IMG/VR virus record: IMGVR_UViG_3300023174_000088
Coordinates: 1-27,409 of that record
DNA length: 27,409 bases
Origin: a virus
Lineage: Duplodnaviria > Heunggongvirae > Uroviricota > Caudoviricetes
Reading direction: 5' to 3' (one strand)
Positions 1 through 27,409 of this stretch are shown here, piece after piece (position 1 is the stretch's first letter; the number at the start of each line of letters is the position of its first letter). Under the pieces are notes generated by a model that worked only from the letters and a program-made list of their open reading frames with translations, did not search any database and was not told the origin of the DNA. Position numbers and translations under genes: made by a program.

Positions 1-2
1 TT

Positions 3-1127
3 ACATATGATCTTGCTCCTATTATATATGAACAAATTACTAATGGAACTGGAGCCACTGTAACTCATGATGCTACTAATAGATATGCTTTAATGACATT
101 TAGCTCCACTCCAACAGGTGGTAAAGCTTATATGCAGAGTTATGAATATCTTCCTTATCAACCTGGAAGATCTCAACTTGCATTTGTTACATTTAATATG
201 GTGTCTGCTGTAGCTAACACACTTAAGTTTGCAGGATATTCTGATGGTGTGAATGGTGTAGAATTTCAGTTAGATGGAACCACCAAACAGTTTAAACTAT
301 ATTCAGCTACAGCTAGTGGAAATCTTACAGTGACTCAGTCTTCTTGGAATTTAGATAAGTTAGACGGAACAGGAGCTAGTGGTATAACATTAGATATAAC
401 TAAAGTGCAGATTTTAGTTATAGATATACAAGCACTTTATGCAGGTAGGGTGAGAATAGGTTTTGATATAGGTGGTCAGATTATATATGCTCATCAGTTT
501 CTTCATGCTAACAATATTACACCTCCATATATACAATCAGCCAATCTTCCTGTAAGATGTGGTATGACTTCTACAGGAACAGTGAGTACAACAATGTATT
601 TCTTGTGTTCAGCTGTCATATCTGAAGGAGGATCTGAAGATATCAATGTTTATGGATATACATTTCAGCAAGACTCAGGACCTATAAGTGTTACTACAGG
701 CGGTACACACATGTTGAGTCTTAGACCAAAAACTACATTCAATAGCATAACAAACAGAACAAGAGTGGCTTATATTGATGTAGAGATATATAATGGAGGT
801 AATCAACCTATACAATGGCAGTTGTGTGTTGGTCAAGCTATAAGTGGAACCACTACATATAATAATGTAAATGCGACATACTCCAGTTCTGAATATAATG
901 TATTGGGAACGCTTAGCGGTAGTCCTGCTATTGTAATAGATGGTGGATTTGTAGCTTCAGCAGGTGGTGCTAAAGGTGTAACTAATACAGCAATCATCTC
1001 ACGTTACCCTATTACACTTGATGCAGCAGGGTTACAAAGATCTTTAGGAACATTAACTCTTAAAGCTACATCATTAAGTGGTACACAAACTGTTTATGCT
1101 TCAATAAAATTTAGAGAAATCAGATAA
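3..1127 (+). CDS. Putative virion structural protein (5'-partial)
   Basis: The frame is open from position 3 (TYDLAPIIYEQITNGTGATVTHDATNRYAL precedes the Met at 93), so the gene starts before the window. Thr/Gly/Ser-rich, beta-rich, contains a YQPGRSQL motif that I recall from phage structural proteins; lies among tail genes. Confidence 0.6.
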   Translation, partial: TYDLAPIIYEQITNGTGATVTHDATNRYALMTFSSTPTGGKAYMQSYEYLPYQPGRSQLAFVTFNMVSAVANTLKFAGYSDGVNGVEFQLDGTTKQFKLYSATASGNLTVTQSSWNLDKLDGTGASGITLDITKVQILVIDIQALYAGRVRIGFDIGGQIIYAHQFLHANNITPPYIQSANLPVRCGMTSTGTVSTTMYFLCSAVISEGGSEDINVYGYTFQQDSGPISVTTGGTHMLSLRPKTTFNSITNRTRVAYIDVEIYNGGNQPIQWQLCVGQAISGTTTYNNVNATYSSSEYNVLGTLSGSPAIVIDGGFVASAGGAKGVTNTAIISRYPITLDAAGLQRSLGTLTLKATSLSGTQTVYASIKFREIR

Positions 1128-1132
1128 TAAAC

Positions 1133-2089
1133 ATGGCCCAAGGTACTACACGTGGCGTTCCTATAGATACAGATCCTACGCTAGCAGCAGATAGTGATCT
1201 TCTTGTTCCTTCACAGAAGGCTGTAAAAGCATATGCACAACCACAGCTTAACGGAACAGGTTTTGTTAAGGCTACAGGTACTACAATAAACTATGACAAT
1301 TCCACCTATTTAACGTCCGCCATTACTTCTTTAGGGGGGCTTACAGGTGCAACACAAACACTTGCTACAGGAACAACAGGTACAAACTTTGCTATATCAT
1401 CCGCAGGCACTACACATACATTCAACCTTCCTGATGCCTCAGCAACAGCAAGGGGTGTAATAACAACAGGTGCACAGACAATTGCAGGGAATAAGACATT
1501 TACGGGTAGCATTTCAGGGGTAGATAGTTGGCAACTAAAGGCAATACAGGCACTAGGGTCTCCCATAAAGAGTAGCCCTATAGGTGGTTCGTTTATGCCA
1601 AACACAGGCACAGGAATGGTGTCTACAAGGTCGTATTTTAATGCTGTGTATTTGGAGAAAGATACTACGTCCACAGGTGTGGCATTTTTTCAGGTGACAC
1701 AGGGTGTATTCACTGCAAATAACTTTAATGGCTTAGGGTTATATTCATATAGTGGTGGAACTGTTACACAGATTGCAATCACTGCAAATGATGGTAATAA
1801 TTGGAAGAATGCCTCCAACACTTGGGTTCAGGTCGCTTGGACATCCCCTGTTGTATTGACAGCAGGCGTTTATTTTATTGGAATGTTGTACAGTTCTTCT
1901 GCACAGACAACAGCGCCATCTATTGGAAGCACAAGCATATTTAACAATCAGAACTATTTTGCACCGCTTACGACGAATAGTAGTAGGCTTTTTGGAGGAG
2001 TCATAAACACCGTAACGTCTCTTCCTGCATCTCAGGCATGTTCTGCTTGGACAAACATTAGCACTTATTTCTCTGTATATATATACTAA
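1133..2089 (+). CDS. Tail fibre-like / virion protein
   Basis: 318 aa, Thr/Gly-rich; N-terminal DTDPTLAADSDLLVPSQKAVKAY; fibre-type module LPDASATARGVITTGAQTIAGNKTF shared with 2936..5209; no signal peptide. Confidence 0.7.
   Translation: MAQGTTRGVPIDTDPTLAADSDLLVPSQKAVKAYAQPQLNGTGFVKATGTTINYDNSTYLTSAITSLGGLTGATQTLATGTTGTNFAISSAGTTHTFNLPDASATARGVITTGAQTIAGNKTFTGSISGVDSWQLKAIQALGSPIKSSPIGGSFMPNTGTGMVSTRSYFNAVYLEKDTTSTGVAFFQVTQGVFTANNFNGLGLYSYSGGTVTQIAITANDGNNWKNASNTWVQVAWTSPVVLTAGVYFIGMLYSSSAQTTAPSIGSTSIFNNQNYFAPLTTNSSRLFGGVINTVTSLPASQACSAWTNISTYFSVYIY
1367..1501 (+). repeat. Shared fibre module, copy 1
   Basis: GTTGTNFAISS...FNLPDASATARGVITTGAQTIAGNKTF aligns by eye with copy 2 at 3845..3997. 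Confidence 0.75.
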
Positions 2090-2091
2090 CT

Positions 2092-2520
2092 ATGGACATT
2101 ATATTGGAAATACCTGACATTGTAGTTGACTCAACAGTCCTTAAAAGAAAGGCAAAGTTGTTTGCCTTGGTGTATAACACCACTGAGAAGTTTGTCACAT
2201 TGTCTTGGGTGATAACCACCTATGCTGCAAATGAGGACGGCAGTTATGGGAATGAGTTGTCACAGTTTATTCCTCCTTATAAGAGGGAGCAGATTGCTAC
2301 AAATAACATCCCAGTGAATCCTCTCACAGGTGTGCCAATTGATCCAGAACTGATACAGCCAACAATAACCATCAACCCTGTAACAGGGGAAGAAATAAGC
2401 ACTCCAAGCACTATTCCCTGGATTGGCCAATATGACTTCTTTAACAATATTGGAGAAAATGTATCTATAAAGATACATGATGTCATCAGGCAGTTTGGTG
2501 CAACATTGCAAACATCATAA
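2092..2520 (+). CDS. Hypothetical protein (position typical of a tail fibre chaperone)
   Basis: 142-aa ORF starting 2 nt after the fibre-like gene; no recognised motif. Confidence 0.6.
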   Translation: MDIILEIPDIVVDSTVLKRKAKLFALVYNTTEKFVTLSWVITTYAANEDGSYGNELSQFIPPYKREQIATNNIPVNPLTGVPIDPELIQPTITINPVTGEEISTPSTIPWIGQYDFFNNIGENVSIKIHDVIRQFGATLQTS

Positions 2521-2532
2521 TACATTAATAAA

Positions 2533-2931
2533 ATGAATATAGTTTGCCCTCCTAATCCGTGTCCTATAAAATTGAACACAAATTGTGTATTCTATACAGG
2601 TCCCAACCTTCCTGTTACAGGAATTGTCACAAATGACAATGTACAGATTACATTAACAAAGATAGAGGCTCTCTTTAAGGAACTAGTGCAGCCATCTGGT
2701 TCTTCAGTGGAGACAACATATGTTGTTCCTACGCCTGGAGAAAACTCTTTTTCAGTGCCTAGCCTACAGGGTAAGACACTTCTTTTGGCTTTTAGGTCTG
2801 GCCTTGCAAAAGGAATCACATCTTCACCTACATCAAATTCACTATATCTGCAGGTGAGCGGTGGTACAGTGACACTCCCTATAGGGGATGTTGTTGAGAG
2901 TGATGAACTATTTATATTCTTATACAGATAA
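2533..2931 (+). CDS. Hypothetical virion-associated protein
   Basis: 132 aa; N-terminal CPPNPCPIKLNTNCVFYTGPNLPVTGIVTNDN Cys/Pro motif; A-rich start; TAA stop. Confidence 0.6.
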   Translation: MNIVCPPNPCPIKLNTNCVFYTGPNLPVTGIVTNDNVQITLTKIEALFKELVQPSGSSVETTYVVPTPGENSFSVPSLQGKTLLLAFRSGLAKGITSSPTSNSLYLQVSGGTVTLPIGDVVESDELFIFLYR

Positions 2932-2935
2932 TATT

Positions 2936-5209
2936 ATGAAACGTCTATTAACTATTCTATTTCTTTTTTTGAGTGTGGCTTCCTTTGGTCAAATCTACCA
3001 AGCAATGCCTCAGGCAGGATATGGTCCTGTTAAGAGAATGTTATTTGATTCCGTTCTTACAATTCCTATTGGAATTCCTGGCCTCAGGAACATCCCAGGT
3101 GGTAGGGATGTTGGTCAAATCAGATATGTTACAAGCGACAGTAGCATATATGTATACACTGGCACCAATTGGGTAAAGGCAAGTTCCAGTGGTGGTGGCC
3201 CATCCACTCCTGACACAATCGTAGCAAAATATCCTATTCGTATAGATACAACAGGGGTGAGAGACACCATCTACCTTGCACAAGCATTCCTAGACAGTGT
3301 ATATAATGGTACAACAGGATTTGGAACTGGTCTCATCACTGCTGGAATAGTGCAGACAGACACAGTGATTAATGTCACACCACCCATAGTTTGGAAAAGA
3401 AACGGAACAGTGAATACACAAAATGTTGGGGAGGCATTCCCAATAACAAGGGCTAGTACAAACTATTTTAGAACAGACCTCATTTACATCACTGGAGCAG
3501 ATACCCTGAGTTATATTCAGGGAGTGGAGAGCTTGGTCAATCCAGCAGCCCCCATTGTTCCAGTGGATGGTATAGTGATTACATATGTAAATGTCTTTGA
3601 TACACTAGTTAACGCCAGTGGACCACCCTCCACCTACCAAAGGACAGCTGTTGTCTATATAGATGCTAACACAGGCTCATTGGCTACAGATAGTGTTTCC
3701 TTCAATTGGAATCAAACCACCAAAGATCTTACAATAAGTAGTCTTGGTGGGTCAGGTACAAGAATGGTAGTAGCAAGCCCTACAGGTGTACTTAGTACGC
3801 AACCTATATCTAGCGGTGGAACAGTGACATCTGTGGGACTAACTACAGGTACAACTGGCACTGATATTAACATTGGAGCTGGTACATCCCCAGTTACAAC
3901 AAGTGGAACTATTACATTAAATGTCCCAGATGCAGGAGCCACTTCTAGGGGAGTTGTTACAACAGGAACACAAACTTTTGCAGGAAGTAAAACTTTCACC
4001 TCAGATGTAACAGTGGAAGATGCAACTTTAGGAACAAAATTTGGAACTTCAATTCTAGCAAATAGTTCACTTTATTTTGGAAACAATGCAATTGTAAGTT
4101 TGACAAGTGGCACGGGAAATACAGCCTTAGGTAATAGAGCTGGTCTTTTTTTAGGAAGCGGAAATTCTAATGTGTTCATAGGTTATCAATCATCCTCATA
4201 CAGAGGTCTTGGTAATAATAACGTAACAATTGGTGTTTCAGCTGGTAACGGTGGATTAGCTCCTGGAGGTGTAGGAGATGAAAATACAATAGTTGGATCG
4301 CAAAATTTTATCAGACCCTCTTCTGGTAATAGAAACACATCAATTGGATTTAGTAATTTTCAGCTTTGTACATCAAGCTCAAATAATACAGTGATTGGTT
4401 CAGGAATTGAGATGAATGGATTTTCCTACACTTTATCAGACAATGTAATTCTTGGCGATGGACAAGGAAATATAAGATTTAGAAACACTGGACCATCTAC
4501 ATATTTAAATGGTAATGTTGGTATTGGTAGTTTTAATATGGGAAGTCTTACACCTACAGCTTCATCATACTTATTGCATATAATAGGAACAGCTGGTGCA
4601 ACAGCGCAATATATGCAGGGTAATTTAGAAGTACAAAATGGTGGCAATGGAACAAACATAATAAATGCACAGCTCAATAGATTTTCAGCAACAGAAAATA
4701 GAATAGAAGGGCATTTGACAAGGAGTACAAGTTGGTCACAGGGAGATATCATCAACTTGGATGGAGACGCACCTACAGTTCCTACCAGCCAGGCATGGAT
4801 TCCTATTAGTTTACAATCAGGAACAGTGATAAGAACAACTGGCAGTGCTAATAATAGCATGATAAGCCTTAGGCCAACATACAATTTTACAGGGACCTAC
4901 TCTGGTGAAACAATAGGAATAGACTACAGACCCACATTAACAAGTCTTAATGGAACATCACACATTGCATTGAGAGCTACAAGTGGTCAGGTGGTGATAG
5001 GAGCAGTCACTCCAGCTGCCTCAGCTGTGGTGGACATCACCTCCACAACCCAAGGCTTTCTCCCTCCCCGAATGACAGGAGCACAAGCAGAGCTCATAAG
5101 CAGCCCTGCTGAAGGCTTGATGGTGTATTCTACAGATGGAAGTGGAACCACTATAACAAGCAAGGGATGGTGGGGATATAATGGAACAACATGGGTGAAA
5201 CTAAACTAA
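2936..5209 (+). CDS. Tail fibre/adhesin-like protein with Sec signal peptide
   Basis: Likely start is the ATG at 2936 (MKRLLTILFLFLSVASFG|Q), not 2888. Contains the shared fibre module, NTALG/NVFIG/NVTIG/NTIVG/NTSIG/NTVIG beta-roll-like repeats, and C-terminal SAVVDITSTTQGFLPPRMT...PAEGLMVY..D...WGYNGTTW, a motif familiar from Bacteroidota proteins. Confidence 0.75.
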   Translation: MKRLLTILFLFLSVASFGQIYQAMPQAGYGPVKRMLFDSVLTIPIGIPGLRNIPGGRDVGQIRYVTSDSSIYVYTGTNWVKASSSGGGPSTPDTIVAKYPIRIDTTGVRDTIYLAQAFLDSVYNGTTGFGTGLITAGIVQTDTVINVTPPIVWKRNGTVNTQNVGEAFPITRASTNYFRTDLIYITGADTLSYIQGVESLVNPAAPIVPVDGIVITYVNVFDTLVNASGPPSTYQRTAVVYIDANTGSLATDSVSFNWNQTTKDLTISSLGGSGTRMVVASPTGVLSTQPISSGGTVTSVGLTTGTTGTDINIGAGTSPVTTSGTITLNVPDAGATSRGVVTTGTQTFAGSKTFTSDVTVEDATLGTKFGTSILANSSLYFGNNAIVSLTSGTGNTALGNRAGLFLGSGNSNVFIGYQSSSYRGLGNNNVTIGVSAGNGGLAPGGVGDENTIVGSQNFIRPSSGNRNTSIGFSNFQLCTSSSNNTVIGSGIEMNGFSYTLSDNVILGDGQGNIRFRNTGPSTYLNGNVGIGSFNMGSLTPTASSYLLHIIGTAGATAQYMQGNLEVQNGGNGTNIINAQLNRFSATENRIEGHLTRSTSWSQGDIINLDGDAPTVPTSQAWIPISLQSGTVIRTTGSANNSMISLRPTYNFTGTYSGETIGIDYRPTLTSLNGTSHIALRATSGQVVIGAVTPAASAVVDITSTTQGFLPPRMTGAQAELISSPAEGLMVYSTDGSGTTITSKGWWGYNGTTWVKLN
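3845..3997 (+). repeat. Shared fibre module, copy 2
   Basis: GTTGTDINIG...LNVPDAGATSRGVVTTGTQTFAGSKTF is similar to 1367..1501. Confidence 0.75.
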
Positions 5210-5216
5210 TAATAAC

Positions 5217-5462
5217 ATGGCAAGTTTAATTGACAAAGTGAAGATTAAAGCTGGAAGACTTGTAAAGGTTTGGAACACAGAGAAAAAGAAGTTTTCCAAC
5301 GCTAAGCCCTGGTATGTCTCTGTATGGGTGGAAGATGCTAACGGAAAGAACGAGAGATGTCTTCTCTTTACAGAGGCAGAAATAAAGAAAGCTGAAGAAA
5401 GAGCTTCCAAAAATCAAGAAGACCTGACATCAAAAGCATTTTTTACAAACATAATAGACTAA
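5217..5462 (+). CDS. Hypothetical protein
   Basis: 81-aa ORF; AACATGG start context like neighbouring genes; fills the gap on the coding strand. Confidence 0.7.
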   Translation: MASLIDKVKIKAGRLVKVWNTEKKKFSNAKPWYVSVWVEDANGKNERCLLFTEAEIKKAEERASKNQEDLTSKAFFTNIID

Positions 5463-5468
5463 AAAACC

Positions 5469-5591
5469 ATGGCAAGAAGTACAAACGACATTAGAAAAGT
5501 ATCCTTTGGAAGAAGAAAGGGTGGTAAACCAACCAAGTGTAAAGGTCCTAAAGCCAAATCTGTCTCTAAATACAGAGGACAGGGGAGATAA
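5469..5591 (+). CDS. Small basic peptide ending in YRGQGR
   Basis: Not in the ORF track. Translated by hand: MARSTNDIRKVSFGRRKGGKPTKCKGPKAKSVSKYRGQGR* (40 aa); AAAAACCATGG start context; TAA stop. Confidence 0.7.
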   Translation: MARSTNDIRKVSFGRRKGGKPTKCKGPKAKSVSKYRGQGR

Positions 5592-5630
5592 TGAGAAACA
5601 ATTTTTTAACATAAATTAAAACCTCTAACA

Positions 5631-5741
5631 ATGAGTATTCCCAATCAACAAATCGGATCAAGCGTAGAAGCAAAGCTTCTATGGCAAATTTCAAAGCAGC
5701 TGGAAAAGCTGATTCAAATCACATCTAAACTCGTACCTTAA
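5631..5741 (+). CDS. Small hypothetical protein
   Basis: Not in the ORF track. MSIPNQQIGSSVEAKLLWQISKQLEKLIQITSKLVP* (36 aa); A-rich leader; amphipathic helix. Confidence 0.7.
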   Translation: MSIPNQQIGSSVEAKLLWQISKQLEKLIQITSKLVP

Positions 5742-5767
5742 TTTTTAAACAATAAAAAACAACTGTT

Positions 5768-6187
5768 ATGACACCTAATAAGAGAGACTTAAAAGCCTTT
5801 GTCCGCTTCGATGGAAGTGGGAGAGTTGTTTCAAGTAGCCTCATTCTGAGAAAACAAAAGCCCAAAGTGGGCAAATGGATGGAAGTGCAAGCCTATCAAT
5901 GCTGCAATGGACCTTCTGTTATAACCACTCCTGGTGACACTCTTCCCAGTACAAACTTCTCTGTATCCATTGCTTGTGATGGTACAGAACAAAACGTATC
6001 ATTTGTACTTGTCGGAGCGTTTACCACTATTACAGCGGTGGTAGCAGCCTTGAATCTGCAATTTGGATTTATTGGCACATTCTCTGTAGCAGAAAACGGA
6101 ACAGACATTATTGTTACGCTTTCTGAAGATATGGCTGAAACCTTTAGAGGATGCGACATCACTGTAACGTCTTCATACAACCCGTAA
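5768..6187 (+). CDS. Hypothetical protein
   Basis: 139 aa; basic N-terminal half (AFVRFDGSGRVVSSSLILRKQKPKVGKW...QCCN) and beta-rich C-terminal half. Confidence 0.7.
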   Translation: MTPNKRDLKAFVRFDGSGRVVSSSLILRKQKPKVGKWMEVQAYQCCNGPSVITTPGDTLPSTNFSVSIACDGTEQNVSFVLVGAFTTITAVVAALNLQFGFIGTFSVAENGTDIIVTLSEDMAETFRGCDITVTSSYNP

Positions 6188-6205
6188 TATATAAAACCAA
6201 AAACC

Positions 6206-6619
6206 ATGCTATCTATTTTTCCAGAAGGAATGATGGGGGGATCTTCCTCCCTATCCCTGGACAGTGTTGCTGCCAAGCTTACACATTTTGTTGACCAGTT
6301 GCATCTATTGCATTGGCAGACAACGAGTTATGCGGAGCACCAAGCTCTTGGTGGACTGTATGACAAGGTGTTTGACCTCAAGGATGAGATTGTTGAGAAG
6401 ATGATGGGCTATTCAGGAAAGCGTCCTAAAGCAATGAAACATGACATGCTCAGAGACTATTCTATTGGAATAGCTACATCTGTAGTGAGTGATCTTATGT
6501 CCTTTGCAAAGGAGCTTCAAAGTTACGCATCCTCTAACGGAATGCCTGACATTGAGAATATAGCTCAGTCTTTGTCTGGAGAAGCAGCTAAAACCAAATA
6601 CCTGTTAACACTGTCTTAA
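6206..6619 (+). CDS. Dps/ferritin-like four-helix protein (DUF5856-like)
   Basis: LHLLHWQTTSYAEHQALGGLYDKVFDLKDEIVEK matches the Dps-type HW...H......Y...D...E ferroxidase pattern; helical; 137 aa. Confidence 0.8.
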   Translation: MLSIFPEGMMGGSSSLSLDSVAAKLTHFVDQLHLLHWQTTSYAEHQALGGLYDKVFDLKDEIVEKMMGYSGKRPKAMKHDMLRDYSIGIATSVVSDLMSFAKELQSYASSNGMPDIENIAQSLSGEAAKTKYLLTLS

Positions 6620-6903
6620 TGCGGATAGTAAAAAAGTATTTTCCTGAAGTGATGTCAGATAATGATGTTGCTTATTTCAATCATTTGTTCGGAATTGTGG
6701 AGTCTGTGGATGAGCTCTGTTCACTAGAGATCACCAAGACTCCACGTTCCTATCATTTTAGGATAGCTACATCCCTTCCGAAGTATAACGAACTCCTATT
6801 GAAAGAGCTGTTGAAATACCACAACCTCTTACAGATAAAATTAAACATGGGGAAGAGCATGAAAGCCTCAGCCACCATTGTATTTGATATAGATTTAAAT
6901 TAA
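6619..6903 (+). CDS. Hypothetical protein
   Basis: 94 aa; TAATG coupling to the Dps-like gene. Confidence 0.7.
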   Translation: MRIVKKYFPEVMSDNDVAYFNHLFGIVESVDELCSLEITKTPRSYHFRIATSLPKYNELLLKELLKYHNLLQIKLNMGKSMKASATIVFDIDLN

Positions 6904-6908
6904 ACAAA

Positions 6909-7340
6909 ATGCCCACATATATCAAGACAGGCTTTTGGGACAAGATTGTTGGGAACAACCCCCAACAAGCAAAAGCCCCTAAACAATGGCTCAATCTCGA
7001 CCTATTGATTTCAAAATCAAGGGGTTATAAAGTGTATTCAGCCCTGCTGACACAAACTAATGGAAATGATCCTACAGCAATAGTGTTGGAAAACACCCTC
7101 GGACCAATTACATATCAATATTCTACTGTAGGAAGATATAGTATATTATCATCTAGCTTGTTCACTACAGATAAGACATTTATTCTTATTGGAAATTCTG
7201 TAAATCTAAACCCTGGTGAATTAGTAAACTTTGGAATAGGAGGAGACAGCTCAATAACACTATGGTCTCTTGACAACACAGGGTCACAATCTGATGATAT
7301 ATTATTAAATACTCCTATAGAAATACGAGTGTACGATTAA
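6909..7340 (+). CDS. Hypothetical virion-type beta-rich protein
   Basis: 143 aa; YKVYSALLTQTNGNDPTAIVLENTLG...STVGRY...NTPIEIRVY segment resembles domains I recall from Bacteroidota phage tail proteins. Confidence 0.6.
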   Translation: MPTYIKTGFWDKIVGNNPQQAKAPKQWLNLDLLISKSRGYKVYSALLTQTNGNDPTAIVLENTLGPITYQYSTVGRYSILSSSLFTTDKTFILIGNSVNLNPGELVNFGIGGDSSITLWSLDNTGSQSDDILLNTPIEIRVYD

Positions 7341-7348
7341 AAAAAAGA

Positions 7349-7380
7349 TTTGGAAATATCAAACTAATTACATAGATTTG
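7349..7380 (+). promoter_or_regulatory. Bacteroidota primary-sigma promoter (-33 TTTG, -7 TAnnTTTG)
   Basis: TTTG (7349-7352), 20-nt spacer, TAGATTTG (7373-7380) followed by CGCC; intergenic, 29 nt before the ATG at 7410. Confidence 0.8.
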
Positions 7381-7409
7381 CGCCATTCTTAAACCAAAAA
7401 TTAAATAAT

Positions 7410-7664
7410 ATGCAAGTAGTTAAAGGTGAAGCAGTTGCTTCCTATGATCCCAGCAAGAAGTACACATGGACTCCAGAAGACCAATTCACACTGTCTGGAG
7501 CAGAATTTGGACTGGTTTTGAACACGCTCAGAGCCATCCTTAACACTCCTGAAGCAGCCAAGATTCTTTTGGCCAACCAAGCAAATGAGGTGGTTGAATC
7601 CACCCTTGCAAAGGCTGTAGAAGCTGGTGTGGTTAAAGAGGTGACAGAAGATGGTCAACAATAA
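7410..7664 (+). CDS. Hypothetical acidic protein
   Basis: 84 aa; first gene after the promoter; A-rich leader. Confidence 0.75.
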   Translation: MQVVKGEAVASYDPSKKYTWTPEDQFTLSGAEFGLVLNTLRAILNTPEAAKILLANQANEVVESTLAKAVEAGVVKEVTEDGQQ

Positions 7665-7683
7665 TAATTTAAAACGAATGAAT

Positions 7684-8118
7684 ATGAAAAGGACAATAAA
7701 GAAGTATCAAAATGCTCCTAAGCCTGTTACGAAAAATATGGGCATGACTATGGTTGAGCTCAAGAAGAAATACCGCAATGCTGACACCTTGCGAGATGTA
7801 AGAGGTGAAGAGGTTAATGCTAATGCTCCTAAAAAAATTCTTGAGCAGTACAACGATACATATAATGCGTTTGAAAGAAAGTTTGGTAATAAAGCTGCCC
7901 CAAGTGTTAAAAAACCTGCCAAGCAGAAAATGGGAGGTGTTACAAAAAAGAAGCTCAAGATGGGTGGTGCAGTTAAGAAGGGAGACCTTGTAGCTGCTGG
8001 TGTAACCAAAACCACTAAGAAAGCTCCTATGGTAGATCCCAAAGGGGCCTTCACAAAAGTGCAACAGCGCACGCTTGGCAACATGAAGAAAGGTGGTAAA
8101 ATGTCTAAAAAGAAATAA
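7684..8118 (+). CDS. Lys-rich basic protein
   Basis: Probable start 7684 (MKRTIKK; 7678 or 7651 possible); contains KMGG twice and MKKGGK; ends KMSKKK. Confidence 0.75.
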   Translation: MKRTIKKYQNAPKPVTKNMGMTMVELKKKYRNADTLRDVRGEEVNANAPKKILEQYNDTYNAFERKFGNKAAPSVKKPAKQKMGGVTKKKLKMGGAVKKGDLVAAGVTKTTKKAPMVDPKGAFTKVQQRTLGNMKKGGKMSKKK

Positions 8119-8120
8119 CC

Positions 8121-8447
8121 ATGGCTACAGTTAAGAAAATTAAGAAAGCACAAGGTGGAGACAGTCTTGCTATAAAAAAATCTGCTATATATAAAGCAAG
8201 CAAACCTACATTAGATTCTGCAGGAAAAAAGAACATGAACATTTTAAATGAAATGATTCCTATTGCACAACCTAAATTGAAGGCAATTAAAGCTAAAGAT
8301 GGTAAATGGATTCAGAAAGCCACAGCCTCCATTAAGCGTAGAGGTACAGAGGGTAAATGCACCCCCATCACTAAGCCAGGATGCACAGGTAGGGCTAAGG
8401 CTCTTGCTAAGACATTCAAGGCTATGGCCAAAGCTCGCAAGAAATAA
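8121..8447 (+). CDS. Lys-rich basic protein
   Basis: MATVKKIKKAQGG...AKDGKWIQKATASIKRRGTEGKCTPITKPGCTGRAKALAKTFK; 108 aa. Confidence 0.8.
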   Translation: MATVKKIKKAQGGDSLAIKKSAIYKASKPTLDSAGKKNMNILNEMIPIAQPKLKAIKAKDGKWIQKATASIKRRGTEGKCTPITKPGCTGRAKALAKTFKAMAKARKK

Positions 8448-8803
8448 TGCCTACAATTAAGAAACTTTTACAAGATGCTCCTAGGATGCGTGGTGTAACT
8501 CCTGTTCCTATGGGGCCTCTTGTTAAAAAGAAGGGGCAGTTCAAAGGAAGCACATTGAAATCTGGAGGAAGAGTGAAGGTGAGTGCTGGTGGTGAGAAGC
8601 ATGTTGTATATAAGAAAGAAAGTGCTACAGGTGTTGGCAAAGGCAAGAAAGGTCATATTATGGTGAACCACCCCACCAAAGACAAGGGAAAATGGGACAC
8701 TATAGACCTTACAGAGAAAGCTAAAGCCAAGACAGTTAAGCAAGGTGTAGCAGCCACAAAGAAATGGCATAAAGAAAATCCCTATCCTAAAAAGAAGAAA
8801 TAA
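8447..8803 (+). CDS. Lys-rich basic protein
   Basis: MPTIKK...LKSGG...; TAATG coupling at both ends; 118 aa. Confidence 0.8.
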   Translation: MPTIKKLLQDAPRMRGVTPVPMGPLVKKKGQFKGSTLKSGGRVKVSAGGEKHVVYKKESATGVGKGKKGHIMVNHPTKDKGKWDTIDLTEKAKAKTVKQGVAATKKWHKENPYPKKKK

Positions 8804-8979
8804 TGGCCACTATTAAAAAACCCATTCTGAAAAGAGCTGATGGCTCATATTCCCAAAGAGGACTTTGGGATAACTTGAGGAGCAAAGCAGCCCAGAATAA
8901 GAAAACTGGTGCTAAACCTAAAGCTCCCACCAAAGCTATGTTGACTCAGGAGAAAAAGATCAAAGCTAAAGGAAAATGA
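8803..8979 (+). CDS. Small Lys-rich protein
   Basis: Not in the ORF track. MATIKKPILKRADGSYSQRGLWDNLRSKAAQNKKTGAKPKAPTKAMLTQEKKIKAKGK* (58 aa); TAATG overlap upstream, ATGA overlap downstream. Confidence 0.8.
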   Translation: MATIKKPILKRADGSYSQRGLWDNLRSKAAQNKKTGAKPKAPTKAMLTQEKKIKAKGK

Positions 8980-9599
8980 TACTAGCTATTAGTGATGATT
9001 GTAAACGAAAATACTTCTCTGAGAAGAAAAAAGGAGGAGTTATTTACAAAATTACTAATGAAATAGATGGTAATTTTTATATAGGAAGTACAAATAATCT
9101 GATAAAAAGGTATTATACCCATGTAAATCACATAAGAACTGGCAAGAATAGTTGTGTAAAACTAATCAGAGCAGTTAACAAACATGGAGAAGAAAACTTT
9201 AAATTTGAGATTATTTGTGAGTGTTCTACTGAAGAGATTCTTAAAACAGAACAAGAATATATTGATAATCTACAGCCACATTATAATGTAGCTAAGATTG
9301 CTGGCAGTAACCTTGGGATAAAAAGAACTGAAGAGGTTAAGTTTAAAAAGTCAGCTTCTCAGAAGGAAAACTGGAAAGATGAAACTTATAGAGCCAAACA
9401 CCTAGAAAACTTATCAAAGAATTGGAAATCTGGTTCTAATCACAAAATGGCTAAACTTACAGAAGAACAGGTAATTGAGATTAAAAAACAATTATCAACT
9501 GGACTTCTCCCTAAGCAAGTAGCAGATAATCTTAAACTTAGTTATTACTCTATAAAAGATATTCATAGAGGAAAGACTTGGAAAAATATAAAAATTTAA
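8976..9599 (+). CDS. GIY-YIG homing endonuclease (free-standing, Seg-like)
   Basis: GVIYKITNEIDGNFYIGSTNNLIKRYYTH (GIY...YIG plus catalytic Arg), later EQEYI...YN; C-terminal helix-turn-helix-like AKLTEEQVIEIKK...SIKDIHRGKTW; visibly AT-richer than its neighbours. Confidence 0.9.
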   Translation: MILAISDDCKRKYFSEKKKGGVIYKITNEIDGNFYIGSTNNLIKRYYTHVNHIRTGKNSCVKLIRAVNKHGEENFKFEIICECSTEEILKTEQEYIDNLQPHYNVAKIAGSNLGIKRTEEVKFKKSASQKENWKDETYRAKHLENLSKNWKSGSNHKMAKLTEEQVIEIKKQLSTGLLPKQVADNLKLSYYSIKDIHRGKTWKNIKI

Positions 9600-9611
9600 A
9601 TCTAAGAAATA

Positions 9612-9881
9612 ATGGCAAGTGCAGCATGGCAAAAGAAAGAAGGAAAATCAGAATCTGGAGGATTGAATGCTAAGGGTGTTGCTTCCTACAGGAGGGAAAA
9701 TCCTGGAAGTAAGCTGAAAATGGCTGTAACTACCCCACCATCTAAACTTAAACCTGGAAGTAAAGCAGCAAACAGAAGAAAAAGTTTCTGTGCTCGAATG
9801 TCAGGGGTCGAGGGTCCTATGAAAAAGCCTAACGGTAAGCCTACAAGAAAAGCATTGGCATTAAGAAAATGGAATTGTTAA
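9612..9881 (+). CDS. Basic phage protein, DUF6321-like
   Basis: AAWQKKEGK...GGLNAKG...RRKSFCARM.G...GKPTRKALALRKWNC matches my recollection of the DUF6321 pattern. Confidence 0.75.
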   Translation: MASAAWQKKEGKSESGGLNAKGVASYRRENPGSKLKMAVTTPPSKLKPGSKAANRRKSFCARMSGVEGPMKKPNGKPTRKALALRKWNC

Positions 9882-9900
9882 CTAAAAATAAACTAAAAAA

Positions 9901-10068
9901 ATGAAAAAAGTATTGTTCGTATTGACACTGTCTGCATTGTTCACAGCATGTACATCTGTAGAAACCGAAGAGGTTAAACAAGATTCTACCATCATCGATT
10001 CCCTAAAGAGTGTTAAATCTGACACTACATGTGTAGAAGAGATTGACACCACCGCTAAAAAGAAATAA
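9901..10068 (+). CDS. Small lipoprotein
   Basis: Not in the ORF track. MKKVLFVLTLSALFTA|CTSVETEEVKQDSTIIDSLKSVKSDTTCVEEIDTTAKKK* (55 aa); basic n-region, hydrophobic h-region, lipobox FTAC. Confidence 0.8.
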   Translation: MKKVLFVLTLSALFTACTSVETEEVKQDSTIIDSLKSVKSDTTCVEEIDTTAKKK

Positions 10069-10070
10069 TC

Positions 10071-10412
10071 ATGGCAACAATTAAGAAGGCCTGCAAAGGT
10101 ACAAGCACTCCCAAATCCTCCAGTGTTTCCTCTCGTCTAGGATCTCCTAGCAAGGCTAAGTCTGGCACATCTCTCGGTATGAAGTCTGTAAAGGCTGGGT
10201 TTGATAAAAACCCTGGCGTTACAAGAGCTGACATTATTGTAGCTGGTAAGGGTCAAGCTAAGAAAGGAATGAAGGTTAAGAAGCAAGCTGCTACAGCAAT
10301 TGCTATGAAGAAAGCTGGCAAAGCTCCTAAAGCCATGATGGGAAACATGATGAAAAGCCCAATGATGAAAACTGGTGGCAAGATGGGCAAATGCAAATAC
10401 GGCTGTAAATAA
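10071..10412 (+). CDS. Lys/Met-rich basic protein
   Basis: MATIKKACKG...AKSG...DKNPGVTRADII...AKKG...MMGNMMKSPMMKTGGKMGKCKYGCK; 113 aa. Confidence 0.8.
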   Translation: MATIKKACKGTSTPKSSSVSSRLGSPSKAKSGTSLGMKSVKAGFDKNPGVTRADIIVAGKGQAKKGMKVKKQAATAIAMKKAGKAPKAMMGNMMKSPMMKTGGKMGKCKYGCK

Positions 10413-10433
10413 TCAACGAAAAATACAAATTTT

Positions 10434-13400
10434 ATGAAAAAAGCAATAACATTATTGTTATTTGTTCTTTATTGCTTTGTAGCTAACGCTACAAATTTTT
10501 ATGTTTCTAATATAGGTAATGATACCAATCCTGGAACATTAGCTTCCCCTTGGGCCACCACCTCTAAAGTGAATAGCTCAATGGGAAGTTTTGTTGCTGG
10601 GGATTCTATTCTTTTCCAGCGTGGAGGGGAGTTCTTTGGGACACTCACTGTCAACAAAGCAGGAGTGATTATTGGAGCTTACGGAACAGGCAATCTTCCC
10701 ATTATTACAGGCTTTAAGACACTCTCTGGATGGACAAATTCAGGAACTAATCTTTGGAACTCCGCTACGGCATCTCCTAAATCTTACATGAAGGTTGTTA
10801 CTTTAAATGGCGTAATGATAAGAATGGGTAGATTTCCCGATTGGGCAGATGCTCCAAGTGCTTGGTTAACATACACAAATAGTCTAACTGCAGGTATTAG
10901 TCCCATCACTGTAAATTCTGCTCAAACTCTTTCAACAACTTTTGTAGGTGGGGAACTTGTTTTAAGGAAAGAGCCTTATGTTTTAGATGTAATGCCAATT
11001 CTTTCGCAAACAGGAACAGGACTTAATATATTTAGCTGTACAAACCCCGATCCTAAGTGGTATGGTATAGGAAACTTTGGTTACTTCATCCAAAATCACC
11101 CATCAACCCTATCGGTGCAAAACGAATGGTATTTCAATCCATCCACTAAAAACATTACATTTTTTAGCACTTCAGTTCCTACAGGAGTGATTAAAGGAGC
11201 GGTATTTGATACCCTAGTGAGGGTTACGGAGGCAGATGTCACCATAGAAAATTTAGACATTCAAGGTAGCAACAGATTTGGGATTCACTCAACGGGGAGC
11301 AACTTTAGGCTAAAGAACAGCATCGTAAGATTTGCAGGATATTTTGGAGTTCAGCCTCTTGGGTCTTATACCATTACAAATAATACTATTAGAGATGTTG
11401 GAACTTGTGCGATTTATGCCAATAATAGTGGATTGATTCAAGGTAATCAAGTGAAAGCCATAGGTATGATTGATGGCATGGGGGCAAGCGGTAATGATCT
11501 TATGTTTGGGATTGCTCTTGAGAGTAACAACATAACGGTGCGAAACAATGTAGTTGATTCAATTTCTTATAGTGGAATTAAGATAGGTGGCTCAACAAAT
11601 GGTAATAATATCCTGATTCGTGAAAATGTAGTCAGTAATACCTGCATGAATAAAACTGATGGAGGTGGTATTTATTCGTATGGTGCTCGTGGCACTTGGA
11701 ATTTGACAAACAGGGTTATTAAAAGGAACATTCTTGTCAATAATGGCAAAATTGTGTATGGTATGCCAGGGGATGATGTAACTCTTTATTTCCCAATGTA
11801 CATGGACGGAGGTGCGATGAATGTAATAATTGATAGCAATGTAATTGCTTACGACAATGTAAGTCAAAACTCAGTTAATTCTCAGGGGATATGGAATAAT
11901 TATGCCATACTATTAAATAATCCAAAAAACATAACCCTTACCAACAATATAACATTTGCAACTCCGATTTCTTTTTCAATAAACGATTATTCTGGTATAC
12001 CCAAACCTACATTAAATACTATTACAAACAATTGTTTTTATGTAAACACCACACCAGGAGGCTCAAATTATAAAGAAACAAATAGATGTTTCTTTTGGCA
12101 TGCTCAACAAAATAGAACTCAAGCAGAAATGCAAATAGACATTGGGGCAATTGGAACTATGAATAATAATTATTACAACAATAATACATTATCTCCTTTT
12201 GGATGGACATCATATTCAGTTAATAGCACAGGGTTTCCAATAAAACTTGCAGGATGGCAATCGTTCAGCGGTAAGGATGCAGCTAGCGTTTCTACACCAA
12301 ACATTACTCCAGAATTTCAATATAACGCAACAGGTTCTCCAATTACATATGCTTTCAGTGGCAGGCAAAAGAAAGATTTTAAAGGGAACATCTATAACAA
12401 TCAGGCCACAATTGAACCCTACTACGCTAACATCTTCTTTGATAATGGTCCAGCTACAGGTACAAGCCTTGCAGCGTTTTCCACTGCATCTCAGATTAAC
12501 TGTGCAGGGGGCACTGCAACTGTAACTGTCACTGCTACAGGGGGTGTTCCTCCATATAGCGGTACAGGAACTTTCACTGTGACAGCAGGAACATACACAT
12601 ACACTGTTACAGATGCTGCCACCCCCACACCAAACAGCATCACCACCAGCATCACTGTCACACAGCCCCCAGTGCTTTCTGTTAATTCCAGCAAGACAAA
12701 TGTTCTCTGTAATGGAGGAAGTACAGGCACCATCACTGTTGTTGCAAGCGGTGGAACTCCTAATTACACATACAATTGGGGAGGTGGTGTGACAACACAG
12801 AATAGAACAGCATTGCCCATCGGTACATACACATGTACCATAACCGACTCTAAAGGATGCACAACAACAACATCACAGACGATCAACCAGCCAACAGCAT
12901 TATCAGCTGGAACTCCGACAGCACCAGCGATTTTGGTGAATGGAGGCACAACAACAATAACACAACCTGTTCCTACGGGGGCCACTTCACCCTATCAATA
13001 TCAGTTGAATACTGGGGCCTTCCAGACGAGCAATGTGTTCAATAATGTTTCTGCAGGTAATTACACTATCAACATCAAGGATGCTAACAATTGCACAATT
13101 GCAAGAACCATCTCTATAACACAGCCTACAGTGTTTTCAGCTACAGCCTCTGCTGGTACAATAGCCTGTAACGGAGGTAGTACGAATGTTGTTGTAAGCG
13201 CTTCAGGAGGCACTGCTCCCTACACTGGTACAGGTACATTCTCCAGAACTGCTGGAACTTATGTATTCACTGTTACAGATGCAGGTGGCTCCACAGCTTC
13301 TGCGAATGTTGTGATTACACAGCCTACAGTGATTACATCCACTGTAGCTTCTACAAATGTCACTTGTAATGGGGCATCTTCAGGATCTATCACTCTTACG

Positions 13401-14447
13401 GTGAATGGTGGAACTCCTGGATATACATTCCTCTGGAATGGAGGTCAAACCACACAGAACAGGACAGCTATTCCTGCAGGCACGTACACTGTAACTGTTA
13501 CAGATGCAAATGCTTGCACCCTCAACAGAAGCGTTACAATTACAGAGCCCACAGCTCTCTCAGTGACATCCTCTGTAAACCCCACAAATATCCTTTGCAA
13601 TGGAGGAACATCCTCTGTGACAATAGGGGCATCAGGAGGTTCATCTCCCTATACAGGGCTTGGAACTTTCCCACAGTCTGCAGGAACAGTCACCTATATA
13701 GTGACAGATGCTAATGGCTGTCCTGCAAGCAGACCCATAACATTGACACAGCCTGCTGTTCTTACAGCTTCCAATCCCACATCAGGAACCATTACAGTGA
13801 ACGGTGGAAACACCACCATCACACAACCAGTTCCTACAGGAGGTGTAAGTCCTTATACATATTCTCTTAACACAGGAGCATTCCAATCAAGCAATGTCTT
13901 TACAGGAGTGGCTGCTGGTACATATACAGTGAACATCAAAGATGCTAATGGATGTATAATTACAAAATCCATATCCATCACACAGCCTGCAGTGTTCAGT
14001 GCTTCTGCTGTACAAACTGGCCCAACAATCAATTGTAACGGACAAAATACAATTGTTACAGTGAGTGCAACAGGTGGCACAGCGCCTTATACAGGCACAG
14101 GAACTTTCACCGTACCTGCTGGTCCATATAATTACACGGTTACAGATGCCCTAGGAAACACAGCATCTGCTTCCATCACTATTTCTCAGCCTACAGAAGT
14201 GGTTGCCTCTATAGCAGCAGGATCCATCACCTCTGTTGGAGGCACTACGAATATTGTTGTTTCAGCCACAGGAGGTGTTCTGCCCTATACAGGAACAGGA
14301 ACATTTACAAGAGGAGCTGGACTGTATTCATTTACAGTGACAGACTCTAACGGATGTTCCAGTGTAGCTACAGTTTCTATAAATGACCCAGTCGTTATAC
14401 CCAACCAGTATTTAATCCTAAACTCCGTATTCAAAAATGGCAATTAA
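10434..14447 (+). CDS. Secreted right-handed beta-helix (pectin lyase-like) protein with SprB-type repeats
   Basis: Signal peptide MKKAITLLLFVLYCFVANA|; TNFYVSNIGNDTNPGTLASPWAT is a typical beta-helix N-terminus; Asn-ladder repeats and DGGGIY; then nine C(N)GG...GG..PY...AGTY..TVTDA.GC...I.QP repeats; no T9SS C-terminal domain. Confidence 0.85.
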   Translation: MKKAITLLLFVLYCFVANATNFYVSNIGNDTNPGTLASPWATTSKVNSSMGSFVAGDSILFQRGGEFFGTLTVNKAGVIIGAYGTGNLPIITGFKTLSGWTNSGTNLWNSATASPKSYMKVVTLNGVMIRMGRFPDWADAPSAWLTYTNSLTAGISPITVNSAQTLSTTFVGGELVLRKEPYVLDVMPILSQTGTGLNIFSCTNPDPKWYGIGNFGYFIQNHPSTLSVQNEWYFNPSTKNITFFSTSVPTGVIKGAVFDTLVRVTEADVTIENLDIQGSNRFGIHSTGSNFRLKNSIVRFAGYFGVQPLGSYTITNNTIRDVGTCAIYANNSGLIQGNQVKAIGMIDGMGASGNDLMFGIALESNNITVRNNVVDSISYSGIKIGGSTNGNNILIRENVVSNTCMNKTDGGGIYSYGARGTWNLTNRVIKRNILVNNGKIVYGMPGDDVTLYFPMYMDGGAMNVIIDSNVIAYDNVSQNSVNSQGIWNNYAILLNNPKNITLTNNITFATPISFSINDYSGIPKPTLNTITNNCFYVNTTPGGSNYKETNRCFFWHAQQNRTQAEMQIDIGAIGTMNNNYYNNNTLSPFGWTSYSVNSTGFPIKLAGWQSFSGKDAASVSTPNITPEFQYNATGSPITYAFSGRQKKDFKGNIYNNQATIEPYYANIFFDNGPATGTSLAAFSTASQINCAGGTATVTVTATGGVPPYSGTGTFTVTAGTYTYTVTDAATPTPNSITTSITVTQPPVLSVNSSKTNVLCNGGSTGTITVVASGGTPNYTYNWGGGVTTQNRTALPIGTYTCTITDSKGCTTTTSQTINQPTALSAGTPTAPAILVNGGTTTITQPVPTGATSPYQYQLNTGAFQTSNVFNNVSAGNYTINIKDANNCTIARTISITQPTVFSATASAGTIACNGGSTNVVVSASGGTAPYTGTGTFSRTAGTYVFTVTDAGGSTASANVVITQPTVITSTVASTNVTCNGASSGSITLTVNGGTPGYTFLWNGGQTTQNRTAIPAGTYTVTVTDANACTLNRSVTITEPTALSVTSSVNPTNILCNGGTSSVTIGASGGSSPYTGLGTFPQSAGTVTYIVTDANGCPASRPITLTQPAVLTASNPTSGTITVNGGNTTITQPVPTGGVSPYTYSLNTGAFQSSNVFTGVAAGTYTVNIKDANGCIITKSISITQPAVFSASAVQTGPTINCNGQNTIVTVSATGGTAPYTGTGTFTVPAGPYNYTVTDALGNTASASITISQPTEVVASIAAGSITSVGGTTNIVVSATGGVLPYTGTGTFTRGAGLYSFTVTDSNGCSSVATVSINDPVVIPNQYLILNSVFKNGN
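12471..14390 (+). repeat. Nine tandem SprB-like repeats (about 65-78 aa each)
   Basis: Three subtypes: short PYTGTGTF (S), YTYxW...TTQNRTA (W), and TITQPVPTG...LNTGAFQ.SNVF (F), in the order S-W-F-S-W-S-F-S-S. Confidence 0.85.
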
Positions 14448-14679
14448 CATTAGAAGATCCGTAACACTTGGCGAAATGATCGGTATGTCCATAGTGTTGT
14501 TCGGGTGTGTAATGTCCTTTTGGATAAACACATCTGTAAGACTAGCAGCCCTAGAGCTCAACCAGAAAAACACAGAAGTTAAGTATGACCAGGTGCAAAT
14601 GCAGCTTAACAAGATGAATGATAAGATTGATAAGATGAGTGAGGCACTCAACCATCTTATTGGAAAACTTGACAAATGA
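14437..14679 (+). CDS. Membrane protein, one TM plus coiled coil (lysis-cassette accessory or holin-like)
   Basis: Hydrophobic IGMSIVLFGCVMSFWI followed by a heptad-rich tail; overlaps the previous gene by 11 nt. Confidence 0.7.
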   Translation: MAINIRRSVTLGEMIGMSIVLFGCVMSFWINTSVRLAALELNQKNTEVKYDQVQMQLNKMNDKIDKMSEALNHLIGKLDK

Positions 14680-14774
14680 GCAACACAGCACTGGTTATTC
14701 TTAGTTTTGTTTCCGTGATTGCAGGGTTCGTCACCCTGGAATTGATTATACATAAACTAATGAAGAAAAAATGA
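14676..14774 (+). CDS. 32-aa single-TM peptide
   Basis: Not in the ORF track. MSNTALVILSFVSVIAGFVTLELIIHKLMKKK*; ATGA overlaps at both ends. Confidence 0.65.
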   Translation: MSNTALVILSFVSVIAGFVTLELIIHKLMKKK

Positions 14775-15061
14775 AGAAGTTTTTTGAAAACCCAGGTATT
14801 CTTGCTCAACTTCCAGCCTTGATAGCTGTCCTCATCCTATTTCCAATATTTGGAACTACTGCTACAGATGCCCCTGTAAAGGTGGATGCAAGTTTCTACA
14901 TCTGGCAAACTGCCTTGTGTGTCCTTGTATTGGTTGAACATGTATTCTTTATGAAGAAAGAGGGAGAGGTTCACATGTCAGGAACAGCAAGACCTATTGT
15001 ATTGGGATTCTTTTTGGTGTCATTTGTTCTCACTATTTTAAACTTAATGCGTTACCAATAA
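14771..15061 (+). CDS. Membrane protein, about three TM segments
   Basis: Three hydrophobic stretches (ILAQLPALIAVLILFPIF; FYIWQTALCVLVLV; IVLGFFLVSFVLTILNL). Confidence 0.7.
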   Translation: MKKFFENPGILAQLPALIAVLILFPIFGTTATDAPVKVDASFYIWQTALCVLVLVEHVFFMKKEGEVHMSGTARPIVLGFFLVSFVLTILNLMRYQ

Positions 15062-15071
15062 AAACAAACTT

Positions 15072-15296
15072 ATGAAATCCAAATTTTTAAGCCTTAATGC
15101 CACTGATTTCCTTAGAGGACTTGTAGTGTCTGTGCTCTCAGCTGTTCTTACAATTGTCTATCAAACCATCCAAGCAGGAAGCTTGGTGTTTGATTGGAAA
15201 GCAATTGGAACTATTGCAGCTAGTGCTGCTTTGGGATATATTCTCAAAAACTTGCTGACAAACTCTGAAGATCAGCTTTTCAAAAAGGAACCTTGA
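15072..15296 (+). CDS. Putative holin
   Basis: 74 aa; two TM segments (GLVVSVLSAVLTIVY; AIGTIAASAALGYIL) and a charged C-terminus; upstream of the endolysin. Confidence 0.65.
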   Translation: MKSKFLSLNATDFLRGLVVSVLSAVLTIVYQTIQAGSLVFDWKAIGTIAASAALGYILKNLLTNSEDQLFKKEP

Positions 15297-15688
15297 TAGT
15301 ATTTCAATTACATCTTGTCATCTTCATAATAGTTTCAGCCTGTCACGATGGATTGGCTGAACTATTAAGAAGCTCTACGTCAGGAACTGCTATACAAATT
15401 AAACGTAGGGTGGATCTTTGGCATATGGCTGGGAGTGGGTTGTATATTATATCAGCACTTCCTTGGCTTTATACAATAGCATGGTGGAAAATACTGGTGT
15501 GTCTTCCTTTGATAAGAGGAGCTCTGTTCAATCCCATTAGGAACTACGTATGTAATGAACCTATGTGGTATGTGGGACATACAGCTAAGACAGACATCCT
15601 CTTGAGGAGAATTGCAGGAATAAACTCTGCATGGTTGCTATCGGCTGCATCAATTCTGTTATTGCTCATCTTCAACATTTTGACATGA
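15293..15688 (+). CDS. Multi-pass membrane protein
   Basis: TTG start overlapping the previous TGA; about four hydrophobic segments; R.ALFN..RN....WYVG..AKTD loop. Confidence 0.6.
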   Translation: MIVFQLHLVIFIIVSACHDGLAELLRSSTSGTAIQIKRRVDLWHMAGSGLYIISALPWLYTIAWWKILVCLPLIRGALFNPIRNYVCNEPMWYVGHTAKTDILLRRIAGINSAWLLSAASILLLLIFNILT

Positions 15689-16191
15689 AATATGTATTAG
15701 GCTTGGTTTTTGCCACACTCGTATTAGCTTCTTGCTATACAGACAAGAAAGCCATAAAGCAGATAGAAAAGGCTATGGAGAAGAAGCCTGAGCTCACTCT
15801 TGAGAAGTTCAGAGCTAATTATCCATGTATAGAGACAAGCTCTGACACAACAATCGTCATTAAAGACACCACTATAGAAGTGGAGGTTGAGTGTCCAGAT
15901 CTTGTTGATACAACATTCATCAGGGACACTATCAAGACTGTGAATAATAAGGTGGTTATTAAGAAGGTGCCTGTTAAGGTGCAACTTCCTGGTCAGGTTA
16001 TTACAAAATACATTGAGGACAGCGCTAAGATAAAGTTGCTCTCTATAGAGAACCAAAAGCTCATTGACGAGAACAAAAAGCTCAAATATGAGGTGAACCA
16101 TCTTAAATCCTGGAGAAAATACCTGATTATTCCCTATCTTTTAGTAATTTTATTCCTCATTATAAAAGCACTCACTAAGAAAAGTTTATGA
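15685..16191 (+). CDS. Lipoprotein with C-terminal TM, unimolecular-spanin-like
   Basis: Likely start 15685 (ATGA overlap): MKYVLGLVFATLVLAS|C lipobox; beta-rich middle, coiled coil, then YLIIPYLLVILFLII TM and a basic tail. This is the u-spanin topology. Confidence 0.7.
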   Translation: MKYVLGLVFATLVLASCYTDKKAIKQIEKAMEKKPELTLEKFRANYPCIETSSDTTIVIKDTTIEVEVECPDLVDTTFIRDTIKTVNNKVVIKKVPVKVQLPGQVITKYIEDSAKIKLLSIENQKLIDENKKLKYEVNHLKSWRKYLIIPYLLVILFLIIKALTKKSL

Positions 16192-16688
16192 AACCAAAAG
16201 ACTTTGTGAACACCTTTCTTCAATTTGCTGTAGAGACGGAAAGAAAAACAGGAATAAACGCATATTTTACATTAGCTCAGGCAGCTATCGAGAGTGGGTG
16301 GGGAGATATGGCTCCAGGAAACGCATTCTTTGGTGTAAAGGACACTGATGGGGTGAATGGAAACGAACAGCTTCTCACCACAACAGAATACAGCAGGAGA
16401 ATGGATCTGAAGTTTCCCGTAGTGATTAGTGTCACTCCTGTCATGAGGAACGGCATAAGGATGTTCAAATACATCGTTAAGGACTATTTCAGAAAATACG
16501 ACACTCCTGAGGAGTGCTTTACAGAGCACAGCCAGTTCTTTCTAAAGAATAAAAGGTATGCAAAAGCATTAGAAGTGAGGGAAGATCCTTATAAATTCGC
16601 TGATGCTGTAGCTAGAGCAGGGTATGCAACAGATCCCAACTACGCTAAATTGTTAAAGGATGTCATAAAAATGATTGAGAATTTATGA
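16188..16688 (+). CDS. Endolysin, GH73 glucosaminidase/muramidase (FlgJ-type domain)
   Basis: LAQAAIESGWG (catalytic Glu), NAFFGVK, FRKYDTPEE and GYATDPNYA motifs; no signal peptide. Confidence 0.9.
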   Translation: MKPKDFVNTFLQFAVETERKTGINAYFTLAQAAIESGWGDMAPGNAFFGVKDTDGVNGNEQLLTTTEYSRRMDLKFPVVISVTPVMRNGIRMFKYIVKDYFRKYDTPEECFTEHSQFFLKNKRYAKALEVREDPYKFADAVARAGYATDPNYAKLLKDVIKMIENL

Positions 16689-16825
16689 GAATGCCAAAAG
16701 AAAAACCACGCAAAGCACCCAAGGTGCCCAACAAGAACCCTGAGAAACCCTACATGAAAGAGGCAGGAGTTGGAATGAAGAAGTCTCAGGCTCTCCCAAT
16801 GAAACGTAAAAGACTTTCAAAATAA
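16685..16825 (+). CDS. Small Lys/Pro-rich basic peptide
   Basis: Not in the ORF track. MRMPKEKPRKAPKVPNKNPEKPYMKEAGVGMKKSQALPMKRKRLSK* (46 aa); ATGA overlap with the endolysin. Confidence 0.6.
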   Translation: MRMPKEKPRKAPKVPNKNPEKPYMKEAGVGMKKSQALPMKRKRLSK

Positions 16826-16839
16826 AAAAACTTAATCCT

Positions 16840-17028
16840 ATGGCACTATTTAACATTACCATCAATGTACTTGATGATGAGGATTCCAAAAAGAAACTGG
16901 ATGATATATCTAAAAAGCTTGACCAACTGATTAGTGGTGGTGGAGGAGCTACAGAAAATCCATGTATCAAGAATGAAATCCTGAAAAACTTGGATGTTGC
17001 AATACAAAAGATAAACAATATTGTTTAA
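16840..17028 (+). CDS. Small hypothetical protein
   Basis: 62 aa; two short amphipathic helices separated by GGGG. Confidence 0.65.
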   Translation: MALFNITINVLDDEDSKKKLDDISKKLDQLISGGGGATENPCIKNEILKNLDVAIQKINNIV

Positions 17029-17048
17029 CCCTAAAACCCCTTTAAAAC

Positions 17049-17282
17049 ATGGCTACTCTCGAAGAAATCTCTGCGAAAGTTGACGAACTGCAAGCTGCTC
17101 TTGACGCTGAACAAGCTCAAGTTGCTGAACTGGTTGCTGCTAAAGATGCTGCTATTGCCTCTCTCGAAGAAGCAATTGCTGCTCTGGAAGCTCTGGTTGC
17201 TGATGGCGGTACTCCCGAAGCTAGACAAGCTGTTGTTGAGAAACTCGACGCTGCTAAGGCTGATCTGGAAGCAACTGTGTAA
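17049..17282 (+). CDS. Ala-rich acidic coiled-coil protein
   Basis: 77 aa with heptad repeats; strong codon bias (19 of 23 Ala codons are GCT by my count); last gene before the terminator. Confidence 0.85.
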   Translation: MATLEEISAKVDELQAALDAEQAQVAELVAAKDAAIASLEEAIAALEALVADGGTPEARQAVVEKLDAAKADLEATV

Positions 17283-17300
17283 TCCTCGTCACACGAAATT

Positions 17301-17334
17301 GAAAAGCCCCTTTTTACAGGGGCTTTTCTTTTAC
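17301..17334. terminator. Bidirectional intrinsic terminator between the convergent arms
   Basis: Perfect 11-bp inverted repeat GAAAAGCCCCT (17301-17311) / AGGGGCTTTTC (17318-17328), 6-nt loop, T-rich on the right and A-rich on the left. Confidence 0.9.
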
Positions 17335-17522
17335 ATTTTTTTCCAAAAATACTTAAAGTTAATTTCAATGCTCTTTAAAATAAAGCCATTTATAGATTCG
17401 CTGTACTCTTCACGTATTGCTTTGTAAAATTTAATCTTCACTACACTCTCGTTACAAGCAAAATTGTAAAAGTATCCTAGAAATTTACCGTTTGGTTTTA
17501 TTATTTTAAATAGCTGTAGCAT
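17331..17522 (-). CDS. Small hypothetical protein
   Basis: 63 aa; overlaps the upstream gene by 17 nt; its TAA abuts the terminator; fills an otherwise empty gap. Confidence 0.5.
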   Translation of the reverse strand: MLQLFKIIKPNGKFLGYFYNFACNESVVKIKFYKAIREEYSESINGFILKSIEINFKYFWKKM

Positions 17523-17805
17523 TTACAAATCTAGTGGCATCAGAAGGATCGAGATAGATTTCACTCTGGAAGGTGTTTCTTTCCCTCTTATATCCCTTCA
17601 TCTTATTAGTTTTGGGGTCAACATCAGGCACTTGTTGTGCTCTTTCGTGAAGGTCATCTAGAAGAATAAGCACTCTTCCATCCTCAACAGTGATGGACCT
17701 CACCACCTTATTGATGTTAAAACTGTCTCTATACTCCTTGAATTCAGGATTGTCTGGAGTACCGCTCACTAGTTCTTTTCTAGTGTAAAAGAATTGATTT
17801 TGCAT
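17506..17805 (-). CDS. Hypothetical protein
   Basis: 99-aa ORF directly after phoH; A-rich leader. Confidence 0.75.
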   Translation of the reverse strand: MQNQFFYTRKELVSGTPDNPEFKEYRDSFNINKVVRSITVEDGRVLILLDDLHERAQQVPDVDPKTNKMKGYKRERNTFQSEIYLDPSDATRFVNATAI

Positions 17806-17816
17806 ATTGGTTTGTT

Positions 17817-18467
17817 TTATTTTTGATATTCAAAGTCTAGGATTTTACCTACAAGGTCACTTCTGTGGTTGTGCTTGAGTTTAATCCATTGTATTTCCTT
17901 GATCTTCTTGGACAGCTCTATTACATAGCTGAGCCCGTTGTATTCATCTCGTATGTCTTTTTGCTCATTGTCCCCATTGATGATGATTTTACCATCCTTT
18001 CCAAGTCTTGTGAGGATGGCCAGCATCTCAGCCTTTGTAAGATTCTGGGCTTCTTCTACAATAAGCACATCATCTATTGTCTTTCCTCTAATGAATTGTA
18101 CAGGAAGGGCCTTCACCTTCTTGGTTGTTATGAGCTCATCTATCTTCACCTTGTCGTAGCACTTGGTGAGATTCTCAAGGAATGCTTCCAGATAGGGATC
18201 AAACTTCTCACTAAGAGACCCAGGGAGAAACCCCAGAGAATGACCCACTTCTACAGCAGCCCTTGTAATGAGGATTTCATCACATTGCTTCTTAAAGAGA
18301 AAATCTAAAGCACACTGTGCACTGACAAGACTCTTTCCGCAGCCAGCCCTACCTGTAATAATCACTATCTGATTGTCCAGAATAAGCCGTTTAGCTTCCT
18401 TCTGCTCATCATTCAGTGTCACTTTATATTTAATCTCGTTCTTTCTCTCCCTGTTTGATTCTTTCAT
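17817..18467 (-). CDS. phoH: PhoH-like ATPase
   Basis: Walker A GRAGCGKS; LGFLPGSLSEKFDPY, FIRGKT, IVEEAQNLT, LTRLG...INGDNEQ.D and NHRSDLV are the PhoH signature set. Confidence 0.93.
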   Translation of the reverse strand: MKESNRERKNEIKYKVTLNDEQKEAKRLILDNQIVIITGRAGCGKSLVSAQCALDFLFKKQCDEILITRAAVEVGHSLGFLPGSLSEKFDPYLEAFLENLTKCYDKVKIDELITTKKVKALPVQFIRGKTIDDVLIVEEAQNLTKAEMLAILTRLGKDGKIIINGDNEQKDIRDEYNGLSYVIELSKKIKEIQWIKLKHNHRSDLVGKILDFEYQK

Positions 18468-18831
18468 ATTTAAGTTTTAACTCATCTCGTCTTTTGTTCA
18501 CTTCCTCATACTTATACATGTTGCTCTCAACGTTCGTATGTTCATCTAAGGTAAGAAGAATTATGTTATCTTCATCATATTCTGCCTCAGGAAATTTTTC
18601 TTTGGGAAGAATGTGGTGGAAATATGTTGAAAGTGGTTCCCTGCCTAAGTAGATGTTGCTTATCTCAGAAAAATGCCTTCTTTTGCTCCAAATCTGTAGG
18701 AAAAAGTCGTTTCTTAGGGATATTGTGCCCTGTTTTTGTGACTTTTTCACATTTAAGGGTTTTCTGGGTTTGCATCTAAAACAGTGTTCACTTTCAGCAT
18801 TCCTACCACAGGTGATGCATTTATTTGCCAC
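18430..18831 (-). CDS. HNH-family nuclease-like protein with N-terminal Zn knuckle
   Basis: CITC...HCFRC; FHHILPK...DNIILLTLDEH. Likely GTG start at 18831; the ORF extends to 18885 inside dut. Confidence 0.65.
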   Translation of the reverse strand: MANKCITCGRNAESEHCFRCKPRKPLNVKKSQKQGTISLRNDFFLQIWSKRRHFSEISNIYLGREPLSTYFHHILPKEKFPEAEYDEDNIILLTLDEHTNVESNMYKYEEVNKRRDELKLKYERIKQGEKERD

Positions 18832-19246
18832 TGCTTCCGTGGCCTCCTTCCCCTCTCTCTGTTTCTGTAAGGTGGTTGGCTTCAATCATTTGTACGTACG
18901 GATGGGGAATAATCATGAGCTGACACACCCTGTCTCCTATCTCATACACTCTTGAAGCCACTCCTCTTTTCTTATTGAATGTCACTTGCACAGATCCTCT
19001 ATATCCACTGTCAATAACTCCTACAGAATTGCTGAGGAAAAGATCGTATTTTCTTATAGAGCTCCTAGGAAACACAAGTCCTACAAATCCCTCAGGAATC
19101 TCTAGAGCTATGCCTGTGTCATACACAATCTGGAAGGGTTCATTGCTGATTATTTCTACAGCTGTTAAATCCACGCCAGCATCCCCCTCTTTAGCATAAG
19201 AAGGGGATGTGGTGGCAGGATGAAGCTTTTTAAATTTCACTTGCAT
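18821..19246 (-). CDS. dut: Trimeric dUTPase
   Basis: Motifs AGVDL, PRSS, GVIDSGYRG, GDRVCQL and ERGEGGHGSSG. Confidence 0.96.
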   Translation of the reverse strand: MQVKFKKLHPATTSPSYAKEGDAGVDLTAVEIISNEPFQIVYDTGIALEIPEGFVGLVFPRSSIRKYDLFLSNSVGVIDSGYRGSVQVTFNKKRGVASRVYEIGDRVCQLMIIPHPYVQMIEANHLTETERGEGGHGSSGK

Positions 19247-20258
19247 CTTCTACTGGGATTTCTGTGTGATTGATTTTGTTAATGATTTGTTCCTTAATGC
19301 TATTGTAAAACTCCTCATTGTCCATAAGCATGGCCTTAAACTCTTCAAGGTTGTATTTGGTTTCGTTGATGGTCATTGTCTTGCCATACTTTCTACCAAT
19401 CTCAAACTCATTGATGAGCTCCATAATCTCTCCAAGCTTGTCAATACCCTCACCATACACAATCTCAAACTGAGATAGTCTGTAAGGAGGAGACATTTTG
19501 TTCTTGATGGCCTTCACCTTTGTAATATTACCATAGGTGACATCACCTTCTTTGGCCAAACTCCTGCTCACTTCTATACGGACATCAGAATAAAACTTCA
19601 GAGCATGCCCTCCTTGTGTGGTGGTGGGATTGCCAAACATCACTCCTATCTTCTCACGATATTGCGAAATGACAATAACACAAACATTGTATTGGGAAAG
19701 CGCACTCTTAAGTTTTGGATAGGCATTGCTGTTCAAGAGAGCTTTCTTGCCAATAGATGAATCACCCACCTCACCATCAAGCACCTTCTTAGGAATCAAA
19801 CTAGAGTCTGAATCGATGATAATCATATCAATTGTACCAGTTTGGATCATCTCCATAGCAATATTAAATCCCTCCTCACCGCAAGAAGGCTGAGCAATCA
19901 GCATCTTTGTTGTGTCCACTCCAAGAGCCTCAAAATAATGCTTGTCAACAGCATGCTCACCGTCTATATACAGAACAGTGCCTCCTCTCTTTTGACATTC
20001 TGCTACAGCATGACCACAAATTGTGCTCTTACCTGAGCCCTCCCATCCCATCAGCTCATACATCTTGCCTTTTACAAAGCCTCCTGTACCCAATGTGATG
20101 TAGTCAAATCCCAAAGATCCTGTTGAAATCACATCATAATCTCCATTTGTCTTGTTTTCCAATGTAAGCACTGTCCCTTCCCCATAGGTTTTGTTGAGTT
20201 TGTCCAGTGCTTCCTGGAACTTACTTTTGCCTTCTACAGGCTCTTTTGTTTTTGCCAT
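19230..20258 (-). CDS. recA: RecA recombinase
   Basis: ISTGSLGFD, Walker A GWEGSGKS, IDGEHAVD, IIIDS, SQYREKIGVMFGNPTTTQGGHALKFYSDVRIEV, KNKMSPPY. Confidence 0.95.
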   Translation of the reverse strand: MAKTKEPVEGKSKFQEALDKLNKTYGEGTVLTLENKTNGDYDVISTGSLGFDYITLGTGGFVKGKMYELMGWEGSGKSTICGHAVAECQKRGGTVLYIDGEHAVDKHYFEALGVDTTKMLIAQPSCGEEGFNIAMEMIQTGTIDMIIIDSDSSLIPKKVLDGEVGDSSIGKKALLNSNAYPKLKSALSQYNVCVIVISQYREKIGVMFGNPTTTQGGHALKFYSDVRIEVSRSLAKEGDVTYGNITKVKAIKNKMSPPYRLSQFEIVYGEGIDKLGEIMELINEFEIGRKYGKTMTINETKYNLEEFKAMLMDNEEFYNSIKEQIINKINHTEIPVEDASEI

Positions 20259-20278
20259 AATTGATTGATTTTAGGTTG

Positions 20279-20310
20279 TAAATTTAATTCAAAACTTCGA
20301 CTCTAACAAA
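20279..20310 (-). promoter_or_regulatory. Probable Bacteroidota-type promoter for recA (variant -7 box)
   Basis: Minus strand TTTG (20310-20307), 20-nt spacer, TAAATTTA (20286-20279); one mismatch to TAnnTTTG; same spacing as the other two promoters. Confidence 0.55.
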
Positions 20311-20341
20311 AAAAGAGCCCCTAATGTAGAAACATTGGGGC
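20308..20341 (-). terminator. Intrinsic terminator after nrdJ
   Basis: Minus-strand RNA GCCCCAAUGU-UUCU-ACAUU(A)GGGGC followed by UCUUUUUUU; 34 nt downstream of the nrdJ stop. Confidence 0.8.
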
Positions 20342-20374
20342 GTTTATTAATCATTAAAATCAAAAACAAAAAAC

Positions 20375-22315
20375 TTATTCTATAGCACAACTTCCACCAG
20401 CACAAGCTGCTGTCTGGCCAAACTCTACATTATCATCTATCTCTGTCACCTTTGTTAGATCTATAGAGTGTAATGCGTTTATTCTCTTGTTATATTCCTC
20501 TTCTGTAATGTCCTCGAAAGGAGCTTGAACATAACTTCCTCCCCAATAGGGCAACACACTTAATCCATTGTAAAACTCCTTGTTGTCCCACATCCATTCT
20601 CCTACAGCTTCCCATTCATCTAAAGAAGCATCTAAAAATTCCTCTATTATAGGATTTGAATGATTGTCTATAACAACATCAGTTTTAAATACAGAGGGAT
20701 ACTTTCTGTTCTTATCAATAGAAATTGTAGCAGATACATTGTGTGTATTATCTCCTGTAACATGCCCAGCTCTCACCCATTCTGTAGAGAACTTCTTAAC
20801 ACGCTCAAGCGTATCAATAGCTGTCTCTGTTCTGAATATAGAGCCCTCTGGAGCCTTAATAGGGATGCGAACACATAATGTATCATGAGGACGAAGAACA
20901 TCATCTTCGCACAGCTCAGGATGGTTCACTTGCAAATATAGGGCAATGTCCTCGCTTTTTCCAAATCTAATTGTACGAAGATAATAGGGAGCATGCCATG
21001 CGTGTATGCCTGAAGATGTTCCAAGTACACAACTTGTTGTACCTGAAGGCTTTATGCAGGTGATACGAGATGCTTCATTGATTCCAATGTCTGCAGAAAT
21101 TACAGAATTCACCACCTTGGCTGTATATGCTGGAATGCTGAGGTCATATTTCAACACCTCACCTGATGCAATCCCTGTCATACCGATTCCTAAAAGAGCA
21201 TCCTTCTGTGTAGTTTGTCTCCAGATGGGACGCAAGTAATGGAAATCTGTAAACCCAGCTTGCAGAGTTCCAAAGAACGCAGCTACAGCAACACGATTGT
21301 TCAAATCGTATTTATTCTCAATATCACTGACATTCACCTCGCACAGGTTACAAAACTGATAGGGTCTGAGTCCAATCTCACAACATGGATTAGTGCCCCA
21401 GTCTTTATTGTTAGTCCAATAAATCCCAGGTTCACCGCTTCCTGAAGCCTCTATTCTCTTCCAGAGATCGAAGAACTCTGTAGCCAACACTTCTGTTCTT
21501 TCCAATACAGCAGAGTTGTTAGCCCTTCCACGCTGTTCATTTATCTGCCACCAATCTCCATACTTACATGTAATCATCTCTTCGTCATCATGGCTAAAGA
21601 GGGCAATCATAGCACTTCTCCTGATGCCTCCAGCAAGCACACTGTTTGCAATGTGACACAGCATATCATGACACTCAAGAGGAGAAAGCTTTTCTCCTTC
21701 CTTCTTCCTTTCCAGAATAGCCTGCACGTGTGCCAGACAAATCTTCAAGGGTTCAGGACCAGGAGCTTTACCACCAGCTGTTACAAGTCTTGCTCCCTTC
21801 TGACGGATGGCCCTAAAGTCAAATATGGGCATAAACTTACCCTCCATATAGGCTTTGAACAACACCTTTACAGCATCAGCCCATCCCATAATTGAATCCT
21901 CAATCAGGTAGGTGCGCTTCTTTCCAGGCTTTGTAATGACAGGAAGCTGCTCTATATGATGTTTTTGTACGCTATATCCCACACCTGTACCTCCTAACAG
22001 CAAGAACATAGTCTCACTGAAGCTGTGCAAGCTGTCTATAGGAAGAAAACAGCAATTGTAAATACGAGCATTGTTCACCTCAGCAGCTGCTCCTGCAAAC
22101 TGAAGAGCCCTCATTGAGGGAAGTACAGCCTTTCTTCTAATAAATTCCCCACTTGTTTTAATAGCTTCTTCAAGCTTAGGGTATTTCTTAATCATCATGT
22201 TCTCATATCTATCTACTATCTCGTCCCAGGTTTCTCTTCTTTTCTTTTCTGGGATGAATTTTGCATATTTCGAATAAATTGTAATATCCGATAACACTTG
22301 AAGTCCTACGTCCAT
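20375..22315 (-). CDS. nrdJ: Class II (adenosylcobalamin-dependent) ribonucleotide reductase, monomeric RTPR type
   Basis: LPSMRAL, YNCCF, GTGVG, GGIRRSA, TNPCCEI, TCIKPSGTTS and C-terminal ACAGGSC; 646 aa; no NrdB partner nearby. Confidence 0.92.
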   Translation of the reverse strand: MDVGLQVLSDITIYSKYAKFIPEKKRRETWDEIVDRYENMMIKKYPKLEEAIKTSGEFIRRKAVLPSMRALQFAGAAAEVNNARIYNCCFLPIDSLHSFSETMFLLLGGTGVGYSVQKHHIEQLPVITKPGKKRTYLIEDSIMGWADAVKVLFKAYMEGKFMPIFDFRAIRQKGARLVTAGGKAPGPEPLKICLAHVQAILERKKEGEKLSPLECHDMLCHIANSVLAGGIRRSAMIALFSHDDEEMITCKYGDWWQINEQRGRANNSAVLERTEVLATEFFDLWKRIEASGSGEPGIYWTNNKDWGTNPCCEIGLRPYQFCNLCEVNVSDIENKYDLNNRVAVAAFFGTLQAGFTDFHYLRPIWRQTTQKDALLGIGMTGIASGEVLKYDLSIPAYTAKVVNSVISADIGINEASRITCIKPSGTTSCVLGTSSGIHAWHAPYYLRTIRFGKSEDIALYLQVNHPELCEDDVLRPHDTLCVRIPIKAPEGSIFRTETAIDTLERVKKFSTEWVRAGHVTGDNTHNVSATISIDKNRKYPSVFKTDVVIDNHSNPIIEEFLDASLDEWEAVGEWMWDNKEFYNGLSVLPYWGGSYVQAPFEDITEEEYNKRINALHSIDLTKVTEIDDNVEFGQTAACAGGSCAIE

Positions 22316-22334
22316 AACTAATATTTAGGGGGTT

Positions 22335-22373
22335 AAAAAATAGAGGGGCGCAAATTTAATACACACCTCTCTA
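22335..22373 (-). terminator. Terminator-like hairpin upstream of nrdJ
   Basis: Minus-strand UAGAGAGGUG / CGCCCCUCUA (9 of 10 pairs including one G-U), 13-nt loop, followed by UUUUUU. Confidence 0.55.
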
Positions 22374-22381
22374 AGTTCCAA
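22351..22381 (-). promoter_or_regulatory. Bacteroidota primary-sigma promoter for nrdJ
   Basis: Minus strand TTG (22381-22379), 20-nt spacer, TAAATTTG (22358-22351) followed by CGCC, the same tail as the 7373 promoter. Confidence 0.75.
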
Positions 22382-22396
22382 GACATTTTATAAATT

Positions 22397-22627
22397 CTAA
22401 CTAACCATCTTCCTTATCTTTTCCCCTAGCTCTGTATTGTTGGGAGTGGTATTAACTATGTCAATTATCTTCATCAGATAGAGACTAAAGTCCATAGATT
22501 CCTCTAGAGCATGTGTAAAGAAGTTATCATGGTTGTTCTCACTGAGAGTGGTGCCATACTTCCTCACCCCAGTTTCACTTCTCTTATTATATTTTTCTAT
22601 CAGCTGTTCAACAATATTGTCTCTCAT
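22397..22627 (-). CDS. Small all-alpha protein, possibly MazG-like nucleotide pyrophosphohydrolase fold
   Basis: GVRKYGTTL...HALEESMDFSLY contains an EExxD motif; adjacent to nrdJ. The ORF is solid; the function is tentative. Confidence 0.5.
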   Translation of the reverse strand: MRDNIVEQLIEKYNKRSETGVRKYGTTLSENNHDNFFTHALEESMDFSLYLMKIIDIVNTTPNNTELGEKIRKMVS

Positions 22628-22998
22628 AGCTTGCTTTCTAGTTGTTTAAACGCATCAATGATGGCTGCTGTTTCAGCATCTTTCCTGTTTGTGTAGTCGA
22701 TGCTTTCAACCACCCCATCAAAGCTATACCTGAACACAGGACTAGGGCCTTGTGCGTCTACAGATAGAGATATGTAGATTTTGTGATCGTCAAACACATC
22801 AAACAAAGACCTGGGAGACCCATTCAATATCTCAGACACCCTGTTGTTGTCAATTCCCTGTTGTCTGACAAGTTCCTTGAAATCATCTGGAACAGAGTCT
22901 GTCCTCATGGATGTCAAAAGCCTATCTAACAGCCACTGTTTTACAACAATGGCTGTTTTAGGATTGGTTTCTAATAATTCTAACATGTTCATAATCAA
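22624..22998 (-). CDS. Hypothetical protein
   Basis: 124 aa; ATGA overlaps at both ends. Confidence 0.75.
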   Translation of the reverse strand: MIMNMLELLETNPKTAIVVKQWLLDRLLTSMRTDSVPDDFKELVRQQGIDNNRVSEILNGSPRSLFDVFDDHKIYISLSVDAQGPSPVFRYSFDGVVESIDYTNRKDAETAAIIDAFKQLESKL

Positions 22999-23183
22999 TG
23001 TTTTAATAGTTCTTTATATCTGTCTTCCCACCAGTTTGCTTCATATTCAAGCTCATTCATCTCATTCTCCTTCACCTCTTTGGCTAGGAGTTGGTTTCTG
23101 AAGCTTTCCATTTTGCAATAGGTGGCTGTAGAATCCTTCCCATATTTCTCAATAAGAAGGGTTACGATTTGTTCGTTATACAT
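22995..23183 (-). CDS. Small hypothetical protein
   Basis: Probable start 23183 (MYNEQ; the ORF extends to 23201); 8-nt overlap with the upstream gene. Confidence 0.7.
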   Translation of the reverse strand: MYNEQIVTLLIEKYGKDSTATYCKMESFRNQLLAKEVKENEMNELEYEANWWEDRYKELLKH

Positions 23184-23727
23184 TTTCTTTAAGTTTTTCA
23201 ATGACTAAAATCTCATTTACCTCTTTATATCCATCCCAGAGCTCCATATCATCATCAAACTGTATGTCAATCTTATCCTCCCAATATTCTTTCAAATCCT
23301 TGGTTTTGTTAAAGATGCGATGTTGCAAAGCCACCTCATCTTTATGATAACCGTTCCTTATAATCTTCACTGTTTTTGGGAACAGATTCTGGAAATCCTT
23401 GGAAGTTTTGGAATATTTACCAGCTCTGATGAATTCAAAGTCTCTCTTATACTTCTTATCAAGCTCATACACCAATACGACATACCCATCAGGATAGTCA
23501 TAATCGTCTATGATTAATTTGGTTCTTTCATATTCCCCATCCAGGAAATCACGAAATGCTTCCAAATCAGAAGGCTTGAACAGAACATATACACAATTCT
23601 CATATTGTACGTCTCTGTGAGCATCCTTAGAATACCCATTTATAAACCCGTTTGCCTTAAGGCTGCTCCTGTTGATTCCTAAAGTGGGAACCATGAAGAT
23701 GCTGGTGATTGTTCTTTTCAATTCCAT
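23176..23727 (-). CDS. Hypothetical protein
   Basis: 183 aa; TAATG coupling to the exonuclease gene. Confidence 0.8.
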   Translation of the reverse strand: MELKRTITSIFMVPTLGINRSSLKANGFINGYSKDAHRDVQYENCVYVLFKPSDLEAFRDFLDGEYERTKLIIDDYDYPDGYVVLVYELDKKYKRDFEFIRAGKYSKTSKDFQNLFPKTVKIIRNGYHKDEVALQHRIFNKTKDLKEYWEDKIDIQFDDDMELWDGYKEVNEILVIEKLKENV

Positions 23728-24773
23728 TAACTTTTAATGTTTACAAGTCCTTCATTCTGATAGTTTTCTCTTGAGATGTTCCAGACATCATTTTCTACAG
23801 CCCACGAAAGGTCTTCAATGAGCCTTTGTACACCAGGATATTTACGTCCTTTGTGCTCAAATCCCTCATAGGCATCATATATGTCTCCCAAGTTTAACAT
23901 ATAAATCAGTGGACTATAATAGTTTGTAGAGTCACAAACAATAAATCTAGGATAGAGAGCCTTATATCCGTACAGCTCTCCTTCAAATGTCAGAGATTCT
24001 GCAGCCTTGTAATACAGATAGGCCTGAATATATGCCCTACGGTAGAGATAGTATTCCTCATAGAAGTTTTCTACACTCCAGGTGCACTTGAGATCGTACA
24101 CTTGAATAGTCCTTTCTTCATGGTCAATCACCACCTTATCCATCATGCTCTTGAACAGATGGCCTTCTACAGAATATCCCTCAATCTGGAACTGGTTGTG
24201 TATTGTATATCTTGAGCTGTTCACAAGATTTACAACATTTGCAGTGATGGAATTTGTTCTGAGCTCTGCTACAATCTTCTCAGCATTTGTAACATCTTCT
24301 GTTGTCACCACAGTGAGTCCCTTGCTCTTCACCTCTCTCATCTCCTTGTAATAGATTTCAGCATCACTGCCTACAAACTTACCGATTACAGCATCAAATT
24401 TGATTTTAAACCCACTTTCAACATATGCATCTTTACATATGTCCTCAAAGCTCCTGTTCACCTCACCAAACTCATCTGTAGCAGCAGCTGTATGTTTGTA
24501 TAAAGATTCCACAAAGGCAAGCATGAGCCCTGTAGGAGCGCTAATGCACGTAGACATGTAAAATCTCTCATCAAACATCTCTGGTTCAAGAAGAAGGGTT
24601 TCCACAATTCTTCCAGTGATGGAGGCCTTGTTCTCAGAATCCTCCACCTTGTCTCCTAATATATATTTCTTGTAATATTTCCTCCTGTCAAGAGAAAACT
24701 CCTTGAGGCTAGAAGAGCTGTCCATATTTACAGCCCTGTACATAGCCTCTGTCTTACTGCTTCCCGTTATCAT
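23727..24773 (-). CDS. PD-(D/E)xK exonuclease, RecE/exonuclease VIII (DUF3799)-like
   Basis: N-terminal SSSSLKEF...GRIVETLLLEPE; FKSMMDKVVID...VYDLKCT nuclease core; YIQAYLY motif. Confidence 0.8.
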   Translation of the reverse strand: MITGSSKTEAMYRAVNMDSSSSLKEFSLDRRKYYKKYILGDKVEDSENKASITGRIVETLLLEPEMFDERFYMSTCISAPTGLMLAFVESLYKHTAAATDEFGEVNRSFEDICKDAYVESGFKIKFDAVIGKFVGSDAEIYYKEMREVKSKGLTVVTTEDVTNAEKIVAELRTNSITANVVNLVNSSRYTIHNQFQIEGYSVEGHLFKSMMDKVVIDHEERTIQVYDLKCTWSVENFYEEYYLYRRAYIQAYLYYKAAESLTFEGELYGYKALYPRFIVCDSTNYYSPLIYMLNLGDIYDAYEGFEHKGRKYPGVQRLIEDLSWAVENDVWNISRENYQNEGLVNIKS

Positions 24774-25074
24774 AATTTTTGTCTTTGGTTAAGAAATCTG
24801 TGTTTCGCTTAGCTCCCTTTGGCCATCTAGATTTTTTAGGCTTCCAATCTTCTGGAATAGGGGGAACCAAACTTTCTCCTGCTGTAGGATTACCATACAA
24901 TATTAAATCATTTTGATCCACTGTACGTATAAGTCCTGAGTGATATATACGTACAATAAACTGTGGATTTGAAGTGACACTGCCTGTAATCATGAACATC
25001 ACTAAACAATCTCCTAATTCTTTTGCATAAGCGTCAAAAGGGTTAACTATTTCATGAACCGTTTGAATCATCAT
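24754..25074 (-). CDS. Hypothetical protein
   Basis: Probable start 25074 (MMIQTV; the ORF extends to 25098); co-oriented and overlaps both neighbours. Confidence 0.65.
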   Translation of the reverse strand: MMIQTVHEIVNPFDAYAKELGDCLVMFMITGSVTSNPQFIVRIYHSGLIRTVDQNDLILYGNPTAGESLVPPIPEDWKPKKSRWPKGAKRNTDFLTKDKNYDNGKQ

Positions 25075-25315
25075 GAGCTTTCTGTTTAAATGCATCAATA
25101 ATGTAATGTTGCATTGCTCTCACTTCCCTGGGCACTCTCTGGAAGAACCAGCGAATGTCCACCTCATATTCATTTCCATGAGGATCAACACCGTTTGGGT
25201 GTATCAGCCAAAATTGGTGTTTTTCACCATCATAAATAACATGTCCCTCATACCAAACCTCTGTAAATGAGGATTCTCGATTAATACTCACTTCCAAACT
25301 CTTACTTTTTTCCAT
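25052..25315 (-). CDS. Hypothetical protein
   Basis: Probable start 25315 (MEKSKS) or 25324; the longer ORF from 25381 lies inside the HNH gene. Confidence 0.7.
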   Translation of the reverse strand: MEKSKSLEVSINRESSFTEVWYEGHVIYDGEKHQFWLIHPNGVDPHGNEYEVDIRWFFQRVPREVRAMQHYIIDAFKQKAHDDSNGS

Positions 25316-25688
25316 TCTTTTCATTTTGTGTTTTAATATTGTGACAAGTTTCACATATGCACTGGAGGTTGTCAATCTCACAGAACAGTCTTTCTACAAA
25401 TCCTGGAAGATCTTGAGCGCATTTCAGGCTTCCTGCTGGGATGATGTGGTCTATGTTGATTTTCTTTTCAGGAAACCACTCTTTGCACACATTACATTTA
25501 TATTCAAATTTCTGTCTCTTGTTTGGTCCTTTGTAGGCCCTTCGAGACTTCATTTTACATTGTGTAATGGGTTTCCACCATCTGCTTTTCTGCCTAAGAC
25601 CGCTTCTGATGAAACTCCAGAATGCGCTTTCTGTCATACTACCAGCGTTCCTGGTTTTCTTGACAGCACTCTTTTTTCTTGTAGCCAT
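25302..25688 (-). CDS. HNH endonuclease
   Basis: CNVC...IDHIIP...DNLQCICETCHNIKT is a Zn-binding HNH motif; basic N-terminus. Confidence 0.88.
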   Translation of the reverse strand: MATRKKSAVKKTRNAGSMTESAFWSFIRSGLRQKSRWWKPITQCKMKSRRAYKGPNKRQKFEYKCNVCKEWFPEKKINIDHIIPAGSLKCAQDLPGFVERLFCEIDNLQCICETCHNIKTQNEKNGKK

Positions 25689-25732
25689 AAAATAAAATGT
25701 TGCCCCAAATATACGCTATTTGAGGCAACATT
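25689..25732 (-). terminator. Long hairpin/terminator after rIIB, containing a -7 promoter box
   Basis: Minus-strand RNA AAUGUUGCCUCAAAUA-GCGUA-UAUUUGGGGCAACAUU (16 bp with one G-U) then UUAUUUU; TATATTTG (25713-25706) lies inside it. Confidence 0.7.
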
Positions 25733-25742
25733 CTACACATCA

Positions 25743-27218
25743 TCAGTCCATATTCTTAATCCTGTTAACAATATCTCCCATCATTTCTTCCAGAGTGAGC
25801 GTGATTGTGTCAATCTGCTTGGTTGAAATTGTAGGAATGTGGAACGAATACTTCCTGCTTTCTGCTATAAATCCTGCACTAGCTCTTTCTGCAAGTCCTT
25901 GCAACTCACGGATGGCATAATCATCATCCAGCTCAAGAGTGTCAAAATCCAAATCGTGAAGAATCTGTGTAGCCTCCTCACGTGGTACAGTCATAAGAGG
26001 AAGATATTCATAGCATCTGCCCTTATGCTCACCAATACCTACCACCTTCATAGGATTGATTAGGATGAGCATAGATGTGTCACCACATCCCACATAGTGG
26101 ATTTGATCACTTGTGAAATGCAATCCAGCAGCTGCACAATCCTGTGTACTCCAGTTACACTCGCTCAAAGGTATGCTTACAGGCTGTCCTACACGGATGT
26201 CAAATGTCTTGGTCCAATCATCTGTATACCGATTGCTCTTCATATTAGGAAGATCGAGATACAAAGTGGTCAGATTACCAACGAGTGATACATTAGAAGC
26301 TCCTTCAAAATTAATGTTTTCTAGAAAATAAGAACCATCACCATCATGTTTCCAAACATTGTATTGATTAGGATCTTTCTTCCAGATGGCCTTAATCTTA
26401 TTGTAAGTGTTGCTTACAAAGTCTACAAGCTCTGTATCGTCGCACAGGCTTACAACATTCCTAAGAGCCACAAAGAATCCCTGCTTGGTGATTCTGAAGC
26501 TGTTCTCTTTGAGGAATCTGTACAGCTCATGAGCCACTTCTGCCCTTGGATTGAGGCAGCACCACATGAAGAACCTCTTCAGAGCCTGATATTTCTCATC
26601 TGTATAGAGGAGAAGTTCAGTTTCTTCTATTGAATAATTCTCATATGAGCTGATTATCAATAGGAATTCTTCTACAAGAATTTGAGGCATGGTTCTACCT
26701 GTACCTCTCATCACCACTGAATCACCATCGAGCTCAAAGTCTCTGAATTTGTTGAGCAAATCAAGACCTTTTTGCATGGCTTTAGCCTTCTCAATGTCAG
26801 CTTCCAGCTTTCTTTTGTCTGCTCTTGCCTCTTGAGACATTACAATAACGAATAATTCTTCCTCAGATGTAGCGCTTTGTGCAGCTTTAAAATCCTCATA
26901 TGTGGCATTTGGTTTGCTAATGATGTTTCCATCATTCAGCACTATGGTGAGCACATCATTCACCATCTTGAGATTGGTGTACACTTGCCTATCTACATCA
27001 AAATCATTTCCAAAGGAATCCTCCTCCTCTTCTTCCATGTTATCCCAATCTGTAAAATCATCATTCCAATCCTCATCATCACAATCACACTCTTCTTCCT
27101 CATTCTTAATTTCTTCTTCTTTTTCCAATTCTTCAATTTTAGATGCAATCTCGTCTTGTTGTCTTTTCAATTTAGACATTTGTTCTTTAAACCATTCCAG
27201 GCCAAATTTACTACTCAT
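25743..27218 (-). CDS. rIIB: rIIB-like protein with acidic N-terminal extension
   Basis: C-terminal half (LNP...LYRFL...ITKQGFFVALRNV...YTD.WT.TFD..VGQ.VS...C...GLH...INPMKVV...RCYEY) follows the T4 RIIB conserved pattern. Confidence 0.75.
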   Translation of the reverse strand: MSSKFGLEWFKEQMSKLKRQQDEIASKIEELEKEEEIKNEEEECDCDDEDWNDDFTDWDNMEEEEEDSFGNDFDVDRQVYTNLKMVNDVLTIVLNDGNIISKPNATYEDFKAAQSATSEEELFVIVMSQEARADKRKLEADIEKAKAMQKGLDLLNKFRDFELDGDSVVMRGTGRTMPQILVEEFLLIISSYENYSIEETELLLYTDEKYQALKRFFMWCCLNPRAEVAHELYRFLKENSFRITKQGFFVALRNVVSLCDDTELVDFVSNTYNKIKAIWKKDPNQYNVWKHDGDGSYFLENINFEGASNVSLVGNLTTLYLDLPNMKSNRYTDDWTKTFDIRVGQPVSIPLSECNWSTQDCAAAGLHFTSDQIHYVGCGDTSMLILINPMKVVGIGEHKGRCYEYLPLMTVPREEATQILHDLDFDTLELDDDYAIRELQGLAERASAGFIAESRKYSFHIPTISTKQIDTITLTLEEMMGDIVNRIKNMD

Positions 27219-27229
27219 TGTTTTTGTTT

Positions 27230-27409
27230 TTAATGTTTATTAAAATGTACGTCGAATACATGATTGAACCAAGCTTTGTCATTAGACAAAGTGGAATTGA
27301 CATCAGTGATAAACTTACCCCATGTATCTGGAACAGGGATGTTCCAATGTTCCATCAAAGCAAGCCACATGTTCTCGCAGTCTTGCATGTCTAAGTTTTC
27401 TGCCAATGG
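27230..27409 (-). CDS. 3' end of an upstream gene (partial; rIIA would be expected here)
   Basis: Open frame from the window edge: PLAENLDMQDCENMWLALMEHW...VFDVHFNKH*, stop 11 nt before the rIIB start. Identity cannot be confirmed from this fragment. Confidence 0.55.
   Translation of the reverse strand, partial: PLAENLDMQDCENMWLALMEHWNIPVPDTWGKFITDVNSTLSNDKAWFNHVFDVHFNKH

Follow-up and report, generated by a model that had tools for sequence, protein, structure and literature searches.

The window, by which we mean the whole stretch of 27,409 nucleotides of phage DNA analysed here, carries a run of small genes on the plus strand, five of which (b1 to b5) begin with a T[IV]KK peptide. The genes are as follows:

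7410..7664, plus strand: acidic 84-aa protein (A2), pI 4.5, alignment of eight sequences with 46-67% identity
7684..8118, plus strand: b1, 144-aa Lys-rich protein with an MKRTIKK start, ending in KKK*
8121..8447, plus strand: b2, 108-aa Lys-rich protein with the full leader MATVKKIKKAQGG
8447..8803, plus strand: b3, 118-aa protein with an MPTIKK start
8803..8979, plus strand: b4, 58-aa protein, MATIKK followed by module d (KRADGSYSQRGLWDNLR..KPKAPTKAMLTQEKKIK)
8976..9599, plus strand: GIY-YIG homing endonuclease inserted in the cassette (Pfam: PF01541, E 8.9e-11; phrog_314, E 4e-24)
9612..9881, plus strand: DUF6321 module as a separate 89-aa gene (Pfam: PF19846, E 2.9e-24)
9901..10068, plus strand: 55-aa predicted lipoprotein within the cassette (lipobox LFTAC)
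10071..10412, plus strand: b5, 113-aa Lys/Gly-rich protein with an MATIKK start

The five starts which an earlier note on this DNA had pointed out are all present and each begins at an ATG: MKRTIKK at 7684, MATVKK at 8121, MPTIKK at 8447 and MATIKK at both 8803 and 10071. The weakest of them is the one at 7684, with two residues instead of one between M and T; the b1 frame is open from 7651 and has further in-frame ATGs at 7651 and 7678. The close gene spacing described in that note also holds: neighbouring genes are 2 nt apart at 8118/8121 and at 10068/10071, and overlap as TAATG at 8447 and at 8803. Furthermore, the start of the GIY-YIG gene overlaps the b4 stop (ATGA).

Modules of the basic cassette

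The proteins b1 to b5 consist of 22-24% Lys and have a pI of 10.4-10.8 and a net charge of +14 to +29. As had been claimed, they are otherwise dissimilar: all-vs-all blastp in a database of six sequences detected compositional similarity only, with E values no better than 0.001. As the similarity is purely compositional, b1-b5 were ruled out as paralogs. No family was matched in the Pfam and PHROG scans of b1-b5, and neither tblastn of b2, b3, b4 and b5 against 50,697 phage records nor megablast of positions 5000-14000 gave a match. In the Pfam, PHROG and tblastn searches no homolog with experimental data was found for b1, b2, b4 and b5.

We compared the cassette with those of eight related 94-116 kb metagenomic phages. 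In these relatives it consists of about 10 short conserved modules, which are variously fused, split and reordered, and the layout is different in every relative. The b1 protein contains module X (MTMVELKKKYRNADTLRDVRGEE..YNDTYNAFERKF) and then module a (KKAPMVDPKGAFTKVQQRTLGNMKKGGK), while in L007 (3890) their order is reversed and they are linked by GGK-IKKAQEG. Module b of b2 (KDGKWIQKA..GKCTPITKPGCTGRAKALAKTFKAM) is found, single or fused, in L002 (5852), L003 (7099), L004 (4417), L006 (4136), L007 (4416) and L008 (5417). Module d occurs without leader in L001 (4064), L004 (5351) and L007 (3736), and at the C-terminus of fused proteins in L002 (6669), L006 (3449), L008 (4954) and L009 (5204); it starts with MATIKKPILKRADGS in the window and with MAKQMIKRKDGS in L007. 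A d-like gene is also located after DUF6321 in the T7-like cyanophage S-TIP37. The b5 modules, called f (GMKSVKAGFDKNPGVTRADIIVAGKG), g (KKQAATAIAMKKAGKAPK) and h (GGKMGKCKYGCK), are present in L001 (6651), L002 (7357), L003 (7894), L006 (5310), L007 (9314) and L009 (6749) as well.

The N-terminal part of b3 is disordered and is followed by a conserved folded domain at about 40-112 (GGEKHVVYKK..IMVNHPTKDKGKWDTIDLT..KKWHKENP). About 790 metagenomic homologs of b3 were detected, the majority of which start MA[ST][IVL]KK and some of which are fused to DUF6321 (P0003, P0075). The AF2 model of the domain predicts a four-stranded sheet plus a helix with a mean pLDDT of 68.5. All Foldseek matches of the model in the PDB had E>1 and the best Z in the wide VIA-align search was 4.4, within noise, so no fold match was obtained. 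Small sheet-plus-helix DNA-binding folds (AP2/GCC-box, lambda Int N-domain, Cren7) appeared as noise-level rows only in the b3 search.

The DUF6321 gene scores 85.9 bits, compared to a Pfam gathering cut-off of 28.5. It retains the upstream junction (AAGAAATAATGGCA) and TVKK is missing, with a start MASAAWQ in the window vs MATVKKSAAWQ in L003; the leader is therefore dispensable for at least one module. The GIY-YIG gene was not found in the cassettes of L001-L009. Small lipoproteins similar to the 55-aa one, whose KKK* end forms the junction for b5, are encoded in L006 (5880) and L007 (6681). An endolysin is encoded at 16188-16688, a few kb downstream of the cassette.

The acidic A2 protein is conserved immediately upstream of the basic cassette in all relatives examined. 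Its atlas search gave matches to viral clusters only, and the complex prediction of A2 with b2 had a score of 0.00 with a partner pLDDT under 50.

The leader motif and the stop-start junction

We scanned the 115-kb, 99%-complete phage genome for the T[IV]KK start. The six-frame pattern M-x(0-3)-T-[IV]-K-K has six matches in 114,968 bp, compared to a mean of 0.47 (maximum 3) in 30 shuffles, and the reversed pattern, used as a control, has none in the same 114,968 bp. In a greedy gene call the start was found in 5 out of 8 cluster genes and in 1 out of the 117 remaining genes (Fisher p = 1.4e-6). In the genome-wide count against background which the earlier note had called for, the motif is much commoner than expected by chance. 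In the genome gene list, MCP, portal, TerL and the giant proteins have no T[IV]KK start, and since these proteins start otherwise, a general A-rich start preference is excluded.

The sixth match opens a small gene immediately upstream of the large terminase (TerL), which encodes a neutral 111-aa protein. Its atlas search returned viral clusters and sub-threshold small-terminase leads only, a weak lead by which it is possibly a small terminase candidate. A small terminase would not count among the packaged proteins.

T[IV]KK belongs to a longer motif, [IVLM]-K-K-(x0-3)-A-Q-x-G, of which it forms the first half. The full motif is present in 21 N-terminal and about 13 internal copies, the internal ones being located at module junctions after GGK or GKK, and many leaders finish with Q-x-G-G. 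Out of the 59 cassette genes tabulated for the window, L001-L004 and L006-L009, 31 start with M-x(1,2)-[IVLM]-[KR]-K, and the enrichment of the motif at protein position 2-4 relative to the interior exceeds 100-fold. Either form can precede the same module, as in MAKVKKAQAG-LKASNKRVGPV of L009 vs GGKIKKAQAG-LKASNKRVGPV of L008, and DUF6321 likewise stands behind a leader in L003 (MATVKKS-AAWQRKEG) and behind a junction in L007 (GGTVKKAKTG-AWQRKEG). Moreover, the leader is found on unrelated modules, and one and the same module occurs with or without it depending on the relative. The leader is a real element which is conserved at the peptide level, with varying synonymous codons.

A stop-start junction (AAAAAGAAATAA nn ATGGCNACN), which is present in several copies, distinguishes the split from the fused forms. 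The copies in the window are:

8105..8137, plus strand: junction copy 1, 33 nt, CTAAAAAGAAATAAnnATGGCNACNRTTAAGAA, repeat family D2
8439..8465, plus strand: junction copy in the TAATG overlap form (AAGAAATAATGCCTACAATTAAGAAAC), repeat family D1
8787..8819, plus strand: junction copy in the TAATG overlap form, repeat families D1 and D2
10055..10087, plus strand: junction copy, 91% identical to 8105-8137, repeat family D2

The junction repeat of 27-33 nt has 4-5 copies within 2 kb with 74-91% identity, and the strict 31-nt junction is present in 15 further IMG/VR contigs. The AAGAAATA(A..)ATG form has five copies genome-wide, every one of which lies inside this cassette.

Both the local repetition and the occurrence in other contigs would fit an explanation in which the leader has no targeting role and is a flexible, DNA-contacting Lys-rich linker or arm, providing DNA-level microhomology for module recombination. 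In L007 the b3 family is split exactly at GG-[KT]-V-K-[KV] and the halves are joined to different modules, which also argues for this explanation, as does the same start on the neutral TerL neighbour, possibly a DNA-binding small terminase. However, the leader repeats are imperfect (74-91%) because of synonymous variation and are therefore a poor substrate for homologous recombination, and the more than 100-fold enrichment at position 2-4 is the pattern expected of a start-specific function. We consider this explanation somewhat unlikely.

The shared start might instead be a translation-initiation feature, where A-rich unstructured early codons and the KKK-TAA context serve initiation in the non-Shine-Dalgarno Bacteroidota and the peptide is a by-product. 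Initiation in Bacteroidota is tuned via mRNA structure and A(-3) (PMC6847099), and all junctions have an A at -3. GCA is codon 2 in 59% of the leaders vs 22% in gene interiors, Ile is encoded as ATT in 92% vs 53%, and the KKK tails follow the AAA AAG AAA stereotype, being AAAAAGAAA in 18 out of 24. On the other hand, MCP, portal and tail genes do not use this start, and the peptide motif is repeated inside proteins, where initiation is irrelevant. The Thr, Ala and Lys codons of the leader are freely variable between synonyms, with a mild A/T-ending bias only, and an origin of the start in initiation alone is very unlikely.

A -1 frameshift at A-AAA-AAG was considered for the tails and rejected, as the zero frame is mostly T-AAA-AAG (TCT/GCT AAA AAG AAA TAA) and the heptamer rule is unmet. 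A Lys tail which avoids a run of nine A is the simpler explanation of the stereotyped AAA AAG AAA.

Capsid context and the virion link

We infer that the phage is an aquatic crAss-like phage of the order Crassvirales. Its genome has PHROG matches for TerL, portal and MCP and giant ORFs of 1295-4753 aa, and an acidic scaffold-like protein (genome 59799-61058; pI 4.6, net -34) is encoded just upstream of the MCP gene. We know of no scaffold-protease system in Crassvirales head assembly. The prohead protease that the earlier note had suggested looking for did not turn up among seven peptidase families: in the 99%-complete genome Peptidase_S77 (Pfam: PF03420) has no match at E<=1, and the searches for S78, ClpP, S49, C39 (Pfam: PF03412), adenain/Peptidase_C5 (Pfam: PF00770) and Ulp1/C48 (Pfam: PF02902) were empty.

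The main text of the structural paper on PhicrAss001 describes a cargo zone of about 5.1 MDa in crassvirus capsids and, from virion mass spectrometry, five large cargo proteins within gp45-gp50, none of which is given there as small and basic (PMC10172136). The words 'protease' and 'scaffold' are absent from that main text. In the giant cargo-type proteins of the genome studied here the leader motif was not found.

The link to virions is provided by DUF6321. The C-terminus of SSM1_115 of the cyanophage S-SM1 (T4-LIKE GC 119, 1488 nt) is a DUF6321 domain, 60% identical to 9612-9881 (E 1e-14). T4-GC119 was seen in purified S-SM1 virions with 13 peptide counts (PMC3037559 Suppl. Table 8) and was not seen in Syn9 virions (PMC3037559). 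DUF6321 has terS as its neighbour in T4-like cyanophages, whereas in the T7-like S-TIP37 it is flanked by the scaffold and capsid genes, and it is 85-92% identical between very different phage types. No paper was found in a literature search for DUF6321.

The majority of the longer DUF6321 proteins in other phages start with MK[ST][FL]KQ[FY]LEE, which resembles the capsid-targeting sequence (CTS) of T4, MKTYQEFIAE (PMC8442874). In 39 out of 120 such proteins we found a total of 55 [EQ][GS][IVL][ATS]E[GD] motifs, similar to the gp21 cleavage site L/I-X-E (PMC9026906), while hardly any VKKAQxG form is found in them. Since the DUF6321 proteins of other phages carry CTS-like leaders and L/I-x-E-like junctions, the leader and junction motifs are lineage-specific on common modules.

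The cassette proteins could also be non-virion late or middle effectors acting on a conserved host target (ribosome, nucleoid), or lysis agents, for example cationic outer-membrane disruptors. A universal target would fit the 85-92% identity of DUF6321 across phage types, and the downstream endolysin and the small lipoprotein inside the cassette are in line with a non-virion role. However, T4-GC119 was detected in virions, the modules lie in head or packaging neighbourhoods of T4-like and T7-like phages, and the homologs bear CTS-like leaders, so that we hold a non-virion role to be highly improbable.

The earlier note had proposed that T[IV]KK is a capsid-targeting tag, and by analogy this reading is partly supported. 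What stands is a real conserved start on unrelated modules, together with the virion detection of a DUF6321 protein and the CTS-like analogy. Against it, the motif is also internal (about 13 copies), no prohead protease was found, the giant cargo proteins are without the motif, and the sixth bearer is neutral and located beside TerL.

In one form of the targeting reading, T[IV]KK acts, like the T4 CTS, as a dedicated N-terminal propeptide for capsid targeting that binds the prohead core and is cut by a maturation protease, with the internal copies as cleavage sites in a polyprotein-like arrangement. The leader equals the internal-junction motif, as CTS and internal sites share L/I-x-E in the T4-type homologs, a change between the fused and the split arrangement would be neutral provided that the modules get separated anyway, and many leaders end with Q-x-G-G. 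But S77, S78, ClpP, S49, C48, C39 and C5 have no member detected in the 99%-complete genome, the motif is unlike any known viral protease site that could be compared, the main text of the PhicrAss001 paper mentions neither protease nor scaffold (PMC10172136), and the DUF6321 gene in the window is without the tag. A cleaved propeptide is thus unlikely. We regard as similarly doubtful an undescribed 'address and punctuation' code, [IV]-K-K-A-Q-x-G-G, with which aquatic crAss-like phages would recruit a polyprotein-like set of basic cargo modules to the procapsid and mark cut sites for a protease of unrecognised family or a host enzyme. If true, it would equal the T4 CTS and gp21 sites in function while being unrelated in sequence, and would be an encapsidation tag for Bacteroidota phages.

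The explanation that we prefer, and to which we give about an even chance as a whole, is a module cassette with a portable leader, whose proteins would be made late and enter the capsid together with the DNA, as cargo or other internal proteins. It starts from the observed motif with its enrichment, peptide-level conservation and internal copies, from the module shuffling, and from one module being homologous to a cyanophage protein detected in virions. In this explanation the five genes are the local version of a fast-changing late cassette, which encodes small and very basic proteins, for the most part disordered, and is built from the about 10 short conserved modules. T[IV]KK is the front edge of a portable leader/junction motif that heads any module wherever it is begun. 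At gene starts the motif has the form M-A-x-[IV]-K-K-(x0-3)-A-Q-x-G(G), and in fused proteins the form G-G-K-[IVLM]-K-K-A-Q-x-G. Split and fused architectures exchange via the repeated stop-start junction (AAA AAG AAA TAA nn ATG GCN ACN), which also provides the next gene with an A-rich, A(-3) start context as in the Shine-Dalgarno-less Bacteroidota. The cassette proteins probably end up inside the phage head; made late, they would enter the capsid with the DNA, and the leader may be their common handle, either for procapsid recruitment or as a linker or DNA-contacting segment that all of them have. The leader would occupy the place which, in T4-like phages, CTS-like leaders and L/I-x-E junctions take on these modules.

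Should the leader prove to be a packaging handle, it would be the first head-cargo targeting signal in Crassvirales, an abundant and mostly uncultured order, and a simple tag for loading foreign proteins into crassvirus capsids. Even without a packaging role, there is a pool of tiny basic modules common to aquatic phages of unrelated lineages (T4-like, T7-like, pelagiphage and crAss-like). Every lineage equips these modules with a leader and a junction motif of its own, which is a clear example of modules being exchanged with lineage-specific 'adapters'. Cassette-type basic module proteins are very common.

Comparison with known systems

The cassette resembles the T4 internal proteins with their CTS in that small, highly basic, dissimilar proteins have a common short N-terminal leader. 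Both are variable loci, the window cassette differing in every relative, and homologs of one cassette module in other phages carry CTS-like leaders. Unlike the CTS, which has about 10 residues and ends in an L/I-x-E cleavage site, the leader here is basic (A-T-[IV]-K-K), and neither an acidic residue nor L/I-x-E occurs among the first 12 residues. Its motif is also internal, and no gp21-type protease was found here. Moreover, the window phage is crAss-like and not T4-like, and its cassette proteins are putative head proteins.

The adenovirus core proteins pVII and pX are matured by adenain at (M/I/L)XGG-X. As basic DNA-associated virion proteins with Gly-Gly-containing processing motifs in their precursors, they are alike in possible mechanism. 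However, they belong to a eukaryotic virus without sequence relationship, the motif misfits (M/I/L)XGG, and no adenain homolog (Peptidase_C5) was found. The cassette also differs from the double-glycine leader and clan CE systems (C39, adenain, Ulp1), as no cognate cysteine peptidase was found.

The cargo proteins of PhicrAss001 (gp45, gp46, gp47, gp49 and gp50) come from the viral order inferred here. According to the main text of the structural paper, large protein cargo is carried in crassvirus capsids and ejected with the DNA (PMC10172136). These proteins are 60-277 kDa, predicted to be helical and described there without a shared leader, whereas the window proteins are small Lys-rich modules; the homologs of this cargo in our genome, the giant proteins, are without the motif.

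T4-GC119 (S-SM1 SSM1_115; S-P4 gp060), a cyanomyovirus 'structural protein', is one long multi-module protein in contrast to the row of separate genes in the window. It adjoins terS and has no T[IV]KK or VKKAQxG motif, and the virion detection applies to S-SM1 only. It shares with the cassette the C-terminal DUF6321 (Pfam: PF19846; 60% identity, E 1e-14), and is itself basic (pI 9.9, 16% K) and modular, with a length of 276-2985 nt depending on the phage. It belongs to a mobile cassette that includes an endonuclease, and in the window the GIY-YIG gene abuts DUF6321.

The T[IV]KK start and its genomic setting

The phage contig (114,968 bp) is 99% complete, and the window is its first 27.4 kb. 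The phage is putatively crAss-like; its genome has giant ORFs as well as PHROG matches for TerL, portal and MCP. The five small Lys-rich genes b1-b5 are located in a late region on the + strand, flanked by tail-fibre-like genes and an endolysin.

Features of the basic cassette in the window
7410-7664, +, acidic 84-aa protein, pI 4.5, directly upstream of the basic cassette
7684-10412, +, five small Lys-rich genes b1-b5 (gene reading)
8976-9599, +, GIY-YIG homing endonuclease, between the module-d gene (b4) and the DUF6321 gene
9612-9881, +, separate DUF6321 gene (family match)
9901-10068, +, predicted lipoprotein of 55 aa with lipobox LFTAC, embedded in the cassette

The T[IV]KK starts are found exactly where the earlier note had placed them (7684, 8121, 8447, 8803 and 10071), with only the b1 start ambiguous (in-frame ATGs at 7651, 7678 and 7684). 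The five proteins have a pI of 10.4-10.8, 22-24% Lys and a net charge of +14 to +29, and are alike in composition only, in agreement with their description as otherwise dissimilar. When the whole genome is searched in six frames, M-x(0-3)-T-[IV]-K-K has six matches, compared with a mean of 0.47 and a maximum of 3 in composition-matched shuffles and none for the reversed motif. Five of the six coincide with the starts of b1-b5. Of 125 greedy gene calls, the start is present in 5 of 8 cassette genes and in 1 of 117 others (p = 1.4e-6), so the motif is not equally common at other gene starts. Since MCP, portal, TerL, the tail genes and the giant proteins have other starts in the greedy gene calls of the whole genome, it does not reflect a general A-rich start preference. 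The observation is thus real and highly non-random.

The sixth match opens a 111-aa gene immediately upstream of TerL (L012:2202-2537, genome 54201-54536). The protein is near-neutral and starts MATTIKK, and MAT(T)IKKTTY is kept in close relatives. It may be the small terminase, based on sub-threshold atlas leads to small-terminase families only.

The GIY-YIG gene start overlaps the b4 stop (ATGA), and this endonuclease was not found in the cassettes of nine relatives' loci. The acidic 84-aa protein has no family assignment and is kept at 46-67% identity in 8 of 8 aligned relatives. Its role may be that of a chaperone or adaptor serving the basic proteins; modelling it in complex with b2 did not decide for or against this. 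The lipoprotein has weak PHROG matches to Rz-like spanins, and the related loci L006 (5880-6008) and L007 (6681-6836) have small lipoproteins like it at the equivalent position. A Dps/ferritin-like gene (6206-6619; DUF5856 in relatives; phrog_858) lies a few genes upstream of the cassette and is kept in most relatives fetched.

A modular cassette and its module-start motif

None of b1-b5 has a match in Pfam, PHROGs or any deposited phage. The b3 family has ~790 metagenomic homologs, most of them starting MA[ST][IVL]KK, and its members were used as anchors to fetch syntenic stretches from related phage contigs (L001-L009), of which eight measure 94-116 kb. In every relative the cassette is at the same place, behind the Dps-like gene and the conserved acidic 84-aa gene, and each cassette differs from the others. 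Their building blocks are about ten short conserved modules, which occur fused or split and in varying order among the phages.

Modules of the cassette
a: KRVGPVDPKGAWTKVQERT
b: KDGKWIQKA..CTPITKPGCTG..
c: b3 domain
d: KRADGSYSQRGLWDNIR..
e: DUF6321
f: EF-hand-like GGSFPDLNKDGKVTKAD
g: KKQAAxAIAMKKAGK
h: C-terminal GGKCKYGC
i: ..YMKEADTKLRLKS..
X: N-terminal module of b1

The b1 order is leader, X, a, and that of the L007 gene at 3890 is a, IKKAQEG, X. Of 59 cassette genes, 31 start with M-x(1,2)-[IVLM]-[KR]-K, which usually extends to [IVLM]-K-K-(x0-3)-A-Q-x-G. This full motif has 21 N-terminal and ~13 internal copies, the latter preceded by GGK or GKK and sited where one module stops and the next starts. 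The same module can stand behind either form, as in MAKVKKAQAG-LKASNKRVGPV (L009) versus ..GGKIKKAQAG-LKASNKRVGPV (L008) and MATVKKS-AAWQRKEG (L003) versus ..GGTVKKAKTG-AWQRKEG (L007). Therefore T[IV]KK makes up the first half of a motif marking module starts, strongly N-terminally enriched but not confined there.

In L007:6001-6659 the b3 family is split at the GG-[KT]-V-K motif: TVKKAKTG joins the N-terminal half (PNGPLIKKKG..LKEGG) to DUF6321, and the folded domain stands behind another leader segment. Judged by its sequence, this split records a recombination event at the motif. An AF2 model of b3 (70-sequence alignment) has 39 disordered N-terminal residues, followed with moderate confidence by a four-strand sheet and a helix (residues 40-112), and structure searches returned no significant neighbour. 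Inside the basic cassettes of L001 (4690-5697) and L007 (4847-5812) there is also a 321-335 aa protein with an LCIB_C_CA (carbonic-anhydrase-like) Pfam match, whose N-terminal segment resembles that of window 5768-6187.

The stop-start junction

The Ala, Thr and Lys codons of the leader vary synonymously, which indicates that the peptide is under selection, with codons ending in A/T mildly overrepresented (GCA 59% versus 22% in gene interiors; ATT 92% versus 53%). The preceding gene usually ends KKK*, coded AAA AAG AAA TAA in 18 of 24 cases, and the resulting junction is a repeat of 27-33 nt, CTAAAAAGAAATAAnnATGGCNACNRTTAAGAA. Its core, AAGAAATA(A nn)ATG, has five copies in the genome, all in the cassette and one before the untagged DUF6321 gene; the strict 31-nt form was also detected in 15 further IMG/VR contigs. 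Fused ..KKGGK-IKKAQxG.. and split ..KKGGK-MSKKK* MAT-VKKIKKAQGG.. differ by a short stop-start insert. The junction places an A at -3 and an A-rich leader ahead of each ATG, which fits the context known for Shine-Dalgarno-less Bacteroidota (PMC6847099). A -1 slippery site at the junction was ruled out by the frame, T-AAA-AAG.

Possible capsid targeting and comparison with T4

The earlier note had proposed T[IV]KK as a capsid-targeting tag analogous to the T4 capsid targeting sequence (CTS) and suggested looking for a prohead protease. Seven peptidase families (S77, S78, ClpP, S49, C48, C39 and C5) were searched and none was detectable in the genome. In PhicrAss001 the cargo identified by virion mass spectrometry consists of five large proteins, and neither 'protease' nor 'scaffold' appears as a word in the main text of the structural paper (PMC10172136); the giant proteins of the present genome are without the leader. 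The gene before TerL, if a small terminase, encodes a DNA-binding protein that is not packaged, and the DUF6321 gene at 9612-9881 has lost TVKK. All of these points speak against reading the motif strictly as a CTS. The MCP gene is directly preceded by the gene of a very acidic protein (L012:7800-9059, genome 59799-61058; 419 aa, pI 4.6, net charge -34, Glu-rich N-terminal half), a candidate for the scaffolding protein, of which none has been described in this lineage. Its presence makes electrostatic co-assembly of the basic proteins plausible.

DUF6321 (Pfam: PF19846) is very widespread, with the module in >8000 longer proteins and in 543 phage records, which are those of pelagiphages and of cyanophages of the T4-like and T7-like types. 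It forms the C-terminus of a protein annotated T4-GC119 in S-P4 and S-SM1, adjoining terS; the end of the 1488-nt S-SM1 gene shares 60% identity with window 9612-9881 (E 1e-14). Purified S-SM1 virions were found to contain this protein (13 peptide counts), and it was not detected in Syn9 virions (Sullivan et al. 2010, PMC3037559 Suppl. Table 8). In the T7-like S-TIP37, a DUF6321 gene and a module-d-like gene are located between the scaffold and capsid genes. T4-GC119 has been placed in a mobile cassette with an endonuclease (Sullivan et al. 2010, PMC3037559), similar to the window, where the DUF6321 gene has lost TVKK beside the inserted GIY-YIG gene. For the best 120 of the >8000 longer proteins, identity to the window DUF6321 is 69% or more and in most cases 85-92%. 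Homing may help to explain the 85-92% identity across unrelated phages.

These 120 proteins, from other kinds of phages, mostly start MK[ST][FL]KQ[FY]LEE and similar, close to the T4 CTS MKTYQEFIAE (PMC8442874), in which targeting depends on residues 4 and 7 and processing on residues 8 and 10 (PMC9026906). Motifs of the G-V-A-E-G type are found between their small Cys-containing modules (CWPG..NCVP, KVWPSAYASG..); the pattern [EQ][GS][IVL][ATS]E[GD], which resembles the gp21 site L/I-X-E, has 55 copies in 39 of the 120, and VKKAQxG is almost absent. From their sequences they resemble polyprotein substrates of a gp21-type head protease.

The capsid-targeting idea thus stands in part: the CTS-like leaders that shared modules have in other phages, and one homolog detected in virions, favour it by analogy, while the motif is not purely N-terminal and no protease was found. 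T[IV]KK is best read as a portable leader/junction motif on a modular cassette of basic, probably head-internal proteins. On the sequence comparison, the same module has T4-type leaders and junctions in one phage set and M-A-T-[IV]-K-K with G-G-K-[IV]-K-K-A-Q-x-G in the crAss-like set, and this contrast, purely an analogy, is the best argument that the motif would be functional and analogous to the CTS.

Follow-up and report, generated by a model that had tools for sequence, protein, structure and literature searches.

A crAss-like phage gene for a predicted Sec-exported, GH141-like glycanase with a SprB-type stalk and no T9SS sorting domain

A freshwater crAss-like phage of approx. 115 kb carries a whole gene (10434..14447, + strand) for a protein of 1337 residues plus stop, in which a predicted signal peptide is followed by a GH141-like beta-helix, nine SprB-type repeats and a short tail, without a T9SS C-terminal domain (CTD). 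A sequence-only reading had already described this architecture, apart from the likeness to GH141; that observation is confirmed here, and the interpretation built on it is supported in part. The window analysed (27,409 nucleotides) covers the first 27.4 kb of an IMG/VR virus record of 114,968 bp, which is 99% complete according to CheckV. The explanation that we favour, with about even confidence, is that the product is an exported depolymerase or receptor-destroying enzyme that is not part of the virion and is freed by lysis. Given that the export signal has been kept and the T9SS tag lost, this putative glycanase probably matures in the periplasm, as opposed to being assembled onto virions in the cytoplasm.

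The gene and its close homologues are intact, which excludes the earlier concern that it could be a decaying host fragment; orthologues of 826 to 2322 residues are found intact on many contigs, and at least two different phage backbones carry the gene, with identities of 84% in the head and 70% in the stalk. The possibility of a chimeric contig is likewise excluded, since contigs from four independent freshwater and lake studies bridge the SprB array and the lysis genes at about 98% identity, and the flanks on both sides of the gene match those of a syntenic relative (L002). A search for homologues of the 1337-residue protein in cultured phages found none.

The head of the protein (residues 20–676; 10491..12461, + strand) is predicted to form a right-handed beta-helix with a terminal beta-sandwich. 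Pfam Beta_helix matches residues 266–421 (E 1e-7) and the AF2 model of residues 1–690 has a pLDDT of 93.9, so the beta-helix that had been recognised from the sequence alone is well founded. The top structural match with VIA-align is BT_1002 (5mqp_A; Z 27.5, rmsd 2.8 Å over 457 residues), which exceeds the next entry by 4.6 Z; with Foldseek the GH141 structure is matched at E 9e-17, and the family profile against BT_1002 gives E values of 1.3e-14 and 3.4e-7. By both structural methods, GH141 and GH120 are the closest enzyme folds; phage tailspikes are also among the matches (Z 19–22; Foldseek E 1e-8 to 1e-4), outscored by some epimerases and NosD. The Pfam model GH141_M matches five of 35 viral homologues and not the present protein, whose best sequence match is 9rx2, an uncharacterised "parallel beta-helix repeat protein" (E 2e-24).

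In BT_1002, D523 is the nucleophile and D564 the acid/base (PMC10154630). The family profile aligns these two residues, 41 positions apart (SEQRES numbering offset +5), with D409 in KTDGGGIY (11658..11660, + strand) and D458 in YMDGG (11805..11807, + strand), the candidate nucleophile and general acid/base, respectively. D409 is invariant in the 60, 35 and 40 homologues of three alignments, and both residues are invariant across the family. With GH141 as the best structural match and the catalytic Asp pair conserved, the head is a plausible glycanase, as judged from the sequence and the model. Known members of GH141 (BT_1002, PDB 5MQP; the xylanase Cthe_2195; and recently described endo-fucanases) have in common with the modelled head the right-handed beta-helix and an inserted or accessory beta-sandwich, besides the Asp of the DGGGIY and Y-x-D-G motifs. 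On the other hand, identity between the head and BT_1002 is only 13–16%, and the N-terminal cap resembles that of GH136 lacto-N-biosidases. The GH141-like nature of the head, with both catalytic Asp retained, is new here.

The stalk (residues 677–1319; 12462..14390, + strand) consists of nine SprB-type Ig-like repeats, the number proposed previously; Pfam recognises six SprB stretches (PF13573, E 1.6e-30), self-alignment resolves nine units of 66–78 residues, and AF2 models the last three as beta-sandwiches with pLDDT above 90. The sequence-only reading had also pointed to CNG...GC Cys pairs that could form disulfides in the periplasm. Such pairs are indeed present in R2, R5 and R6, but this was overstated, as the other six of the nine repeats lack the canonical pair; it is kept in 27% of 114 phage-clade repeats versus 86% of 2,914 bacterial repeats. 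The disulfide rationale is thereby weakened: one obvious reason for a stay in the periplasm falls away, and the loss would also be compatible with cytoplasmic folding.

The abrupt end noted before is real: the protein stops 18 residues past the last repeat, with the tail VVIPNQYLILNSVFKNGN (14391..14444, + strand). This tail is predicted to be flexible, since AF2 models it as coil with a pLDDT that drops from about 69 at its start to under 50 at its end. No unit of the phage clade is more conserved than the last repeat, which, together with the tail, remains conserved while the head and the number of repeats vary between variants. Conservation of the terminal NGN acts at the protein level, as in one relative (L136) it is coded by AAC GGA AAT without an overlapping gene. 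These conserved elements hint at a docking partner, for which a freely soluble enzyme would have no need. The conserved terminal repeat and tail, as well as the loss of the Cys pair in most repeats, are observations that count against the reading that we favour.

SprB from Flavobacterium johnsoniae is a giant gliding adhesin with a type B CTD at its end, and is paired with a sprF/PorP-like gene. The phage protein contains PF13573 repeats as SprB does, but it has 1337 residues, no CTD, and phage genes as its neighbours. The names "SprB-like adhesin" and "receptor decoy" given to it earlier are not supported: PF13573 repeats are generic stalk modules present in thousands of T9SS cargo proteins, and nothing ties this protein to the function of SprB.

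The lack of a CTD, already suspected, was borne out by profile searches. No CTD was detected in the protein with Pfam, and NCBIfam gave no hits. In a six-frame scan of the whole genome the best match for type A (PF18962/TIGR04183) was to PF18962, at 11.9 bits, below the cut-off of 27, and lay inside R7; for type B (PF13585 CHU_C/TIGR04131), the same scan gave no PF13585 match. Among the viral homologues scanned, 34 of 35 are devoid of Por_Secre_tail, which is present in 65 of the 120 database homologues listed (about half). As for the opposite end, of the 45 viral homologues whose 5' end is complete, 36 retain the signal peptide; the nine without it mostly have the domain embedded in much larger proteins, two resemble start miscalls and one is a distant homologue. 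Across the phage copies, the CTD is systematically lost while the signal peptide is kept, and the finding that the protein belongs to a large phage family, mostly signal-bearing and without a CTD, is new.

The Sec/SPI-type signal peptide of the present protein (residues 1–19, MKKAITLLLFVLYCFVANA; 10434..10490, + strand) is a prediction that comes from visual judgement and a crude script. Its n-, h- and c-regions end in an A-x-A site with a predicted cut before T20, so that the mature protein would start with TNFYVSN. AF2 shows the region as a lone helix (pLDDT 63–68). This N-terminal organisation, already proposed to be a Sec signal, is common to all close homologues and to the bacterial T9SS-cargo homologues, with which the N-terminus is collinear, and it persists across identities of 26–84%. 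The glycanase carries the predicted N-terminal Sec signal of a T9SS cargo protein.

Among bacteria, the nearest relatives are neighbouring genes for two T9SS cargo proteins in a metagenome-assembled genome of an uncultured Ferruginibacter (CAZZLI010000004.1). Their products, of 2486 and 886 residues, have the same order of signal peptide, beta-helix and SprB repeats; the phage protein is 44% identical to P0018 over the head, and identity in the stalk is 53%. The bacterial proteins end with a type A sorting domain, scored at 27.8 bits in the 2486-residue protein and at a sub-threshold 16.1 bits in P0018. The locus of the closest bacterial homologue also holds sugar epimerases and glycosyltransferases. 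In the tree, viral and CTD-bearing rows interleave, and well-supported branches force at least 20 changes of label; the CTD has therefore been lost, or not taken, repeatedly. The host-like architecture and its nearest relatives agree with the earlier proposal of a captured host surface protein, and the sequences suggest T9SS cargo proteins of hosts of the Chitinophagaceae type as the source of the gene. The homologues are mosaics of head and stalk, which recombine independently of each other. In lake populations the catalytic core lies in a variable island (10604..12297, + strand) that was recognised from contigs and coverage: coverage of this interval is low in all four runs, and a contig of 5,809 nt from run X7 keeps 9864–10604 and 12297–15080, with unlike sequence of similar length in between. 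It is the enzyme head that is specific to strains and exchanged rapidly; the last repeat and tail stay conserved. Also new are the interleaving of phage and bacterial copies, the Ferruginibacter relatives, the variable island of the catalytic core and the independent recombination of head and stalk.

Another aspect is the position of the gene, which lies where the tail-fibre module meets the lysis module, both in this phage and in about 10 of the 18 relatives inspected. The overlap of its stop codon (TAA, 14445–14447) with the gene that opens the lysis cassette (14437..14679, + strand), which the sequence-only reading had seen, amounts to 11 nt, counted from the ATG at 14437; this lysis gene codes for an 80-residue protein that has one TM helix at its N-terminus, and a coiled coil. 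This overlap is also present in L002, L004 and L006, and the 80-residue gene is deleted in L005. The rest of the cassette (14771..16688, + strand) comprises three small membrane proteins, a u-spanin-like lipoprotein (15631–16191) and a Glucosaminidase endolysin (16188–16688; PF01832, E 7.5e-28). In crAss001, a cultured crAss-like phage, this position ahead of the lysis genes is held by tailspikes, a circumstance that speaks against our preferred reading. Among the large proteins of the genome, only two have a signal peptide, and both belong to the host-interaction module: the glycanase and a tail-fibre-like protein of 757 residues (2936..5209, + strand; MKRLLTILFLFLSVASFG followed by Q). The latter has among its relatives a conserved mature N-terminus and a variable C-terminus, as is typical of virion fibres, yet it bears a signal peptide; this observation too counts against that reading.

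The explanation of an exported, non-virion enzyme can be put together as follows. The GH141-like head, at the N-terminal end of the nine-repeat stalk, would be a Sec-exported enzyme that cleaves glycans. It would be expressed late, together and translationally coupled with the lysis cassette, carried by Sec over the inner membrane and cut by signal peptidase I. Without a CTD it could not use the T9SS translocon, and would therefore accumulate in the periplasm. There it may cleave a polysaccharide of the host envelope or matrix, and it could do so in the surroundings once the holin, endolysin and spanin have lysed the cell. As a soluble depolymerase or receptor-destroying enzyme, it would clear capsule or EPS for the progeny, or prevent these from sticking to debris. 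It would not be a tailspike assembled in the cytoplasm; the mature N-terminus opens directly with the beta-helix cap, as in the bacterial homologues, and no virion-adaptor domain was found there by sequence comparison or in the AF2 model.

A less probable explanation, although the one that survives best among the alternatives, is that the glycanase and the fibre-like protein at 2936–5209 are exported and then join the tail, at the envelope or after lysis, through the terminal repeat and tail, forming a depolymerase spike. The gene is the last of the tail-fibre module in four relatives (L004–L006 and L136), and its signal-bearing neighbours share fibre domains with a signal-less fibre (1133–2089). 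The constancy of the terminal repeat and tail while head and repeat number vary would suit such an attachment, as would the predicted flexibility of the tail, which recalls a linear docking motif. Moreover, viral homologues of approx. 660 residues replace the CTD by a Pro-rich linker and GK-rich, hairpin-like tails (GK at 3.13 versus 0.30 per 100 residues), and the homologue P0010, on a T4-like contig, is preceded by a gene of the fibre type (PTL_trimer). However, the literature searched describes no pathway that adds periplasmic proteins to tailed virions, the enzyme has no recognisable adaptor domain, the signal-less fibres of the genome could act as receptor-binding proteins, and the signal is absent where phages embed the domain in giant structural proteins. 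A wider version, which we regard as rather doubtful, is that many Bacteroidota phages export fibre-like proteins and depolymerases through Sec, for folding in the periplasm and docking, by short C-terminal tails, to completed particles or to an envelope structure made by the phage; in the present protein, the last repeat with the NGN tail would serve for docking. If true, this would be an extracytoplasmic step in tailed-phage assembly or exit that is absent from textbooks.

It is improbable that the protein is a trimeric, virion-bound tailspike of the P22, Sf6 or CBA120 type that stays in the cytoplasm, with a hydrophobic N-terminus that does not work as a signal peptide. The tailspikes among the structural matches, the crAss001-like position and the loss of most Cys pairs would fit this proposal, but the closer enzyme folds are GH141 and GH120, an N-terminal particle-binding domain is missing, and the n-h-c N-terminus aligns collinearly with bacterial homologues, for which T9SS makes Sec export a necessity. 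Equally improbable is that the living infected cell displays or secretes the glycanase without a canonical CTD, with the terminal repeat and tail as a cryptic sorting signal for T9SS or another system; the surface may then be remodelled before lysis, e.g., for superinfection exclusion through receptor destruction. In its favour, T9SS CTDs too are beta-sandwiches of the Ig-like type at the very end of the protein, conservation within the clade is highest in the terminal module, and phage-encoded T9SS cargo exists (PMC7468147), with one viral homologue (L008) that carries a CTD. Nevertheless, the CTD models give no match to the terminal module, a type-B model built from 43 bacterial sequences does not score the tail above shuffled sequences, and the CTD-bearing relative P0016 has the same "DPxxxP" linker followed by a separate canonical CTD, so that the phage tail looks like the linker alone. 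Finally, the idea of a passenger gene (moron) from which the phage gains little, recently captured from a host and with its 3' end lost, is very hard to sustain, since the host-like origin, the frequent exchange with bacteria and the 5-kb block of small genes that separates it here from the fibre genes are outweighed by the intact orthologues on many contigs, the presence of the gene in at least two backbones, the invariant catalytic residues and the recurrence of the stalk and downstream genes in independent studies.

Among the related phage systems known is that of "Cryophage" (Bellas et al. 2020, PMC7468147), for which phage-encoded T9SS cargo was reported. In both cases, glycanase-type genes of host origin are carried by phages of T9SS-bearing hosts and lie in hypervariable regions ("metagenomic islands"); however, the Cryophage proteins have a type A CTD and were proposed to be secreted by the host system, whereas the present protein is phage-borne and has a signal peptide but no CTD. 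Virion tailspikes (P22, Sf6, CBA120, Klebsiella depolymerases and crAss001 gp22-26) share with it a glycan-cleaving beta-helix head, the location by the fibres and before the lysis genes, and the modular exchange of the enzymatic part. In contrast, they bind the particle through an N-terminal domain and lack a signal peptide, the latter checked for the annotated tailspikes and tail fibres gp22-26 of crAss001, while the glycanase has a signal peptide, no adaptor domain and a stalk that is C-terminal to the enzyme. Bacteroidota phages are known to encode proteins with Sec signals (Matrishin et al. 2023, PMC10367356): in Porphyromonas gingivalis phages, Sec/SPI substrates are thought to act on the host envelope and follow the Bacteroidetes Q-rule, as does the neighbour at 2936–5209, which exposes Gln after the predicted cut; the glycanase exposes Thr. 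Those proteins are of unknown function and belong to temperate phages, whereas the protein described here is a putative stalked enzyme of 1337 residues from a large crAss-like phage, in whose late module it is encoded.

The glycanase gene, located at positions 10434-14447 of the plus strand, is an intact ORF that encodes a protein of 1337 residues. The protein starts with a predicted Sec/SPI-type signal peptide (residues 1-19; MKK, then a hydrophobic core and the cut ANA/T), shows a Pfam Beta_helix match at residues 266-421 within its head, and continues in a stalk of nine SprB repeats of 66-78 residues each (residues 677-1319; Pfam E 1.6e-30, with the units defined by self-alignment), after which there is a C-terminal tail of 18 residues and then the stop codon. 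The ATG of the next gene lies upstream of this TAA, so that the two genes overlap by 11 nt; the 80-residue product of that gene has a single TM helix and a coiled coil, and after it come three further small membrane proteins, a u-spanin-like lipoprotein with a C-terminal TM helix, and a Glucosaminidase endolysin. The description of the protein made in the sequence-only reading was correct, including the overlapped stop and the absence of a detectable C-terminal sorting domain (CTD) for type IX secretion (T9SS). The u-spanin architecture was recognized in the 186-residue product of 15631-16191, from its lipobox (LVLA/SC) and C-terminal TM helix; proteins of this type are also present in four other loci that carry homologues of the glycanase (L005, L006, L018 and L136). 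The window makes up the first 27.4 kb of the phage record, which comprises 114,968 bp, is rated as 99% complete by CheckV, and contains giant ORFs of 4753, 2220 and 1848 residues that point to a crAss-like phage.

The AF2 model of residues 1-690 (pLDDT 93.9) revealed a right-handed beta-helix with a terminal beta-sandwich. Its best structural match by both methods was BT_1002 from Bacteroides thetaiotaomicron, the founding GH141 enzyme (Foldseek E 9e-17; VIA-align Z 27.5, rmsd 2.8 A, 457 residues), with a VIA-align score well above those of the next entries. Likewise, the family profile matched BT_1002 with an E of 1.3e-14; it also matches GH136 lacto-N-biosidases, at the N-terminal cap, and the uncharacterised structure 9rx2 (E 2e-24), and Pfam GH141_M was matched by five viral homologues. 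Residue by residue, D409 (KTDGGGIY) and D458 (YMDGG) align with two aspartates of BT_1002 that are 41 residues apart and are reported as its nucleophile (D523) and its acid/base (D564) (PMC10154630). Neither D409 nor D458 varies in alignments of 60 and of 40 homologues, and among 35 viral proteins D409 is again invariant, with D458 close to it (at least 90%). The head looks to be a GH141-like glycanase, and the enzyme looks active.

It had been considered that the contig could be chimeric, or the gene a decaying host fragment, and neither possibility holds. The first is excluded by the synteny of locus L002, where the flanking genes on both sides are 57-98% identical and the same 11-nt overlap is found, and by bridging metagenome contigs: at least six studies of freshwater and lakes have metagenomes with parts of the gene, four of them have contigs that run from the SprB array through the stop codon into the lysis genes at ~98% identity, and one contig of 5.8 kb joins the upstream gene to the start of the ORF. 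The second is excluded given that the orthologues, of 826-2322 residues, are all intact. The sequencing runs listed as containing parts of the gene included none of RNA. In L004-L006 and L136 the glycanase gene is placed directly after the tail-fibre genes and before the lysis genes; in the window and in L002 a block of small genes of ~5 kb (5217-10412), missing in those four loci, separates it from the fibre genes. This block includes a Dps-like gene (6206-6619; phrog_858), a gene for a GIY-YIG endonuclease (8976-9599), and genes for very Lys-rich small proteins (7651-8118, 8121-8447, 8447-8803, 9612-9881 and 10071-10412) that belong to neither a PHROG nor a Pfam family. The Lys-rich block (7651-10412) shows many indels and replaced segments in lake metagenomes.

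Close homologues, with heads 40-82% identical, were found on phage contigs, among them a T4-like one (Gp23, gp13) and L136, a second phage backbone whose endolysin is of the CHAP type. The more distant ones are beta-helix proteins of bacteria, chiefly Chitinophagaceae, Cytophagales and Bacteroidales. The nearest bacterial relatives are two proteins encoded by neighbouring genes in an uncultured Ferruginibacter MAG (L003 10001-20571). One of them, of 886 residues, consists of a beta-helix only, 44% identical to the head, and matches a CTD weakly; the other, of 2486 residues, has a beta-helix, SprB repeats (53% identical to the stalk) and a Por_Secre_tail, i.e., a type A CTD. This pair of T9SS cargo proteins is adjoined by sugar epimerases, an oxidoreductase and a glycosyltransferase, and may represent glycanases encoded inside a polysaccharide-synthesis locus. 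No homologue from a cultured phage was detected when the whole protein, the head alone and the neighbouring fibre were compared by tblastn with 50,697 phage records, which gave weak or partial matches only, to one cyanophage and to records of uncultured phages; a megablast of the window gave no match.

A scan of IMG/VR yielded 51 loci with homologues. Among the homologues whose 5' end is complete, 36 of 45 show a signal-peptide-like N-terminus; the nine signal-less exceptions are six domains embedded in proteins of 1314-3429 residues, one distant homologue of 1167 residues, and two probable start miscalls. In turn, a Pfam scan detected a T9SS CTD in one of 35 viral proteins versus 65 of the 120 listed database homologues. 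A phylogeny had been suggested in the sequence-only reading; a tree of 162 heads revealed that viral and CTD-bearing copies interleave, with at least 20 label changes forced by well-supported branches; therefore, the enzyme has been exchanged many times between phages and hosts. The phage copies regularly appear to retain the predicted Sec signal without T9SS sorting, and this repeated convergence is the strongest argument for the missing CTD being functional, not accidental. Where the bacterial CTD would be, viral homologues of ~660 residues have a linker rich in Pro and then a short tail in which the GK dipeptide is enriched ten-fold. Hairpin-like ends rich in GK/NGK (e.g., 'PYGVNGKLWKF' and 'MYNGKRLHYNGKTLRY') were observed in L007, L013, L017, L022, L024, L034, L038 and others, and recall foldon or cell-wall-binding-repeat hairpins.

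Comparison with three homologous proteins gave identities for head and stalk of 76% and 99% (P0006), 48% and 81% (P0014), and 84% and 70% (P0004), a pattern indicating that both parts recombine independently. Lake metagenomes cover the catalytic core (10604-12297) poorly or have other sequence in its place, and its flanks show ~98% identity; a variable core with conserved flanks is the behaviour of host-specificity determinants.

Regarding the stalk, its last three repeats were modelled by AF2 as Ig-like sandwiches (pLDDT >90). The labels of 'SprB-like adhesin' and 'decoy' that had been given to the protein are unsupported; repeats of this type serve as general-purpose stalk modules and occur in T9SS cargo proteins by the thousand. 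The canonical SprB Cys pair occurs in three of the nine units, in 27% of 114 phage-clade units and in 86% of 2,914 units from 117 bacterial proteins; given that it is mostly missing in the phage clade, the case for periplasmic folding that had been built on disulfides is weak. Two single Cys residues are invariant in the clade and lack their canonical partners: residue 1201 (repeat 8, N-terminal position; nt 14034-14036) and residue 1308 (repeat 9, C-terminal position; nt 14355-14357). The 18-residue tail was modelled as coil, with a pLDDT of ~69 dropping to <50, and resembles an inter-repeat linker; the CTD-bearing homologue P0016 has the same 'DPxxxP' linker, followed by a separate canonical CTD. 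A vestige of the start of a type B CTD ('IPNAFTPNGDG') was rejected as an explanation for this tail, because real tails scored no better than shuffled ones with an HMM of 43 bacterial CTDs. The terminal NGN is likewise no by-product of the overlapping ATG: L136 uses other codons for NGN, with no overlapping gene, and L005 keeps the tail though the downstream gene is deleted, which also argues against the 80-residue protein as an obligate partner of the tail.

It is proposed, with roughly even chances, that the product is a soluble depolymerase or receptor-destroying enzyme, a reading in which we infer export, retention, timing and substrate. The glycanase would be exported by Sec and, having no CTD, would build up in the periplasm late in infection until lysis frees it; its target would be a host envelope or matrix polysaccharide. 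It is possible, with a distinctly smaller chance, that the protein is an appendage maturing outside the cytoplasm, which then docks via a conserved terminal module. The last repeat and the tail are the best-conserved part of the clade, irrespective of head or repeat number. A homotrimer prediction for residues 1186-1337, in three copies, scored 0.00, which counts neither for nor against a trimer. Neighbouring fibre-like proteins often carry predicted signal peptides as well. In the window this is the case of the 757-residue tail-fibre-like protein encoded at 2936-5209. Across L002 and L004-L006 the N-terminus of the mature form is strongly conserved and the C-termini differ; a conserved Met just past the predicted cut could yield a signal-less isoform.

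It is unlikely that the protein is a cytoplasmic tailspike whose 'signal' does not function. Phage depolymerases are usually regarded as particle parts made in the cytoplasm. In L025, L026, L031, L032 and L035 the beta-helix domain lies inside giant phage proteins (1668-3429 residues) without a signal peptide, a second and presumably virion-bound deployment of the enzyme by phages. Cryptic sorting to the cell surface is just as doubtful; no T9SS sorting domain was detected in the protein or in any frame of the whole phage genome. That the gene is a passenger is highly improbable. The recurrence of at least 36 phage copies with a host export signal and without the outer-membrane secretion tag is too frequent for accident.

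If the glycanase acts in the periplasm or free after lysis, as in the soluble-enzyme proposal, it would represent a distinct class of phage exit/spread factors for T9SS-bearing Bacteroidota and a ready source of strain-specific glycanases; if it is on virions instead, there would be an unrecognised extracytoplasmic step in tailed-phage assembly. Since the enzyme head is a variable island in lake populations, such enzymes may mark phage-host pairings, i.e., who infects whom.

Phage depolymerases are already in print, and so is phage-encoded T9SS cargo; for the latter see PMC7468147. The combination of a signal-bearing, systematically CTD-less GH141-like enzyme with an SprB-type stalk, a position at the fibre/lysis junction and a variable head was absent from the literature searched, which likewise contained nothing relevant on tail fibres with signal peptides in Flavobacterium or crAss-like phages. 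In the cultured crAss-like phage crAss001 the annotated tailspikes/fibres gp22-26 occupy the same pre-lysis position as the glycanase gene and have no signal peptides. The predicted cut of the fibre-like protein 2936-5209 exposes a Gln (SFG/QIYQAMPQ), as in the 'Q-rule' of Bacteroidota, where Gln is exposed after the signal cut; Bacteroidota phages with signal-peptide proteins have been described (PMC10367356). Finally, the variable core of the glycanase parallels the phage-encoded T9SS-cargo genes of 'Cryophage', which are also variable (PMC7468147).
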